From: Candidatus Sericytochromatia bacterium
Lineage (GTDB): Bacteria; Cyanobacteriota; Sericytochromatia; S15B-MN24; UBA4093
Direction: 5' to 3'
DNA length: 64,000 nt
Assembly: GCA_036676985.1 (NCBI GenBank)
Contig: JAKFBU010000027.1
Coordinates: 64,001-128,000 of the forward strand
Shown: one piece after another, positions 1-64,000 of the stretch
Numbering within the stretch: the first letter of the stretch is position 1
Layout: each line of letters opens with the position of its first letter
Translations under genes and position numbers: made by a program
The notes under the pieces: generated by a model
Seen by the model: the letters and a program-made list of their open reading frames with translations, nothing else
Databases searched by the model: none
What the model was told of the DNA's origin: nothing

Positions 1-51
1 GTCTACGTGGCTCCCGGCTTCGGCCTCCTGCTGCGCTGGGTGTGCCCATGA
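1..51 (+). CDS. C-terminal fragment of an upstream membrane protein (partial, runs off window)
   Basis: Open frame VYVAPGFGLLLRWVCP* whose TGA overlaps the ATG at 48 (ATGA coupling). Confidence 0.5.
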   Translation, partial: VYVAPGFGLLLRWVCP

Positions 52-698
52 GCCAGCCGATCGAGCACGGCCGCGCGGTCCCTCCCGCACCCGCCGGGGG
101 ATGGTTTCCGGCCTTCGCGCACCTGACTCCGCCCAACCTCGTGACGTCCGCCTCGGTCGCCCTGGCCTTCGCGGGGATCCTGCTGGTCGCCTCCGGCCGC
201 CCGGACCTCGCCCTCCTCTGCGGCATGGCCGCGGTGCCCTGCGACCTCCTGGACGGCTTCCTGGCGCGCCGGATGGGACTGCAGTCGCGCTTCGGGGCAG
301 CTCTCGACTCGCTGGCCGATGCCCTCTCCTTCTGCCTCCTGCCCGCGGTCGCGGCGTTCGGGGTGGGCCTGACGGCCTGGTACCAGCTGCTGCCGCTCTT
401 CGCCTACGTCCTCGCCGGGGTCTGGCGCCTCGCGCAGTTCGACGAGGCGGGCATGACCCAATGGCGCGGCCGCCCGGCTTTCCAGGGCATGCCCACCCCG
501 TACGCGGCGAGCCTCGTGTACCTGCTCGCTGTTGTCGGGTTGCGGTTCCCCACCGAGCCCATGCGCCTCGGCCTCACGGCGGCCGTCCTCGTGCTGGCGA
601 TCGCCATGGTCGCGCGCCTCCCCTTCCCGAAGGGGGGATGGCACTACCGGGTCATGTGGATCCTCTTGCCCCTGGGAGCCGTGTTCGCGTGTCGCTAG
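48..698 (+). CDS. CDP-alcohol phosphatidyltransferase (PssA-like)
   Basis: Signature DxxDGxxAR...GxxxDxxxD (DLLDGFLARRMGLQSRFGAALDSLAD), N-terminal PNLVT, FQGMPTP motif, multiple TM segments. Confidence 0.9.
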   Translation: MSQPIEHGRAVPPAPAGGWFPAFAHLTPPNLVTSASVALAFAGILLVASGRPDLALLCGMAAVPCDLLDGFLARRMGLQSRFGAALDSLADALSFCLLPAVAAFGVGLTAWYQLLPLFAYVLAGVWRLAQFDEAGMTQWRGRPAFQGMPTPYAASLVYLLAVVGLRFPTEPMRLGLTAAVLVLAIAMVARLPFPKGGWHYRVMWILLPLGAVFACR

Positions 699-1918
699 CT
701 GCCGCCTCCCGCCTCTGGGGCCTGAACGGGGGCGTCTTCGTCTTCTCGTTCCTGCTCTCGGGCCTGACCAACGTCATTCCGCAGTTCATCCTGCTCGCGC
801 TCGTGCCCGACCAAAAGGCCTTCTGGCTACCTGTCAGTCTGCTCGCGGCCACGGCCTGCGCCGTCCTCGGGACGCTGCTCGGGGGGAGCTGGTGGGAACG
901 CCGGCTCTCCGGTCGCTGGATCCTGGTTCCCCTGCTCGGGGCGGTCGCGAGCTTCCTGGGGCTGTTCACGGCTCGTGAGCCTTGGCACTTCGTCCTGCTC
1001 GCCGCGTTGGCGACCGGTCTCGGCAACTTGCTCGTCACCCGCCTCGACCACCTGGCTACCCGGACGGCGACCGATTCCCAGCGGAGCTTCAACGATCGTC
1101 TCGGCACCGCCTGTCGGTTGCTGGGGATGCTGCTCGCACCCTGGTTCTTCACCCACCAGCTCCAGCACGGGATGGCCGTGACGCTGGCGCTCGGGCTGGG
1201 TGCGGCCGGCGTCCTGGGCGCATGGCTGGCGTCATGGCGGTCGGCCGCTGGGGCGGCGACGGTCGCGCCCCTCGCGGAAGCGTCGCTGCCCCTGGACCGG
1301 CGGGACTACCTGCTCCTGGGCCATGCCGTCAGCGTGTTCGCCGCGCTCTATCTCTTCGCGGCCAACCTCTCCTACTTCCTGCAGGACGCGCTCGCGTTCG
1401 ACCGCGCGACCCCACGTGCGGGCGTGCTCATCGTGGCGGTCTTCATGTCGGCCCTCGGCTCGGTGGCCGTCGCGTCCCTCGCCGCCCGGCGCCGGACGGG
1501 CGCCGCGACCGATCCGGGCGCCCTCGCCTTTCTGCCCGCGCTGCCCCTCGCCGTGGCCTGGGTCGCGTACGAGGGCCGCCTCGCGGTGACCTACACGGGC
1601 ATGCTCGCCATCGCGAGCGCCCTCGGGTTCGGCTACGGGGCCTTCCTCTTGGGTCTCAGGGACTTCGTCTCGCGCTCGGCCGCCCGAGGGAAGACGGTGC
1701 TGCTCACGATCTACAACAACCTGGCCAACGCGAGCGCCCTCCTGGCCTTTGCCTGCCTGTTCCTGCTCGACGGGCTCGCTCCCGGCTCGGGCGAGGGCTA
1801 CTACCTCGCATGGATGCGGCTGCTGGCGGCGGTGGCCACCGCCGGGATTCCCGCTTTCCTCATCGCCCGGAAGCGACATGGTTCCGATCGCCTCGTTCCA
1901 GGAGAATCACGCGCATGA
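689..1918 (+). CDS. Divergent MFS-like multi-pass membrane protein
   Basis: About 12 hydrophobic segments; likely GTG start at 689 overlapping the previous gene's end; stop overlaps next ATG. Confidence 0.7.
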   Translation: MSLAAASRLWGLNGGVFVFSFLLSGLTNVIPQFILLALVPDQKAFWLPVSLLAATACAVLGTLLGGSWWERRLSGRWILVPLLGAVASFLGLFTAREPWHFVLLAALATGLGNLLVTRLDHLATRTATDSQRSFNDRLGTACRLLGMLLAPWFFTHQLQHGMAVTLALGLGAAGVLGAWLASWRSAAGAATVAPLAEASLPLDRRDYLLLGHAVSVFAALYLFAANLSYFLQDALAFDRATPRAGVLIVAVFMSALGSVAVASLAARRRTGAATDPGALAFLPALPLAVAWVAYEGRLAVTYTGMLAIASALGFGYGAFLLGLRDFVSRSAARGKTVLLTIYNNLANASALLAFACLFLLDGLAPGSGEGYYLAWMRLLAAVATAGIPAFLIARKRHGSDRLVPGESRA

Positions 1919-3015
1919 CCACGATGCCCCCCGCCGGCGGGCAGCTAGACGATCCGACGGCAATCGACACCCTCGACGCCAAGACGCCCGGGGCCTACCG
2001 GGTCCTCATGGTCTCCCTGCGGACGTTCGCAAAGGCGGACGACTGCATCGGGGCATGGCAGGTGGTCACGACCCTGATCCTCACTGGCGGGGTGTTCGCG
2101 GCGATCGCCCTCGTCCAACCCCTAGCTGCCAAGTGGCTGTTGTTCCTGCCCCTGTGCTTCCTGCTGGTGCGCCTCTTCGTGCTGCAGCACGATTGCGGGC
2201 ACCTGAGCCTGTTCTCGAACCGGCGGGTCAACGACGTCGTCGGCATGGTCCTGTCCTTCGTCACGGGCGTCGCCTACGAGGCGTGGCGCACGGAGCACAA
2301 CTGGCACCACAGCCATCAGGCCAAGCTCAGCCATCGGGGCGTCGACCGCATGAACAGCCCCATGATGGCCGACGAGGCGGTACAGAGCCCGGACCTCGCG
2401 CAACTGAGAGTGCGCAAGATCAGCGTCCTCAACGTCTTCGTGCTGGGGGCGCTCAGCCTGGCCGTCCAACGCAAGCACCACGGCGCCTTCTTTCCGTTCC
2501 GTCCGAAGTTCCGCTGGCCGGTCCCCAACCGGGCGGCCCTCATCGCCAGCGTCCGCGTGACGAACCTCGTGCACGGGGCCTTCCACCTCGGGCTCCTGGC
2601 GCTCGTGGGCCCCTGGCTCTGGCTCGGCTTGATCCTGCCCGCCTACTTCTGCGGCGCGGGGCTGGGCGCCCTGCTCTTCTGGGTGCAGCACAACTTCGAG
2701 CGGACCTACCACGCCGAGGAGGCGAGCTGGAGCTTCGTCGAGGCCGGGCTGCGCGGCGCGAGCTACCTCAGGCTGCCGGGGATCTGGGGCTGGATCACGG
2801 CGTCCATCGGGATCCACCACGTCCATCACCTGAACGTGCTCGTCCCCAACTACCGCCTGGAGGCGGCCCGGCGCGCGGTGCCGGAGATCGCCGCCATCGC
2901 GCCCTTGAGCCGCGCGGACGTGCGCAAGTGCTTCACGCACGTCTTCTGGGACGCTTCCGAGGATCGGATGGTCGACTACGGCGCGCTCCGCTTCAACGCC
3001 TCCGGGCAGCCCTGA
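1915..3015 (+). CDS. Membrane fatty-acid desaturase (Bacillus Des-like)
   Basis: Three His boxes HDCGH, HNWHH, HHVHH plus QHNFE; ATG at 1915 coupled by ATGA. Confidence 0.92.
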   Translation: MTTMPPAGGQLDDPTAIDTLDAKTPGAYRVLMVSLRTFAKADDCIGAWQVVTTLILTGGVFAAIALVQPLAAKWLLFLPLCFLLVRLFVLQHDCGHLSLFSNRRVNDVVGMVLSFVTGVAYEAWRTEHNWHHSHQAKLSHRGVDRMNSPMMADEAVQSPDLAQLRVRKISVLNVFVLGALSLAVQRKHHGAFFPFRPKFRWPVPNRAALIASVRVTNLVHGAFHLGLLALVGPWLWLGLILPAYFCGAGLGALLFWVQHNFERTYHAEEASWSFVEAGLRGASYLRLPGIWGWITASIGIHHVHHLNVLVPNYRLEAARRAVPEIAAIAPLSRADVRKCFTHVFWDASEDRMVDYGALRFNASGQP

Positions 3016-3040
3016 GCCTCGGGCCCAGGGCAGGGAGCGC

Positions 3041-3253
3041 CTAGGACTGACCTTGCTGGCGGGCCCGCCGGACCGTGACGAGCTCGCCGCCGATGCCCCA
3101 GTTGTCCGTCGGCACCTCGCTGATGAGCACGTGCGTGGTCGCGGGGTTCTTGTCCAGGAGATCCTGCAACAGCCGCGTGACGCCCTCCACGAGCTGGGCC
3201 TTCTGGTCGGGCGTGACCCCGTCGTCGGTCAGGTAGATGTGCACCAGGGGCAT
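3041..3253 (-). CDS. 4-oxalocrotonate tautomerase family protein
   Basis: MPLVHI start gives catalytic Pro1; QKxQLVxGVT and NWGIGG motifs; AAAGGAG RBS. Confidence 0.92.
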   Translation of the reverse strand: MPLVHIYLTDDGVTPDQKAQLVEGVTRLLQDLLDKNPATTHVLISEVPTDNWGIGGELVTVRRARQQGQS

Positions 3254-3351
3254 GGGGGCTCCTTTCCTCTCAAACCGGTAAGCGTGCTTGCCTAACGGTA
3301 CCCCCAGGCCGCCCCGCGGTCGAGTCGCATGCGGGGCCCGCTCGTGATACA

Positions 3352-3366
3352 CTTACGAATCGTAAG
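3352..3366. promoter_or_regulatory. Palindromic operator CTTACG-AAT-CGTAAG, probable HxlR-family site
   Basis: Perfect inverted repeat in the divergent region between tautomerase and HxlR; TTAC-N5-GTAA core resembles HxlR/CatR-type boxes. Confidence 0.65.
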
Positions 3367-3408
3367 CTAATTACCAGATACGAGCGACCGGGTGTCGAGG
3401 AGCGAGCA

Positions 3409-3744
3409 ATGTCGCCAGAGGGCCATGACGAGAAGGTCTGCGAGGTCTTTCACCGCTCCGTCGAGGTCATCGGCCGGCGGTGGACCGGCGCGATCCTCTA
3501 CGCACTGTGCCAGCGGCCGTCGCGATTCTGCGAGATTCGGGACGCCATCCCCGAGATCAGCGATCGCCTCCTGACCGAGCGCCTCAAGGAGCTCGAGGAG
3601 CTCGACATCATCCGCCGTGAGGTCGGATCCGGCCGTCCGGTGCAGGTCCATTACCGCCTGACCCCCAAGGGGGAGGCCGTCCAACCCATCCTCAACGCCA
3701 TCCGGGACTGGGGGCTCGCCTGGAACGCCGAGCCCCGGTCCTGA
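3409..3744 (+). CDS. HxlR-family winged-helix regulator
   Basis: N-terminal Cys, IGRRW, ISDRLLTERLKELE, V.YRLTPKG. Confidence 0.93.
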   Translation: MSPEGHDEKVCEVFHRSVEVIGRRWTGAILYALCQRPSRFCEIRDAIPEISDRLLTERLKELEELDIIRREVGSGRPVQVHYRLTPKGEAVQPILNAIRDWGLAWNAEPRS

Positions 3745-3770
3745 CGCCTCTTGCCTCGAAAGGAGCCACC

Positions 3771-4337
3771 ATGTACGACGTCGCCATCATCGGAGCCGGG
3801 CCCGCGGGCGCCAGCGCCGCCATCTTCACGGCCAAGGCCGGCAAGCGCACGCTGGTCCTCGACGACGGCAAGTCCGTCACCAAGCGCGCCCTCATGAAGA
3901 ACTACTACGCCATCCCCGAGATCACGGGCCCGGACATGGTGGCCATCGGCAAGGAGCAGGTGACGACCCTCGGCGGCGAGATCGTCGAGGCCCCGGTCAC
4001 GGCCCTCACGCCCATCGAGGGCGGCATCCGCCTGACGGCGGGCGATCGCCAGGTGGAGGCCAAGCACGTCATCCTCGCCACGGGCATGGTGACGGGCCTC
4101 GCCGAGAGCGTCGGCATCCGGACCAAGCCCGGCACCGAGCCCCGCATCAAGACCATCGTCGACGTGGACGCCCAGGGCCGCACCAGCATGCCCGGCGTCT
4201 GGGCGGCCGGGACGGTCGCGGGCGTCAGCATGCACGTCGTGGTGACGGCGGGCGACGGCGCCAAGGTCGCCATCAACGTCATCAGCGAGCTGAACGGCGA
4301 GCGCTGGGTCGACCACGACCTCATGCCCGCCCAGTAA
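3771..4337 (+). CDS. Short FAD-dependent oxidoreductase (thioredoxin-reductase-like, no NADPH/CxxC domain)
   Basis: GAGPAG, ILATG and TSMPGVWAAG motifs; only 188 aa. Confidence 0.85.
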   Translation: MYDVAIIGAGPAGASAAIFTAKAGKRTLVLDDGKSVTKRALMKNYYAIPEITGPDMVAIGKEQVTTLGGEIVEAPVTALTPIEGGIRLTAGDRQVEAKHVILATGMVTGLAESVGIRTKPGTEPRIKTIVDVDAQGRTSMPGVWAAGTVAGVSMHVVVTAGDGAKVAINVISELNGERWVDHDLMPAQ

Positions 4338-4387
4338 GCGAACTCCTCGGCGCCCAGAGGCGCCACCAGACCTACAAGGAGGCCACC

Positions 4388-5410
4388 GTGATCCAAGAGT
4401 CCGTACTCCAGTTGCTGCCCCTGGGAATGCCCTGGCAGACCGTGGACCCGTTCCTGTTCTGCGTCCATCACGACGACGCCTATCCGGCCGGCAACGAGCG
4501 GCTGGGTCCGGCGGCGTCCCTGGCCGGCCGGGACATCGGCCAGGACTTCGAGGGGATCGACGGGTGGCGCATGTACCACGGCGACGTGGTGCCGGGTTTC
4601 CCCGGGCACCCGCACCGCGGCTTCGAGACCGTGACGATCGTGCTCCATGGGCACATCGACCACTCCGACTCGCTCGGAGCCACCGCTCGGTTCGGGGCGG
4701 GCGACGTCCAGTGGCTGACGGCCGGCAAGGGCATCGTCCACTCGGAGATGTTCCCCCTGCTCGATCCCGCTGGCCCCAACCCGGCCGAGCTCTTCCAGAT
4801 CTGGCTCAACCTCCCGCGCGCGAGCAAGATGTCCGAGCCGCACTTCAAGATGCTCTGGCGCGAGACGCTGCCCACGGCGGAGTTCGTGGACGCGGCCGGC
4901 AAGCGCACGAGGGTCCTGGTCGTCGCGGGAGACCTCGCCGACCAGCAGGCGCCGAGCCCCCCGCCCGACTCCTGGGCGGCCCGGGCCGAGGCCGACGTGG
5001 CCATCTGGTCCGTCGCCATGGAGCCGGGCACGACCTGGAAGCTGCCCGCCGCCAAGCCCGGCACGAACCGGACGCTCTACTTCTTCGAGGGGAGCGGCCT
5101 GCGGGTCGCGGGCACGCCCATTCCCGATCGCACGGGGGCGCGCGTGCGCCCGGACGTGGACCTGGAGCTCGTGGCGGGCCCCGTCGCCAACCGGGTGCTG
5201 GTGTTGCAGGGGCGCCCCATCGGCGAGCCCGTCGTCCAGTACGGTCCCTTTGTCATGAACAGCCCCGCCGAGATCCAGCAGGCCTTCGCCGAGTACCGGG
5301 CGACCGAGTTCGGCGGCTGGCCCTGGCCCGCGGAGGGGCCCGTCCATGCGCGGGACGCCGGACGCTTCGCCCGCTTCCCGGACGGTCGCATCGAGCGTCC
5401 AAACCCGTAG
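4388..5410 (+). CDS. Pirin family protein
   Basis: HPHRGFETVT, AGKGIVHSE, QIWLNLP, GPFVMN. Confidence 0.95.
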   Translation: MIQESVLQLLPLGMPWQTVDPFLFCVHHDDAYPAGNERLGPAASLAGRDIGQDFEGIDGWRMYHGDVVPGFPGHPHRGFETVTIVLHGHIDHSDSLGATARFGAGDVQWLTAGKGIVHSEMFPLLDPAGPNPAELFQIWLNLPRASKMSEPHFKMLWRETLPTAEFVDAAGKRTRVLVVAGDLADQQAPSPPPDSWAARAEADVAIWSVAMEPGTTWKLPAAKPGTNRTLYFFEGSGLRVAGTPIPDRTGARVRPDVDLELVAGPVANRVLVLQGRPIGEPVVQYGPFVMNSPAEIQQAFAEYRATEFGGWPWPAEGPVHARDAGRFARFPDGRIERPNP

Positions 5411-5425
5411 CATGAGGTAAAGAAT

Positions 5426-5458
5426 GGCGAGGGCCCGTCCATTGGACGGGCCCTCGCC
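5426..5458. terminator. Hairpin between convergent pirin and P450 genes
   Basis: GGCGAGGGCCCGTCC-ATT-GGACGGGCCCTCGCC, 15-bp perfect stem. Confidence 0.75.
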
Positions 5459-5500
5459 CTCTTGATGTCGAATAAGAGGGATGTGAGCCACCGGGACCGG

Positions 5501-6685
5501 CTACGAGACCATTCGGGCCGCCACCCGGACGGGTAGGCGCGAGACGCCGTGGATGAGCGAGTAGGACGCGGGATCCAGCGTCTCGCCCGGCGCCAGATCC
5601 AGGATCGCCTCCGGGAAGCGCGCCAGGAGGGCCCGCATGGCGATGACGCCCTCCAGCCGGGCCAGCGGCGCTCCGAGGCAGTAGTGGACGCCGTAGCCGA
5701 ACGAGAGGTGCGGGTTGGGGTGCCGGGTCGGATCGAAGAGGTCGGGGCATTCGAACACCTCCTCGTCCCGGTTGGCGGAGCCCACGAAGGCGATGAGCAG
5801 GGTCCCCTCCCGGATGCGCTCGCCGCCGAGCACCACATCCTGCTTGGCGGTGCGGGCGAGCCACTGGACAGGTGAGCGATAACGCAGCATCTCCTCGATG
5901 GCCTGCGGCATGGCCTCCGGGTTGTGGCGCAGCCAGTCCTGGGCATGCGGGTGCTCGAACAGGCAGAGCATGCCGTTGGTGATCAGGTTGACGGTGGTGA
6001 TGTGTCCCGCCAGGAGCAGGAGGGCGCAGAAGCTCAGCACGCCGTCCTCCGAGAGCCGCTCGCCGTCGACTTCCGCAGTCAAGAGCTGGGTGATGAGGTC
6101 GTCCTGCGGGCGGCGTCGGCGCTCGGCGATGACGGCCTGGAAGTAGTCGTCCATCTCCTGCTGGACGACCTTCAATCGCTGCATGCGGCGCTCGTCCGCA
6201 GCGAAGTTCTGTGCGTCTCCGCTCAGGAGCTCGTCGGCCCAGAGCTTGTACTGGGGCTGGTCGGAGACCGGCACGCCGAGCATCTCGGCGATGACGGTGA
6301 CGGGCAGGGGATGGGCGAACTGGCTCACCAGGTCGAAGCGGCCGCTCGCGTCAATGGCGTCCAGCAACTGGTTCGAGAGGGCCCGGATGCGCGGCTCGAG
6401 GCGCGCGATCGCCTGCGGCGTGAACGCCTTGGAAATGACGCCGCGCAGGTTCCGGTGGCGGGGCGGGTCCACGCTGATGAGCGTCTCGCGGAAGGTCTCG
6501 GCGTCCTGGAAGCGCCGGAACTCGGACGAGAAGTTGGCGAAGTCGCTGAGCACCGCCTTGACGTCCGCGTAGCGATAGACGCCCCACGCCTCCTGCTGCG
6601 GGTCGTAGACGAGGCGATCGCGGCGCCGCTCGGCGTAGAACGCATGGGGATCCAGGTGGCATTCGGGGGGAGCAAAGATGGTCAT
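5501..6685 (-). CDS. Cytochrome P450 (CYP109-like)
   Basis: DPPRH, LLLAGHITT I-helix, EEMLRY (ExxR), FGYGVHYCLG heme ligand. Confidence 0.96.
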   Translation of the reverse strand: MTIFAPPECHLDPHAFYAERRRDRLVYDPQQEAWGVYRYADVKAVLSDFANFSSEFRRFQDAETFRETLISVDPPRHRNLRGVISKAFTPQAIARLEPRIRALSNQLLDAIDASGRFDLVSQFAHPLPVTVIAEMLGVPVSDQPQYKLWADELLSGDAQNFAADERRMQRLKVVQQEMDDYFQAVIAERRRRPQDDLITQLLTAEVDGERLSEDGVLSFCALLLLAGHITTVNLITNGMLCLFEHPHAQDWLRHNPEAMPQAIEEMLRYRSPVQWLARTAKQDVVLGGERIREGTLLIAFVGSANRDEEVFECPDLFDPTRHPNPHLSFGYGVHYCLGAPLARLEGVIAMRALLARFPEAILDLAPGETLDPASYSLIHGVSRLPVRVAARMVS

Positions 6686-6867
6686 GGCATCGTTCCTCTT
6701 CGGACGCGTGAAAACGGTCCCATCCTAGAGGGAGATGACTTACGGATGCTTCCTCGTCTTGATAGAAAAGGGTCGTCACCGGCCAAGCGGTGGTGTGGGA
6801 GTCCATGACCGAGCCGCCGAGCGCTACGCGCGCGACCAATGCCGGGAGGAGGCCCTCTCGGAAGGGC

Positions 6868-9105
6868 CTATCGCAAAAACCGCCCGGTGATCGAGCCGGG
6901 ATCGTCCGCGAGCTGCTTAGGCGTTCCCTCGAAGACCACCTGGCCGCCCCGGGTGCCGCCGTCCGGTCCCATGTCGATCACCCAGTCGGCATGCCGCACC
7001 ACGTCCATGTTGTGCTCGATCACGACCACCGTGTTCCCGGCGTCGACCAGCCGGTCCATGATGGCGAGCAGGTGGCCGACGTCCGCCATGTGGAGGCCCG
7101 TCGTGGGCTCGTCCAAGACGTAGAGGCTGCCCTTCTTGTGGAGCTCGCTCGCGAGCTTGATCCGCTGGCACTCGCCACCCGAGAGGGTGCTCAGGGGCTG
7201 GCCGAGCGTCAGGTAGTCGAGGCCCACGTCACGCATGGCCGTGAGCTTCTTGACGATCTCCTTCTGCTTGAAGTGCTCCAGGGCCTGGTGGACCGTCATG
7301 GCGAGCACCTCGCTGACGTTCTTGCCGTCGAGCTGGTAGGCGAGCACCTCGTCCTTGAAGCGGCGACCCTGACAGCCCTCGCAGATCGACTTCACGCCGT
7401 CCAGGAAGGCGAGATCCGTGTAGAGGACGCCCGCGCCCTTGCAGACGTCGCAGGCGCCCTTGGAGTTGAAGCTGAAGAGGCTCGCGTCCACCTTGTTCGC
7501 CGTGGCATACGCCTTGCGCAGGTCGTCCATGAGGCCCGTGTAGGTCGCGGGCGTCGAACGGCTGTTGGCGCCCACCGGGGACTGGTCGATGACGATCGCC
7601 TGGGGATGGGCCTGGAGGAACTCCGCGTGGATGAGCGAGCTCTTGCCGGAGCCCGCCACGCCCGTCACGGCCGTGAGGACGCCCTTGGGGACGTCCACGT
7701 TCACGTCGCGCAGGTTGTTGGCCCGCGCGTTGCGGATGGGGAGCTGGCCGGTCGGCTTGCGCACCTCGGCCTTCATGGGAAGCCGTCGTTCGATGTGGCG
7801 GCCCGTGAGGGTGTCGGCCCTTACCAGGCCGTCGTAGGGCCCCTCGTAGACGATCCGGCCGCCCTCGGTGCCGGCGTGGGGCCCGACGTCGACGATGTGG
7901 TCCGCCATGCGGATGACGTCCGGGTCGTGTTCGACCACGATGACGGTGTTCCCCTTGTCCCGCAGCTTCGCGAGCAGCTCGTTGAGGCGGTGCACGTCGC
8001 GCGGGTGCAGGCCCACGCTCGGCTCGTCGAAGACGTACATGACGTCGATCAGGCTGCTCGTCAGGTGCTTGACCATCTTGACGCGCTGGGACTCCCCGCC
8101 CGAGAGGGTGTCCGTCTCGCGCGCGAGGCTCAGGTAGTCGAGCCCGATGTCCACCAGGCTCTGCAGCCGCTCCTTCAGGGTCGCGAGGATGGGAGCGGCC
8201 ACCGGGCTCTCGATGGTCTCGATGACGCTCAGCAGCTCTCCCACGCCCATGGAGGCCAGGTCGGCGATGTTGCGCCCGTCGATGCGGCAGTTGAGGACGG
8301 CCTGGTTGAGGCGAGCCCCCTTGCACAACGTGCAGGGGCGGTCCTTGAGATAGGGGGCCACGGCCTTCTGAGTGCGCTCGGAGAGGGTCTTGAGGTCACG
8401 ACGGATGTAGGAACGCGTGATCTTCTCGATGATGCCCTCGTAGGTCGCGTTCATGGCGCCGCTGCCGACGCTGAGTTTGTACTTTCGGGCCTTGGAGTGC
8501 AGGAGGAGGTCCATCTCCTCGGGCGTGAAGTCGCGCAGCTTCTTGTCGTTGTCGAAGAAGCCCGACTCCATGTAGGCCCCGAGCTCCCAGCTGACGAAGA
8601 ACGGCACCTGGATGGCCCCCTCCCGCAGGGACTTGTCCATGTCCAGGAAGTCGTCGGCGATGATGCCCTGGATCACCCCCCGCCCCCCGCAATCCGGGCA
8701 CATGCCCGATGGGTCGTTGAAGGAGAAGGCGTTCGCTCCGCCGACGTACGGCTCGCCGATCCGCGAGAAGAGGACGCGAAGGACCGAGTAGATGTCCGTG
8801 ATGGTCCCGACTGTGGAGTGGGAGCCGCCGCCGAGCCGCTTCTGGTCTACGATGACGGCCATGCTCAGGTTCTGGATGGCGTCCACGTCCGGCTGGGGAT
8901 ACTTCGGCAGGAAGCTCCGGATGAACATGCTGAAGTTCTCGTAGAGCTGCCGCTGGGCCTCGGTCGCGAGCGTGTCGAAGACGATCGACGACTTGCCCGA
9001 GCCGGAAACCCCCGTGAAGATGGTCAGCCGGCGCTTGGGGATCTCGAGGGCGACGTTCTTGAGGTTGTTCTCGCGGGCGCCCCGGATGACGATGTTTTCG
9101 AGCAA
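6868..9105 (-). CDS. UvrA-like ABC ATPase, short class II / DrrC-like
   Basis: Two ABC cassettes ([17 protein letters not shown]; [17 protein letters not shown]), zinc-finger CxxC pairs, about 745 aa; TTG at 9105 follows AAGGA (alternative GTG at 9144). Confidence 0.92.
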
Positions 9106-9140
9106 GCTGTCAGATCCTTGATGACACGGAGGGATCCGTA

Positions 9141-10349
9141 TCACCGGACCTCCAGGACGGCTCGGGCTGCATCCACTCGTCCGTAGCCCACGTACTTGTC
9201 CTTACCCGCCATGACGGTGTCTTTAGCCGTGTTGTAGAGGCGCTCGACCACCTGGGCCTGCGTGAGCTCCGGATGCTGGCTGCGGATCAGGGCCGCGACG
9301 CCCGTGACCTGGGGGGCGGCCATGGACGTGCCGTCCATGATGCGGTAGCCGTTGCTCTTGGCCGTCGGGAAGGTGGAGAGGATGCTCGCCCCGGGGGCGC
9401 CGAGCGTGATCCAGTCCCCGTAGGTCGAGAAGGAGGCCCAGCCGTCCCGGTCATTGGTCGCGGCTACCGCCACCACGCCCGGGTAGGCCGCGGGGTAGCT
9501 CGGGTCCCATTCCTTGCCGGTGTTGCCCACCGCCGCGACGAGCACCACGTCGTGATCCAGGGCATACTTCACGGCCGTCCGGCCGGCCTCGGAGTCCGAG
9601 GGCGAGCCCCAGCTCGCGTTGATGACCTTGGCTCCGTGGTCGACGGCCCAGATGAGGGCCGCGTTCGCGGCTCCATCGTTGGTGTGCCCCGAGTCGTTGA
9701 AGATGCGGACGGGCAGGAGCTTGCAGCCGGGGGCGATGCCCGCGATCCCCGTGCCGTTGTGGCGCGCGCCGACCACGCCGGCCACGTGCGTGCCGTGCCC
9801 ATAGCCGTCCTGGTTGCCGCCGGTGACGGCGGGCTTGACCGTGAAGTCCTGGCCGGGCAAGAGCTGCCCCTGGAACTCGGGGTGCGTCCCGTCGATGCCC
9901 GAGTCCACGATGGCCACCACCACCTCGGGGCGTCCCTGCTGGGTGGGCCAGACGGCCTCTGCCCCCATGACGCGGGGCGCGTACTGGGCCGGGTAGAGCG
10001 GGTCGTCGGGTTCGGCGCCCTCTACCTGCGGGGCGGGCCGCGAGGCCATGGGCGGCAGGGAGATCCGGCGATGCGGCTCGGCCCAGAGGGCCTCTGCGCT
10101 CTCCGACAGCTCGGCCACGGGGGTGGCGCCGCGGAAGACGTACATGTCGAGGCCGATGACCTGCACCAGCGTCAGGCCGTGCCGACGGGCGTAGGTGATC
10201 GGCGAGGTGCCGGGGCGCAGGCGGACGATGTGTTCGCCCGCGATCGCCTGACCCGATACCACTTGCTGGCCCGTTGCCAGGGGGGTGACGGTCGGTGCGC
10301 CGCAGCCGGCGAGCACCAGGGAGAGACCGAGCAGAAGGTGGCGACGCAT
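9141..10349 (-). CDS. S8 subtilisin-like serine protease, lipoprotein
   Basis: Lipobox LAGC; catalytic triad VDSG, HGTHVAG, GTSMAAP. Confidence 0.95.
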   Translation of the reverse strand: MRRHLLLGLSLVLAGCGAPTVTPLATGQQVVSGQAIAGEHIVRLRPGTSPITYARRHGLTLVQVIGLDMYVFRGATPVAELSESAEALWAEPHRRISLPPMASRPAPQVEGAEPDDPLYPAQYAPRVMGAEAVWPTQQGRPEVVVAIVDSGIDGTHPEFQGQLLPGQDFTVKPAVTGGNQDGYGHGTHVAGVVGARHNGTGIAGIAPGCKLLPVRIFNDSGHTNDGAANAALIWAVDHGAKVINASWGSPSDSEAGRTAVKYALDHDVVLVAAVGNTGKEWDPSYPAAYPGVVAVAATNDRDGWASFSTYGDWITLGAPGASILSTFPTAKSNGYRIMDGTSMAAPQVTGVAALIRSQHPELTQAQVVERLYNTAKDTVMAGKDKYVGYGRVDAARAVLEVR

Positions 10350-10428
10350 GACGTACCTCATTGAAGGGGAGATTAAGAGTAGTTTAAGTCATGCGTCGCT
10401 TGATGGGAAGGGCGATCGCGCCCTCCGG

Positions 10429-13236
10429 CTAGGAACCGGGATTGAGCAGCAGAACCCGGACGGCATCCAGGCTGACACGGGCCTCTGATAGGCAGCGCAG
10501 GGTCTCTTGGACCTTCTCGGCGTGGCTTGCCACTTCGGCGGCCGACACGTTTCCGAGGGCATGCAACTCTTCCAATCGGCGCTGCTCCCGGCCGAGGATG
10601 GCCGAGGCCTCGGCCTTGGCGGCCTCCACGTAGGGGCGCAGGCGTGAGTTGGCCTCCTCCTCGCCGATCTCGAGCAATGCCGGCAGCCGGTCGTGCAGCA
10701 TGCCTGCCAACCGGGCCCAGGTCTGGGGATGGAGCGGCTGGAGCTTGGCACCCAGCTCGCGGGCGGGCAGGCGCAGCTCGCCCTGGGCATCGACTGTCAG
10801 GCCAAGGGAGGTGGGCGGCAAGTACCGCGGCAACCCCAATCGTCCGGGCCCCACGGCCTCCAGCAGGAACAGGAACTCGATCCAGACCCCCTGCTCAGGC
10901 GCAGCCGGCCAGAGGGCGACGCTCGCCCGGCCTTCCGCCTGATCCAGCATGAGTCCGAGGGCCCCTTCCACCAGGGGATGGTCGGGGCTCAGGAACTGGA
11001 GGTCCTCTCGGGCGAGCGCGAGGGCCCGGTCATAGGTCGCGAGGAACCCGCCGGTGCGCAGACCCGGAAAGGGATCCACCTTCATGTGGTCGCCCGGGCG
11101 GATCCGGAGGATCAGGGGATCCGCCAGCTCGTCCTCTCGGACGCCGAAATGGTCGAGCAGATCGCTGACGGTCTCCTGAAGGAGAGGGTAATCGAAGGCC
11201 TCCACCTCCCGGACCAGCGACTCGCCGAGCTCTTGGTCGAACGAGTTGAGGTCGATGAGGAAGTCGACGCTCGCCTGCACCACCGACTTATAGCGCTCCA
11301 GGAGGGCTTCGGTGTCGCGCAGGAAGGAGGCCAGCTTGGCAGGGTCCCCCCGACCGGGCTGAGAGGCGCGCAGCACGTCGAGCAGCGATTCGGCCTGCAC
11401 GGCCAACAGGTGCTCTCCCCCAGTCAGCGGGGCCTCGAAGACGCCAAGCGTCCGGTGCCACTGGAACAGGGCCTCTCCCGGCGTGTCCGCGACCAGTGGC
11501 ACGTGGACCTGGATCGTCTCGGTCTGCCCGATCCGGTCCAACCGGCCGATCCGCTGCTCGAGCGCGTCCGGGTGGATCGGCAGGTCGAACATGAGCAGGT
11601 GGTGGCAGAACTGGAAGTTGCGCCCCTCGCCGCCGATCTCGCTGGAGAGGAGGACCCGGGCGCCATCCGGGTCTGTGAAGTAGGCGGCCTGCCGATCCCG
11701 CTCGATGAGGCCGAGCTCTTCGTGAAAGGCCGCCACCTTGCACCCGGTCCGCGTCTTCAGCTGCTTCTCGACCCACTTGACGACGGCGACCGTTGACGCC
11801 ATCACCACGACCTTCTGGCCCTCGAGCTCCTCGAGCTTTCCGATCAACCAGTCCAGTCGGGGGTCGTCCTTGGCGGGGGGCTCTTTCCCCTGGGCCTCGG
11901 GCAAGCCGAGGGTTGCCTCCAGTCCGGCGATTTCCGGCCAGGCCCTGGCCGTCTTCCAGCTCTCCGGCAGCGGCAGCTCGGTCACGTTCAGATTTCGGCC
12001 GGGAAAGCCGCCCAGCTTCTCCCGCCGGTTGCGGATCAGGACGCGCCCCGTGCCGTGCCGATCGATCAGCTGCTGGAGGATCTCGTCGCGCGATGCTCCC
12101 CACCGCACGTCCGGAAAGAGCTCGCGCAGCTCGGCCTCGACCGGCTCGCCTGCGCACAGGCGGCGCGCCAGGTCGGCGACCTCCCGCATGTGTTCGTATT
12201 CGATGCGGAACCGCTCGAAGTCGGCGAAGCGTTCGGGGTCGACGAGCCGCAAGAGCCCGAACTCGGTCTCCAGGCCCTGCCGTAAGGGCGTCGCCGTCAG
12301 CAGGAGTAGCCCCTGACTCTGCCTCGCAAGCGCTTCTACTACCTGGTACTGGCGGCTGCTCTGGCCGGGGGACCAGGCCAGGTGGTGGGCCTCGTCCACG
12401 ATCACCAGATCCCACGGATACTCGAGCGCCTGCTCGAGACGATCCGGCTCGAGGAGCCATTCGACCGGTGCGATGAGGCGTGACGCATCCGCGAAGGGAT
12501 TCTCCGCGCCGATCTCGCCCGGGCGCTTGCCCGGGATCAGCTCGGAGTGGGCCACCGTGAAGAGCTCGTTGAACCGGCGGTAAAGCTCCACCAGCCACTG
12601 GTGGACGAGGCTGACGGGCGTCAGCACCAGGACGCGGTCCGCTCGATCGAGGGCACGCAGTCCCGAGAAGGCGAGGCAGGCCTCGATGGTCTTGCCGAGG
12701 CCCACCTCGTCGGCCAGCAAGGCCCGCGGAAACTCGCGGTTACCGATCTTGTAGGCGATCGCGAGCTGATGCGGCAACAAGGAGACGCGTCCACCCATCA
12801 GGCCGCGGCTCCTCTGCTGCAGGACCTGGGACCTCAGCCTCCAGCCCGACTCGCGCAGGCCGAAGGCCTCGTAGTGGCTGAGCTCGGCGGCATTCAGGCG
12901 TTGCAGCGGATCGTGCGAGGCGCTGGTGTCCGCCAGATCCTGCTCGGGCACCACCAGCCCCTGGCCGTGATAAGTGAGGAGGCCGTCGTCGGTGGCCTCC
13001 ACCCGTTCGACGCGGAAGCTGCGGCCGTCCCTCGTCTGGGCCGCCTGGCCCGCGCTCAGCTCGTGGCGGCGCAAGGGAGCCGTCGCCGGGTTGTAGAGGC
13101 GGCGCTCGCCGGCAGCCGGAAAGAAGATCTGGAGGCTGCGCGGCGTGGGAAAGGCCTCGATGATGCCCAGTCCGAGAGCGGGTTCGGCCTCGCTCCGGAC
13201 TCGCTGGCCAATGGCCCAGTGGAGGATCGGCATCAC
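10429..13236 (-). CDS. rapA: RNA polymerase-associated SNF2 ATPase RapA/HepA
   Basis: N-terminal GQR...E..LGLG, LADEVGLGKT, DEAHHL, SEIGGEGRNFQF, LEQRIGRLDRIGQ. Confidence 0.93.
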   Translation of the reverse strand: MMPILHWAIGQRVRSEAEPALGLGIIEAFPTPRSLQIFFPAAGERRLYNPATAPLRRHELSAGQAAQTRDGRSFRVERVEATDDGLLTYHGQGLVVPEQDLADTSASHDPLQRLNAAELSHYEAFGLRESGWRLRSQVLQQRSRGLMGGRVSLLPHQLAIAYKIGNREFPRALLADEVGLGKTIEACLAFSGLRALDRADRVLVLTPVSLVHQWLVELYRRFNELFTVAHSELIPGKRPGEIGAENPFADASRLIAPVEWLLEPDRLEQALEYPWDLVIVDEAHHLAWSPGQSSRQYQVVEALARQSQGLLLLTATPLRQGLETEFGLLRLVDPERFADFERFRIEYEHMREVADLARRLCAGEPVEAELRELFPDVRWGASRDEILQQLIDRHGTGRVLIRNRREKLGGFPGRNLNVTELPLPESWKTARAWPEIAGLEATLGLPEAQGKEPPAKDDPRLDWLIGKLEELEGQKVVVMASTVAVVKWVEKQLKTRTGCKVAAFHEELGLIERDRQAAYFTDPDGARVLLSSEIGGEGRNFQFCHHLLMFDLPIHPDALEQRIGRLDRIGQTETIQVHVPLVADTPGEALFQWHRTLGVFEAPLTGGEHLLAVQAESLLDVLRASQPGRGDPAKLASFLRDTEALLERYKSVVQASVDFLIDLNSFDQELGESLVREVEAFDYPLLQETVSDLLDHFGVREDELADPLILRIRPGDHMKVDPFPGLRTGGFLATYDRALALAREDLQFLSPDHPLVEGALGLMLDQAEGRASVALWPAAPEQGVWIEFLFLLEAVGPGRLGLPRYLPPTSLGLTVDAQGELRLPARELGAKLQPLHPQTWARLAGMLHDRLPALLEIGEEEANSRLRPYVEAAKAEASAILGREQRRLEELHALGNVSAAEVASHAEKVQETLRCLSEARVSLDAVRVLLLNPGS

Positions 13237-13320
13237 GCGATCTCCGGAAGGGAGGGACCGGGGAGACGGTGTCGAGTGGCGTTGGTCATGCTTGATGCTA
13301 CCACCCGCTTTTGCTCGGCG

Positions 13321-14613
13321 TCACCACGGGGGCCAGCTCGGTTCGAGCGGCTTGCGGGGGAAGCCCATCAGGAACATGTTGAGTAGCGTCAGGTTGGTTA
13401 CCTGTTCGGTCACCAGATTGTAGCAGAGGATCCGGAAGGTGCCGTCCGCAAGCTCGACCGCAAAGAACACGTGGTAAGGGTCGCTTTCCACGAAGGCCGG
13501 AGCCTGGACGTTCACGGCGTCGAGCGCTAGGTTCGCGTAGGGCATCGAGTCCACCAGGCCGGTCCAGAGGTCCAGGGTGAAGAGCCCGCGCCGGGCGGTG
13601 TCGTGCCACACGACGAAGCGCCCCCAGACCGGATCGATGGCGGCGAAGGCGGCGTGGAAGTTGTCGCTGATGGCCGCATTGGGCAGGAGGGCGACCACCT
13701 GGGGGGCGAGCGGAGTGTACAAGTACAGCCCCCCGTCCGTTGTCGTGAAGACGACCGCCGTGTTCGCCCCGTCGACGTTGATGGACGTGAGGCCCCCATG
13801 TCGGACCGCCAGGGCGTTGATCTTGCTCAGAAATCGGGGCTTGGCCAGGTACCAGTCGATCTCGGCGCCCGGCACGACGGTGATACTCGGCGCCGAGGAC
13901 GAGGTGGCGTACTGCGACGCGCTGAACGAGGGGGACGCCGTTTCGCTTGGATCGGGGGAGGGCGAGGCCCCGGGCGAGGGCGACGACGTGGCCTCCTCGC
14001 CCGACCCAGACTCGCCGAAGACGGGTGTCGCGGTCGTTTCGTACTTCACGTAGGCCAGCCCGATGAATTGGGCCGCGAGGGTCGGGTCGCGTTGACCGAG
14101 GAAGTACAGGTGATGGCGGGCGCTGAAGCTCGGAAAGAAGGCGAAGCCGCCCACCTCGTCCCCGTCGACGAGCTTGATCTGCTCTTCACGCCAGGCGTCG
14201 TAGAGAAAGATGTCGCGGACCGTGTCGTAGAAGTACTGGCCCAGGGTCAGGATGCCGACGTTGATGATGCCCGGCCCGACCTGCGGATAGTAGAAGATCT
14301 CCCGACGCGGCACGTCGTAGACCCCGAGCCGCGCGTCCAGCCCCGGCGGAACGGGGAAGGGCACCTGGGTGAAGGGTTCGGGCGAGGCGCTGTAGGTGGC
14401 CGGCATCCCTGCTGGAAGGGGGACCGCCTGCATTCTGCCCGGAGGCCCCTGCACCGGCGTCGCCTGGGGGCCGGTGGCGGGTCCACATGCGGACAGGGCC
14501 AGGAGGAGCAGGGTCATGACCGAGCCGGCTCGTGTCTGGAGTTGCGGGAACCACCTGCGACGTCGGCCCACGGCACCCTCACCCAACTCCGGCATGGAGT
14601 TGAGAGGGAGCAT
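13321..14613 (-). CDS. Hypothetical lipoprotein, beta-rich, with a Ser/Pro low-complexity insert
   Basis: Lipobox LSAC; SPSPGASPSPDPS tract; start position uncertain. Confidence 0.7.
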   Translation of the reverse strand: MLPLNSMPELGEGAVGRRRRWFPQLQTRAGSVMTLLLLALSACGPATGPQATPVQGPPGRMQAVPLPAGMPATYSASPEPFTQVPFPVPPGLDARLGVYDVPRREIFYYPQVGPGIINVGILTLGQYFYDTVRDIFLYDAWREEQIKLVDGDEVGGFAFFPSFSARHHLYFLGQRDPTLAAQFIGLAYVKYETTATPVFGESGSGEEATSSPSPGASPSPDPSETASPSFSASQYATSSSAPSITVVPGAEIDWYLAKPRFLSKINALAVRHGGLTSINVDGANTAVVFTTTDGGLYLYTPLAPQVVALLPNAAISDNFHAAFAAIDPVWGRFVVWHDTARRGLFTLDLWTGLVDSMPYANLALDAVNVQAPAFVESDPYHVFFAVELADGTFRILCYNLVTEQVTNLTLLNMFLMGFPRKPLEPSWPPW

Positions 14614-14825
14614 AAGCGATCAGGCGAGCCTTGGGATCGGACGGCTTGACCGCAGTTCTTGAACGGTTGCTTCAGGCGGGCAACTGGTACCCACGCTCGG
14701 CGCTTTTGCATCGAGCCGTTGCCTGTTTCTGCTCTTGAGTCATTGGATGCTTGATAGTATGTGTTTAAACGGCGAAACGAGTCATGTTCAACTCCCATGA
14801 ACCGTCACAGCGGAGAAAGGCCCCC

Positions 14826-15680
14826 ATGAGCACAGCGTTCGAGACGATGACGCCGGCGGAGCAGGAGCGGTTTCGCGCCGCCTATCTGGCGTATCTGAGA
14901 GGCCGGGACGGGATTCCCGACATGCGGACCCAGCGCTTCGACGTCCGCGAGCGGTTCTTCGCCGAGCTGGATGCGAACCCCAGCTGCTGGGTCGGCCCCA
15001 TGCCGGTGGATCAGGCGGTCTTCGACCGCAATCACGACCGGCGCATGCCCGAGCCGAACCTCGACGAGGCGACGCTCTGGGCGCTCGCCACGGCGAAGAC
15101 CAACCGCGCCGAGCGCTACGGCGTCGAGTACGCGCTGAGCTTCAACAGTCCCCAGCTCGATGCGGCGACCGATCCGCATGCCTACATCCAGATCGAGGAG
15201 TTCTACCACACCCGCATCCTCCGGGATGCGCTCGCCACCATCGGTCTGCGGATGGAGATGGGCAAGCCCGCCCTCACGACGCGCGCCATGGTGCGGGCGA
15301 TGGTGCGGTTGCCCGACCAGTACGCCAACGTCATCGTGCTGTGCGGCGAGATCATCGGCGTGGCGATCTTCGGGCTGCTGCTCGAGAAGGCTCGCGAGCT
15401 GTTTGCCGGCCAACCCAAGGCCCTCGAGCGGATCGAGACCCTGTTCGCCCAGATCATGGTGGACGAGGTGGGTCACGTCCACTTCGTCCGCAGCGGCCTG
15501 GGCGCCTTGCAGCTGGCATGCGCCCGTCAGCTGCTGCCCGTCGTCGCCTGGGGCCTCCTGGCCGACTCCCCGGAGTTCACCCTGCTGTTCGGCCGGGACA
15601 CGATCATGCGCCGCATCATGGCCGCGGACGTGGACGGCGCCGCCGCTACCTATGCGGACCGCTTCGTCTTCGCTGCCTAG
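14826..15680 (+). CDS. Ferritin-like di-iron carboxylate protein
   Basis: E...EEFYH...E...DEVGH ligand pattern; AAAGG RBS. Confidence 0.75.
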   Translation: MSTAFETMTPAEQERFRAAYLAYLRGRDGIPDMRTQRFDVRERFFAELDANPSCWVGPMPVDQAVFDRNHDRRMPEPNLDEATLWALATAKTNRAERYGVEYALSFNSPQLDAATDPHAYIQIEEFYHTRILRDALATIGLRMEMGKPALTTRAMVRAMVRLPDQYANVIVLCGEIIGVAIFGLLLEKARELFAGQPKALERIETLFAQIMVDEVGHVHFVRSGLGALQLACARQLLPVVAWGLLADSPEFTLLFGRDTIMRRIMAADVDGAAATYADRFVFAA

Positions 15681-15718
15681 CGATTCGTCGATTCCGGCGA
15701 CGATCGGCTGGCAGGACG

Positions 15719-16537
15719 CTAGTCCTTCAAACCGGTCGTCGCCACTCCCTTGATGAAGTAGCGCTGGAAGATCACGAACACCAGGAGCACGGGCAAGGTG
15801 TTGAACATGGACCCCGCCATGATGAGGGTCCACTTGGTGATGTAGAGCCCCTTGAAGAAGTTGAGCCCGATGGGCAGCGTGAACAGCTCGGGGGAGTTGA
15901 GGACGATGAGGGGCCACGAGAAGCCATTCCAGCTCCCCATGAAGCTGGTGATGGTGATGGTGGCGAGGACCGGGCCGCTCAGGGGCACGATCAGCCAGCG
16001 GAACATGCCGTAGCGCGAGAGCCCGTCGAGGGTGGCGGCCTCTTCCAGCTCCCGGGGCAGGGCCTTGAGGAACTGCGCGACCATGAACGTCCCGGAGGCC
16101 AGGCTGCCGACCACGCCCGGCAGGAGTCCCCAGTACGTGTTCACCCAGCCCAGGTGGGCGAGCGTGGAGTAGTTGGGGATCCAGAGCACCTGCCCCGGGA
16201 TCATCATCGAGCCCAGCAGGCACAGGAAGAGGACCTGGCGCCCGGGGAAGGCGATCCGCGCGAGGGCGAAGCCCCCCATCATGCAGACCAGCACGATGCC
16301 GACGACCGACACGGCGGCGACGAGCAAGCTGTTGAGCACCCATTGCAGGAACAGGGGCGTCGTCTGCACGATCCCCCGGTAGTTCTCCAGGGTCCAGGGA
16401 TCGGGCCAGAGGCCGGGCGCGAAGGCCTTGCTCGGATCCTTGAGGGACGTGAGCAGGGCGAAGACGAAGGGGAACATCGACGTGACGGCGAAGAGCAACA
16501 GCAGCGCGTAGAACGGGATCTGCTTGAGGTAGCGCAT
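15719..16537 (-). CDS. Carbohydrate ABC transporter permease (MalG type)
   Basis: EAA loop LPRELEEAATLDG; TM helices. Confidence 0.95.
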   Translation of the reverse strand: MRYLKQIPFYALLLLFAVTSMFPFVFALLTSLKDPSKAFAPGLWPDPWTLENYRGIVQTTPLFLQWVLNSLLVAAVSVVGIVLVCMMGGFALARIAFPGRQVLFLCLLGSMMIPGQVLWIPNYSTLAHLGWVNTYWGLLPGVVGSLASGTFMVAQFLKALPRELEEAATLDGLSRYGMFRWLIVPLSGPVLATITITSFMGSWNGFSWPLIVLNSPELFTLPIGLNFFKGLYITKWTLIMAGSMFNTLPVLLVFVIFQRYFIKGVATTGLKD

Positions 16538-16541
16538 CCTA

Positions 16542-17435
16542 TTACTCCCCCATCAACCGCTTCTGGGCCATGGTGGCAAGGAAGATCAGCGTCGACAGGG
16601 CCACGGCGATTGCGCAGGCATAGCCCATGTTGAACTGCACGAAGGCCTCGGTGTAGAGCAGGTAGGCCATCGTCATGGTGGACTTGAGGGGGCCGCCGTT
16701 GGTCATGACGAAGACCTGGTCGAAGACCTGGAAGGACCCGATGAGTCCCATGGTCGTCACGTAGAACACCGTCGGCTTCAAGAGCGGCAGCGTGATGAAC
16801 CAGAACTGGGCCCAGGGACCGGCTCCGTCCAGCCGCGCGACCTCGTAGAGGGTCTCGGGGATGTCCTGCAGCCCGGCGAGGAGGACGATCATGAAGAAGC
16901 CGGCCGTCGACCAGACGTTCATGGCCATGAGGGACGGCAGGGCCGTGTGCATGTTGCCCAGCCAGTCGACGGGGACGGCGAGTCCCGCAAGGGCCAGCAG
17001 GCGATCCAGGCGCAGCCAGGCCAAGGCCTGGTTGAGGATGCCGTTCTTGAAGAAGAGGAACATGAAGATGAGCGAGATGGCCACGGAGCTGGTCACGGAG
17101 GGCAGGAAGTAGATGACCCGAAAGACGGGCTTGCCCCGGATGCTCTGGTCCATCATGAGGGCCAGGAGCAGCGCCAGCACCGTCTGGCAGATCACGACGC
17201 CCACGGCGTAGAAGACCGTGTTCTTGAGGCTGATCCAGAAGTCTCCCTGCTGGAGCAGCTGGCGGTAGTTCTCGAGGCCGATCCAGAGGGGCTCCGAGAA
17301 GAGGTCGTAGGAGTGGAACGAGAGCCAGAGCGCGTTGAGGAGGGGCCAGAGGACGAACGCCAACAGCAACAGCATGAAGGGAGACAGGAAGACGAGGGCG
17401 GCAACGGTCTCCGCCAGGTGCCTTCGGAGGTTCAT
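16542..17435 (-). CDS. Carbohydrate ABC transporter permease (MalF type)
   Basis: GLENY, LAGLQDIPETLYEVARLDGA, TNGGP; AAGGAGG RBS before ATG 17435. Confidence 0.95.
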   Translation of the reverse strand: MNLRRHLAETVAALVFLSPFMLLLLAFVLWPLLNALWLSFHSYDLFSEPLWIGLENYRQLLQQGDFWISLKNTVFYAVGVVICQTVLALLLALMMDQSIRGKPVFRVIYFLPSVTSSVAISLIFMFLFFKNGILNQALAWLRLDRLLALAGLAVPVDWLGNMHTALPSLMAMNVWSTAGFFMIVLLAGLQDIPETLYEVARLDGAGPWAQFWFITLPLLKPTVFYVTTMGLIGSFQVFDQVFVMTNGGPLKSTMTMAYLLYTEAFVQFNMGYACAIAVALSTLIFLATMAQKRLMGE

Positions 17436-17454
17436 CCGGCAGTCCTCCTTTCCA

Positions 17455-18708
17455 CTAGAGCTGGCCGAGCCGGTCAATGTCCCGGGCGGCGTCCTCGAGG
17501 GCCCGTCGTGCCGACTTGACCCCCAAGAGGACCTCTTGCATCGCAACCCCCAGGCGCTCGTTGATCCGGGGCCCATGGGGGCCGAAGTCGAACGGCTGGG
17601 CGTAGGCGGCGGCCTCGAGGATGGGGCGGTATTCGGGGTGGGCCTCGACGTAGGTCCGGCTGATCGCGCGCCGGCTGGGCAGGGCGAAGGTGATCTGCGC
17701 CTGTGCCTCCGCGCTGGTCAGGAACTCGATGAGCTGCCAGGCCTCTGCGGCGTGCTTCGAGCTCTGGGGGATGACGTAGGCCACGGTGAACAGAAAGTTG
17801 CTCCGACCGGCGGGGCCTCGGGGCAGCGGAGCGATCCCGTAGGGCAGCTTCGGGAAGGTGGTCTGGAGGTAGGGCGTCAGCCAGGAGCCTTCGAAGGCCA
17901 TGGCCGCGTCCTGGCGACCGAACGCGTCCCCGGACCAGCTGCTGCCCACCTCCGACGGAAAGATGGCGGCCTGGTCCTCGAGCTTGAGGCTGGCATAGAA
18001 CTCGAGCGCGCGGATGCCCGCGGGGCTTGCGATCGCGCACTTGCCGTCGGGTCCGAAGAGCCTGGCTCCGAACGTGTAGGCGATCGGAAGGAAACGGTCG
18101 GGCGTGTCCGGGACGAGGGCAAAGCCGTACTGGGGCTTGTTTCCGACGTGCCGGGTCAAGGTCTTTGCGGCGGCACGGAAGTCTTCGAGATCCCAGCGCG
18201 CGTCCGGGTAGTCGAGCCCCGCCCGGTCGAAGCTCTCGCGGTTGTAATAGAGGCCCAGGGCGTTGAAGTCCTTGGGGATGCCGTAGATCGTGCCCTGGTG
18301 GCTGAAGGCGCTCACCAGGGACGGGATGAAGTCGGAGGCCCGGACGGAGGAGGTGGCCATCAGCTCGTCGAGCGGCCGCAGGATCTTTCGCTTGGCGAGA
18401 AACGGCTTGAAATACAGGATGTCGAGGTAAAGCACGTCCGGCGCCGCCCCGCTCGCCAGCATGGTGAGGACCTTGGGGTAGTAGGAGCCGGGAATGGGCT
18501 CGTAGCGCGCATGGATCCGCCCCTGGGCGCGGTTGAAGTCCCCCACCAGCTTTTGCATGAGGACCGTCTCGGCCGGGTTGCCGGCATAGCCCGAGAATCG
18601 GATCGCGACCTTGTCCGCCGATTCCGTGTCGGCGGACCGGCAGCCGGACAGGACGGCCAGGAGGACGATGAGCGGGGTCAAGATTCTGGAACCGAGTAGC
18701 GGGGGCAT
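17455..18708 (-). CDS. Sugar ABC transporter substrate-binding lipoprotein
   Basis: Lipobox LSGC; APDV, YGIP, LYYNRE motifs. Confidence 0.93.
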   Translation of the reverse strand: MPPLLGSRILTPLIVLLAVLSGCRSADTESADKVAIRFSGYAGNPAETVLMQKLVGDFNRAQGRIHARYEPIPGSYYPKVLTMLASGAAPDVLYLDILYFKPFLAKRKILRPLDELMATSSVRASDFIPSLVSAFSHQGTIYGIPKDFNALGLYYNRESFDRAGLDYPDARWDLEDFRAAAKTLTRHVGNKPQYGFALVPDTPDRFLPIAYTFGARLFGPDGKCAIASPAGIRALEFYASLKLEDQAAIFPSEVGSSWSGDAFGRQDAAMAFEGSWLTPYLQTTFPKLPYGIAPLPRGPAGRSNFLFTVAYVIPQSSKHAAEAWQLIEFLTSAEAQAQITFALPSRRAISRTYVEAHPEYRPILEAAAYAQPFDFGPHGPRINERLGVAMQEVLLGVKSARRALEDAARDIDRLGQL

Positions 18709-19066
18709 AGGACCTCGAAGGGGTACTCAGCCGGCCTTTGGCATCCCTGACGGAGCGACGTTACCATGGCGATGCCCCGCCGCACTTGACCATGAGTGAC
18801 GGGATCCTGGAGCGGTCAGGTGAGAGACGTCGGGCCGCTCCCGGGCCCCCCTCGCGTCGCCCGCTGCGAACCTGAGACCGTCCGCCCGTCGCTTGGCTGG
18901 AAATCGGCGGCGACTCGCCATACAATGCTCCATCCGGCCATGCCACCGTGCGGTCCCAGGACGGAAGGTGGAGGGGCCGACATTCCTGGTCGGGCGCTGG
19001 TAGCAGGCTTGCCAAGCGCCGGTTCCCCGCATCGCTGCTTCATCGTCAAGAAGAGAGGGTCACCCG

Positions 19067-20116
19067 ATGGTACGAACTCCCGCCTATGCCGCCACAGCCC
19101 CGACGTCGCCCCTGGCCCCCCTCACCATCGAACGCCGACTGCCCGGCCCGCGCGACGTCTTGATCGACATCCAGTTCTGCGGCGTGTGCCACTCGGACAT
19201 CCACAGCGCCCGCGACGAGTGGGGCGGCGCCATGTACCCGATGGTCCCCGGCCACGAGATCGTGGGCAAGGTCGCGCAGGTGGGCGACCAGGTCACGAAG
19301 TGGAAGGTCGGTGACACCGTGGGCGTGGGGTGCTTCGTCGACTCCTGCCGGTCCTGCGAGGCATGCGAGGCGGGCGAGGAGCAGTACTGCGCCAAGGGCA
19401 TGACCACGACCTACAACAGCTACGAGCGGGGGAGCAAGACGCCCACCTACGGCGGCTACTCGACCCACATCACGGTGGACCAGGACTACGTGCTGCGCGT
19501 GCCGGAGAGCCTTCCGCTCGAGCAGGCGGCGCCCTTGCTCTGCGCGGGGATCACCACCTACTCGCCCCTGAAGCACTTCGGGGTCAAGGCGGGCGATCGC
19601 GTCGCCGTCGTGGGCCTGGGCGGACTCGGCCACATGGCCGTCAAGCTCGCCAAGTCCATGGGTGCGCACGTCACGGTGCTGAGCCAGTCTCCGAAGAAGA
19701 AGGAAGACGCCGGGCGCCTGGGAGCCGACGATTTCATCTCGACCAAGGATCCGGCGGCCTTTTCCTCGAACGCCAAGCGCTTCGACTTCATCCTCGACAC
19801 GGTATCCGCGCAGCACGACTACAACGACTACCTGACCCTGCTCAAGCGGGACGGCACCATGGTGCTGGTCGGCCTGCCCGACCCCGCGCCGCTGGACGCC
19901 TCGGCGCTCATCATGGGCCGGCGGCGACTGGCGGGCTCGCTCATCGGCGGCATCAAGGAGACCCAGGAGATGCTCGACTTCTGTGCCGAGCGGGGCGTGG
20001 CCGCCGACGTGGAGGTGATCCCCATCCAGCAGATCAACGAGGCCTACGAACGCATGATCAAGGGCGACGTGCGCTACCGCTTCGTCATCGACCTGGCGAG
20101 TCTCCAGGAGGCCTAG
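19067..20116 (+). CDS. Zn-dependent NADP(H) alcohol/aldehyde dehydrogenase (YahK/cinnamyl type)
   Basis: CGVCHSD, GHEIVG, structural Zn CxxCxxC, APLLCAGITT, GLGGLGH, RYRFVID. Confidence 0.95.
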   Translation: MVRTPAYAATAPTSPLAPLTIERRLPGPRDVLIDIQFCGVCHSDIHSARDEWGGAMYPMVPGHEIVGKVAQVGDQVTKWKVGDTVGVGCFVDSCRSCEACEAGEEQYCAKGMTTTYNSYERGSKTPTYGGYSTHITVDQDYVLRVPESLPLEQAAPLLCAGITTYSPLKHFGVKAGDRVAVVGLGGLGHMAVKLAKSMGAHVTVLSQSPKKKEDAGRLGADDFISTKDPAAFSSNAKRFDFILDTVSAQHDYNDYLTLLKRDGTMVLVGLPDPAPLDASALIMGRRRLAGSLIGGIKETQEMLDFCAERGVAADVEVIPIQQINEAYERMIKGDVRYRFVIDLASLQEA

Positions 20117-20148
20117 GCTTCAAGGCGGTTCTGGAAGCCCGCCATGAG

Positions 20149-20178
20149 GCATCCCCGGTCCTGCCGGACCGGGGATGC
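20149..20178. terminator. 13-bp hairpin after the dehydrogenase
   Basis: GCATCCCCGGTCC-TGCC-GGACCGGGGATGC; no T tract. Confidence 0.55.
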
Positions 20179-20224
20179 TGAGGACACCGAGCGGTAGTCA
20201 AGTTCGAAGGTGGGAGCCCGGCAG

Positions 20225-20737
20225 ATGGTGACCAGGCGAGAATTCATCCGTTTGGGCGCGCTGTTGCTGGCCAGTGGCCTGGTACCGGGCTGCCGAAATG
20301 GCAAGTCTTCCGTCGTGGGCGCGACCAGCGCTTAGCGAGCGGTCAATGCGGCCCGCCAGTATGCCGGGACGACGCTCACGGTGGCATGGGAGGCGGGGCC
20401 CAGGCCATGGACCTGCGCCACTTCGCCGGGCCGCGCTGGGAAGCGTTGACCGGCATCCGGATCAACCTGGTCGAAATGACCAAGCGCGCGGAGAAGTTCC
20501 GGCGCCTCGAGGCCGAGCATCGGGCCGGGACCGCCGCCTTCGACGGTGCCTCGATCGCTCCGGCCTGGATGCCGGACCTGCTCGCTGCGAACGCGCTGGA
20601 ACCGCTGGACGATTACGTCTCTCGCTACGAGGTTGCGGCCGACCGCGAGGACTACCTCCCCCCGTACCGTTCGTTCGGCACGTGGAACGGCAAGACCTAC
20701 GGCCTCTTCGACGACGGCGACCTGCTCCTGCTCTACA
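20225..20737 (+). pseudogene. Truncated Tat-lipoprotein sugar solute-binding protein remnant
   Basis: MVTRREFIRLG...PGC signal; TAG at 20333; continues RAVNAARQYAGTTLTVAWEAG; 1-nt frameshift near 20400; continues QAMDLRHFAGPRWEALTGIRINLVE...YGLFDDGDLLLLY, then similarity ends. Confidence 0.8.
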
Positions 20738-22345
20738 TCCCTCGACCCGGCCCTCCTGGACCCCCTGCTGAAGCGGATCGCGACCCTCAACCCGACCTTC
20801 GATGCCATCAGCGTCTTCGACTCGAACGGCGACCACCGAGGTTTCGGGCACCCGACCCTGCTGCCCGAGCCGCGCGTCAACATCGCCGTGCAGCCCCTCT
20901 TCCGGGCAGTGATGGCCACCAACGCCCCGGCCCTGTCGGGCGTGATCTTCCTGCCGCGGCTGCGCTTGCCTGGCATCGCCGTCGGCGTGCCGATCCGAGA
21001 CGTGAGCGGAAAAGCCGTCGGCATCGTCACGGTGGCCATGTCCACGGCTCAGCTCGCCGACCACTACCAGGAAACCCGGCTCCGGCCCGGCCAGACGATC
21101 GTGCTGCTGAACCAGGAGGGCCGGATAGTCTTCCACACCGGGCAACGGGACCCGGCTCCCGAGGTCATGGATGCCTTCCGAGACCTGCCCGACGTCCGCT
21201 GGGCTCTCTCGGGCCCCCCCCGAACGGACGCCTATTTCGAGAGCCCCGTCTTCCATGACGTCCGTCTGGGAGCCTTCGTGCCGACCGAGCCGCATGGCTG
21301 GGTGGTCGGCGTGACCATTTTGCGCGCGGTGGCCCTGGCCCCCGCCTATGCCGCCCTCCGCCGCAACGTGGTGGCCTTCGCCGTCTTCCTGCTCTTCAGC
21401 GTGGGACTGGCAGCCTGGCTTACAAGGCGCTTCGTCACGCCCGTGCGGCATCTCTAGCAGGCCGCTCACGCGCTCGGGCAGGGCGACCTGTCGACCCGGG
21501 TGCGTCTCGCGACCGGAGACGAGATCGAACGGCTCGGGAGGGCGTTCAATGCGATGGCCTCCCAGATCCAGGATCGAGAGGCGGAACGCACCCGCCTCAT
21601 CACCCAGGAGGCCTCGGCTCGGGCCGAGACCGAGGCCTTGAAACACCTCGACAAGCTCAAGAGCGATTTCGTCAACGCCGTCTCCCACGAGTTGCGCACG
21701 CCCCTGACCTTGATCAAGGGCTACGCCGAGTTCCTGGAGGACGAGATCGGGGGGCCACTCACGTCGCAGCAGGGTGAGTTCGTCGCGCAGATCGAGGCCA
21801 GCACGCTGCGCCTCCAGCGATTGGTGGACGACCTGCTCGACTTCGCTCGGATGGAGGCGGGCACCTTTGCGCTGCACTGCCTCGATACCGACCTGGTCGA
21901 CAAGATCCAGGAGATCCTGGCCAGCATGACCCCCCAGGCTCAGGCGGCCCAGATCACCCTGGAGGCCTCCTTGCCTTCCGAGCCCCTCCCGGTCCGCATG
22001 GATCCGCAGCGCATCGACCAGGTCCTCACCAACCTCATCAACAACGCGATCAAGTTCACGCCCGAGGGGGGCCGGATCGTGGTGCGATTCTCATCCCAGG
22101 GGGATCGGATCCGCTGCGAAGTGGAGGACACGGGCATCGGGATCGCGCCCGAGGACGTCCCCAAGCTTTTCCAGCGCTTCGGGCAGCTCGAGGCCGGTAC
22201 CGGCAAGGTTGGCGGCACCGGACTCGGACTCTCCATCAGCAAGGCCATCGTCGAAGCCCATGGCGGCACCATCGGCGTGACGAGCGAACCAGGCAAGGGC
22301 AGCGTCTTCTGGTTCACCCTGCCGCGGCAGAGCACCGCGTGCTGA
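20738..22345 (+). pseudogene. Cache-HAMP histidine kinase lacking its N-terminus, with an in-frame TAG at 21455
   Basis: Cache-like region and TM2, then HAMP read through the stop (PVRHL*QAAHALGQGDLSTRV..DEIERLGRAFNAM), SHELRTPL, NAIKF, DTGIG, GTGLGL. Confidence 0.8.
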
Positions 22346-22369
22346 AGGGGCGGCCGCGAGGCGCCGAGG

Positions 22370-23341
22370 TTAGGCCCGCCCCTGGGAGGGGGCCCCGCCC
22401 AGGGGGCCGCAAACGCCGGTTTCCATGTCGCATGCCATGCCCCCGGCATCCCATGCGACGGGATCCTTGAATAGCCCCCCGGCGACCGGACCTTGGGCCG
22501 AGGCCAGCTCCCAGAGCTCGCCGGTCCGGAGCGCGATCCGCCGGATCCCTCCTTGACCTTCCAGCTCGGCTCGCAGCTCGGATACCGGCTTGCCGAGCAT
22601 CTCGGCGAGCTCCCGCGTGGTCAGGGCGCCATACTCGGCGAGCAGCTCCGGGAGACGGCGCGGGGCATGGAGCGTCAGGTCGGGGGCGACGCGGCTCAGA
22701 ACGTCCTGGAAGGTGGCGAAGTCGCGGGCGCCGGCCAAGAGGATGGGGCGGGACGTGTCCTCCGGATCGGCGCTCATGAAGAGGAAGGTCGGGAAGGATC
22801 GGATGCCGACCTGGGCGCCGAGCTGCCGATCCGCCATGAAGGCATGTTGGGCCGTACCATCGGCGATCGCCTGCGTGAAGGCCGCAAGGTCGAGCCCCGA
22901 GGTGTCTTGGGCCACTGCCTCATAGACCTTGGGGTCCGACGCATTGCGACCTTCCGCCTGGGCCGCCCTCCGCAAGCGGCGCAGGAAGGACTCGCCCAGG
23001 GTGTCACCCTGCAAGGCCGCGGCCTTGACGGCGATGCAGGCAGGCCAGGTCCCCCAGTGGGCATCTTGGTTCTCGCGCATGAAGCTGCCGTCGATGGGCT
23101 GACCGGTGCGCCGCCCGACCTCCTCCCAGTGCGGGGCGACGTCGGCGGTCGAGGAGATGCCGTTCAGCGGATCCGTGAAGGCGGCCATGTCCTCGACCAG
23201 CCCCCCCATGACCGGCTGGATGCGCACCTGATCTCGGTAGACCTCTCTTGCGCGGTACAGCACCGGCTCCATGGCCCAGCACCAGGAGCAGAAGGGGTCG
23301 CTGAAGGAGAGGATGTCGACCTTGGGGGCATGGGGCGTCAT
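22370..23341 (-). CDS. DsbA family (YjbH/FrnE-like) protein
   Basis: DPFCSWCW, cis-Pro SFPTF, C-terminal CDMETGVC; AAAGGA RBS. Confidence 0.88.
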   Translation of the reverse strand: MTPHAPKVDILSFSDPFCSWCWAMEPVLYRAREVYRDQVRIQPVMGGLVEDMAAFTDPLNGISSTADVAPHWEEVGRRTGQPIDGSFMRENQDAHWGTWPACIAVKAAALQGDTLGESFLRRLRRAAQAEGRNASDPKVYEAVAQDTSGLDLAAFTQAIADGTAQHAFMADRQLGAQVGIRSFPTFLFMSADPEDTSRPILLAGARDFATFQDVLSRVAPDLTLHAPRRLPELLAEYGALTTRELAEMLGKPVSELRAELEGQGGIRRIALRTGELWELASAQGPVAGGLFKDPVAWDAGGMACDMETGVCGPLGGAPSQGRA

Positions 23342-23356
23342 GGCACGCGCGTCCTT

Positions 23357-23385
23357 TCTTGAAATAAAGACTCTCGATGTAGAGA
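23357..23385. promoter_or_regulatory. Two tandem MhqR-like MarR operators
   Basis: TCTTGAAATAAAGA and TCTCGATGTAGAGA (TCT-n2-A-n2-T-n2-AGA); same core recurs at 23874-23887. Confidence 0.6.
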
Positions 23386-23403
23386 GATTAGGGCAAAAAA
23401 TCG

Positions 23404-23853
23404 CTAACGTTCCTGTAGGCCGAGCTTCCGACAGAGGCGGCGGAGTTCGTCCTGCTCGGCGGCCGTGAGCACGGAGAGGTCGGCCCGGACGGCCTCGACC
23501 TGATGGGGGAAGACCTCCGCGATGAGGGCATCGCCCGCTTCCGTGAGGTGGATGGTGATCATGCGGCGATCGCTCTGATCGCGTTCCCGGCGGATCAGGC
23601 CCCGCTTTTCCAGGTTGTCCAGGATCAGCGTGACGTTGCCGGAGCTCTTGAGGAGCTTGGAGCAAAGGTCCCGGGGGCTCAGGGGCCCCAGGTGGTGCAG
23701 GATCTCCAGCACGCCGAACTGGCTGATGCTCAGGCCGACCTTTGCCAGGTGCCGATGGACCCGCGCGGACACGGAGTCGCTCGCTCGCATCAGGGCGATG
23801 TAGGCGTTGAGGGAGCGGATCTCATCGGGGGAGCCGGAGTACCGGGTGGGCAT
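23404..23853 (-). CDS. MarR family regulator (MhqR-like)
   Basis: GLSISQFGVLEILHHLGPL, SSGNVTLILDNLEKRG, DRR. Confidence 0.93.
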   Translation of the reverse strand: MPTRYSGSPDEIRSLNAYIALMRASDSVSARVHRHLAKVGLSISQFGVLEILHHLGPLSPRDLCSKLLKSSGNVTLILDNLEKRGLIRRERDQSDRRMITIHLTEAGDALIAEVFPHQVEAVRADLSVLTAAEQDELRRLCRKLGLQER

Positions 23854-23871
23854 GGAATCCTCTAGCTGAAG

Positions 23872-23889
23872 TGTCTCTAACTCAAGATA
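23872..23889. promoter_or_regulatory. MhqR-like autoregulatory operator
   Basis: Minus strand TATCTTGAGTTAGAGACA resembles the TATCT-N8-AGATA MhqR box, directly upstream of the marR gene. Confidence 0.65.
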
Positions 23890-23909
23890 TCTCCATGGGA
23901 CGCAAGGCG

Positions 23910-26273
23910 TCAACCCGTGGCAGCGGCCGGGATGGTCTCGGTCAGTACCAGAGGCAGGCTGAACCAGAACGTGCTGCCCATTCCTGGCTCGCTTCGCACC
24001 CCGATGGTGCCGCCATGGGCCTCAACCAGGGCCTTGCTAATGCTGAGTCCCAGTCCGGTGCCGGACTTCTTGAGCGCTCCGGCTTCGAGCTGGCTGAAGC
24101 GCCGGAAGAGCTTGGAGAGGTCCTCGGACGCGATGCCGACGCCCGTGTCCACGACCTCGCAGACGATCCGATCCTCCTCCTGGCGCGCGCGCACTTCGAT
24201 CCGCCCGTTGGGAGGAGTGAACTTGATCGCGTTGCCGATCAGATTGGCGAGGACCCGCTCGATCCGCTCCGGGTCCAGACTCAGCGTGACGGGAGGCTCG
24301 GGCAATACCGCTTCGAGACGGAGCGACTTCTCGTCGGACTGGGGCTTGAGGCTCTCGACGACCTCCCGGATCTTGAGCGTGAGATCGGTCGGCTCGCAGC
24401 GCAGGCGAAAGGTGCCCGCATCCATGCGGGCAAAATCGAGCATGTCGTTGACCATGCCCTCTAGCCGCTTGGCGCTTTTCTCGATCTGGCCCACGTAGTC
24501 GCGCTGCTCCGGGGTGATGGGGCCTCCCATGCCGTCCTCGATGAACTCGGCATAGCCGAGGATGCTGGTCAAGGGCGTGCGCAGGTCGTGGCTGACCGAG
24601 TTGACGAAGTCGCTCTTGAGCCGGTCGAGTTCCTTGAGCTTTTCGTAGTTCGAGCGCAGCTGATCCTCGAGGCGCCGGCGCACGCTCACGTCCGTCGCCA
24701 CCCCGAGCACCCCGACGATCTTCTCGTCCGTCTGGCTGCGCAACGGGGTGAACCACACGTCGAACGCCACGTCCTGGAACTCCAGCGACTCGCGGAACGA
24801 CTCGCCCGCCAAGGCCCGGCGATAGCTCGAAATGAACGACGGAAAGGCCGAGAAGACCTCGTCGATGGTGCGGCCGGCCAGAGATTCGGGCTGCAGGGCC
24901 AGCGACGCGAGGCCCAGGCCACGGGCCAGCAAGATGCGGCCGTCAGCGTCGAGGTCGAACAGAAAGACCGGGGAGTTGTCGACAACGGTCTGCATGCGGA
25001 ACTGCGTATCGCGCAGGGCTTTCTCCAGCTGCTCGCGCTCGGTGATGTCCCGCGAAATCGTGATGGTCCCGAGGAGCTCGCCATCGAGCGAACGGTAGGG
25101 ATACTTGGAGCTGAGAAAGGCGCGCTCCTCCCCGTGCACGGTCTGGATTCGCATCACGTAGGTGCTCGGCGCGCCGGACTCCATCACGCCGCGATCGCTC
25201 TCCTGGATGCGACGGACGGACGCAGCGTCGAAGCTCGCGCCGAAGAGCTCGGAATCCCGCCGTCCGAGGATGTCTGAGAGGGGTCGGCCCAGCAGCTCGG
25301 CGAGGGCAGGGTTGGCCAACAGGAAGCGCCCTTCGCGATCGCGGATCACGATGATGTCGGGCGACGTGTTGACCAGCGTGGCCAGCTTGATCTCGCGATC
25401 GAACAGCGCTTCCTCCATCCGGGCGAAGGCCCTGCTTTGCCACCAGAGCAGGGCTGAGCTGAGCGCGGCGACGCCGGTCGCCGACAGCGCGGCACCGAAG
25501 GGCTTGTCGTACCCCCAGATCGGCTCGCCCCACAGCCTGAAAAAGCCGAGCATGACCGGGATCAGCACCAGGGCGGGCAGTAGTCGCCTGAGCATCCGGC
25601 TGCTGAGGCGATTGCTCGTGAGCCTGGCCATGAGGCCCTCGTCCGGTCGCGCGCAAAGCACGCCGAACGCGACGGCCGTGAAGGCGAGGGCCGTGTTTAG
25701 GGCCATGGAGATGTAGTCGGGCCCCAGGCGCGTGAACGGGGCGGCCCGGTAGAGGTGCCCGATCAGCGGCAAGAAGGATACGATCAAGACGGCGACCGCC
25801 AGTCCCTGGGACAGCCGCAGGCGACGTGCCTTGCTATCCAGGTGCCACAGCGCAAGGCCGAGCAACACGAAGTTGAAGGCGGTGTTCGGCGCCATGCGGT
25901 TGGGGGGCGAGGCGCGTTCCAGCTCTGCAGCGAACAGCCACTGATCGAGGCGGGGTCCCCAACCGAACAGGTACTCGACGAGCCGGCTAGCGCCGAGCAC
26001 GATGAGCGCCAGCGCCGCTGCCAGTGCCCAGCGGCGCCCTGGCCGCTCGTCAGGGTCCGAGCGCCACCTCCACAGCGCCGACGCCGCCAGGATGAACCCT
26101 ACGGCGGTGGCGGGGTTCATGGCGACCCCCTCGCGGCTCAAGGATTTGAGCAGCGGCACGTCGAGCCACCAACCGATCAGCACGAGGGCGCCCGTCGCCG
26201 TGGCGCCAAGGCTGGCCGCCATGGTGATGTGGCGGCAAGTTCGGAGGGTGCGAGGATCGATGGAGGCATACAT
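23910..26273 (-). CDS. Membrane sensor histidine kinase with two PAS domains
   Basis: Multiple TMs with repeated MxxNTA motif, two PAS, SHDLRTPL, NAIKF, GTGLGL. Confidence 0.93.
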   Translation of the reverse strand: MYASIDPRTLRTCRHITMAASLGATATGALVLIGWWLDVPLLKSLSREGVAMNPATAVGFILAASALWRWRSDPDERPGRRWALAAALALIVLGASRLVEYLFGWGPRLDQWLFAAELERASPPNRMAPNTAFNFVLLGLALWHLDSKARRLRLSQGLAVAVLIVSFLPLIGHLYRAAPFTRLGPDYISMALNTALAFTAVAFGVLCARPDEGLMARLTSNRLSSRMLRRLLPALVLIPVMLGFFRLWGEPIWGYDKPFGAALSATGVAALSSALLWWQSRAFARMEEALFDREIKLATLVNTSPDIIVIRDREGRFLLANPALAELLGRPLSDILGRRDSELFGASFDAASVRRIQESDRGVMESGAPSTYVMRIQTVHGEERAFLSSKYPYRSLDGELLGTITISRDITEREQLEKALRDTQFRMQTVVDNSPVFLFDLDADGRILLARGLGLASLALQPESLAGRTIDEVFSAFPSFISSYRRALAGESFRESLEFQDVAFDVWFTPLRSQTDEKIVGVLGVATDVSVRRRLEDQLRSNYEKLKELDRLKSDFVNSVSHDLRTPLTSILGYAEFIEDGMGGPITPEQRDYVGQIEKSAKRLEGMVNDMLDFARMDAGTFRLRCEPTDLTLKIREVVESLKPQSDEKSLRLEAVLPEPPVTLSLDPERIERVLANLIGNAIKFTPPNGRIEVRARQEEDRIVCEVVDTGVGIASEDLSKLFRRFSQLEAGALKKSGTGLGLSISKALVEAHGGTIGVRSEPGMGSTFWFSLPLVLTETIPAAATG

Positions 26274-26529
26274 GGCGGTGCAGGCTCCCTGTCTCGGCTC
26301 GGACGCTTTCGCGGCGTTGAAGTAGAGACCGTGACCCGACACCGCCGAGCAAACTCCCCGCCTGATCATAGTGCGGCGCGGAGTGAAATCAATCGCCGCC
26401 TGCTCGCATCGCGGACGACCTCCGCCATCGGCTCGGATCCCGCGCAGGGTACCCGCGGCAGGATTCTCGGCGTGGGCAACCCCGACTTCTTCAAGGGGGC
26501 GCCGGCTGACATGCTTTCAGACGTATCAC

Positions 26530-26556
26530 TAGAGAGGAGGGAGTCCCTCCTCTCTA
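26530..26556. terminator. Hairpin downstream of the SDR gene
   Basis: TAGAGAGGAGGG-AGT-CCCTCCTCTCTA. Confidence 0.55.
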
Positions 26557-26584
26557 CCCCCACGATCATGGAACGGTCAGTGGC

Positions 26585-27355
26585 TTAGCGGGCCTCTACG
26601 TAGCCGGCGTCAACGTGCAGCGTCGTGCCCGTCACGTAAGACGACTGGTCCGAGGCTAGCCAAAGACTGGCTTGGGCCACTTCCTCCGGCTTTCCGAAGC
26701 GATTCAGCAGGCTGAGCGCCGGGGCGAACTGCTCCTCGGTCAGGTTGAACTGCACCAGGGCGTTGCGCAGCATGGGGGTGTCGATGGCTCCGGGGGCCAC
26801 GGCATTGACCCGGATCTTGTGCGGCCCGTACTCCATGGCGGCCACCTTGGTGATCCCGTTCACCCCGTGCTTGGCGGCGACGTAGGCCAGGGTGGTGGCC
26901 TGGGGTCTGAACCCGCTGACGGACGAGATGTTGATGATGGACCCGCCGTCGCCCTGGGCGAGCATCTGACGAAGCTCGTACTTCAGGCACAGGGCCGTGC
27001 CCTTGAGGTCGACAGACATGAGCCGGTCCCAGTAGTCCTCGTCAAACTCCGCCACCGGCTTGTCGTCGGGGGTGAGCGCCGCGTTGTTCACGGCCACGTC
27101 CAGTCGCCCGAAGGTGTCCACGGTCTCCCGGACCATGGCCTGCACCTGTTCGGACTTGGAGATGTCGACCTTCACGAAGTGGGCGGTGCCGCCGGCCCCG
27201 GTGATGGCCGCGGTCACCGCGCGGCCCTTCTCCTCGTTGAAATCGGCGACGACCACCTTGGCGCCGGCGGCGGCGAACAGCTTCGCCGTCGCCTCGCCCA
27301 TGCCCATGGCCGCACCCGTGATGATGGCGACCTTTCCTGCGAGCACTTGACTCAT
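26585..27355 (-). CDS. Short-chain dehydrogenase/reductase
   Basis: TGAAMGMG, NNAA, YVAAK. Confidence 0.95.
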   Translation of the reverse strand: MSQVLAGKVAIITGAAMGMGEATAKLFAAAGAKVVVADFNEEKGRAVTAAITGAGGTAHFVKVDISKSEQVQAMVRETVDTFGRLDVAVNNAALTPDDKPVAEFDEDYWDRLMSVDLKGTALCLKYELRQMLAQGDGGSIINISSVSGFRPQATTLAYVAAKHGVNGITKVAAMEYGPHKIRVNAVAPGAIDTPMLRNALVQFNLTEEQFAPALSLLNRFGKPEEVAQASLWLASDQSSYVTGTTLHVDAGYVEAR

Positions 27356-27413
27356 GATGAACTCCTTTCGAGGATTGGGGGTGACAGTTGTGGGGGAGAG
27401 ACCGGCGACGCCA

Positions 27414-28946
27414 TCAGCGCCGCGCGATCTGGAGCGCAGACGCCTCGGGTGGCGTCAGGGCAAGGCTGGCACGGCCCGCGGAGCCCGGAGCCAGACGCTG
27501 GGCATGAGCCTGGATGTCCGTGAGTGCCTGGCGCAGCCATGCTGCTTCTTCGCGCACCGCTTGGACCTCTTGCCGAACGGCCTCGCCCGACCGTTCCGCC
27601 CGACGGAGGGCCTCTTCGGCAAGCCGGATCGGCCCGCTGGTCGGCATCGCCCCCGTCACTTCGAACGTTCTGGACGGCTGATCGGCCAGGCGTTTCATCT
27701 CCTGAAGAAACGGACCATAGAACTCGAGCTCGGAGTGGCTGATGACGGTCATGGCCTCGATCTTCTCTGCGGTCTGGGAGACCATGGCCGCGATCGCGGT
27801 CAAACCGTCCCCCGCATGCTGCGCGACGGTGACAGCCGATTGGATGGCAGCTTCGCCCTGTTGTGAGCTCTCGATCGCTTGATCCGTTGCCGACTGGATG
27901 CCTTGGACCAGGCCGGTAATGTCGCGAGTCGTCCGGGCGGCCCGTTCGGCGAGCTTGCGAACCTCGTCCGCCACGACGGCGAAGCCGCGGCCGTTCTCGC
28001 CGGCACGCGCCGCTTCGATGGCGGCATTGAGCGCGAGCAAGTTGGTCTGGTCGGAAATCTCCTCGATCAGGCTCACGAACCCGCTGATCTGTTCGGCCCG
28101 TTGACCGAGCGACGCCACGACCTCGACCAAAGCATGCATGTGAATGCCGATTTGCTCGATCTCCGCGGCATTGTCCCTGGCCACGGTCGCACCGGTCTCG
28201 ATGGCACTGGCCGAGGCGAGGGTGAACGACTGGGCCTCTGCGGCGAGCTGCTCGAGTCGTTGCATCGTGGCAGCGCGCTCCTCACTTGCCGCCCAGGCAC
28301 GCCGCCAGTGCCGGGTGCTGTGGGCTTGTTCCTCGCTGACGGCCGTGAAGCGGTTGGTCATGACCGCTTGAGCCGTTTGCAGCTCCGCGTCCAGTTGCTG
28401 CAGGCTCTGCCCGGCGCTCTGCTGGAGCGCGACGCACTCCGCGATTCTAGCGTCGAGCGCGGTGTCGTCCGGACCCCATGCGCTGCGATGCTGGGCCTGA
28501 GCGAGGACCGAACCCAGTTGCCTGAGTCCGAGACCGATCCGCTCCATCTCCCGGCGCTGCTCGCCCTGAACCAGTGCGACCTCCCGAGCGATCGCGCGGA
28601 TCCCGTCTCGGACCGTCCCGGCCTCCGGGACGGGGACTCCGAGAGCCTCTGCCAGGCCGCTCAATTCGGCGCGCCCCCCTTCGTCCGCTCGCGTCAGCAT
28701 GCGACGGGCCGCCCACGTCACGATGCCCAGGGCCGAGGCCATCAACCCGAGACCTGCGGCTAGGGTCCATGGGCGTAGCCCCGCCAAGACGACCAGCCCC
28801 GTCCCGAGTCCGGCGAGCGCGAGGGCGAACGCCTGTGTGGCGAGCAGGCCCCAGGGCGGCGTCTTTGGGATGCGAGCATATCCCCCCGCGCCGACGAGGA
28901 CGCTGGCGAGGATCGGAAGAAGCAGGCTACCGAGTAGCAGGGACAT
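27414..28946 (-). CDS. Methyl-accepting chemotaxis protein
   Basis: [38 protein letters not shown] hairpin tip; N-terminal TMs. Confidence 0.93.
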
Positions 28947-29117
28947 GGGGGCCTCCGTTCTTGAAAGGGCAGCCGGTGACGCTGCCGTGGCATGGCGCGG
29001 CCAGGGCCGAGCGGCCCGCGCGTCCTGAACGGGCGCGAGCCGAAGGGGGCCGCATGGCCGCAAGTGGCCTTGTCGCCAGACAAGTGAGGTTGGCAGCGAG
29101 GCTAGAAGCGCGGAATC

Positions 29118-29567
29118 CTAGGTAAACGCACGCTCGAACTCGCCGAGCAGGGCGATCAGTTGGGCCTGATGGTTCGGGGCCACCTTGTCGATGAACTGTT
29201 TGAGATACGCGACGTGGCGTGGAAAGGTCTGCTGAAAGAGCTGCTGGCCCTCGGTGGTCAGCGAGATCACGACCTGGCGCGCGTCTCGCGCACCGCGGCA
29301 GCGGGTCAAGAGGCCCCGTTCCTCGAGTCGATCCAGCACGGGCTTGAGCGTCCCCCGGGTGATGAGCGTCTGGTCGGAGAGCTCGGAGACCGTCATGCCG
29401 GGCGTGTCGCCCAGGACGGTCAGGACGTCGAACTGGGGGAGCGTGAGGCCCATGGTCTCCACGTGTCGGGCGGCAATCCGCTCGGCCTGGCGACTACAGA
29501 CCATGAGCGCTCGAAACGCCGGTAGCTCGGACTCTTGCAGCGACGTCGACAGTTTCGACTTGTTCAC
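29118..29567 (-). CDS. MarR family regulator
   Basis: GLTLPQFDVL, ITRGTL, LDRLEERGL, DAR; GTG start after GGAG. Confidence 0.9.
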   Translation of the reverse strand: MNKSKLSTSLQESELPAFRALMVCSRQAERIAARHVETMGLTLPQFDVLTVLGDTPGMTVSELSDQTLITRGTLKPVLDRLEERGLLTRCRGARDARQVVISLTTEGQQLFQQTFPRHVAYLKQFIDKVAPNHQAQLIALLGEFERAFT

Positions 29568-29694
29568 GGGATGGCTCCGTTCCATGCGAGGGGGGCTTGC
29601 CCCGGGCCCATTCTCCCCCACCCCGCGCCAGACGTCCAGCGTCGCCCCGAAGCTCCCGCTTGGGCGAGGCGGCCGACATGGCAAGGGGTGGAGC

Positions 29695-29724
29695 GTGGCA
29701 GGGGGCGCCGGCGCCCCCTGCCAC
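29695..29724. repeat. Perfect 30-bp palindrome between yceI-like and marR genes
   Basis: GTGGCAGGGGGCGCC|GGCGCCCCCTGCCAC. Confidence 0.85.
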
Positions 29725-29731
29725 CGACGCG

Positions 29732-30274
29732 TTACCCGAGCGCTACCGGCGCGTCCTGAAGCACGGCTTCGATTTCCAGTTCGAGCTTCACCTTCTCGCC
29801 GACCAGCACGCCGCCGGTTTCTAGGGCGGCATTCCAGGTCAGGCCGAACTCCTTGCGGTCGATCGTGCCCCGCACCATGAAGCCGGTCCGGGTGGCGCCC
29901 CAGGGGTCCTTGTGGATTCCTGCGTACTCGGCCTCGAGGGTCACCTCGCGGGTCAGGCCGCGGATGGTCAGGTCGCCGCTCACGCGGTAGTTCTCCGCGT
30001 CGCGGCGCTCGATGCGGCGGCTGACGAACGAGATCGTGGGGTACTGCTCCGCGTCGAAGAAATCCGCCGAGCGCAGGTGCTGGTCGCGATTGGCTTCGCG
30101 CGTGTCCAGGCTCGCGACCGCGATCTCGCCCGAGATCGTCGAGCGCGTGAGGTCGCTCGGGTCGATCTCGAGCGTGCCGGAATACTGCTTGAACTCGCCG
30201 CGCACCGTGGCGATCATCATGTGCTTGACGGAGAAGCCGACGTGGGTGTGGGCGCTGTCGATTTGCCAGTTCAT
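29732..30274 (-). CDS. YceI family polyisoprenoid-binding protein
   Basis: WQIDSAH, FSVKH, RDQHLRSADFFD, DPWG, IDRKEFG. Confidence 0.95.
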   Translation of the reverse strand: MNWQIDSAHTHVGFSVKHMMIATVRGEFKQYSGTLEIDPSDLTRSTISGEIAVASLDTREANRDQHLRSADFFDAEQYPTISFVSRRIERRDAENYRVSGDLTIRGLTREVTLEAEYAGIHKDPWGATRTGFMVRGTIDRKEFGLTWNAALETGGVLVGEKVKLELEIEAVLQDAPVALG

Positions 30275-30344
30275 GGGGGGACTTCCTTTCTTCTGAGGCC
30301 CTGGGGCCGCGCCATCGGGGTTTGACGTGATGTGACGCGCTCGC

Positions 30345-31043
30345 CTACGCGAGATCAAAGAGCAGGACTTCGGCATCCGTGGTGGCGACCAGTCGAAGGG
30401 ATGCTTCTTCCTGAATGCGCACGCCGTCGCCCGTCTCGAGGGGTTGACCGTTGAGCTGGAGGCCGCCGCGCGCCACGTGCAGGTAGTACCTGCGGTCGGC
30501 AAGCGGTTGGTACTCGGCCTGCTCGCCCGCTTTCAGCACCCGGGCGTAGAGCCGGGCGTCCTGACGGATCGCCACGGAGCCTTCCGCGCCGTCCGACGAG
30601 GCGAGCAGGCGCCATTGCCCGCGCTTCTCGTCGGCTGCGCAGCGCCGCTGGTCGTAGCGGGGCTTGCTTCCCCGCTCGTTCGGGACGATCCAGATCTGGA
30701 GGAAGTGCACCAGCTCGGACCGGGAATGGTTGAACTCGCTGTGCGTGACGCCGCGCCCGGCGCTCATGTACTGGATGTCGCCGGCTGCGATGACCGATCC
30801 GTTGCCCATCGAGTCCCGGTGTTCGAGCTTGCCGTCCAGGACGTAGGTGAGGATCTCCATGTCCCGGTGGGGGTGGGTGCCGAAGCCCTGTCCGGGCTGC
30901 ACCCGGTCCTCGTTGATGACCCGCAGCGAGGAGAAGCCCATGTGGGCCGGATCGAAGTAACCGGCGAACGAGAAGGTGTGATAGGTATCGAGCCAGCCGT
31001 GATCGGCGTGCCCGCGGTCCTGTCCCGAGCGAAGCGCCAGCAT
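30345..31043 (-). CDS. Pirin family protein (YhhW-like)
   Basis: HGWL..HTFSF, LRVINED, HPHRDMEI, HSEFN. Confidence 0.95.
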   Translation of the reverse strand: MLALRSGQDRGHADHGWLDTYHTFSFAGYFDPAHMGFSSLRVINEDRVQPGQGFGTHPHRDMEILTYVLDGKLEHRDSMGNGSVIAAGDIQYMSAGRGVTHSEFNHSRSELVHFLQIWIVPNERGSKPRYDQRRCAADEKRGQWRLLASSDGAEGSVAIRQDARLYARVLKAGEQAEYQPLADRRYYLHVARGGLQLNGQPLETGDGVRIQEEASLRLVATTDAEVLLFDLA

Positions 31044-31112
31044 GGGGAGTCCTCCTTTGCGGCTTGGGTGGCCGTTGCGCCTCGACCGAGCGCGTGGCGA
31101 GCCGGCAATTGC

Positions 31113-31265
31113 GTCTACGTAGTCACAATATAGGTCTAGTTAGTCCTATTGTCAAGGGCCCTTTCGTTCCGACGCGCGCCGGGGAAAGGGCCTCCGGGCG
31201 CGTCTCTCGCTCTCTTCTTGCGTCGGGGGGGGCGGCTTCGATAGATTTATGTCTACTTAGTCATA
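31113..31265. promoter_or_regulatory. Three GTCTA-NN-TAGTC near-palindromic operators
   Basis: Cores at 31113-31124, 31134-31145 and 31251-31262 in the divergent region between the pirin-yceI-marR operon and a kinase. Confidence 0.65.
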
Positions 31266-31311
31266 GTTGCGGCCATCGGGCCAAATCGTCATGGCGACGG
31301 GAGGGACACGG

Positions 31312-32535
31312 ATGAAGCAGCAGCATACGCTGAACAGGTCAGAAGCAGCCTCGAGCGCCGAGAGCGTGATCTTCTGGCGCTCGCCGGATGGCGAAAGCCT
31401 GGGCGACGGGCTGTTCCGGGGGGTCATGGAGAGCGCGCCGGACGCGATTCACGTCCATGACCGGGAGGGCCGGTTCGTGGATGTGAACGATACGGCATGC
31501 CGCTCGCTTGGCTATCGCCGAGATGAGCTCTTGACCATGTCCGTCTTCGACATCGAGGTGGGGCTTGCCTCCGAGCAGCTGCAGGCGGTTTGGGAGCGCG
31601 CCTGGCGGGGTGACCTGGTGACGGTGGAGGGCTGCGAACGCCGCAAGGACGGCACCATCTTGCGCGTCGAGGTCCGCATCAGCCGGCTCCGGCACGGCCG
31701 TCAGACCTACTTGACCGCGTTTATCCGTGACATCGGCGTCGGAAAGGGGGCGTTCGAAGAAGCGAGCGAGCTGGACGGCGCCGCCTGCCGAAGCGTCGAG
31801 CACGAGCCGGCCATGGAGCTGCATCGGCTCAAGGACCACTTCCTCTCCACCCTCTCGCACGAGCTGAAGACGCCGCTTTCCATGGTCAGCGGCTACCTCG
31901 AGCTCTTGGAAGACTTCGGCCCGACGGACGCGTATGTCGCCGGCATCAAGGACGGGACGCGCCGCTTGCGGGCGCATGTCGAACGCATGATCGATTACAG
32001 CGCCTTGGTCAGCGGATCCCTGCCGCTCTACCTGAGCGAGGTCTGTGCCGCGGAGATGGCGCAGAGCGTGGCGGCCGTCGCGGCAGAGGCCCTCACGAGC
32101 AAAGGCCTGGACCTGGTTCTGGAGATAGAACCGCACGTTCCGTACATCCTGGGCGATGCGCGACGCCTCTTCCAGTTGCAGCTAGAACTGCTGGAGAATG
32201 CGGGGAAGTTCACGGCGCCCGGCGGGAGGATTGGCCTGCGGGTCACCTCAAGCCACGACCGGGTGAGGATGGACGTCTGGGATACGGGGCCGGGCATCTG
32301 CGAGCAGGATCTCGGCCGAATCTGGCAAGCCTTTACCCAGCTGGAGACCGGGGATGCCCTTCGTAAGGGGGGGCTCGGGCTGGGCCTGTGCATCGTGAAG
32401 CGCCTGGTAGAGCTTCACGGTGGCTGGATCGAGGTCGTCAGCCGCGCAGGGGAGGGGGCCATGTTCTCGGTATACTTGCCCGCGGGAGACGCGGTGGTAT
32501 CTCTTGATGGCGGCATGCCCTCGACGGAGGCGTGA
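31312..32535 (+). CDS. Soluble PAS histidine kinase
   Basis: PAS (APDAI..GRFVDVN..LGY), SHELKTPL, NAGKF, GLGLGL. Confidence 0.92.
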   Translation: MKQQHTLNRSEAASSAESVIFWRSPDGESLGDGLFRGVMESAPDAIHVHDREGRFVDVNDTACRSLGYRRDELLTMSVFDIEVGLASEQLQAVWERAWRGDLVTVEGCERRKDGTILRVEVRISRLRHGRQTYLTAFIRDIGVGKGAFEEASELDGAACRSVEHEPAMELHRLKDHFLSTLSHELKTPLSMVSGYLELLEDFGPTDAYVAGIKDGTRRLRAHVERMIDYSALVSGSLPLYLSEVCAAEMAQSVAAVAAEALTSKGLDLVLEIEPHVPYILGDARRLFQLQLELLENAGKFTAPGGRIGLRVTSSHDRVRMDVWDTGPGICEQDLGRIWQAFTQLETGDALRKGGLGLGLCIVKRLVELHGGWIEVVSRAGEGAMFSVYLPAGDAVVSLDGGMPSTEA

Positions 32536-32682
32536 GCCCCCACATGGCGACGGCCCTTTCCGGAGCCAAAGGGCCATTACCACGATTTCAATAGCTCGGG
32601 AGGTCGTTACCGGAGACTTGGGGTTCGCACTGGTGCGGCCGCCTCGCGACCCGAGTTTTGGCTCGGGATACCCCGAAACCAA

Positions 32683-32726
32683 AACGTTGCCCCCCGAGAG
32701 CGGCAAGGCTCTCGGGGGGCAACGTT
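32683..32726 (-). terminator. 19-bp perfect hairpin followed by T-rich sequence on the minus strand
   Basis: AACGTTGCCCCCCGAGAGC-GGCAAG-GCTCTCGGGGGGCAACGTT. Confidence 0.7.
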
Positions 32727-32854
32727 CATTTTAGGCCAGTGGGCTTGGCTGGACGAGTTTAGAACCATTCTCTGCGGGCTGTGAGGCACGCGGATGAGGG
32801 CTTCTGCTAGTCGGGCGGAGCGCCGCAGCAGCGCGTGGCTTACGCGACTTGCAG

Positions 32855-32925
32855 GTGGTTTTTTCGCCAAAAAAAGGTGGTCTTACAACCACTTACTTGT
32901 GGTATGATAACCACCTAAAAGTGGT
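32855..32925 (+). promoter_or_regulatory. Extended -10 promoter embedded in an 11-bp-phased GTGGT/ACCAC operator array
   Basis: GTGGT at 32855, 32877, 32899, 32921; ACCAC at 32888, 32910; TGnTATGAT at 32900-32908; AAGGAGG RBS follows. Confidence 0.75.
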
Positions 32926-32939
32926 AAAAGGAGGGGGCC

Positions 32940-33275
32940 ATGATGTCCGATCCCCAGGGGCTTTTCGGCAGCCGTAGACGCACTGAGGTTCTCATCCTTC
33001 TTGGACTTCTCGAGGAATCCTACCCGAGCGAATTGGCTTCCCTGTTGAAGGCACCCCTTTACTCGGTGCAGCGCATCCTCACCGATCTGGAAAGCCAGGG
33101 GGTCGTTGCCTCGCGCCAGCGTGGACGCACGAGGCTCGTTACCTTGAATCCTCGATTCTACGCTGTCGATGAATTGCGGGCCTTATTAGCCCGGCTCGCT
33201 AGGGGCGAACCCGAGCTTGATGCACTGGCCGCCAGCCACCGAGTGCGCCCCGTTCAGCGCCGGAAGCTCGTATGA
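32940..33275 (+). CDS. Winged-helix DNA-binding protein (putative antitoxin/regulator)
   Basis: LFGSRRRTEVL, YPSELA, SVQRILTDLESQGVV..RGRTR wing; stop overlaps the next start (ATGA). Confidence 0.8.
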   Translation: MMSDPQGLFGSRRRTEVLILLGLLEESYPSELASLLKAPLYSVQRILTDLESQGVVASRQRGRTRLVTLNPRFYAVDELRALLARLARGEPELDALAASHRVRPVQRRKLV

Positions 33276-33823
33276 GCATCCAGGCAACTACTCCGCTTGC
33301 GGTGGTCGCTTCTGAGATTTGCACGGCACTCGAGCGCTCAGGGATCACAGCGGTCCTCACGGGCGGAAGCGCCGCCACGTACTACGCCCCCGAGGCCTAT
33401 CAGTCCTTGGACATCGACTTCGTTGCCGTGCGGTTCGGCAGCACGCGCAACCGGGAAGCCGTGGAGCGCCAACTGGGCGCCCTCGGATTCCACGTCGACC
33501 GAGACTGCTACCGGCACCCGGAGAGCCCGTTTCCGATCGAGTTTCCTCCAGGACCGCTCGCGGTAGGGCGCGAGTTCATCACCAGCTGGCGCACCGTGCA
33601 AACCGCCGGGGGAATCTTGCACGTCTTGCATCCCACCGATTCCGTTAAAGACCGCCTGGCAGCCTTCATTCATTGGAACGATCGGTCTGGGCTCAGCCAA
33701 GCTTTGGCTGTGGCCAAGGCTTTGCCCGGCGAGATCGACCTTGCGAGCATCGAGGCCTGGGCGGAAGGGGAAAACGGCCGGACCAAGTTCGACGAGTTCA
33801 GAGAACGATTCCTGGGTCGCTAG
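33272..33823 (+). CDS. Pol-beta-fold nucleotidyltransferase (AbiEii/MenT-like putative toxin)
   Basis: AVLTGGSA...SLDIDF (GG-x-A ... DxD) motif. Confidence 0.72.
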   Translation: MSIQATTPLAVVASEICTALERSGITAVLTGGSAATYYAPEAYQSLDIDFVAVRFGSTRNREAVERQLGALGFHVDRDCYRHPESPFPIEFPPGPLAVGREFITSWRTVQTAGGILHVLHPTDSVKDRLAAFIHWNDRSGLSQALAVAKALPGEIDLASIEAWAEGENGRTKFDEFRERFLGR

Positions 33824-33878
33824 AAGGCGATCGCCTGCCGCAAGGCGGAAAAGTCCACCCGCTGACCAGCAAAGGGAA

Positions 33879-33910
33879 AGCCCCCGGAACGAGGAATCGT
33901 TCCGGGGGCT
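33879..33910 (-). terminator. Terminator of tRNA-Val (possibly bidirectional)
   Basis: AGCCCCCGGAACGA-GGAA-TCGTTCCGGGGGCT, followed by a pyrimidine tract on the minus strand. Confidence 0.8.
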
Positions 33911-33912
33911 AG

Positions 33913-33986
33913 TGGGCACAACTGGATTCGAACCAGTGACCTCGTCGATGTCAACGACGCGCTCTAACCAACTGAGCTATGCGCCC
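33913..33986 (-). tRNA. tRNA-Val(GAC)
   Basis: Cloverleaf GGGCGCA/TGTGCCC acceptor stem, GCTC/GAGC D stem, CGTCG-TT GAC AT-CGACG, GTTCGAAT T loop; CCA not encoded (followed by CTA). Confidence 0.97.
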
Positions 33987-34050
33987 GAACAGGAGCCTAG
34001 TTTAACCGGTGGTGATGCCTGTGTCAAGCTTGGGCAATCACTTTTCGCGG

Positions 34051-34452
34051 CTAGGCCAGGGGAAGGACCAGCAACCCGGCTGGCCACTCGCCTTCCAGGG
34101 CCTGCGGATTGCGGTTGGCGGGGCAGTTGCGGTTCACGCACACGCCGCACTGGTCCTCGTTCTGGTAGGTGGCGCCGCGGTAGCGCAGCGTGTAGCTCGT
34201 CTTGTCCGTGACGATGGGGTTCTTCTCGCGCGTCACCTCGCTCGCGGTGAGGCGCACGAAGTACATGTTGCAGTGCCGCTCGGCGCGGCCCTCCCGCACG
34301 TTGCCCGCTTCGGCGAGCGGATAGAGGCCCGACCAGCCGAAGGCGCCGTTCACGACCAGGACGTTCTCCAGCGTCTCGGGCTGGGCCTTGTCGGTCGGGA
34401 CCGTCTCGGCGCGGAGCAGGGGGTGGGCGTCGCGGGTGCTGTTCAAGGACAT
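34051..34452 (-). CDS. Hypothetical protein with a Cys/His cluster
   Basis: GGAGG RBS, GC3-rich frame, HC...CxxCx4C. Confidence 0.7.
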   Translation of the reverse strand: MSLNSTRDAHPLLRAETVPTDKAQPETLENVLVVNGAFGWSGLYPLAEAGNVREGRAERHCNMYFVRLTASEVTREKNPIVTDKTSYTLRYRGATYQNEDQCGVCVNRNCPANRNPQALEGEWPAGLLVLPLA

Positions 34453-34571
34453 GGGACCTCCACGGGGATTGACGGTCCATCTTACCACGCTGGTCGCCTG
34501 GTCCGGGGGGGGAGGCTGTGCTAGCATGGAGTGTTCACATTGTAACGTTTGCTGGAGAATCGCTTAATCCG

Positions 34572-36422
34572 ATGATCTCAACCATAGATGCCCTGTCCCG
34601 CCTGCACCGCTTCGAGGGCCAGAAGCGCGCCGAGACCTTCACCGGCTCCCTGTTGGGGATCGGTCTGCCCGAGCGCGATCGCGTCCTCGCCGCCGAGTTC
34701 GAGCGCTTCGACGCCGCGCTCGATCGCGCCAAGGAAGAAGCCGCGCGCACCGGCCAGAAGGTCGCGGTGGACGGCTCCCGCATCTCCTTGACCGAGGGCG
34801 GAGACACCTGGTGGGTGCTTCCGGACGGCACCATGGAGCGCGAGTACGATGCCTTCGAGGGCTTCGACCGCCTGGTCGCGGAGCTTGGCCATCCGCCCGA
34901 GCTGGATCCCGCCCGCGCCATCGATCCGGGCGTCCTGCTGCGCGCCGCCTACCACGCCTTCTGGTCCCCGACGGCCACCAACTGGCAGCCCACCCGCGTG
35001 GTCGAGCTCGAGGGCGCGGCCCGCAAACAGCTCCTGGAGCTCGTCGGCTGGCCGACCGAGACCGTGCTGCCCGCGCTCGTCCTCATGCGCCGCGATCACT
35101 ACGAGTCGCTCCTGGGCGACGTGCTCGAGCCCTACGGGCTCGCCGTCACGGCCCGCGAGGAGTCCATCGACGTGGGCATCTTCGCCGAGACGCTCGCCAT
35201 GTCGGCCCTGGGACACGGCCTGACCTTCCAGGAGCACGTCTTCTCGCCCGAACAGGTCGCGGGCGCCACGGAGCTCATGCTCGCGGAGCTGCGCGGCCGG
35301 CGCGATCGCCTCCAGGGGACGGAGGCCGAGATCGCGGGCGAGCGTGCCAAGATCGACATGCTCGTCGACTACCTCGAGCGCGGCAAGTACATCCCCGACA
35401 GCGTGATGCTGGTCGGCCACCCCAAGGCCGCCCCCAACGTCACCTTCGAGTCCTTCGAGGCGCTCATCGACGCCCACTCGACCCAGCGCGTGGCCTCGCC
35501 CACCCGCGAGTTCTCCAAAGCGGAGACGGAGCTGCTCTGGAAGCGCACGGTCGCGGCCCTGCCCCCGCACGAGCGCCAGACCGTGGAGTTCGTCTTCTTC
35601 CACTGGAACGAGCAGACGCCTCCTGCCATCGGCGGGGCCATGTTCGAAGCCCTCTACGGCTTGGGGGCCGATCCCGAGGCCAAGACCGGGGGTGAGGGCG
35701 GCCTGCTCACGGCCGTGAGCGTCCGCAACTACCTCGAGAACCTTGCCCGGACCGAGCCCGACTACGTCCGTGCCAACGTCGGCGAGGGCTGGGAGAGCAT
35801 GTCGGAGGCGGAGTTGCAGAAAGCCACCCGCGGGCTGGGCATCCGGGCGAAGGACATCGGTCGCTACCTGCGCGAGCGCATCCTGCGCGACGGCAAGTAC
35901 CAGGTCACCGACGGCGTCATCACGGACACCACCGGCAAGCCGCTGAGCATCCCGGTGCTCGTGCGCCTCAACAAGTCCCTGGCCTCGACCTTCGGCAACT
36001 TCTTCCTGAAGTTCCAGAACACGCATCCGCAGAACGGGGTGCTGATCGCCAACACCAAGGCGGGCGAGGCCCACTGGGTCTACCGCACCGTCGGCAAGGC
36101 CGCGGCCGTCTTGACCTACATGTCGCGGGCCATGGGCGCGTCGAGCATCATCAAGACGGGGCCCATCGACCTGGCGCGCGAGCCCATCCGCGGCATCCTG
36201 GTTGCGAACCTGGACGGCAAGCCCGAGGTGGCCGCCTTGCACGGCGGCCTGGAGGCCGGTGTCCTGCAGCCTGCCATGACCTTCCAGGTGGGTTATCCGC
36301 TCGCCGGGTCGGACGTCATCGACCAGGGCACGCCCGGCGAGCACACGGGCTACGAGGAGCGGCGCCGGGACAAGCGTCCGCCGCGCGAGCGCTTCGTGGA
36401 CCACTACCTGCCGGCGCTGTAA
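34572..36422 (+). CDS. Large hypothetical protein with divergent nitroreductase-like domain(s)
   Basis: RAAYHAFWSPTATNWQP matches the APSxxNxQPW FMN motif; IDVGIFAETLAMSALGHGL; a second AxAxGxSS...VGYP-like segment. Confidence 0.7.
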   Translation: MISTIDALSRLHRFEGQKRAETFTGSLLGIGLPERDRVLAAEFERFDAALDRAKEEAARTGQKVAVDGSRISLTEGGDTWWVLPDGTMEREYDAFEGFDRLVAELGHPPELDPARAIDPGVLLRAAYHAFWSPTATNWQPTRVVELEGAARKQLLELVGWPTETVLPALVLMRRDHYESLLGDVLEPYGLAVTAREESIDVGIFAETLAMSALGHGLTFQEHVFSPEQVAGATELMLAELRGRRDRLQGTEAEIAGERAKIDMLVDYLERGKYIPDSVMLVGHPKAAPNVTFESFEALIDAHSTQRVASPTREFSKAETELLWKRTVAALPPHERQTVEFVFFHWNEQTPPAIGGAMFEALYGLGADPEAKTGGEGGLLTAVSVRNYLENLARTEPDYVRANVGEGWESMSEAELQKATRGLGIRAKDIGRYLRERILRDGKYQVTDGVITDTTGKPLSIPVLVRLNKSLASTFGNFFLKFQNTHPQNGVLIANTKAGEAHWVYRTVGKAAAVLTYMSRAMGASSIIKTGPIDLAREPIRGILVANLDGKPEVAALHGGLEAGVLQPAMTFQVGYPLAGSDVIDQGTPGEHTGYEERRRDKRPPRERFVDHYLPAL

Positions 36423-36484
36423 GGAGTCCGTTCGCCCTTCGAGGGCCTCAGGGTGAGCGGAATTGTAGTGGGTCAATTAGGAAT

Positions 36485-36512
36485 CGGGCCGCCTTCCAAA
36501 GAAGGCGGCCCG
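36485..36512. terminator. Hairpin between convergent genes
   Basis: CGGGCCGCCTTC-CAAA-GAAGGCGGCCCG. Confidence 0.7.
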
Positions 36513-36519
36513 TGGCTTA

Positions 36520-36681
36520 CTATGGGGTTTCGCTGGGGACCTTGCCGGGGTCCGATTCCTCGATCCGAGCCCGCTCGCAGATCGCGCACTCGTAGATGAG
36601 TTTGATGCCTCCGTCCGGAAACGTCAGTCGCTTGGTCAGACGCATTGCCCCTCGGCAGTGCGGACATGAGAGCTGAGGCAT
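36520..36681 (-). CDS. 53-aa zinc-ribbon small protein (absent from the ORF track)
   Basis: AAAGGAG RBS; MPQLSCPHCRGAMRLTKRLTFPDGGIKLIYECAICERARIEESDPGKVPSETP*; hairpin right after the stop. Confidence 0.78.
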   Translation of the reverse strand: MPQLSCPHCRGAMRLTKRLTFPDGGIKLIYECAICERARIEESDPGKVPSETP

Positions 36682-36861
36682 GCGCTTCTCCTTTGACGCT
36701 CATCCCGTTCCAGCCACATCCTAGCAAGGAGAGGGACGAGAAGATTCGTCAGAGGTGACAGCGCGCGTGTGAGATCTCGCACAGGGTCCGGCTATAGCAT
36801 CCAACAAGACCAGGCATGCGTGGCCTGTGGCCGCCCTTGGCGGCTGGAAGGAACAGTCTTG

Positions 36862-37161
36862 TTAGACGCTATTGACTTCCTCCAGGAGGCCGATCACCGT
36901 CTCGAGCTGGATGCTGACCTGCTGGCCCATGGCGACCAGGGCCTCGATCTGCTGCTCGATGAAGGGGATGAACTGGGGGTGCTCCGGCAGGAAGTGAAGC
37001 TCCTTGTCCTCCTCGAGCTCGTCGATCTCCCCGTTGATGGTCTCGAGCTTCTCGTAGAGGCGGTGCTTGACGCGCCGGAGCTTGTCCACCCCAAGCTTGT
37101 CACGCAGGGTCGAGTAATAGGTCGTCCAGTCGTTCACCTGGGTGGAAGTCGGGTGTGTCAT
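36862..37161 (-). CDS. Small acidic helical/coiled-coil hypothetical protein
   Basis: AAAGGAG RBS, typical codon bias, heptad pattern. Confidence 0.8.
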   Translation of the reverse strand: MTHPTSTQVNDWTTYYSTLRDKLGVDKLRRVKHRLYEKLETINGEIDELEEDKELHFLPEHPQFIPFIEQQIEALVAMGQQVSIQLETVIGLLEEVNSV

Positions 37162-37379
37162 CGGAGATCTCCTTTACTGGGGCGCGGTGAGGTGATGCTC
37201 TCGCTTGATTGTATCACTTTGCGAAGAAATGTGAACCGTCGGGACGTTCTTTCCGATCGGCTCGGCTTGAAACCGAGCAGGCATCAGCCTCATGTCCAAC
37301 CGCATGTAGCTGAAATGCAACAATGGTGCAAGATGCGGCGGGTTGAATGGAGCTGGCTACCAGCGGAAAGGATAGGGCC

Positions 37380-37736
37380 ATGACGAACTATCACCTGACG
37401 TGCACCTGGGAGGACTCCGACGGCGTCGTCATCATGCGGCCGATGGGCTTCCTGAATGACCAGACCGAGCGCGGCTTCGAGCAGATCATCACGGAGATCG
37501 GCGCCACGTGCCCGCGCATCGTCCTCGATGCCGCGGAGCTCGCGCACGTCTCGAGCATCGGGTTCGGAACCCTGCTCGCCATCACGGCCGAGCTGCGCCG
37601 GCGCGGCGGCGACGTGCGCCTCGCGGGCTTGAACGCCTCGCTGTCGCGCGCGCTGACGCTGGCCTTCGGCCCCTACTTCCAGCTCTTCACCTCCCCGGAC
37701 GAAGCCGTACGCTCGTTCGGCGCCGTCGCGGCCTGA
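37380..37736 (+). CDS. STAS-domain anti-anti-sigma factor
   Basis: IVLD..L.HVSSIG phosphorylatable Ser motif, RRRGGDVRL. Confidence 0.88.
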   Translation: MTNYHLTCTWEDSDGVVIMRPMGFLNDQTERGFEQIITEIGATCPRIVLDAAELAHVSSIGFGTLLAITAELRRRGGDVRLAGLNASLSRALTLAFGPYFQLFTSPDEAVRSFGAVAA

Positions 37737-37745
37737 GGAGGTGGC

Positions 37746-38195
37746 ATGATCTCGGTCTCATCAGGTCAAATCGACGCTCAGGCCGTCTTCACCAACCGCC
37801 TCCAGAACATCTACGGCATGCATCAGTTCGTGCGCCAGGCCGCCATCGAGGCGGGCTTCTCGAACGTCGCGCTCGGCGACATCGAGCTCGCGGTGGTCGA
37901 GGCCTGCGCCAACGTGGTCAAGCATGCCTATCGGCACGCCGCCGAGGACTCGGCGCCCATCGAGCTGCACGTGCGCTTCGACTTCGGGCAGCTGGAGATC
38001 ACCGTGACCGACTGGGGGCAGCCCTTCGAGCCGCCCAAGGTCAAGGTTCCCGCTCCCGACGTGGAGCGGATGGTCTCCGAGGACCGGCGCGGCGGGATGG
38101 GCATCTTCTTCATGCAGCAGATGATGGACGACGTGGCCTGGGACATCCGGCCCGGGATCTGCAACCGGCTGAGGATGGTCAAGAAGCTAGTCTAG
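37746..38195 (+). CDS. Anti-sigma factor Ser kinase (RsbW/SpoIIAB-like)
   Basis: IELAVVEACANVVKHAY, DWG, GGMGIFFMQQMMD. Confidence 0.93.
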   Translation: MISVSSGQIDAQAVFTNRLQNIYGMHQFVRQAAIEAGFSNVALGDIELAVVEACANVVKHAYRHAAEDSAPIELHVRFDFGQLEITVTDWGQPFEPPKVKVPAPDVERMVSEDRRGGMGIFFMQQMMDDVAWDIRPGICNRLRMVKKLV

Positions 38196-38265
38196 GCCTG
38201 GGGGCGCCGGCATCCCCGTCGGTGCCCATCCGTTCGTGGCCGGCGAGGCGGCCGGCGCTCCCAGC

Positions 38266-39186
38266 CTAGGACTGGACCGCTGCGGCCTCGAAGCGCGGCA
38301 GTCCCGCGCGGATGGCCTCGTACTCGGTCATCATGCGCTCGACGACTTCTCGGCAGCCGACGATGTCCGAGACGAGGCTCACGCCGTGACCGGCGCTCCA
38401 GACGTCCCGCCAAGCGGAGGGGCGCAACGGGGCGCCGGTCTGGTTCTCCTTGGACGCCCGGAAGGCCTCCAGGCTCGGCCGGAGGAAGTTGGCCGGATGG
38501 CCCGAGACCTCGGGGCTGTACTCGATGTCCTCGGCCGTGCTCTCCACGATCAGCTGCTTGTAGCCCTCGGGCGCCGGGGACTCGCTGGTGGCGATGAAGC
38601 GCGTGCCGACGTACGCCGCCCCGGCGCCAAGGGCGAGGGCTGCGGCGACCCCGCGGCCGTCCGAGATGCCTCCGGCGGCCACCACCGGGATCGAGAGGTG
38701 CTGCTGGAGGTGCGGGACCAGCACGAAGGGGCTGATGACACCCGCATGGCCGCCCGCCCCCGAGGCCACGGCGATCACCGCGTCCGCGCCCGCCTGCTGA
38801 CACTTGAGGGCGTGCTTGAGGTTGGTGACGTCGCAGAAGACCTTGAGTCCGTGTTCATGCGCCGCCTGGATGACGGGCGCGGGGTTGCCCAGGCTCGTGA
38901 TGATGAGCGGCACGCGCTCTTCCAGGCAGACGGCGAGATCCGCCTCCAGGCGCTCGTTGCCGAGCAGGATCAGGTTGACGCCGAACGGCGCGCTGGTGCG
39001 CGCCTTGATGGCCCGGACCGCCTCCCGGAACTGGTCGGTGGTGCGCAGGTTGAGGGCCGGGAAGGCGCCCAGGGCGCCTGCTTCGCCCATGGCGACCACC
39101 ATCTCGACGTTGGAGATGAGGAACATGGGCGCCCCGAGGATGGGGTACCGGATGCCCAGCATGCGGGTGATGGCGGTGTCGTGCAT
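38266..39186 (-). CDS. Nitronate monooxygenase / FabK-like flavoenzyme
   Basis: YPILGAPM, PFGVN, GAGGHAG, AAGGISDG, GTRFIAT. Confidence 0.92.
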   Translation of the reverse strand: MHDTAITRMLGIRYPILGAPMFLISNVEMVVAMGEAGALGAFPALNLRTTDQFREAVRAIKARTSAPFGVNLILLGNERLEADLAVCLEERVPLIITSLGNPAPVIQAAHEHGLKVFCDVTNLKHALKCQQAGADAVIAVASGAGGHAGVISPFVLVPHLQQHLSIPVVAAGGISDGRGVAAALALGAGAAYVGTRFIATSESPAPEGYKQLIVESTAEDIEYSPEVSGHPANFLRPSLEAFRASKENQTGAPLRPSAWRDVWSAGHGVSLVSDIVGCREVVERMMTEYEAIRAGLPRFEAAAVQS

Positions 39187-39307
39187 GGATGCCTCCTGAG
39201 CGAGTGCCACCTTGGGCGTGGCGTCGGGCTGCTGTATGATAGACCTAGGTATAATAGGATTCGCCGCGGTGCGGCGCCAGCCCCCCCTTTGCCCCTTTGG
39301 AACCCCG

Positions 39308-39958
39308 ATGGCCACCAAATCCAGCAAGAAGCCCTCGCAGCGCGAGATCAAAAAAGAGGAGTCCCGCCAGGCGATCGCCCGCGCGGCCGTCTGTCTCTTC
39401 GAGGCGAAGGGCTACGACGCCACGACCATGGACGAGATCGCCCATTCCGCAGGCGTGAGCCGGCCGACGGTCTTCAACTACTTCGCCCACAAGGAGGACA
39501 TCCTCCTGGTGTTGGGCGTCATGATGAGCGAGCGGATCGCCGCGCAGCTGAACGTCCAAGATCCCCTCGCGCGCGAGGTGGATCCCATCGCCGCCCTGCG
39601 CAAGGTGGTCCTCACCATGGGGCGGTCGTTCGCCGATTACCCCGAGACCTCCAAGGCCTTCCACGCCCTGCGGGTCCAGGCCATGCGCTCGCGCCCCCGT
39701 GGGGGCGGGCTTGCGGACCTGCCCGGCGACAACGAGTTCGTCCAGGTCACGCGCTTCATCATCGCCTTGATCGAGCGGGCCCAGGCCCAGAAGGCCTTTC
39801 GGACGGACTTTTCCCCCAACGAGCTCGCCGCGCACCTCATGATTGGGCTCATCGCCTCGGTCATGGGCATCTGGTCCTACTCTGGGGGCAAGCCGGAGGA
39901 CCTGCCGGGCCTCATCGAGCGGCACTTCGAGATCACCCTGAACGGCATCCGCGCCTGA
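39308..39958 (+). CDS. TetR/AcrR family regulator
   Basis: GYDATTMDEIA..AGVSRPTVFNYF.HKEDI; TATAAT upstream. Confidence 0.95.
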   Translation: MATKSSKKPSQREIKKEESRQAIARAAVCLFEAKGYDATTMDEIAHSAGVSRPTVFNYFAHKEDILLVLGVMMSERIAAQLNVQDPLAREVDPIAALRKVVLTMGRSFADYPETSKAFHALRVQAMRSRPRGGGLADLPGDNEFVQVTRFIIALIERAQAQKAFRTDFSPNELAAHLMIGLIASVMGIWSYSGGKPEDLPGLIERHFEITLNGIRA

Positions 39959-39996
39959 GGTCACTCAGGCGCGGATGCGTTTTAGGCGGGTTCTCC

Positions 39997-42900
39997 TCAG
40001 TCGACGAGCGCCGCGACGGGCGACTCGTGCGGGGCGGCCGGTGGCCGCCGGCGGAAGATCCGCCGCATGAAGAACTCCTTCAGGTCGTCCAGGAGCGTGT
40101 AGGCCACGGGCACCACGACCAGCGTGAGGGCCGTCGAGGTGATGAGGCCCCCGATGACGACGACCGCCATGGGCGACCGGAACTCGGCGCCGGCGCCCAG
40201 GCCGAGGGCCATGGGCAGCATGCCGAGGACCATGGCCGCGGTGGTCATGAGGATGGGCCGGAGCCGCACCTGAGACGCCCGCAGCACCGCGTCGGTGCGC
40301 GTGAAGCCGCGATCGCGCATCGTGAGGATGAAGTCGACGATGAGGATCGCGTTCTTGGTGACGATGCCCATCAGCATGATGATGCCGATGAGCGACATCA
40401 TGCCGAGCTCCTTGCCGAACACCAGCAGGCCGAGCATGGCGCCGATGATGGCCAGGGGCAGCGAGAACATGATGGTGAACGGGTGCAGGAACGAGCTGAA
40501 CTGCAAGGCCAGGATGAAGAAGATGAGCGTGACGCCCATGATCATCGCCTGGCCGAAGCCCGAGAAGGAGTCCCGCTGCTGCTCGGCCTGGCCCGACATG
40601 TCGACGGTGACGGACGGAGGCAGCTGCATGGTGGGCAGGATCTGCTTCTCGATGAAGTCCGTGGCCGTGCCCACGCTGACGCCGGGCACCAGGTTGGCCG
40701 TCACCTGCACCAGGCGCTGGCGATCCTTGCGCTCGATCTGGGCGTAGCCGCCGCCCGGCTGCACCTCGGCCACGGCCCCCAGGGGAACCGAACCGCGCTG
40801 GCCCTGGATCGAGAGGCTCGTCAGCGAGTTCACGTCCTTGCGGTAGGCCGGATCGAGGCGCACCCAGACGTCGATCTCGTTGGGGCCGGCGGTCATGGTG
40901 TTGGGCGTGTCGCCGGTGGTCGCGAGGCGCAGGGTGTTGGCGAGCGCCATGGCCTGGATGCCGTTCTGCGCCATGCGGGCGCGGTCCGGCACGACGCGCA
41001 GCTCGTTGCGCTCCTGGCCGAGGCTCGTCTCCACGTCCGCGAACTTCTGGTTGGCATGCATGGCCGTGGCCAGCTTCTCGGAGTAGAGCCGCAGCTCCTC
41101 GAGGTTGTCCCCCTGCATGAGGATTTGAACGGGCTTGTTGCTGGCGCCCGCCACCATGCCCATCTCGTCGGCCATGACCTTGGCGCCGACCATGTTCGTG
41201 AACAGCTCGCGCGCCTCCTTGGCGATGACGGAGTCGGACTTCTTGCGCTCGTGCTTCTCGACCAGGTGCACCTCGATGCTCGCCTGGTCCACGTTGCCCG
41301 TCGAACCGATCATGACGAAGGCGTGCTTGACCTCGGGAATCGCCTTGACCTGGCGGGCCACGTCGTTGGCGACCCGGGCCGTCTCGGTGAGGACCGTGCC
41401 GGTGGGCAGCTTGACCCGCAGGAGGAACTGACCCCGGTCGGCGCTGCCCATGAAGCCCTTCTGGATGAAGGGCGTGAGGCCCATGCCGCCGATGAAGGCG
41501 ACGGTGGCGCCCACCACGACGACCCAGCGGTGCTTTAGGCACCAGGCGAGCAGACGCGGATAGCGGCCCGACAGGTCGCCGTCCTCGTCGTGACCCGCGT
41601 GACCGGGCTTGGGCTTGACCTTGAGGAGGTACGCCGAGAGCATCGGCGTCAGGGTTCGGGCGATGAGCAGCGAGAACAGGACCGAGAAGGTGACGGTCAG
41701 GCCGAAGCTGCGGAAGAACTTGCCGATGTAGCCCGTCATGAACGACATGGGCAGGAACACGCCCACGATGGTCATGGTCGTCGCCGTCACCGCGAGCTGG
41801 ATCTCGCCCGTGGCGTCGATGGCGGCCTTGAGGGGGGGCACCCCCTTCTCCATGTGCCGGTAGATGTTCTCGAGGTCCACGACCGCGTCGTCGACCAGGA
41901 TGCCCACCACCAGCGACAGGGCCATCATGGTGATGTTGTTGAACGAGAAGCCCATGAGGTTCATGGGGACGAAGGCCATGAAGATCGAGAGCGGAATCGC
42001 GAGGCCGCTGATGATCATGGCCATGACGTTGCGCAGGAAGACGAACAGCACCAGGACCGCGAGGATGGCCCCGATGATGAGGTGCTCCCAGACGGCGTGG
42101 TTGGACTGCTCGACGAAGTGGCTGGTGTCGGATGCCTTGACCACCGCCATTCCGGCGGGGAAGGCCTTCTCGAGCTCGGCGAGCTTCTCGTCGACCTTGC
42201 GGACCACCTCCAGCGAGTTGGCGTCGGTCTGCTTCATGACCGAGAAGAACACCGCCTCCTTGCCGTCGACCGAGGCGTAGGTGGTGCGGTCCTTCACCGT
42301 GTCGCGCACGGTGCCGAGATCCTTGAGCTGGACCTGGGCGCCGGTCGGAGAGGTCACGTAGAGGCGGCTCAGGTCCTCGACGCCCGTGAACTTGCCCATG
42401 GTGCGCAGGGACAGCTCACGGGGCAGGGCTTCGACCTTGCCGCCGGGCAAGTTGTAGTTCTCCGCCTGGATGGCCTGGAACACGCCCGGCAGGCTCAGGT
42501 TGTAGGTCTGCAGCCGCTCCGGGTTGAGCGCGACCTCGAAGGTGCGCTCGGCGTTGCCGAGCATCTGGATCTGGGCCACGCCCGTGATCTGCTCGAGCTT
42601 GGGCTTGATCACGTCCTTGATGTAGGTGGACAGGGCCACGTCGGTCATGTTGGCCGTGATCGTGTAGTTGACGATGGGCGCGTTGCTCGAGCTCCAGGTC
42701 ATGTAGGCCGGGGGCCGCACGTCCTTGGGAAGCTTGTAGAGGATGGCCGAGACCTTGTCCCGGACGTCACTCGCCGCGTTCTTGTTGTCCACCTCCAGCT
42801 CGAACTCGCACACGACGGTCGAGATGCCGTCCTTGGAGGTCGAGTGCAGGTTCTTGAGGCCGTTGATGCCCGCCAGGGCGTCCTCGATGGGCTTGGAGAC

Positions 42901-43137
42901 GAGGGTCTCGACCTCGGCCGGGGCGGCTCCCGGATACACCGTGTTGACGATGACCACCGGGAACTCGATGTTCGGAAACAGCTCCAGCGGCATGCGCGTG
43001 AACGAGCGGATCCCCAGCAGCGTCAGGATCAAGACGATGATGATCGTCGTGACCGGGTTCTTGATGAAGAAGGTGGAGAAGTTGTAGCTCTCCTGCTTCT
43101 CTCCGGGCTGTTCGAAGGCGCTATGCTCGTGGCTCAC
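39997..43137 (-). CDS. RND efflux permease (AcrB/SwrC-like)
   Basis: GILVDDAVV..ENI, RLRPILMTT, 1046 aa with 12-TM layout. Confidence 0.96.
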   Translation of the reverse strand: MSHEHSAFEQPGEKQESYNFSTFFIKNPVTTIIIVLILTLLGIRSFTRMPLELFPNIEFPVVIVNTVYPGAAPAEVETLVSKPIEDALAGINGLKNLHSTSKDGISTVVCEFELEVDNKNAASDVRDKVSAILYKLPKDVRPPAYMTWSSSNAPIVNYTITANMTDVALSTYIKDVIKPKLEQITGVAQIQMLGNAERTFEVALNPERLQTYNLSLPGVFQAIQAENYNLPGGKVEALPRELSLRTMGKFTGVEDLSRLYVTSPTGAQVQLKDLGTVRDTVKDRTTYASVDGKEAVFFSVMKQTDANSLEVVRKVDEKLAELEKAFPAGMAVVKASDTSHFVEQSNHAVWEHLIIGAILAVLVLFVFLRNVMAMIISGLAIPLSIFMAFVPMNLMGFSFNNITMMALSLVVGILVDDAVVDLENIYRHMEKGVPPLKAAIDATGEIQLAVTATTMTIVGVFLPMSFMTGYIGKFFRSFGLTVTFSVLFSLLIARTLTPMLSAYLLKVKPKPGHAGHDEDGDLSGRYPRLLAWCLKHRWVVVVGATVAFIGGMGLTPFIQKGFMGSADRGQFLLRVKLPTGTVLTETARVANDVARQVKAIPEVKHAFVMIGSTGNVDQASIEVHLVEKHERKKSDSVIAKEARELFTNMVGAKVMADEMGMVAGASNKPVQILMQGDNLEELRLYSEKLATAMHANQKFADVETSLGQERNELRVVPDRARMAQNGIQAMALANTLRLATTGDTPNTMTAGPNEIDVWVRLDPAYRKDVNSLTSLSIQGQRGSVPLGAVAEVQPGGGYAQIERKDRQRLVQVTANLVPGVSVGTATDFIEKQILPTMQLPPSVTVDMSGQAEQQRDSFSGFGQAMIMGVTLIFFILALQFSSFLHPFTIMFSLPLAIIGAMLGLLVFGKELGMMSLIGIIMLMGIVTKNAILIVDFILTMRDRGFTRTDAVLRASQVRLRPILMTTAAMVLGMLPMALGLGAGAEFRSPMAVVVIGGLITSTALTLVVVPVAYTLLDDLKEFFMRRIFRRRPPAAPHESPVAALVD

Positions 43138-44222
43138 TGGACGCCTCCTCCGACCGCGATCGGGTCACCGTTCTTGACGAAGGCCGCACCCTCGGTGATG
43201 ACGGGCGCGCCGGGCTGCAGGCCCGAGGTGACCTCCACCAGCTCGCCGGAGCGCAGGCCCGTGGTGACGACCACGCGCTCCGCCTTGCCGCCGGTGGCCA
43301 GGTAGACGATCTGCTCGGCGCCGTCGGTCAGGATGGCGGTGCCGGGCACGGCCAGGACGTTCTGGGTGGGGCCCGCGACGGTGCCGTTGACGTTCATGCC
43401 GACCTTGAGGCGGCCGGTCTGGGCGAGGTCCACCTTGACGGTGATGAGGCGGGTCTGCGGGTCGACCATCGGGGCGATCTCGCTGATCCGGCCCACGAAG
43501 GCCTCGCCTGGCAGGGCGACGCTCGTGACCGTCACGCGGCCGCCCTCGCGCACCAGCCCCAGGTCGCGCTCGGCGACGGGCAGCTTGGCCTGCAGGGACC
43601 CCGCCTGGGCGACGGTGACGATGGAGGTCGAGGGGCCCGCCATGGCGCCCACGTCGAGGCCCTTGGCGATGACGACGCCCGAAATGGGGCTCGTGATGGT
43701 CGCGTTGGCGAGCTGGCTCTCCATCAGGCTGATGGCGGCCTTGGCCTGCTTGACCTGGCTCGAGGCCACCTTGGCCTGGGTCTCGGCGGCCTTGAGCTGC
43801 TGCTGGCTGATGACGCCTTCGGTGGCGAGCTCGCGCATGCGCGAGAGGTTGTCCTCGGCCTGGTCCCGGTTGGCCTCGGCGCTGATGAGCGCGCTCTTCT
43901 GCTGCTGCAGCTGCCAGCCGAGCTCCGGCGTCTCGAGCACGGCGATCGTCTCGCCCTTGCGGACGCGGCTGCCTTCCTCGACCCGGAGCTCGAGAATGCG
44001 CCCGGAGGTCTTGGGCATGACGTTGACCTGGGACTTGGCGATGAGGGTGCCGTTCACCACGAGGTCCTTGGACATGGGGCGGGTGGTGGCGGGGACCGTC
44101 GCCACGGCCACCGGAGCCCGCGCGGCCTCCTGGTTCGTGTCCGCCTTGGGGCCGCGGCAGCCCACGACCAAGGTCACGGCCAGCGCGATCGACAGCCACG
44201 CAACTTTCTTCTGCACGATCAA
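43134..44222 (-). CDS. RND periplasmic adaptor (MFP), lipoprotein
   Basis: Lipobox VVGC, lipoyl half-motifs VEEGSRVRKG and ITSPISG, VDPQTR. Confidence 0.94.
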   Translation of the reverse strand: MIVQKKVAWLSIALAVTLVVGCRGPKADTNQEAARAPVAVATVPATTRPMSKDLVVNGTLIAKSQVNVMPKTSGRILELRVEEGSRVRKGETIAVLETPELGWQLQQQKSALISAEANRDQAEDNLSRMRELATEGVISQQQLKAAETQAKVASSQVKQAKAAISLMESQLANATITSPISGVVIAKGLDVGAMAGPSTSIVTVAQAGSLQAKLPVAERDLGLVREGGRVTVTSVALPGEAFVGRISEIAPMVDPQTRLITVKVDLAQTGRLKVGMNVNGTVAGPTQNVLAVPGTAILTDGAEQIVYLATGGKAERVVVTTGLRSGELVEVTSGLQPGAPVITEGAAFVKNGDPIAVGGGVQ

Positions 44223-44231
44223 GTTCCCTTT

Positions 44232-45620
44232 CTAAAGCCCCGGCCGCGTCGCCGTCCTGAGGTCCACCCCCAGGGCCTGCGCCACGCGCACCTCGGCCGC
44301 CTGTAGATCGTTATTCGCCTGGACGTAGGTATTTTGCGCCTGCACCAGCATCGTCTGGGCGTCGATGACTTCGTAACCCGTGCCGACGCCCGCATTGTAC
44401 CGCACTTGGGCCATCCGGTAGGACTCCTGCGAGACCTGGAGCCCCTTTTGGGCGATCCGGAGGCGATCGCGGGCGTCCTGGCGCGATAGGAGGGCGTTCT
44501 GGATGTCCATGCTCAGCTGCCGACGGGCGTTCTCGATGTTGAGGTCCGTCTGGCGGAGGTCCTGCTCGCTGGAGCGGACCTTGGCGTCGGCCTTGCCCCA
44601 GTCGATGAGGTTCCACTGCAAGGCCCCCAGGACCATGAAGGTCCGGCCGGTGCCGAGGCCTTGCTGGCTGTACTGTGCCTGGGCCTGGGCCTTGGGCATG
44701 TTGGCCGTGCGGTTCAGGTCCACGGTCGCCTCGTCCATCCGCCGCTTCAGTTGCAGCGTCTGGAGCTCGGGGCGGTTGGCGATCGCCGGTCCCAGGTCGT
44801 CCTCCAGGCCGAAGCCGACGGAGGCGAGGTTCAGCGAAGGCGACAGCGGACGGTTGCCAACGGGCTCGCCGAGCACGTTGGCGAGGTTCAGCCGGGCGAT
44901 CTCGACGCCGTTGGTGGTGCTTCTGAGCTGGCCCTGGACGTTGGCGAGCTGGCTTTCGGCCTGCAGCACGTCGAAGCGGGTGCCGGTGCCCGCGCGCTCG
45001 CGGACCTGGGCGGCCGCCACGTGGGACTGGGCCTGCTCGACCGCGCGCAGGGAGACCTCGCGCAGGCCTTCGGCGCGCAGCACCTGCACGTAGGCGTTGG
45101 CGGCGTCGTAGCTGGCCTTGCGGCGCTGGTTGGCGATGTCCACCCGGTTCATCTTGACCGAGGCGTCCGCGATCTTGAGGGCGTTGGCGGTCTGGAAGCC
45201 GTCGAAGAGCACCTGGGAGACCGAGAGCTGGGTCTGGATCATGTTGAAGGTGCTGCCGGCGCCGAAGCCCCCCAGGCCTCCGACTCCGCTCAGGCCGCCG
45301 AGTCCGCCGAGGCCCCCGAGCCCGCCGAGGCCGCCCAGCCCCCCCAGGCCGCCCATGCCGAGGCCGGCCGAGGCGCCCGCGTCGATCTGGCGGTAGCTAA
45401 GAGCGCTCGTCGTCAGGGAGAGCTGTGGATAGAGGCCCGCGTAGGTCTGCGAGATCTGGGTCTCGGACTGCGCGAGCTTGGCCTCGCTGACGGCGACCGA
45501 CAGGCTGTTGCGCTGCGCGATCTCGAGGGCCTGGTCGAGCGTGAGGGTCGCCTGGGCATAGGCGGCCGGCTGTGCGACGGCGACGAGTGCCGCCGCGGCG
45601 AGGATGGGAGGCAGCCTCAT
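44232..45620 (-). CDS. TolC family outer-membrane channel with a (GGL)n insertion
   Basis: Signal peptide, LTLDQAL, LFDG, RYNAGVG..EVIDAQ repeats. Confidence 0.93.
   Translation of the reverse strand: MRLPPILAAAALVAVAQPAAYAQATLTLDQALEIAQRNSLSVAVSEAKLAQSETQISQTYAGLYPQLSLTTSALSYRQIDAGASAGLGMGGLGGLGGLGGLGGLGGLGGLSGVGGLGGFGAGSTFNMIQTQLSVSQVLFDGFQTANALKIADASVKMNRVDIANQRRKASYDAANAYVQVLRAEGLREVSLRAVEQAQSHVAAAQVRERAGTGTRFDVLQAESQLANVQGQLRSTTNGVEIARLNLANVLGEPVGNRPLSPSLNLASVGFGLEDDLGPAIANRPELQTLQLKRRMDEATVDLNRTANMPKAQAQAQYSQQGLGTGRTFMVLGALQWNLIDWGKADAKVRSSEQDLRQTDLNIENARRQLSMDIQNALLSRQDARDRLRIAQKGLQVSQESYRMAQVRYNAGVGTGYEVIDAQTMLVQAQNTYVQANNDLQAAEVRVAQALGVDLRTATRPGL
45261..45365 (-). repeat. In-frame 9-nt degenerate repeat encoding (GGL)n
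   Basis: GLGMGGLGGLGGLGGLGGLGGLGGLSGVGGLGGFG with synonymous variation. Confidence 0.9.
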
Positions 45621-46621
45621 GGCGTCACCCGTTCGGGGTGGTACGAGAGCCCGAGCCCGTAGACGTTCGCGAAGTCATCGTAGGTGCTGCCCGCTCCGAA
45701 GTGGCGCGTGTAGCTGAGGTCGGCGCGCAGGCCCGGGAACAGGTTGTAGCCGAGCGTGAGGCCCGCCTCTCCCCAGTGCGGCGACGCGGGCGCCTGCGGG
45801 GCGGTCGTCACCGTCACCGCCGCCCAGGGCACGTACATGCCGTGGGCGATGACCTCGAAGGCGCCGATCCGGGTGCCGGCGTCGAGCGCGAGGCCCAGGC
45901 CCTGGCGCGTCTGGGCGTAGTCGGCCGTGGTGCCGGTCCATGGCGTGGTGCCGCTCGGCGTCAGGTAGTAGTTGCTGAGCAGGACCTGGGGCAGCAACTC
46001 GAAGCCGCCGAGCCCGAGCACGTAGCCGGCCGAGAGGTTCCACTGGGTGGTCTCGAGGGCGGGGGCGGGGTTCGGCTGGGTGGCGGCCGGACCGATGCTC
46101 ACGGGCGCCTTGACGCGGAAGCCCGTGAGGCCGAGGGCCCAGTCGTTGACGCGGTAGCGCGCCTCGCCGGCGAACTCGTTGTTGGCCCAGCCCGTCACGC
46201 TGCGGCCGCTCGAGGCGAGGTACTGGTCCCGCACGCGGTAGGACAGGCCGACCTGGGTGTCGAAGAGCCGATAGACGCCGATGGCGGCCTCGGGGGCGAC
46301 GGGCACGAAACCGGGGCGGTAGGTCGGCACCGGCCGCATGACGATGGTCTGGGCGGCCGAGACGGGGACCTCCTGGCTGAGGAAGCCGACGCCCGAGATG
46401 ACGAGCACCTGGCGGCCATTGGGATCGAGGCGCAGGGTGTACTGCCCGCGCGCGTCGGTGGTGGCCGAGGCGATGGCCCCCTGCTGCTGGACGAACAGGT
46501 TCGGGACGGGCTTGCCGTCGGGGCCCTGGACGCGGCCGGTCACGGTGACGTCGGCGGCGAAAGCGGGGGCGGCGAGGCTCAGGCCGAGCCCCATGGCGAA
46601 TAGGGTGGTGAAGGGTCGCAT
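45617..46621 (-). CDS. Secreted/outer-membrane protein: carboxypeptidase-regulatory-like domain plus beta-barrel
   Basis: Signal peptide, VTGRV..PDGKPVP..TTDARGQY, C-terminal YGLGLSY. Confidence 0.78.
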   Translation of the reverse strand: MRPFTTLFAMGLGLSLAAPAFAADVTVTGRVQGPDGKPVPNLFVQQQGAIASATTDARGQYTLRLDPNGRQVLVISGVGFLSQEVPVSAAQTIVMRPVPTYRPGFVPVAPEAAIGVYRLFDTQVGLSYRVRDQYLASSGRSVTGWANNEFAGEARYRVNDWALGLTGFRVKAPVSIGPAATQPNPAPALETTQWNLSAGYVLGLGGFELLPQVLLSNYYLTPSGTTPWTGTTADYAQTRQGLGLALDAGTRIGAFEVIAHGMYVPWAAVTVTTAPQAPASPHWGEAGLTLGYNLFPGLRADLSYTRHFGAGSTYDDFANVYGLGLSYHPERVTP

Positions 46622-46631
46622 GCTTTCCTCG

Positions 46632-47009
46632 TTACTGGAACGTGACCTGGGCGACCGCGACGTGATCGTTGTCGAGCACGAAGGACATGGTGGCCTGGTT
46701 CGAATTCATGGGGCGAAGCGGGGCCGTATTGGGAATGGCCGTGACGAGGTTGCTGCCCGTCGCAGACAGCGGGTAGGCGATGTTGTTGACGATCACCTTG
46801 ACGCTCGAGACCGACTGCCAGACGGCAGGGCGCGTGAAGCTGAGCGAGAGGGACTGACCGGTGGCGGTCACGTTGCTCGTCTCGGTGAGCGTGGTGGTCG
46901 GGACCTGCGCGGCGTCGCGCTGGCCCAGGTCGGCCCGGTAAGCGAGGCCCGAGTCGCAGCCCGCCAGCAAGAGGGCGGCCAGCGACGCGGTGAGGCATGG
47001 CTTGAACAT
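46632..47009 (-). CDS. Small beta-rich lipoprotein
   Basis: Lipobox LAGC; first gene of the efflux operon. Confidence 0.8.
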   Translation of the reverse strand: MFKPCLTASLAALLLAGCDSGLAYRADLGQRDAAQVPTTTLTETSNVTATGQSLSLSFTRPAVWQSVSSVKVIVNNIAYPLSATGSNLVTAIPNTAPLRPMNSNQATMSFVLDNDHVAVAQVTFQ

Positions 47010-47273
47010 GGTGGGGATCCTTTCGCCGGGAGCAGGGACAAGAGGCAGGCCAAAAAGTTTTACCGAAGTCTATGTTTAGGCTAGGCCGAGCCCCGATGAC
47101 TGTCAAGCCTCGGACGCGCCGGTTTCAAATCTTTACGCGGCCGATCCGGGCCCCGGGCGCTTAGCACGCGACGAAGGGTTGCGTAATGTGACCGTCATGC
47201 GCCGGTTTAACGGATGCAAAACGCTTCTTTTACATTGAGAGTCGTCGCCCCGGATCGAGGAAAGGAGCTTTCA

Positions 47274-47426
47274 ATGTTACGAGTGGATGCCTTCCTGAGC
47301 GCGAGCGATTACCCCGGTCATCGTCCGCAGCCCCTCCCGCGTCCCATGCCCAAGGAGCCCGCCAAGGCTGGTCAGTCCCTCAGCTTCGAAGAGGTCCTGC
47401 GGCAGGTCCAGCGCACCGGCCGCTAA
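47274..47426 (+). CDS. 50-aa small protein
   Basis: AAAGGAG RBS; Pro-rich linker then SLSFEEVLRQ helix. Confidence 0.6.
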   Translation: MLRVDAFLSASDYPGHRPQPLPRPMPKEPAKAGQSLSFEEVLRQVQRTGR

Positions 47427-47461
47427 GTCGGATCACCTCTCCAGCGTGGGATGCGCCCAGA

Positions 47462-49789
47462 TCAGGTGAGCAGACTCGCGAGCGAGGCACGGGCCATGCG
47501 CTCCCGGTAGGCCCGCTGCTCCATGGCCGTCTGATAGGAGCGCAGGTGCCGGAGCGGGATGTCGCTCGCAGGGGCCTTGAGCACGGACCATTCGTTTCCC
47601 CGCTCGACCAGGATGCCGGCCTCGCGGAAGATGGCGAGCGCCGTGAGGCCCGTCAAGGGCGATTCGTCGGCGATCCGCATGGCGAGTTCCCGTAACGACG
47701 CATGGGGCTCGTCGGCCAGCGCGAAGTAGAATTGCTGCAGCCAGGTGGGGGTGATGTCGGGCTCGTCCGCCGCGTCCCCCCATGCGAGCACCAGCCGGGT
47801 GGCGCGTCCGCGCAGGATGGTCCAGGCCATCTCGTCGCACGGCACGTCCACGCAGAGCACCACCCCGGGGTCCGCGACCAGACCCGTCGCCGGGCCGGTG
47901 AACCCGGCCCCGGAGGCCTGCATCGCCGCGACGAGCCTGGGATCCAGGCGTTCCACCCCGCCCCGGTTGGCGTAGACCGTGACCCGGGTGCCCGGCGCGA
48001 GCTCGTCCAGGATCCGCCAGGGGGCGTCGCCCCGCCGATCCTCGACCGGGGCGATCGCCCGGCTCGACGTCACCTCGAGCTCGACGGGCGCCGGCGCCTC
48101 GGCGGGCTCGATGCGCTGGGCCAAGTATTGAAGCGATCGCTGCCCCCGGAAGACGTTGATCTGCGGCTGGTACCACAGGTGGACCCAGCCCTTGCCCAGG
48201 GTCTCGATGGGGTGCGGCACGTCCTCGGAAGGCCGCCAGACGATCACCTCGCGTACGTCCCGGCCGTCGTCGATCTGTAGGGCCACCCGCTTGCCATGTT
48301 GGCGCTTGCCAAGCAGCCGGGCATGCGTGAGCCCGAACACGGGCGCCGGGTTCTTCTGCCCGAAGGGCTCGAGGGTCTCCAGATGGCCCAAGAGTGCCTC
48401 GTCCGCCTCGCGGAAGGGCAACAGGGCATCCAGCCACACGATGTCCGCGGGTCGGGTCCAACCGACGTCTGCGACGTAGCGGTTGAGGGCGGCGCGCAGG
48501 GGGCCGAGCTCCTCTTCCATGGCCGAGCAGCCGGCGGCCTGCGCATGCCCGCCGAAGCCCAGGAGGTGTTCCCGACAGGCGTGCAGGGCCTCGTAGAGAT
48601 GCAGGCCTTCGGGGCTGCGCCCGGATCCCTTCCAGACGCCATGGCCGTGGTCCGAGAAGAGCAGGACCGGGACCCGGTAGCGCTCCTTGATGCGGCCCGC
48701 GACGATGCCCGTGATGCCGTGGTGGTAGCGGGCATCGGCCAGGACCACGAAGGGCTCGGCGTCCAGATCGAGCTCGCGCTCGATCCGGGCGAGGATTTCT
48801 CCTTCCAGCTCCGCATTGAGCTCCCGGCGCTGGGCGTTGATCTGGTCCAGCTCCGCGGCATGGCGCTGGGCCTCCGCTCCGTCGTTGGTGGCCAGGAGCC
48901 TGAAGCCCACGTCCGGCGTCTCCAGCCGGCCGGCGGCGTTGAGGCGGGGCCCGAAGCGGAAGCCGATGTGCTGCGGCGAGAAGTCGGGCCAGTTGATGCG
49001 CGTGATCTCACCCAGCGCCCGCACGCCGGGCAGCATCTTGCCGGAGCGCATGCGCTCGATGCCCGCCCAGACGAGGGGACGGTTGGGGCCGTTGAGCGGC
49101 ACCATGTCCGCCACCGTGCCGATGGCTACCAGATCCAGGAAGGTCTCCATGCGGCTCGTGAACCCGCCCTCGAGGGCCAGCGTCAGGAGGTAGGCCACCC
49201 CAACTCCCGCCATGTCCTTGAGGTGCGCGAACTCCACCTGCGGGTGGACGATCGAGTAGACGTTCGGCAGCTCCTCGGGCACCTGGTGGTGGTCCGTGAC
49301 GATGAGGTCGATACCACATGCCTGCGCGGCGGCGGCAGCCGGATGGGCCGAGATGCCGTTGTCGCAGGTGACGATGACCTTGACGCCCTCGGCGGCGAGA
49401 CGCTCGACGGCCGCCGGCGTGACGCCGTAGCCGTCTTTGAAGCGATCGGGCAGGTACGCGCGGGCGTTGGCTTTCATGCCCCGGGCGAGGTAGCGGTAGA
49501 GCAGGGTCGAGGACGTCACGCCGTCGCAGTCGTAGTCCCCGTAGATGACCATGGCCTCCTGTCGATCGACGGCCTGCCGGATCCGGGCGACGGCACGCTC
49601 CATGCCTGCCGTGGCGATCGGAGCCTTCAGGTAGTCGAGCGAGTCGCGGCTCGCCAGAAAGGCGCGCGCCACCTCCGGGGTGGTGAAGCCCCGGAGCCAC
49701 ATGACACGGGCAACGGCCCGCGGCAGGCCGAGGGCGCTCGCGAGCCGATCGACCTCCGTCTCGTCGGCGGGTCTGATGAGCCAGGTCAT
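47462..49789 (-). CDS. recJ: Single-stranded-DNA exonuclease RecJ with C-terminal extension
   Basis: YGDYDCDG, DRFKDGYG, TCDNG, TDHH, GTVAD, PRLNAAGR, FGGHAQAAG, LEPFGQKNP. Confidence 0.96.
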   Translation of the reverse strand: MTWLIRPADETEVDRLASALGLPRAVARVMWLRGFTTPEVARAFLASRDSLDYLKAPIATAGMERAVARIRQAVDRQEAMVIYGDYDCDGVTSSTLLYRYLARGMKANARAYLPDRFKDGYGVTPAAVERLAAEGVKVIVTCDNGISAHPAAAAAQACGIDLIVTDHHQVPEELPNVYSIVHPQVEFAHLKDMAGVGVAYLLTLALEGGFTSRMETFLDLVAIGTVADMVPLNGPNRPLVWAGIERMRSGKMLPGVRALGEITRINWPDFSPQHIGFRFGPRLNAAGRLETPDVGFRLLATNDGAEAQRHAAELDQINAQRRELNAELEGEILARIERELDLDAEPFVVLADARYHHGITGIVAGRIKERYRVPVLLFSDHGHGVWKGSGRSPEGLHLYEALHACREHLLGFGGHAQAAGCSAMEEELGPLRAALNRYVADVGWTRPADIVWLDALLPFREADEALLGHLETLEPFGQKNPAPVFGLTHARLLGKRQHGKRVALQIDDGRDVREVIVWRPSEDVPHPIETLGKGWVHLWYQPQINVFRGQRSLQYLAQRIEPAEAPAPVELEVTSSRAIAPVEDRRGDAPWRILDELAPGTRVTVYANRGGVERLDPRLVAAMQASGAGFTGPATGLVADPGVVLCVDVPCDEMAWTILRGRATRLVLAWGDAADEPDITPTWLQQFYFALADEPHASLRELAMRIADESPLTGLTALAIFREAGILVERGNEWSVLKAPASDIPLRHLRSYQTAMEQRAYRERMARASLASLLT

Positions 49790-50604
49790 GGCACCTCCGG
49801 ATCGAGCGTGAACAGGGGCAGGGGCAGCTGGATCGGGGCGACGGCGTCGGCCGAGAGGGTCACCGGGTGGCAGTAGGACTCGAACGAGCAGCGAGCGCAG
49901 TGCGCCCGGTTGCGCGTGCGCGGAAAGCTCGGATCATCCGGGCGGGTCTCGTCGAAGGGCTGCAGGACCTTGGTGGCCAGCTCGTCGAAGTGGGACCGGT
50001 CAGCCTCGAAGGTCGCAAGGTCGTAGCGAAACTCCTCGGGGCGGGCCCGCTGCACGTCCCAGTAGGTCATGCGCACGCGCTCCGGGTCGATGGGGCGGCC
50101 GTCGTCGTAGACGGCCCCCGCCTGAACCAGGGCGAAGCGGTAGAGCCGCGTCTGGTTGCTCTTCTCGAGCGTGTTGCGGGTCGTCTTGCCCGTCTTCCAG
50201 TCGAGGATCTCCCAGTCGTCCCCGTCTTTGACGAGCCGATCGTAGCGGACCATGAAGGGGGCGCCCGCGAAGGTGAAGTGCAGGGGCGCCTCGGTGTGGA
50301 CCTCGCCCTTGGGGCGCGCGTGCGGCGAGGCCGAGTACATCGTCCAGAGCACGCCCAGGCGCGGCAGCCGCTCGGCCTCGGCGGCGAGCACACCCTTCAC
50401 GTCCATGCCCATGGCCTGCTGCTGGACGAGGCGGTGGAAGAGCTGGCCGGTGCGGATGGCGGCGGTGGCCTCCGGGTCGGAGTCGAAGGACAGGGGCCCT
50501 GGCCAGTAGCGACTCGCCTTGTACTTCAAAGCGAAGCGGCGCGGGCACTCGTCGAGGTCACCCAGGCTGTGCTGGCTGATCCGCGGGGTCTCGAGCCGGC
50601 TCAT
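49786..50604 (-). CDS. PD-(D/E)XK nuclease, Cas4/AddB/RecB-like, with 4-Cys Fe-S staple
   Basis: CPRRF, GQLFH, RYD, LDWKTG, QTRLY, CARC-x5-C; ATGA-coupled at both ends. Confidence 0.9.
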   Translation of the reverse strand: MSRLETPRISQHSLGDLDECPRRFALKYKASRYWPGPLSFDSDPEATAAIRTGQLFHRLVQQQAMGMDVKGVLAAEAERLPRLGVLWTMYSASPHARPKGEVHTEAPLHFTFAGAPFMVRYDRLVKDGDDWEILDWKTGKTTRNTLEKSNQTRLYRFALVQAGAVYDDGRPIDPERVRMTYWDVQRARPEEFRYDLATFEADRSHFDELATKVLQPFDETRPDDPSFPRTRNRAHCARCSFESYCHPVTLSADAVAPIQLPLPLFTLDPEVP

Positions 50605-52817
50605 GACGGGCATCCTTTCGCGAGCTCGAGGACGTGGGTCGGTGCCATGCGCTCGGGCTTGAAGCCGTAGGCGGAGAGCGTCAGGTGCTCTTCGGCGCGG
50701 GTGATGCCGACGTAGAGCAGGCGCAACCGTTCGGCCACGGCCACCTGGTGGGCGGCGCGCTCCAGCGCTTCGATCCGCGGGCGGGGCTGGTCGTTGGCAT
50801 GGGCGATCGTCTGCTCGGCCACGAAGGCGTCGCGATCCCAGATCTCGACCTCGTCCAGGCGCCAGGGGAACCAGGTCTTGTCCCCGTAGTAATAGCCGAG
50901 GTTGGGGATCCAGACGGCCTCGTACTCGGCTCCCTTGGACTTGTGCAGCGTGAGGATCTCGATCTCGCCGGGCTTGGGCGGGACGAGCTCCTGGGCGCCA
51001 TGGCCGAAGGAACGCTTCTCGGCCGTGACGGCGAGTTCATCGAGCGCCTGTTGGACCTGGCGCAGGGGATCGTCCAGGTCCAACCAGTCGTCGCCCTCCC
51101 GGGTCGGCTGGAAGGGCAGCCGTCCCTGCAGGTCGCGGGCCACGGCCGCCGCCTTGGAGGCGAGCACCTGGGCGCTCGGATCCGGCAACAGCTCGCGCGC
51201 GATGGTGGGCAGGAGCTCCACCGGCGGCAGGTGTCGGGCGTCGAGCAGGACGCGCATGCGCCGGGCCACGATCACCGCGAGGGCATAGTCGGCCTCCCCG
51301 AGGCTCGCGGGCCGCGCGGGGGGCAGTCCCTCCGTCGGGTAGACCAGGCCGTCCAGCACGCCGGGGGCGAGCAGGTGCGCGCGCAGCGCCTTGAGATCGA
51401 AGAGGGGCTCCTTGCGGGCCGCGCACACGGCCTCGAGCAGCTCGACGAAGGACTCGGCCTGGCGCTGCGGGGGGATCGAGAGGAAGGTCAGCGCCCGCTT
51501 GAGCACGGCGATGACGAGGCCCCCCCCGGATTTGGCCTGCTCGGGAGCGTACACGGGCAGGTCCATGAGCCGGGCCGTGTCGGCGTAGGCCTCGCCCATG
51601 GTCCCCGAGTAGCAGAGGATGGCGACGCGGGCGTGGGGCTTCTTTTGAAGGTAGGCCCGGACCTCGCTCAGGATGCCCTGGCGCTCGTCGTCCTTGTTCC
51701 CGTAGGTTTTCCATCGGACCGAGCAGCGCGCGGGATCGGGGTTGAGCTTGCCGGCGGTCGCCACCTGGATGGCAACGGGATCGAAGGCCTCCCGGACCTC
51801 GGGGTCGGGGTGGGTGCGGGCGATCGCCACCAGGTTGTTGGCCAGTTCCAGGATCGGGCGTCCGCTCCGGCTGCTCTCGGCCATGGTGACCCGACGGCCC
51901 TCGGACTCGCAGGCATCGCAGAAGGCCCGGAAGAAGCGCGGATCGTTGAAGGTGAAGCTGCTCGTGATGGCCTGGTTGGAGTCGCCGACGCGCACCAGGT
52001 TGCCGGCCCCGCCGTGGGCGGTATCCGTCAGGAGCGTGATGAGGCGGTTCTGAGCGGGCGTCGAGTCCTGGGCCTCGTCCTCCATGACAAAGCGGAAGCG
52101 GCGCTGGTACCAGGCGAGCAGCTCCGGAGTCGTCTCCAGGAGCCGGATGGCCTGCTGGATCTGGTCGTCGTAGTCCACCGCGCGCCGGCCGTGCAGCTCG
52201 GAGGCGTAGGCGCGGTACAGGTAAGGGATCTCCGGCTGCTGGTCGCCCAGCAGCCGCTCCACCGCGTCGGGGGTGAGCCCGAAGTTCTTGGCCGCCGAGA
52301 TGGCCTTGAGGGCCGCGCCGATGGTCTTGCGCCGCGGGTCCTGGTTGAAGGCGTCGCCCTTCGGACGGCCGTAGCGGGCCTCCCAGTTGGTCCGGGCGGC
52401 CGGATCCCGCAGGTAGGCCTCCAGGTGCGGCAGGAGGATCAGCTCCTGTTCGGCGTCCGAGAGGATGATGAGGCCGTCGTAGCCGGAATCGGCGTCGCTG
52501 AAGCGCTCATAGTGGCGCTTGATGACCGAGAGACAGAAGGCATGGATGGTGCTCGAGGTGAGCCCATAGGCCGTGAGCCCCCGCTCCTGCAAGAGGACGG
52601 CGATCCGGCGCTTGAAGGTGTTGGCCGCCGAGCGCATGTAGGTGAGGATGAGGAGCTCGGAGGGCTTGGCATGCCCTTCCTCGATGAGCTTGGCGGCGAG
52701 CCGGGTCAGGATGAAGGTCTTTCCGGCGCCCGGTACGGCGGCGATCGCCATGCGACCGCCCGTGTAGGCGAGGATGTCCCGCTGAGCAGGACGCAGCGAC
52801 TCAAGCTCGACGCCCAT
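50601..52817 (-). CDS. UvrD/PcrA-type SF1A helicase
   Basis: AVPGAGKT, TYMRSAA, TIHAFC, DEAQD, VGDSNQAI, TLHKSKG, LYVGITRA. Confidence 0.94.
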   Translation of the reverse strand: MGVELESLRPAQRDILAYTGGRMAIAAVPGAGKTFILTRLAAKLIEEGHAKPSELLILTYMRSAANTFKRRIAVLLQERGLTAYGLTSSTIHAFCLSVIKRHYERFSDADSGYDGLIILSDAEQELILLPHLEAYLRDPAARTNWEARYGRPKGDAFNQDPRRKTIGAALKAISAAKNFGLTPDAVERLLGDQQPEIPYLYRAYASELHGRRAVDYDDQIQQAIRLLETTPELLAWYQRRFRFVMEDEAQDSTPAQNRLITLLTDTAHGGAGNLVRVGDSNQAITSSFTFNDPRFFRAFCDACESEGRRVTMAESSRSGRPILELANNLVAIARTHPDPEVREAFDPVAIQVATAGKLNPDPARCSVRWKTYGNKDDERQGILSEVRAYLQKKPHARVAILCYSGTMGEAYADTARLMDLPVYAPEQAKSGGGLVIAVLKRALTFLSIPPQRQAESFVELLEAVCAARKEPLFDLKALRAHLLAPGVLDGLVYPTEGLPPARPASLGEADYALAVIVARRMRVLLDARHLPPVELLPTIARELLPDPSAQVLASKAAAVARDLQGRLPFQPTREGDDWLDLDDPLRQVQQALDELAVTAEKRSFGHGAQELVPPKPGEIEILTLHKSKGAEYEAVWIPNLGYYYGDKTWFPWRLDEVEIWDRDAFVAEQTIAHANDQPRPRIEALERAAHQVAVAERLRLLYVGITRAEEHLTLSAYGFKPERMAPTHVLELAKGCPS

Positions 52818-55065
52818 GGCGGCCTCCGGCGAGAGACTCGAAGAGCCACGGGAGCTCACCGGCCTGCTCGCGCCCCTCGGCATCGGTCAGGCAGGAGAAG
52901 ACCCTCAGGCTCTCTTTGGGCAGGCGGCAGAGGGCCCAGAGGTTCTTGGCGAGCTTGTCGGCGGCGTCCGCCTCCTCGTCCTCGAAGCGGTAGGCGCCGC
53001 CCGGCCATGCGGCAGCGAGTACCCGGGCGTTGGTCAGCTCCTTGCGATCGCGCTTGAGCCAGCGCGCGGAACCCACGTCCATGAGGTAGAGGTGGCGAAG
53101 GGGGCGCTCGGAGGCTCCCTTTTCCGCGAGCTGGCTCGCGGTGGCGAGCATGACCGAGACGCGGTGCGGCTCGCGCCTGAAAAAGGGGCGCTCGGCGATG
53201 GTGCCCGCGTGCAGGAAGCGCAGGAACGACCACTCCCAGGACGTCCGGTCCGCGCCGTCCGGCTGGGGATCCTCGAGGCGCGGCGGCACGGTGCCGACCC
53301 GCTCCAGCACCGCTCGATAGGACTCGGTCAGCTCGATGAGCTGGCCGATCTGGCTGATCTCGCGCTGCCAGGCCTCATGGGCTTCGACGCCCGAGAGGCT
53401 CGCCTGGCGAGCGGGGGCGAAGCGCTGGGCGAAGGCCTGGCGCAGGAAGGCCGGAAGATCCGGGCGGGACTCGGGCGATCGCCGCGCCTCGATCCAGTCG
53501 TATAGGGACCGGTACCCGGCGCGGGCGCGGTTGGTGACGGCCTCGCCCACGATCTCGAGCTGGTCCGGGTGGTTGAGGCCCGCATCCGTGGTGAGCTTGT
53601 CCGCGAGACGGCCCAGTTGCAGGGGGTTGAGCCCCGTCTCGAGCTCCAGGAGTTCGATCCACTCGTAGCGGCCCGGAGGCAGCTTCCACTCGGGGTGGCA
53701 GAGCTTGGCGAGCGTCATGAGGATCCGCACGGCGCGATTCTGGATCAGGCGGTTGGTGCCCGCGTACACATACAGGGGAATGCCATGCCGCGTGAGTCGG
53801 TTCTGGAGGCCCCAGAGCAGGAAGGCGTCGATGGAGGGGGCCACGAGCGCCACCTCCTCGCGATCGACCCCCGCGTCGAAGCATGCGACCAGATCCGCCA
53901 CCACCGCGTCGAGCATGTCCTCGAAGGCATAGCGGTCCGACCGGACGAGGACGCCTTCGGGCAGCGCCAGGGGAGCGCCCTGATAGCCGCTGCGCACTCC
54001 GGCGTGGAGGGCGCGCGCCAGCGTGGCCAGTCCCGCCTCGGCAGGCGTCGGATCCGGCGTCATGAGGGTCTCGGTCTCCCAGTCGCCGGCCAGGCTCCAG
54101 GCGCCGGCGGGGTCGGCCCCGACATAGGCGCGCAGGCCGCCTAGTATGGGGCCCTCGGGGCCCTGGTCGGCCTGCATGGTGGCGAAGAGGCGCACGCTGT
54201 TGGCCTCGAGCGTCCTGAAGATCCGGTGCCAGCGGGGCGGAAGCTCGTCGAGCCGCTCGACGAGGACATGCCGGAGGCGATCGCAGAGCGCCCGGCGGTA
54301 CCGCTCGTCCGCGAGCAGTACGCCGTCGTAGAGATCCAGCTGAAGGGCGTAGTCCAGACAGCGGTGGCGGAGCATGTGCTCGACATAGCGGGTCAGGCAC
54401 TGTTCCACTCCCTGGAAGATCGGGGACAGGGAGGACTGACCGCCCGCACCCTCGTGGAGGCGGCGGGCGATGGCCCGGGCGAGGCCCCCGGCGTCGCCGT
54501 CATGCGCGGTGAGGGAATGGCCGTTCTCGATGCCGCGCGCCAGCGCGTCCAGGAGCTGGATGTTCTGGAGGTGCGGGGGCGAGTCGCTGCCCGCGAGGCA
54601 GTCGGAGTCGGGAGCGCGCACTTCGGAGGTGAAGCGCGTCATCAGGTACTGGGACAGGTCGATGGCGACGGCGAAGGGCTCCGCGTACCGCAGCGGCGCG
54701 CCTTCGGGTCCGGTGGAGGCGTAGCCCCAGTCCTCCAGCCGCTCGTCGACCAAGGGCCACCAGAGCTTCAGCTCCTCTCGAATGAACGCTGCCGGAGTGT
54801 GGACGCGCTGCGCGCCGGTCGGAAGCTCCAGGGCCCCAGCCGCGGTCCAGGGCCGGGCCTCGGGGGCGATGTGCGGCTCGGGGTCGCCCTTTAGGAGCGA
54901 CGTCCAGCGGGTGCGCGTCGTTCCCTCCAGGAGGACGAGCACGGCGTCGCTCGGGATGCCGGCCTTCAAGAGGGCCGTGTACCGCTCCCAGAGCCCGTCG
55001 GACAGCGCCTCACGCGGCATGCCGGCAAGGTAGGCGCTGTTTTCGGTCGGGGCGATCGCGCGCAT
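52801..55065 (-). CDS. Inactivated SF1-helicase-like protein (AddB/RecC-like scaffold)
   Basis: No Walker A; degenerate motifs LDYALQ, HVLVERLDE, RAYVGADP, EVALVAP, GIPLYV..VRILMTL; overlaps the helicase start. Confidence 0.7.
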   Translation of the reverse strand: MRAIAPTENSAYLAGMPREALSDGLWERYTALLKAGIPSDAVLVLLEGTTRTRWTSLLKGDPEPHIAPEARPWTAAGALELPTGAQRVHTPAAFIREELKLWWPLVDERLEDWGYASTGPEGAPLRYAEPFAVAIDLSQYLMTRFTSEVRAPDSDCLAGSDSPPHLQNIQLLDALARGIENGHSLTAHDGDAGGLARAIARRLHEGAGGQSSLSPIFQGVEQCLTRYVEHMLRHRCLDYALQLDLYDGVLLADERYRRALCDRLRHVLVERLDELPPRWHRIFRTLEANSVRLFATMQADQGPEGPILGGLRAYVGADPAGAWSLAGDWETETLMTPDPTPAEAGLATLARALHAGVRSGYQGAPLALPEGVLVRSDRYAFEDMLDAVVADLVACFDAGVDREEVALVAPSIDAFLLWGLQNRLTRHGIPLYVYAGTNRLIQNRAVRILMTLAKLCHPEWKLPPGRYEWIELLELETGLNPLQLGRLADKLTTDAGLNHPDQLEIVGEAVTNRARAGYRSLYDWIEARRSPESRPDLPAFLRQAFAQRFAPARQASLSGVEAHEAWQREISQIGQLIELTESYRAVLERVGTVPPRLEDPQPDGADRTSWEWSFLRFLHAGTIAERPFFRREPHRVSVMLATASQLAEKGASERPLRHLYLMDVGSARWLKRDRKELTNARVLAAAWPGGAYRFEDEEADAADKLAKNLWALCRLPKESLRVFSCLTDAEGREQAGELPWLFESLAGGRHGRRA

Positions 55066-55247
55066 GAAGGGGGCTCGCTGGGTAAGAAAGGGAACGACCC
55101 CATCTTACCAGGCGAGGGTTTGCCCGTTCAAGCGAGCGTCGGCAGGGCCTCGCGGCCATCCGCGGCGACCCGGAACGAGGTCGCCCGGGCCGGTACGAGG
55201 GGAAAGGGGCGCCACGCAGGCGCCGAAAACAGGAGACGGACGGGACC

Positions 55248-56582
55248 ATGCCGCCAAAGCCGACGCCGACACCCAGCCCCTTCGACCAGACGGCCGAGCG
55301 AGCGGCTACCCTGCCGGACAATCCCTTCCTCAAGGCCGAGGCCCACTGGACGAGCCAGGCCTTCGGCGGCATCGTCGCCGAGCTCGAGAGCGCCATCCAG
55401 CAGACGCAGGGCAAGCTAGGCGAGGCATGGGAGCAGGGAGCGCGGACGGGCTACGATCTCGGGTTCCAAGCGGGCGCCAAGGAAACCGAGGCCGAGCTCA
55501 GGGCCTTCTACGAGGGGGCCTTGACCGAGCAGGAGGCCCAGGCCGCGCGAGAGCTCGAGGAGTTGCGCGATCGCCTGCACGCCGAGCATGAGGCCGAGCT
55601 TGCGGCCCTGAGGGACAGCACCCGTCGAGAGATCGAGCGCCTCGGCACGGAGCAGGCGGCCAAGCTCGCGAACCTCGAGGACACGGTGCGGCGTGAGACG
55701 GAGCTCGAGCTGCAGCATCGCTTCACGACCGAGCTCGCCCAGGCCGAGGCGCGCGTCCGCCGGGAGACCGAGCAGGAGCTGCAGCAGCGTTTCACGACCG
55801 AGCGCGGCCAGGCCGAGGCGCGGGTCCGCCGGGACATCGAGCAGGAGCTGCAGCAGCGCTTCAGCGAGCAGCTCCATGAGGTCGAGACCCGGGTCCGGCG
55901 GGACACCGAGCTTGCAACGCGACGGGCGATGGAGAGCGAGCGCCCGACTCCGGCCGAGACGCCCGAACCCGCCGATCCGGACGCCCTGCGGCAGGCCCGG
56001 GCCGAGGGCTACACCCAGGGCCTCAACGAGAGTGCTCGCCGCTACGAGGAGACCATGAGCCGGGCGGCCCTGGAGCGTCGGGAAGCCGCGGAAGAGGCCT
56101 ATCGCAAGGGCTTCGACGCGGCGCAGGCCCAGACGGAGAAGGAGCTGAAGGCCGCCCACCAGGAAGGCTACCGCCAGGGGCTGCAGGAGGCGGGCCAGGA
56201 GTTTGCGACGACCGCCGCCGGGGTGCCGGGGCCGCTCCTGGACGAGGCGCGACGCCAGGCTTACGAGAACGGGTACGAGGACGGCCGCAGCGTGGGGCTG
56301 TCCCGGGGGCGCCGCCAGGCCGAGGCGGAGCAGGTGAGCCGGCTGCAGGAGGCCACCCGGATCGCCTACCGGGAGGGGTTCCTCGACGGCAAGCGGACGG
56401 TCGCGGACGCCGAGCGCTCTTGGGCCTTCGGCGTGTTGCACCTGCCGCCGGACGCCACGACGGGCGAGGTGAAGCAGCATTACAAGCGCCTGAGCATGGC
56501 CCTGCACCCCGATCAGAACCCTCAGCTCGCCGACGTGTTCATCAAGAACCTCAACCGCGCCAAGCAACTGCTCGACGGCTGA
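55248..56582 (+). CDS. Coiled-coil protein with FliH-like AxxxGxxxG repeats and a C-terminal J domain
   Basis: AYENGYEDG-type repeats; AFGVL...VKQHYKRLSMALHPD..LNRAKQLL. Confidence 0.85.
   Translation: MPPKPTPTPSPFDQTAERAATLPDNPFLKAEAHWTSQAFGGIVAELESAIQQTQGKLGEAWEQGARTGYDLGFQAGAKETEAELRAFYEGALTEQEAQAARELEELRDRLHAEHEAELAALRDSTRREIERLGTEQAAKLANLEDTVRRETELELQHRFTTELAQAEARVRRETEQELQQRFTTERGQAEARVRRDIEQELQQRFSEQLHEVETRVRRDTELATRRAMESERPTPAETPEPADPDALRQARAEGYTQGLNESARRYEETMSRAALERREAAEEAYRKGFDAAQAQTEKELKAAHQEGYRQGLQEAGQEFATTAAGVPGPLLDEARRQAYENGYEDGRSVGLSRGRRQAEAEQVSRLQEATRIAYREGFLDGKRTVADAERSWAFGVLHLPPDATTGEVKQHYKRLSMALHPDQNPQLADVFIKNLNRAKQLLDG
55686..55913 (+). repeat. About 3 in-frame 69-nt (23-aa) tandem repeats
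   Basis: Units start at 55719, 55788, 55857 (RFTTELAQAEARVRRETEQELQQ). Confidence 0.9.
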
Positions 56583-56647
56583 GGCTGGACGAGCGAGCGA
56601 CCGGCGTGTAACCTGAAACTCGCTTAGCTGTCTTCGAGGTGTTAGCC

Positions 56648-56911
56648 ATGCCCATGCTCGAGTTCAACCGCGCCGAACAGCAGACCCTGCTCGACGCGAT
56701 CCGCCGCTACATGACGACCAACCAGTCGCCGCCCGTGTTCCTGATGGGTAACCAGGCCATCACCGCCCTGAACCAGCGCCGGCGTACCCCCGGCCCCATC
56801 CGGGTCCAGGTGCCCTCGGCCACCGTCAACCTCATGCGCGCGGCCGTCGTCGATTACTCCCGCCACCGGGAGGGCGACTTCGCGGAGCTGCTCGAAAAGC
56901 TCCCCACCTGA
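56648..56911 (+). CDS. Small hypothetical protein
   Basis: GAGGT RBS, GC3-rich frame. Confidence 0.7.
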   Translation: MPMLEFNRAEQQTLLDAIRRYMTTNQSPPVFLMGNQAITALNQRRRTPGPIRVQVPSATVNLMRAAVVDYSRHREGDFAELLEKLPT

Positions 56912-57051
56912 TTCCGTTGATTGCCTGCTGATGGCAACCTTGGCCTGAAGATTCGTTTCCCCGGAACGAAGTCCTTGGGTCAAGGCGTTGCTATGCTCGC
57001 GTACGCTCACGCACTGGCCGGGTTCGTCCCGGGGAAGGAGGCGTTTCGCGT

Positions 57052-57789
57052 ATGCACGGCAAAGTCGCCATCGTCACCGGAAGCTCGCGCGGCATCGGCC
57101 GTGAGATTGCGCTCGCCTTCGCCAGGCGCGGTACGAGCGTCGTCCTCAACTACCAGAAGGACAAGACGGCGGCCGAGGCCGTGGCCAACGAGATACGGTC
57201 CATGGGGGCCGAGGCCGAGGTGGTCGAGGCCGACGTCAGGCAGTTCGACCACGCCCAGCGCCTCGCCGAGCGCGCCATGCAGCGCTTCGGGCGCATCGAC
57301 GTGCTGGTGAACAACGCGGGCATCACCCGCGACAAGACGTTCCGCAAGATGACGCCGGAGCTCTGGCACGAGGTCATGGACGTCAACCTGCACGGCGTCT
57401 TCAACGTCACCAAGGCGGTCGTGGATCCCATGTGCGATCAGCGATCCGGCTGCATCATCTCCATCTCCTCGATCATCGGCGAGATGGGCAACGCCGGGCA
57501 GGCCAACTATGCGGCCTCCAAGGCGGCGATCATCGGCTTCACCAAGTCGCTCGCCAAGGAGATGGCGCGCCACAACGTCCGGGTGAATGCCGTGGCCCCG
57601 GGCTTCACGGAGACGGACATGCTCACGGCCGTGCCGGACGACGCCAAGAGCAAGATTCTCACGCAGATCCCCTTGGGTGCCTTCGCAAGCCCCGGCGACG
57701 TGGCGAATGGGGTCATCTACCTGTGCGACGACACGGGCCGGCATATCACCGGGCACGTGCTGAGCATCAACGGCGGGATGTACGTCTGA
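57052..57789 (+). CDS. 3-oxoacyl-ACP / acetoacetyl-CoA reductase (FabG/PhaB-like)
   Basis: [31 protein letters not shown]. Confidence 0.93.
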
Positions 57790-58563
57790 TTAGCCGCCGC
57801 CGGACAAGTCCCGGCGGCTAAAGAGAACGGCCGCGGCCACCACCCAGAGGGCCATCAGCCCCAGGGCCAATGCCAGCGATTGACCGGACGCCTCCCCTGC
57901 GGCGAGGTGTCCGGCCTGCTCCGTGACCCAACCCACCGGCAACAGCCAGCTCAGTCCCTCGAGCGCGCGAGCATAGACCTCCGAGCCCATCTGCTCGGCC
58001 ACCGGCACCAGCTGGCGGGCTGCCGTGCTCAGGATCCACGCGAGCACCGTCGCGACCAGCGCCGTCGAGGCCGGCACGAGGCACGAGGCGAAGAGGCAGA
58101 AGGCGACCACGAGCCACGAGGCCAGGCTCGAGGCGAGGAAGGCCGCGAGCGTCGGCCCGAACTCCGCGGTGCCGAACCGGGTGCTGATGGACAGGGCCGC
58201 AATCACGCCCCAGAGCGCCCACGCCCCGAGCATCCAGAGGGCTGCCGCAAGGCCCTTGCCCAGGATGATCTGGTAGCGGGAGACGGGCTTGGTGACCAGG
58301 AGCAGGATGGTGCCCCGCTCCAGCTCGGCCGGCAGCAAGGAGCTCGTGAGGGCCGCCGCGAGGAAGAGCGACACGAACTGCGCGAACTGCACGAGCCCGC
58401 CGCGCAGGGCCGCGCCAAGCTGGGCCTCGCCATTCAGCTGGACCGCCCCGGTGGGCAGGATGGCCGGGATGAGCATGAGGAGCGCCACGGCGAGAAAGCC
58501 CCAGGGCGTCTTCTGGCGCCACAGCTCCACGAGCGTCAGGCGCACCAGCGTGGGGATGGTCAT
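57790..58563 (-). CDS. ABC-2 type permease
   Basis: ELERGTI..LVTKPVSR..IILGK motif, 6 TMs. Confidence 0.9.
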   Translation of the reverse strand: MTIPTLVRLTLVELWRQKTPWGFLAVALLMLIPAILPTGAVQLNGEAQLGAALRGGLVQFAQFVSLFLAAALTSSLLPAELERGTILLLVTKPVSRYQIILGKGLAAALWMLGAWALWGVIAALSISTRFGTAEFGPTLAAFLASSLASWLVVAFCLFASCLVPASTALVATVLAWILSTAARQLVPVAEQMGSEVYARALEGLSWLLPVGWVTEQAGHLAAGEASGQSLALALGLMALWVVAAAVLFSRRDLSGGG

Positions 58564-59498
58564 GCGTCCTCCTCGACCACCCGGACGAACAGGTCCTCGA
58601 GGCTCTCCCGGGTGGGGGTGAGGGCGTAGAGGCGGGCGTTGGCGGAGGTGACGGCCTCGGCCACGGGCGGGATCCGGTCCTCGCTCGGCACGGCGAGCGT
58701 CAGCTCCGAAATGTCTCCCTGTGACACGACGTGCAGGTCGGAGCCCATGCGGGCAAGGGAAGCCGACAGCTCGGGGCTCAGGCCGCCGATGCGCATGTGC
58801 AGGCTGATGGCGCCCTCGAGCAGGCTTGCGATGGAGCCCTGTCGCTCCAGGCGCCCCTTGCGCATGATGGCCACCCGGTCGCAGACCCGCTCGATGTCCG
58901 AGAGGATGTGCGAGTTGAGGAGCACCGTCTTGCCACGATCCTTCAATCCCTCGACGATCATGCGCACGTCACGGCGACCGATGGGGTCCAGCGCCGAGGT
59001 CGGCTCGTCCAGGATGAGCAGGTCCGGGTCGTTCAGGAGGGCCTGCGCGAGCGCCAGACGCTGCTGCATGCCCTTGGAGAAGGTGCCGACGGCCGAATCC
59101 ACGCGCTCATGGAGGCCGACCAGACGCAGCGTCTCGTCGATCCGGCGCACGAGGCGATCGCCCGACATCCCGTAAAGTCGCCCCTGGTAGCCGAGGAACT
59201 CGCGTGCCCGCAGGTAAGCCGGCAGCTGGAAGCGCTCGGGCACGTACCCGATGCGCCGCCGCACGGAGGTGTCGCGCATGGCCGCGCCCATCAAGGAGAA
59301 GGTGCCCCCGGACGGACGAATGGCGCCGAGCAGCATGAGGATGGTGGTCGTCTTGCCCGCACCGTTGGGGCCCAACAGGCCGAACGTGGAGCCCTCGGGG
59401 ACCGTCAGCGTGAGGTCCCGGACCGCATCGGTCTCGCCCTTCCAGAGGCGGCGGTACGTCTTCTTGAGGCTGTGGGTGGCAATGACCGGTATGCTCAT
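58560..59498 (-). CDS. ABC transporter ATP-binding protein
   Basis: GPNGAGKT, FSKGMQQR, LDEP, SH. Confidence 0.95.
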   Translation of the reverse strand: MSIPVIATHSLKKTYRRLWKGETDAVRDLTLTVPEGSTFGLLGPNGAGKTTTILMLLGAIRPSGGTFSLMGAAMRDTSVRRRIGYVPERFQLPAYLRAREFLGYQGRLYGMSGDRLVRRIDETLRLVGLHERVDSAVGTFSKGMQQRLALAQALLNDPDLLILDEPTSALDPIGRRDVRMIVEGLKDRGKTVLLNSHILSDIERVCDRVAIMRKGRLERQGSIASLLEGAISLHMRIGGLSPELSASLARMGSDLHVVSQGDISELTLAVPSEDRIPPVAEAVTSANARLYALTPTRESLEDLFVRVVEEDA

Positions 59499-59558
59499 TC
59501 GTTGCTCCTCATGGGCTCGCCATGATACGGGCAGCCGGCCAGTTTGGCGAGTGCGTCG

Positions 59559-59620
59559 GCTATGTCAATCGAAATGTCTTGACATAGCTATGCCGATCGA
59601 CGACAATGCCGACATAGCTA
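59559..59620 (+). promoter_or_regulatory. Sigma70-type promoter overlapped by an inverted/direct operator set
   Basis: GCTATGTCAA-N10-TTGACATAGC; TTGACA(59579)-N17-GACAAT; GACATAGCTA at 59581 and 59611. Confidence 0.72.
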
Positions 59621-59650
59621 ACGACCCCTCGGAAAGGACTACAATCGATC

Positions 59651-60103
59651 GTGGGAGCGGACGTGAACCTCAAGGCAGGAGCAAAGGCACGCTTGCAGGC
59701 GGTGCGGGCGCGGATCGAGGCCGTCCGCCGCGAGATCGCAGAGCATGAGCGGGCACTTGCCGACCTGCGGGCCCAGTTGCCGGAGCTCGAGTTCGAGGAG
59801 GCGGCCATGCGCTACATCGTCGAGGGGGCCGCGGCCGCTCCGGCACCCGTGGCAACCTCGTCGGAACCGCGCCGCAAGCTGTCCCGCCCCGAGCTCATCG
59901 AGGTCATCAAGGGGCACTTCACGGCGGTGGGACGCCCCATGGAGGTGGGCGAGCTGCACCGGCACCTCGAGGAGGAGGAGCGGGTCGACCTGGGCGCCAA
60001 TGCCCGCAACTACCTCTGCGGCGTCTTGAGCCGCAACAAGGACGTGCACTTTGCCAACGTAGGCAAGGGCGAATGGTGGCTTGCCGGCCGCCCGACGCCT
60101 TAG
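59651..60103 (+). CDS. Coiled-coil plus winged-helix DNA-binding protein
   Basis: N-terminal heptads; GRPMEVGELHRHL..NYLCGVLSR..FANVGKGEWWL wing. Confidence 0.75.
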   Translation: MGADVNLKAGAKARLQAVRARIEAVRREIAEHERALADLRAQLPELEFEEAAMRYIVEGAAAAPAPVATSSEPRRKLSRPELIEVIKGHFTAVGRPMEVGELHRHLEEEERVDLGANARNYLCGVLSRNKDVHFANVGKGEWWLAGRPTP

Positions 60104-60117
60104 CCTGAAAAAGAAGT

Positions 60118-60147
60118 CGAGGCGGCGCGTTGCCGCGCGCCGCCTCG
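60118..60147 (-). terminator. 12-bp hairpin with a T tract on the minus strand
   Basis: CGAGGCGGCGCG-TTGCCG-CGCGCCGCCTCG preceded by AAAAAGAAG on the plus strand. Confidence 0.55.
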
Positions 60148-60223
60148 TCACTGGTCCGAAGGGATTGGGTTGCCGCCCTCCCGTCGGAAGATCCCCCTGC
60201 CTGGAAAGCGAAAGGAGACCATT

Positions 60224-60460
60224 GTGAGACAGCATACCTCCCGCCGCGCTGCGGCGTCCACCCCCGACTACGACTACTATCGCAGGCTCTACGCCCACAC
60301 CTGGAAACCCGGCTGCAAGCGGGTCGAGTGGGTCATGTCGCTCTTGCAGGAGCGCGGCATTGCCTGCGAGGCGGACGGGTTCATGGCCGATAGCGCCGGA
60401 TGGGCGACCGACCGACCGAGCGCCCGACACATCCCCGACATTCGCGTCCTGGCGTCGTAG
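60224..60460 (+). CDS. N-terminal half of a PD-(D/E)XK-like nuclease
   Basis: AAAGGAG RBS, GTG start, ends HIPDIRVLAS*. Confidence 0.6.
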   Translation: MRQHTSRRAAASTPDYDYYRRLYAHTWKPGCKRVEWVMSLLQERGIACEADGFMADSAGWATDRPSARHIPDIRVLAS

Positions 60461-60470
60461 GAGGTTTGCT

Positions 60471-60845
60471 ATGTCGATCGCGCAGCGCCCGGCCATCCGG
60501 CTCGAAGTGACGGGCACGGACAGCCCGCACGTTCCCCTGCAGGCCCCGCTCTGGATCCTCGAGGGCAAGGCTCGCTATGCCGAGGAGCATCCGGACGAGG
60601 AGATCTACATCGTCCATGTGCTCGACACGCCCAAGCTCAAGCGCCCCATCATTCGAGCCTTGCCCGCCCGGGGGCTCCTGGGGCGTTACCCGGTCGAAGT
60701 GAAGCAGCCCTACGGCGCTCCCGAGCGCTATCTGGTCGTGCCCGTCACGGCCCCCGAGATCATGCGCGAAGAAGTGTTCTTGCGCCTGCTCCAGGAGCGC
60801 TCGGCACCCGTCGAGCGGCAGCTCTCCCTGTTCGACGTCGGCTAG
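60471..60845 (+). CDS. C-terminal half of a PD-(D/E)XK-like nuclease with a QLSLF clamp-binding motif
   Basis: GGAGG RBS, IRLEVTG, WIxxxK, terminal RQLSLFDVG. Confidence 0.65.
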   Translation: MSIAQRPAIRLEVTGTDSPHVPLQAPLWILEGKARYAEEHPDEEIYIVHVLDTPKLKRPIIRALPARGLLGRYPVEVKQPYGAPERYLVVPVTAPEIMREEVFLRLLQERSAPVERQLSLFDVG

Positions 60846-60930
60846 CGGGGGTCATGTTGCGAGCAGTTGAGGTTCGAGCGCCCGTACGCCATAATGTGGG
60901 GGCATCCCGTTCGTGTCAGAGGAGGCGGCC

Positions 60931-61425
60931 TTGAGCGATCACGTCCAGATGAGCGAGAAGACCATGGGCATCGCCCGGATCATCGATCAGATCCCCATCT
61001 TTTCAGACCTGTCCACCGCCGAAGTCGACCAGCTGGCCTCCTATTTCCGCCTCAAGAAGTGGGCGGCGGGCGAGACCATCTTCAACGAGGGCGAGAACAG
61101 CCACGACCTGATCTTCGTCATCACCGGGACGGTCTCCATCCGCAAGAAGGACAAGGCCTCTCAGCAAAAGGAGATCGCCAAGCTCGAGGGCAAGAACGTC
61201 CTCGGCGAGGCCGCCTTCGTCGACAAGAGCTTGCGATCGGCGACGGCCGTGGCGGTGACGGAATCGACCGGCATCGCCATGAGCCAGGATCACCTGGATT
61301 CCATCTGCGACTTCAACCCGGCGCTTGCCATCAAGCTCCTCAAGAAGATCAACCGCCTCCTGTCCCTCAAGCTGCGCAAGACCAGCAAGGAATTCGCCGA
61401 AGTCGCCTCGGCAGTGGACCAGTAG
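60931..61425 (+). CDS. Stand-alone cyclic-nucleotide-binding domain protein
   Basis: IPIFSDL, IFNEGE, LGEAAF..RSATAVA; TTG after GGAGG. Confidence 0.9.
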   Translation: MSDHVQMSEKTMGIARIIDQIPIFSDLSTAEVDQLASYFRLKKWAAGETIFNEGENSHDLIFVITGTVSIRKKDKASQQKEIAKLEGKNVLGEAAFVDKSLRSATAVAVTESTGIAMSQDHLDSICDFNPALAIKLLKKINRLLSLKLRKTSKEFAEVASAVDQ

Positions 61426-61430
61426 GCTCC

Positions 61431-62210
61431 ATGGCGGACGTTCGATTGGACGTACAGGACGGCATCGCCGTCCTGACGCTCGCCAGGCCCGACAAGCTCA
61501 ACGCCCTCACCCATGCCATGGGAGACCTCGTCGTGGAGGCCGTCGCGGCGATCAACGCCGACTCGGGCGTTCGCGTGGTGCTGGTCCGGGGCGAGGGGCG
61601 CAGCTTCTCGGCCGGCGGGGACCTGGACTTCCTGCGGGAAAACGCTGCCCGCTCGGTCGACGAGAACACGGCGGGCATGCGCGCCTTTTACGAGAAGTTC
61701 CTCTCCCTGCGCCGCCTCACGGTGCCTTCCATCGCCGTCCTGCAGGGTCGGGCGACGGGGGCCGGGCTGACGCTCGCCCTGGGCTGCGACATGCGGGTCG
61801 CGGCGGACGATGCCGTCGTGGCGGCCAACTTCGTGAAGGTCGGGCTCAATCCCGGCATGGGCGGGACCTACCTCATCGAGCGGCTGGTCGGGTCGGGGCG
61901 GGCCGCGGAGCTCGTCTTCACGGGCCGCGACGTGCCCATGGGCGAAGCGCTCACCATCGGGCTCGTCAACCACGTGGTGCAGCCCGACCGGCTCGAGGAG
62001 ACGGCCTGGAAGCTTGCCCGCTCCATCGCGGCCAACGCGCCGGTGGCCGTGCGCCGCACCAAGGCCATCCTCAACCGTCAGGTGCGCGACCTCTCGGAGG
62101 CGCTGGACCTCGAGGCCGCGGGGCAGGCGGAGTGCTTCGCCTCGGCGGACCTCCTGGAAGGCATCCGCGCCATCCAGGAGCGCCGCAAGCCCGAGTTTAC
62201 TGGACGCTAG
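61431..62210 (+). CDS. Enoyl-CoA hydratase/isomerase family protein
   Basis: RPDKLNAL, FSAGGDL, GAGLTLALGCD, EGIRAIQERRKPEFTGR. Confidence 0.94.
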   Translation: MADVRLDVQDGIAVLTLARPDKLNALTHAMGDLVVEAVAAINADSGVRVVLVRGEGRSFSAGGDLDFLRENAARSVDENTAGMRAFYEKFLSLRRLTVPSIAVLQGRATGAGLTLALGCDMRVAADDAVVAANFVKVGLNPGMGGTYLIERLVGSGRAAELVFTGRDVPMGEALTIGLVNHVVQPDRLEETAWKLARSIAANAPVAVRRTKAILNRQVRDLSEALDLEAAGQAECFASADLLEGIRAIQERRKPEFTGR

Positions 62211-62841
62211 GCGCGGGGCTCGGGAAGGGCGCCACGATCACCGGTCGGTTGGCAAGCTTGCCCAAGAGATCCAGCTGACGGCGGTGCTCCCGGTCCTCGC
62301 GGGCCTCCTCGGGATTGGTGAAGAGGACGGCGAGGGCCGTCATGACCTCCTCGGTCTGCTGCTTGCGATCGACCAGGCGATAGTGGTCCAGGAGCACCAG
62401 CACCTGGTCGCGCTCGGCGGCCCCGAGGTCGGTGCGCCAGGCGATCGTGACGAGCTCCTGCAGCGCGCGGCGCATCTGGGGGCCCGTCGGGGAGGCCTTC
62501 AGGGACGAGACGAGGAGCTTCTGCACCCGGAGGACCCAGCCCTTGAGGGGGGCTCCGCCGAAGGTCGCCTCGAGCTCGGGGGCCGCGTCCCCGGTGGGAT
62601 CGTCGAATCCCTGGGCGATGAAGCGCTCCAGGAGCGCATGCTCGCCCTTGTCGATGAGCAGATCGTTCTCGAGCGCCACGGCGACGAGCCGGTCGAGCTT
62701 CGCGTTGTCCAGCCTCTGATCGAGCACGAGGTCGGCATGCAGCCGGGTCAGCCTGTCGAGGTGCGGCGTGCGGGCCGCCTCGGCCGGATGGGCTGGTACC
62801 AGGAGCCCCATGACGAGGACCATGAGCAAACGGCGGGTCAT
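62197..62841 (-). CDS. Secreted helical hypothetical protein
   Basis: GGAGG RBS, signal peptide MTRRLLMVLVMGLLVPAHPAEA. Confidence 0.7.
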   Translation of the reverse strand: MTRRLLMVLVMGLLVPAHPAEAARTPHLDRLTRLHADLVLDQRLDNAKLDRLVAVALENDLLIDKGEHALLERFIAQGFDDPTGDAAPELEATFGGAPLKGWVLRVQKLLVSSLKASPTGPQMRRALQELVTIAWRTDLGAAERDQVLVLLDHYRLVDRKQQTEEVMTALAVLFTNPEEAREDREHRRQLDLLGKLANRPVIVAPFPSPAPSVQ

Positions 62842-62930
62842 CGCACCTCCTCGGGGTCGTCGCCCCATGCCTAGCATACCCTACGGAAAGCCGGGCCATT
62901 CGGCGGTATAATGAGGCAGAGGATGACGCC

Positions 62931-63821
62931 GTGAACCTGAACGAAATGCGCACATTCACCGAGATCCTGCACCGCGGAAGCCTCACGGATGCGGGGCGGG
63001 CGCTCGGGCTGACCCAGTCGGGCGTGACCCGCCAGCTTCAGCGCCTGGAGCAGGACCTCGGCGTGTCGCTCTTGCGCCGTGACACCTCGCCGGTGACGGC
63101 CACGGTGGCGGGCGAGCGCTTCCTGGTCTTCGCCAACCAGGTGCTCCGCGAATACGAGGCCATGCGCCAGGAGCTCGAGGTCGAATCCCAGTACCCGGCC
63201 CTCATGATCGCGGCCAGCACCACACCGGGCGAGTTTTTGGTGCCGAGCCTGCTCGCGGATCTGATCAAGAGCTACCCGGGCTGGCGGATCAGCGTGAGCA
63301 TCACGGACTCGGCGCAGGTCATGGACCAGGTGGAGCGTGGGACGGTCACGCTGGGCTTCGTCGGGTCCATTGCCGACCGGCCCTCGTTGCGCTTCGTGCC
63401 GTTCATCCGGGACGAGCTCGTGGTGGCGGTACGCGGCGACCATCCGCTCGGCCAGCGCGAGGCGATCGCCCTCGAGGAGCTGTCGCGCTATCCCTTCGTC
63501 CTGCGCGAGGAGGGATCCGGCACCCTCTACAGCCTGCAGCACCTCCTGATGGACCAGGAGCGGACCCTGCCGCGGCTCAACGTGGTGGCCACCCTCGGCA
63601 GCACCCAGGCCGTCCTGTCGGCCATCCTCGCCGGAGCGGGGATTGGCTTCGTGTCGTCGCGATCGCTCGCTCCTTATGCCTCCGGGCGCCTCAAGGCCGT
63701 CCGCATCCTCGGCCTTCCGCTCTGGCGGCAACTGTACCTCGTTCACCGTCAGAGCGAGCTTCGAACCCAGGCCGTGGCCCGTTTCACCAAGGCGGCCATG
63801 TCTTGGGCCGCTTACCAGTAG
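62931..63821 (+). CDS. LysR family regulator (CysL-like)
   Basis: GSLTDAGRALGLTQSGVTRQL HTH, ASTTPGEF, REEGSGT. Confidence 0.94.
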   Translation: MNLNEMRTFTEILHRGSLTDAGRALGLTQSGVTRQLQRLEQDLGVSLLRRDTSPVTATVAGERFLVFANQVLREYEAMRQELEVESQYPALMIAASTTPGEFLVPSLLADLIKSYPGWRISVSITDSAQVMDQVERGTVTLGFVGSIADRPSLRFVPFIRDELVVAVRGDHPLGQREAIALEELSRYPFVLREEGSGTLYSLQHLLMDQERTLPRLNVVATLGSTQAVLSAILAGAGIGFVSSRSLAPYASGRLKAVRILGLPLWRQLYLVHRQSELRTQAVARFTKAAMSWAAYQ

Positions 63822-63889
63822 CTGCCTTTTGCCAACCGAGCGTCCCGACGCGTAGAATGGGCTGCCGCCCCCTCGCCAGGAGACCTGCC

Positions 63890-64000
63890 ATGCGCTGCCG
63901 TCGAATCGCTGTCCTGTTGGCACCCCTCATCGCCCTGCCCGCCCATGCCGCCGTTCCGACGGACATGGGCGTGATCCCGTCCGCGGCACTAGCGGACGAC
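63890..64000 (+). CDS. Secreted protein, N-terminal fragment (partial)
   Basis: AGGAG RBS, signal peptide ending AHA, open to the window end. Confidence 0.6.
   Translation, partial: MRCRRIAVLLAPLIALPAHAAVPTDMGVIPSAALADD

Follow-up and report, generated by a model that had tools for sequence, protein, structure and literature searches.

The window analysed in this study is a stretch of 64,000 nt from the genome of a Candidatus Sericytochromatia bacterium (assembly GCA_036676985.1, contig JAKFBU010000027.1, positions 64,001-128,000 of the forward strand). Between its positions 47462 and 55065, the list of open reading frames places four genes on the minus strand, here termed g1 to g4, whose features are the following:

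Region upstream of g1, positions 55066-55247, minus strand: intergenic region common to g1 and a divergent DnaJ-domain gene, presumed promoter site.
g1, positions 52801-55065, minus strand: protein of 754 residues, inactivated subunit with SF1A helicase fold, assigned from the reading frame and a structural model.
g2, positions 50601-52817, minus strand: SF1A motor of the UvrD clade without nuclease domain (PF00580 and PF13361).
g3, positions 49786-50604, minus strand: free PD-(D/E)XK nuclease with four cysteines (Fe-S) of the AddB/AdnA/Cas4 kind (PF12705).
g4, positions 47462-49789, minus strand: protein of 775 residues, long-form RecJ, a 5'-3' exonuclease for single-stranded DNA (TIGR00644).

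A first-pass annotation had described four overlapping genes with an overlap of 17 nt followed by two ATGA junctions, and both the coordinates and the junctions are confirmed. The longest open reading frame of g2 extends from 50601 to 52883 (760 residues), and with its start taken at the in-frame ATG at 52817 it overlaps by 17 nt with g1, whose stop codon is located at 52801-52803. The junction of g2 and g3 consists of an ATGA at 50601-50604, which places the start of g3 at the ATG at 50604; an alternative ATG at 50613 (longest frame 49786-50613, 275 residues) would extend the overlap with g2 to 13 nt. A second ATGA at 49786-49789 connects g3 to g4. Since the genes overlap at each of these junctions, translational coupling of g1 to g4 is suggested. 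A consensus scan of positions 46900-55400 detected neither sigma-70-like promoter nor terminator-like sites, and the lack of such internal sites would fit a single transcription unit without proving it. The genes surrounding the operon in the window encode efflux, ABC-transporter and DnaJ-domain proteins, and defence genes are not found among them.

The protein encoded by g1 has no match in Pfam, NCBIfam, PADLOC or the sequences of the PDB, and its SF1A origin becomes visible only through the comparison of folds and through distant relatives, which match PF00580. Its AF2 model (pLDDT 85.7, pTM 0.88) displays a complete SF1A helicase fold. In a Foldseek search, UvrD was matched by this model with E 2e-16, and further matches were obtained to AddB, AdnA and RecB. 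The Z-scores obtained with VIA amount to 25.6 for UvrD, 22.9 for AdnB (604 residues, rmsd 4.5), 20.6 for AdnA and 19.9 for AddB, with the alignment to the latter spanning about 610 residues. A nuclease domain is absent, as judged from the lack of a PDDEXK match in Pfam. The site of Walker A reads LAGMPREALSD where most of the wider family carries GPAGxGKTT, and the site of motif II reads VERLDE where the wider family carries VDNxEE, in agreement with the initial description of a 754-residue protein devoid of Walker A and a DExx box. The accompanying term 'dead helicase' is appropriate for the clade that includes the protein of the window but not for the wider family: Walker A is retained in 101 of 136 full-length relatives, and the family as a whole thus looks AddB-like, with a preserved P-loop and a motif II of the form DNxEE. 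AddB itself keeps its P-loop. Within the clade of the window, g1 proteins share between 39 and 80% identity and contain many invariant positions. A search of the literature found no paper on the g1 family or on the four-gene cluster. Among automatic names, public records of g1 relatives include 'membrane protein, in cluster with PxcA'. In model cyanobacteria, the orthologue of g1 would be the gene that diverges from a conserved membrane-protein gene upstream of it, possibly pxcA/cemA.

The second gene encodes the component with the properties of a motor. It matches PF00580 (E 1.4e-42) and PF13361 and contains no nuclease domain, and its Walker A, DEAQD, GDxNQ and motif-VI TR sequences are invariant in all 16 members of the clade, which bears out its description as an intact UvrD-type helicase without a fused nuclease. 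The protein remains below the NCBIfam equivalog cut-offs for PcrA, UvrD, Rep, AddA and RecB, with its best score among the PcrA, UvrD and Rep equivalogs being 130 bits compared to cut-offs of 911-1168, and its score for TIGR02785 (addA) being 105 bits compared to a cut-off of 707.65. In a phylogenetic tree, its clade is separated from PcrA and UvrD with an SH-aLRT value of 100 and a branch length of 1.93. The genome encodes two further UvrD-like proteins, and none of the three is fused to a nuclease. In PADLOC, g2 shows generic matches of the GajB type, and g1, g3 and g4 do not match Gabija.

The protein encoded by g3 matches PF12705 (PDDEXK_1, E 1.2e-25). Its four cysteines C23, C239, C242 and C248, as well as D125, D138-x-K140 and Q154..Y158, are invariant in nine of nine orthologues, as expected for the free nuclease of the Cas4/AddB type with four Fe-S cysteines that had been recognised at first reading. 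The Cas4 family proper (PF01930, Cas_Cas4) matches neither g3 nor its orthologues in oxygenic cyanobacteria; in the genome of the window it recognises only another nuclease, located on contig C25, and the same genome contains only two PDDEXK_1 proteins, both of which are small. The Cas4-like protein P0197 of contig C25 was considered as a conserved second nuclease of the machine, a role that appears less likely, as it was not found in five oxygenic genomes with a single query.

Complex modelling predicts an interface for the pair of g1 and g3, with ipSAE values of 0.82, 0.81 and 0.84, compared to 0.00 for the best of three controls. In the respective runs, the pLDDT of the partners is at least 82 and at least 69% of the contacts are common to the runs; in calibration, 58 of 80 solved complexes attained the mark for docking, as did 2 of 110 mismatched pairs. 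The modelled interface covers residues that are invariant in the clade, which include W103, F545, S571, Q572, G574 and Q575 on g1 and W37, P38, G69 and L111 on g3. Together, these features characterise g1 as a predicted docking platform for g3, although part of the score may originate from the likeness to solved AddB and AdnA chains, where both parts belong to one polypeptide.

The last gene of the operon was assigned as a RecJ, which is confirmed by a score of 467 bits for TIGR00644 (cut-off 396.9). Its DHH, DHHA1 and OB domains (PF01368, PF02272 and PF17768) are followed by a C-terminal domain of 211 residues, whose model (pLDDT 87) finds its best fold match in the RecJ of S. aureus (8y30_A, E 1.8e-5), thus identifying it as a domain of long-form RecJ rather than a new module. 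This extension was considered as a mark of a 'RecJcy' common to all cyanobacteria and was rejected in that role, as only 8 of 80 genomes contain a match to its profile. A second, shorter RecJ is encoded elsewhere in the genome of the window, and g4 is sister to this protein (SH-aLRT 99) and not to the RecJ-b clade, to which RecJcy corresponds. An assignment of g4 as orthologue of the cyanobacterial RecJcy receives no support from two trees. The RecJ proteins encoded in clusters of this kind fall into three separate clades.

The association of the four genes extends beyond the window. The order g1-g2-g3-RecJ is found in seven of the eight Sericytochromatia loci that reach far enough and in eight of nine informative metagenome loci with a GC content of 44-73%, whose closest named g1 relatives belong to the Desulfotomaculales and Chloroflexota. 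A g2-like gene follows immediately after g1 in all 14 metagenome loci that contain any DNA beyond g1, and RecJ is absent from the cluster at one locus of either set. The recurrence in unrelated records shows that the common gene order reflects more than chance. In some lineages, g1 and g2 are even fused into proteins of about 1,300-1,450 residues, whose helicase halves group within the g2 clade in the tree; in family f9, a fused frame of 1,301 residues is directly followed by g3. The genes are thus conserved together, and the initial statement that similar proteins occur in cyanobacteria and clostridia has proved correct, in light of the phylum-wide distribution of g1 and its Desulfotomaculales relatives. 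A different arrangement is found in oxygenic cyanobacteria, where g1 stands alone in 18 of 18 loci, with neither g2 nor g3 nor RecJ closer than about 9 kb, the single exception being one RecJ at a distance of 8 kb. In family f14, the orthologue of g3 is located just upstream of the RecJ-b paralogue in six of six genomes. In one Desulfotomaculales-like cluster, g3 and RecJ are separated by a gene for a DNA methylase.

Within the phylum Cyanobacteriota, g1 is detected in 383 of 401 genomes at E <= 1e-5. Of 80 sampled genomes, 65 contain both g1 and g3, 2 contain g1 without g3, none contains g3 without g1 and 13 contain neither. In 66 of the 67 sampled genomes with g1, an orthologue of g2 is found as well, and in the 13 without g1, no score for g2 exceeds the level of PcrA. 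For oxygenic cyanobacteria, where g1 stands alone in its loci, the link among the genes is based on this co-occurrence in related genomes, which are not independent. Each of the three genes occurs as a single copy, almost every sampled family of the phylum contains them, and each of five oxygenic genomes contains exactly two UvrD-like genes, one of the g2 clade and one of the PcrA clade, together with a single orthologue of g3.

Most cyanobacteria are described as lacking both RecBCD and AddAB (PMC5101192; PMC12094033). A search for a canonical machine in the genome of the window (completeness 100%) found no RecC (PF04257), no ADDB_N (PF21445) and no fused helicase-nuclease. Conversely, six of six genomes of family f25 encode RecC and are without g1 and g3, and a genome from the window's own order, which represents one genus and is likewise devoid of g1 and g3, encodes an adjacent pair of AddB-like (1,090 residues) and AddA-like (1,229 residues) proteins. 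Since RecC is found together with g1 and g2 in two f5 genomes and in G136, the exclusion is not strict. Profiling within the phylum has thus confirmed the co-occurrence of g1, g2 and g3.

The properties of the cluster invite comparison with the three known machines that process DNA breaks in bacteria. AddAB, similar to g1 and g2, combines one active SF1A motor with a partner of helicase fold that does not act as motor, and its Fe-S nuclease of the RecB family is tied to the non-motor subunit, a relationship that would be mirrored here by a separate chain, g3, with four invariant cysteines and predicted docking on g1. In contrast to AddAB, where each subunit has a RecB-family nuclease attached at its C-terminus, neither g1 nor g2 carries such a domain, and instead of two nucleases of this type the cluster encodes one, as a separate protein of 275 residues. 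The operon also includes a RecJ, which is not part of AddAB, and none of its four proteins reaches the cut-off of the AddA, AddB or ADDB_N families. Whereas the wider g1 family has kept the P-loop as AddB has, the clade of the window has lost even Walker A. AdnAB joins two UvrD-like SF1A subunits in a heterodimer, as proposed for g1 and g2, and of the machines compared here its chains superpose best on the g1 model as rigid bodies (AdnB, Z 22.9; AdnA, Z 20.6). However, both of its subunits contain ATPase motifs and a fused C-terminal nuclease, while g1 is devoid of these motifs, the nuclease is free and RecJ is added without a counterpart. In RecBCD, RecC contains no ATP site at all, a feature shared by g1 in the clade of the window, and its distribution in the phylum is complementary to g1 and g3 in the f25 genomes (six of six). 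Yet RecC (PF04257) remains unmatched, a second motor resembling RecD is missing from the cluster, and the nuclease of RecB is fused and lacks an Fe-S cluster, unlike the free g3 with its four cysteines. The proposal that a dead helicase, a motor and a detached nuclease constitute a further architecture is thus supported by the fold of g1, the linkage of the genes and the lack of a canonical machine in the genome.

The evidence in hand comprises the folds, the motifs that are kept or lost, the linkage of the genes, their fusions, their co-occurrence and the predicted interface between g1 and g3. On this basis, we consider it likely that the four genes encode a single DNA-end-processing machine, which resembles AddAB and AdnAB but is split into separate parts, and which stands in for RecBCD and AddAB in most Cyanobacteriota. 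In the mechanism that we propose, g2 would act as single 3'-5' SF1A motor, with g1 as its partner, which, itself without ATPase, would carry the free Fe-S nuclease g3, so that g1 and g3 together would correspond to a split AddB/AdnA. g4 would serve as dedicated 5'-3' exonuclease. Once bound to a duplex end, the complex would unwind the DNA by the action of g2 and hand the 5' strand to g3 and RecJ for destruction, with the 3' tail remaining for RecA, and the same activity would break down linear or foreign DNA. The related Fe4S4 nuclease of AdnA is reported to cut the 5' strand (PMC12094033). We infer the resection activity of the complex and, as parts of the model, the contact between g1 and g2, the assignment of strands, the specificity for ends and any Chi-like control.

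Components of the proposed machine have been encountered in genetic and genomic studies. In transposon screens (RB-TnSeq) of S. elongatus, the loss of either cas4, uvrD, recJcy or Synpcc7942_0992, the latter encoding a PD-(D/E)XK protein, favours the maintenance of RSF1010 and natural transformation (PMC10653904). This set is similar to the operon in that its UvrD paralogue differs from PcrA and is accompanied by a paralogue of RecJ and by nucleases of the Cas4-like or PD-(D/E)XK kind, with all members sharing one phenotype. In contrast to the operon, the four genes are dispersed, and the text of that study does not propose them as one machine nor quote the g1 orthologue among its six genes (PMC10653904). 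Their orthology to g2 and g3 is deduced by elimination, and RecJcy belongs to the RecJ-b clade, whereas g4 belongs to another. An operon of an unfused UvrD and a Cas4-like protein was described in 'mostly Clostridiales' by Hudaiberdiev et al. (2017, PMC5704561), who suggest that both act jointly in repair rather than defence, and which is probably the same g2-g3 pair. Their short remark names no subunit of the g1 type and draws no link to cyanobacteria or to the displacement of RecBCD and AddAB, and the word 'RecJ' is absent from the main text. The proposed machine also occurs in some Bacillota and Chloroflexota.

RecBCD and AddAB do both jobs, the repair of breaks and the degradation of foreign DNA. 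A module that acts primarily against plasmids and foreign DNA, either alone or as generator of Argonaute guides, with chromosome repair as a side role at most, would thus differ from our proposal in emphasis more than in mechanism. We regard such a primary role as unlikely, since the genes occur in one copy each and in almost every sampled family, in contrast to patchy defence islands, since RecBCD or AddAB replaces them where they are missing, and since their neighbours in the window are the efflux, ABC-transporter and DnaJ-domain genes and not defence genes. It does draw on the only printed phenotype of likely orthologues, where plasmid maintenance and transformation improve upon loss, together with ago (PMC10653904; PMC7125226), and on the statement that the generation of Argonaute guides is unexplained in species without AddAB or RecBCD (PMC12094033). 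The methylase gene in the Desulfotomaculales-like cluster and the generic GajB-type matches of g2 point in the same direction, whereas g1, g3 and g4 belong to no specific PADLOC family. A search with PF02171 for Argonaute found no match in the genome of the window, a result without weight, as the control in S. elongatus, which has Argonaute, likewise found none.

A role in the processing of gaps and forks, where g2 and RecJ would resemble the UvrD helicase and RecJ of a RecF-like route with g1 and g3 as accessories at stalled forks, appears quite improbable to us. The pairing of an inactive with an active SF1A protein and an Fe-S nuclease of the RecB type is the signature of the end-binding AddAB and AdnAB, RecBCD likewise pairs the inactive RecC with motor subunits, and the distribution of the genes is complementary to that of RecC and AddAB, even if gaps and stalled forks are sites of action for RecJ and helicases of the UvrD type in E. 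coli and Thermus (cited in PMC10653904) and the genome retains, apart from the operon, a housekeeping RecJ along with two further UvrD-like helicases. Finally, the loss of ATPase motifs and the solitary location of g1 in oxygenic cyanobacteria would suit a decayed helicase relic without role, whose neighbours act separately, but this is hardly credible for a protein that is conserved throughout its clade at many invariant positions, occurs in 383 of the 401 genomes of the phylum, forms fusions with g2 in some lineages, shows a discordant distribution with g3 in only two of the 80 sampled genomes (65 both, 13 neither) and is predicted to bind g3.

Collectively, cyanobacteria without RecBCD and AddAB thus probably use the set of g1, g2, g3 and RecJ as their machine for the processing of DNA ends. 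With even chances of being right or wrong, it may further represent a fourth class of bacterial machine for the resection of double-strand breaks beside RecBCD, AddAB and AdnAB, which would be found in at least three phyla and consist of one motor of the UvrD clade, a non-motor SF1A subunit holding a detachable Fe-S nuclease and an integral RecJ as co-encoded 5' exonuclease, and which would constitute the long-missing enzyme for end processing in nearly all cyanobacteria as well as a source of DNA guides for their Argonautes. What processes DNA ends or generates these guides in most cyanobacteria has been stated as unknown (PMC5101192; PMC12094033). The operon physically joins genes that are scattered in model cyanobacteria and adds g1 as an unannotated partner, and it turns the unexplained genes of the transposon screen (cas4, uvrD, recJcy and Synpcc7942_0992) into the hypothesis of a single machine. 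It is also relevant to the efficiency of transformation and the stability of plasmids in the engineering of cyanobacteria. Finally, it illustrates that helicase-nuclease machines can be built from separate parts.

The interval 47462-55065 of the window (68% G+C) is filled by four open reading frames, all on the minus strand, which are given here together with neighbouring genes:

52801-55065, minus strand: g1, subunit with an SF1A helicase fold
50601-52817, minus strand: g2, motor of the UvrD clade
49786-50604, minus strand: g3, free four-cysteine PD-(D/E)XK nuclease
47462-49789, minus strand: g4, RecJ
43134-46621, minus strand: genes for a CarboxypepD_reg-domain protein, OEP outer-membrane efflux and HlyD-type membrane fusion, downstream of RecJ after a gap of 355 nt
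55248-56582, plus strand: gene divergent from g1, 444-aa product with a C-terminal DnaJ domain (HPD motif)

The tight coupling described in the first-pass annotation is borne out, with g1 and g2 overlapping by 17 nt (ATG at 52817 against the g1 stop) and ATGA junctions at 50601-50604 and 49786-49789, and a sequence scan found neither promoter-like nor terminator-like sites inside the block. The flanking genes (HlyD/OEP efflux, CarboxypepD_reg protein, DnaJ-domain protein, ABC transporter) are unrelated to the operon. The part of the 444-aa protein ahead of its DnaJ domain is long and charged and repeats units resembling 'RRETEQELQQRFT'. The draft genome holding the window comprises 4.68 Mb in 79 contigs (completeness 100, contamination 5.09), and 'Candidatus Sericytochromatia bacterium' and 'Cyanobacteria bacterium' are among the names given to its nearest protein relatives.

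The 754 residues of g1 yielded no match in Pfam, NCBIfam, PADLOC or PDB sequences. Its model, predicted from a 24-sequence alignment (pLDDT 85.7, pTM 0.88), is a complete four-subdomain SF1A helicase, which Foldseek relates to UvrD (E 2e-16) and likewise, at probability 1.00, to AddB, AdnA/B and RecB. With VIA-align Z scores of 25.6 for UvrD, 22.9 for AdnB (604 residues, rmsd 4.5), 20.6 for AdnA, 20.2 for RecB and 19.9 for AddB, the predicted fold does not separate these families. A phmmer search of the full library returned 337 representatives at E <= 0.001, the distant ones of which match PF00580 directly and contain GPAGxGKTT, a stretch that reads LAGMPREALSD in the clade of the window, where motif II is VERLDE as opposed to DNxEE across the family. 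Since Walker A is kept in 101 of the 136 full-length representatives, we infer g1 to be homologous to helicases but to have lost its ATP site in the lineage of the window, while the catalytic glutamate of motif II appears to be replaced throughout the family. One relative, P0023 (1,025 aa), is extended at its N-terminus by about 290 residues, which include DUF4145 (PF13643) and a coiled-coil-like stretch.

The second protein, g2, combines PF00580 and PF13361, has no nuclease domain and scores below every NCBIfam equivalog cut-off. In a 22-row tree it clusters with oxygenic-cyanobacterial orthologues and the helicase halves of fused proteins, a cluster that a branch with an SH-aLRT of 100 sets apart from PcrA/UvrD, and its Walker A, DEAQD, GDxNQ and motif VI TR are invariant in 16 of 16 sequences. 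The nuclease g3 matches PF12705 but not PF01930 (Cas4), and C23, C239, C242 and C248 along with the D..DxK..QxxxY residues are invariant in 9/9. A second free Cas4-like nuclease of the genome, P0197 (about 269 aa; loci L001 and L111), is encoded outside the window on contig C25 (28827-29753). It has one N-terminal cysteine plus CxxCx5C at the C-terminus and is hit by PF12705 as well as PF01930. The g3 profile does not detect it, and a search of five oxygenic genomes with P0197 as single query found no counterpart.

An association of g1 with g3 is supported by a predicted complex of residues 9-748 and 8-262, respectively, each with its own alignment. The runs gave ipSAE values of 0.82, 0.81 and 0.84, compared to 0.00 for the best of three controls, with a partner pLDDT of at least 82 and at least 69% of contacts in common. 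Of 80 solved complexes 58 attained the mark used, as did 2 of 110 mismatched pairs, a calibration that is only rough for g1-g3 because custom alignments were used. The predicted contacts, including 80-86, 101-105, 542-577 and 630-632 of g1 and 34-45, 61-79 and 109-114 of g3, coincide in part with positions that are invariant, or nearly so, in both families. Solved chains of AddB and AdnA, where a helicase fold and an Fe-S nuclease share one polypeptide, may have contributed to the score.

RecJ, encoded by g4, exceeds the RecJ equivalog cut-off, and its extra 211 C-terminal residues adopt a confident fold (pLDDT 87) most similar to the C-terminal part of S. aureus RecJ (E 1.8e-5), thus identifying it as a long-form RecJ. 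The genome holds a second, shorter RecJ on contig C6. Oxygenic genomes contain two RecJ clades, a and b, with clade b scoring 186-230 bits as against 320-336 with the E. coli-type model NF008290, and clade b fits 'RecJcy' as defined in the available text of PMC5101192. Membership of g4 in clade b is not supported by two trees (17 and 24 rows), which both place it, together with its Sericytochromatia orthologues, as sister to the C6 protein (support 96/96 and 99). Among metagenome loci, the cluster RecJs of L122 and L126 join clade b (support 97) and a third group comprises those from L112 and L115-L119. With three separate tree groups, the cluster RecJ is of more than one orthologous lineage, yet a RecJ was kept at this position in all three. 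In 6/6 oxygenic genomes of family f14, the gene for the g3 orthologue precedes the clade b gene on the same strand at a distance of 88-1,284 nt; it is 6 kb away in one f10 genome and unlinked in 12 others.

The gene order is conserved. By tblastn, 7 of 12 species-genome loci, all from Sericytochromatia or 'cyanobacteria' MAGs, contain g1-g2-g3-g4 in order; four more end at contig ends and L018 has g1-g2-g3 with no RecJ within the next 4 kb. Scanning metagenomes with another branch of the g1 family, one that retains Walker A, provided 16 loci of 35-73% G+C. The four genes are in order in eight of the nine reaching far enough (L127 has three of them; tblastn), and a g2-like gene follows g1 in all 14 with any sequence beyond it. 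Named relatives of this branch belong to Desulfotomaculales, Chloroflexota, Anaerolineae and Longilinea, in agreement with Atlas clusters, and the cluster recurs in at least three phyla. The first two genes also occur as fusions: in proteins of about 1,390-1,450 aa a g1-like half is linked to a complete UvrD-type one, and family f9 of the phylum has a g1-g2 frame (1,301 aa in G048) directly followed by g3. In L112, a Desulfotomaculales-like contig, a gene for a 385-aa N6/N4 DNA methylase (PF01555; 13190-14347, plus strand) overlaps the g3 stop and precedes RecJ, which is followed by a SpoIID gene; the methylase is possibly a hint of self/non-self marking there.

The g1 profile matches 383 of 401 sampled genomes of the phylum at E <= 1e-5, of which the weakest (1e-6 to 1e-12) probably reflect other helicases. 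Within a fixed panel of 80 genomes over 42 coded families, with g1 counted at E <= 1e-15, g1 and g3 occur together in 65, g1 alone in two (G010, G052), g3 alone in none and neither in 13, kinship making these counts not independent. All but one (G213) of the 67 genomes with g1 also have a g2 orthologue, counted at best E <= 1e-71 or when within a fused frame of about 1,290 aa, which makes 66, and the 13 g1-negative ones reach only 1e-20 to 4e-57, the range of PcrA-type second matches elsewhere. In some lineages RecBCD or AddAB stands in place of g1-g2-g3. Six of these 13 genomes, all of family f25, carry RecC, and G001, from the window's own order, encodes adjacent frames of 1,090 aa (PDDEXK_1; AddB-like) and 1,229 aa (UvrD/PDDEXK_1; AddA-like) at C15:68870-73547. 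Neither RecC nor PDDEXK_1 was found in four f27 genomes and G237, and G134 gave a sub-threshold match only. G136 (9% contamination) and two f5 genomes have RecC as well as g1/g2, the exclusion thus being a tendency and not a rule. The window's genome, in which neither RecC nor ADDB_N was found, has only three UvrD-like genes and two PDDEXK_1 proteins, both small. In oxygenic-type loci g1 stands alone (18/18), in 14 of them (within L051-L069) divergent from a conserved membrane-protein gene of about 430-460 codons (e.g. L051:11559-12959), a putative PxcA/CemA going by the name of an Atlas cluster of g1 relatives. This public, automatically assigned name reads 'Cyanobacterial membrane protein, in cluster with PxcA' and seems ill-suited to a soluble protein with a helicase fold.

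In the literature searched, neither the four-gene cluster nor g1 was found to be described. In the available text of the respective reports, RecBCD and AddAB are missing from most cyanobacteria, RecBCD being present in marine Prochlorococcus and Synechococcus (PMC5101192, PMC12094033), and an unfused UvrD and Cas4-like operon, 'mostly Clostridiales', is assigned a possible repair role (PMC5704561). For S. elongatus, the accessible parts of PMC10653904 state that loss of ago, cas4, uvrD, recJcy, rpoD2 or Synpcc7942_0992, the latter annotated 'PD-(D/E)XK endonuclease-like domain', favours RSF1010 conjugation or maintenance and that natural transformation, too, profits from each of these losses, and name PcrA and RecJ as paralogues; in PMC7125226, homologues of Argonaute and Cas4 are likewise named among 12 genes that improve transformation when lost. 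Because five of five related oxygenic genomes have exactly two UvrD-like genes, one in each clade, and one g3 orthologue, which is PF12705-positive and PF01930-negative, 'uvrD' of this screen would by elimination be the g2 orthologue, and Synpcc7942_0992 is a likelier g3 orthologue than cas4.

Although the system has neither the fused nucleases nor the family-model matches that define AddAB, AdnAB and RecBCD, on present evidence it would work like them. From the folds and motif states, the gene coupling, the g1-g2 fusion and the co-occurrence of g1, g2 and g3, we infer a single end-binding complex of these three proteins, with g2 as sole motor and g3, seated on g1, handling the 5' strand as in AddB and AdnA. 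RecJ would prolong 5' degradation to leave a 3' tail for RecA, and the same activity would degrade foreign linear DNA.
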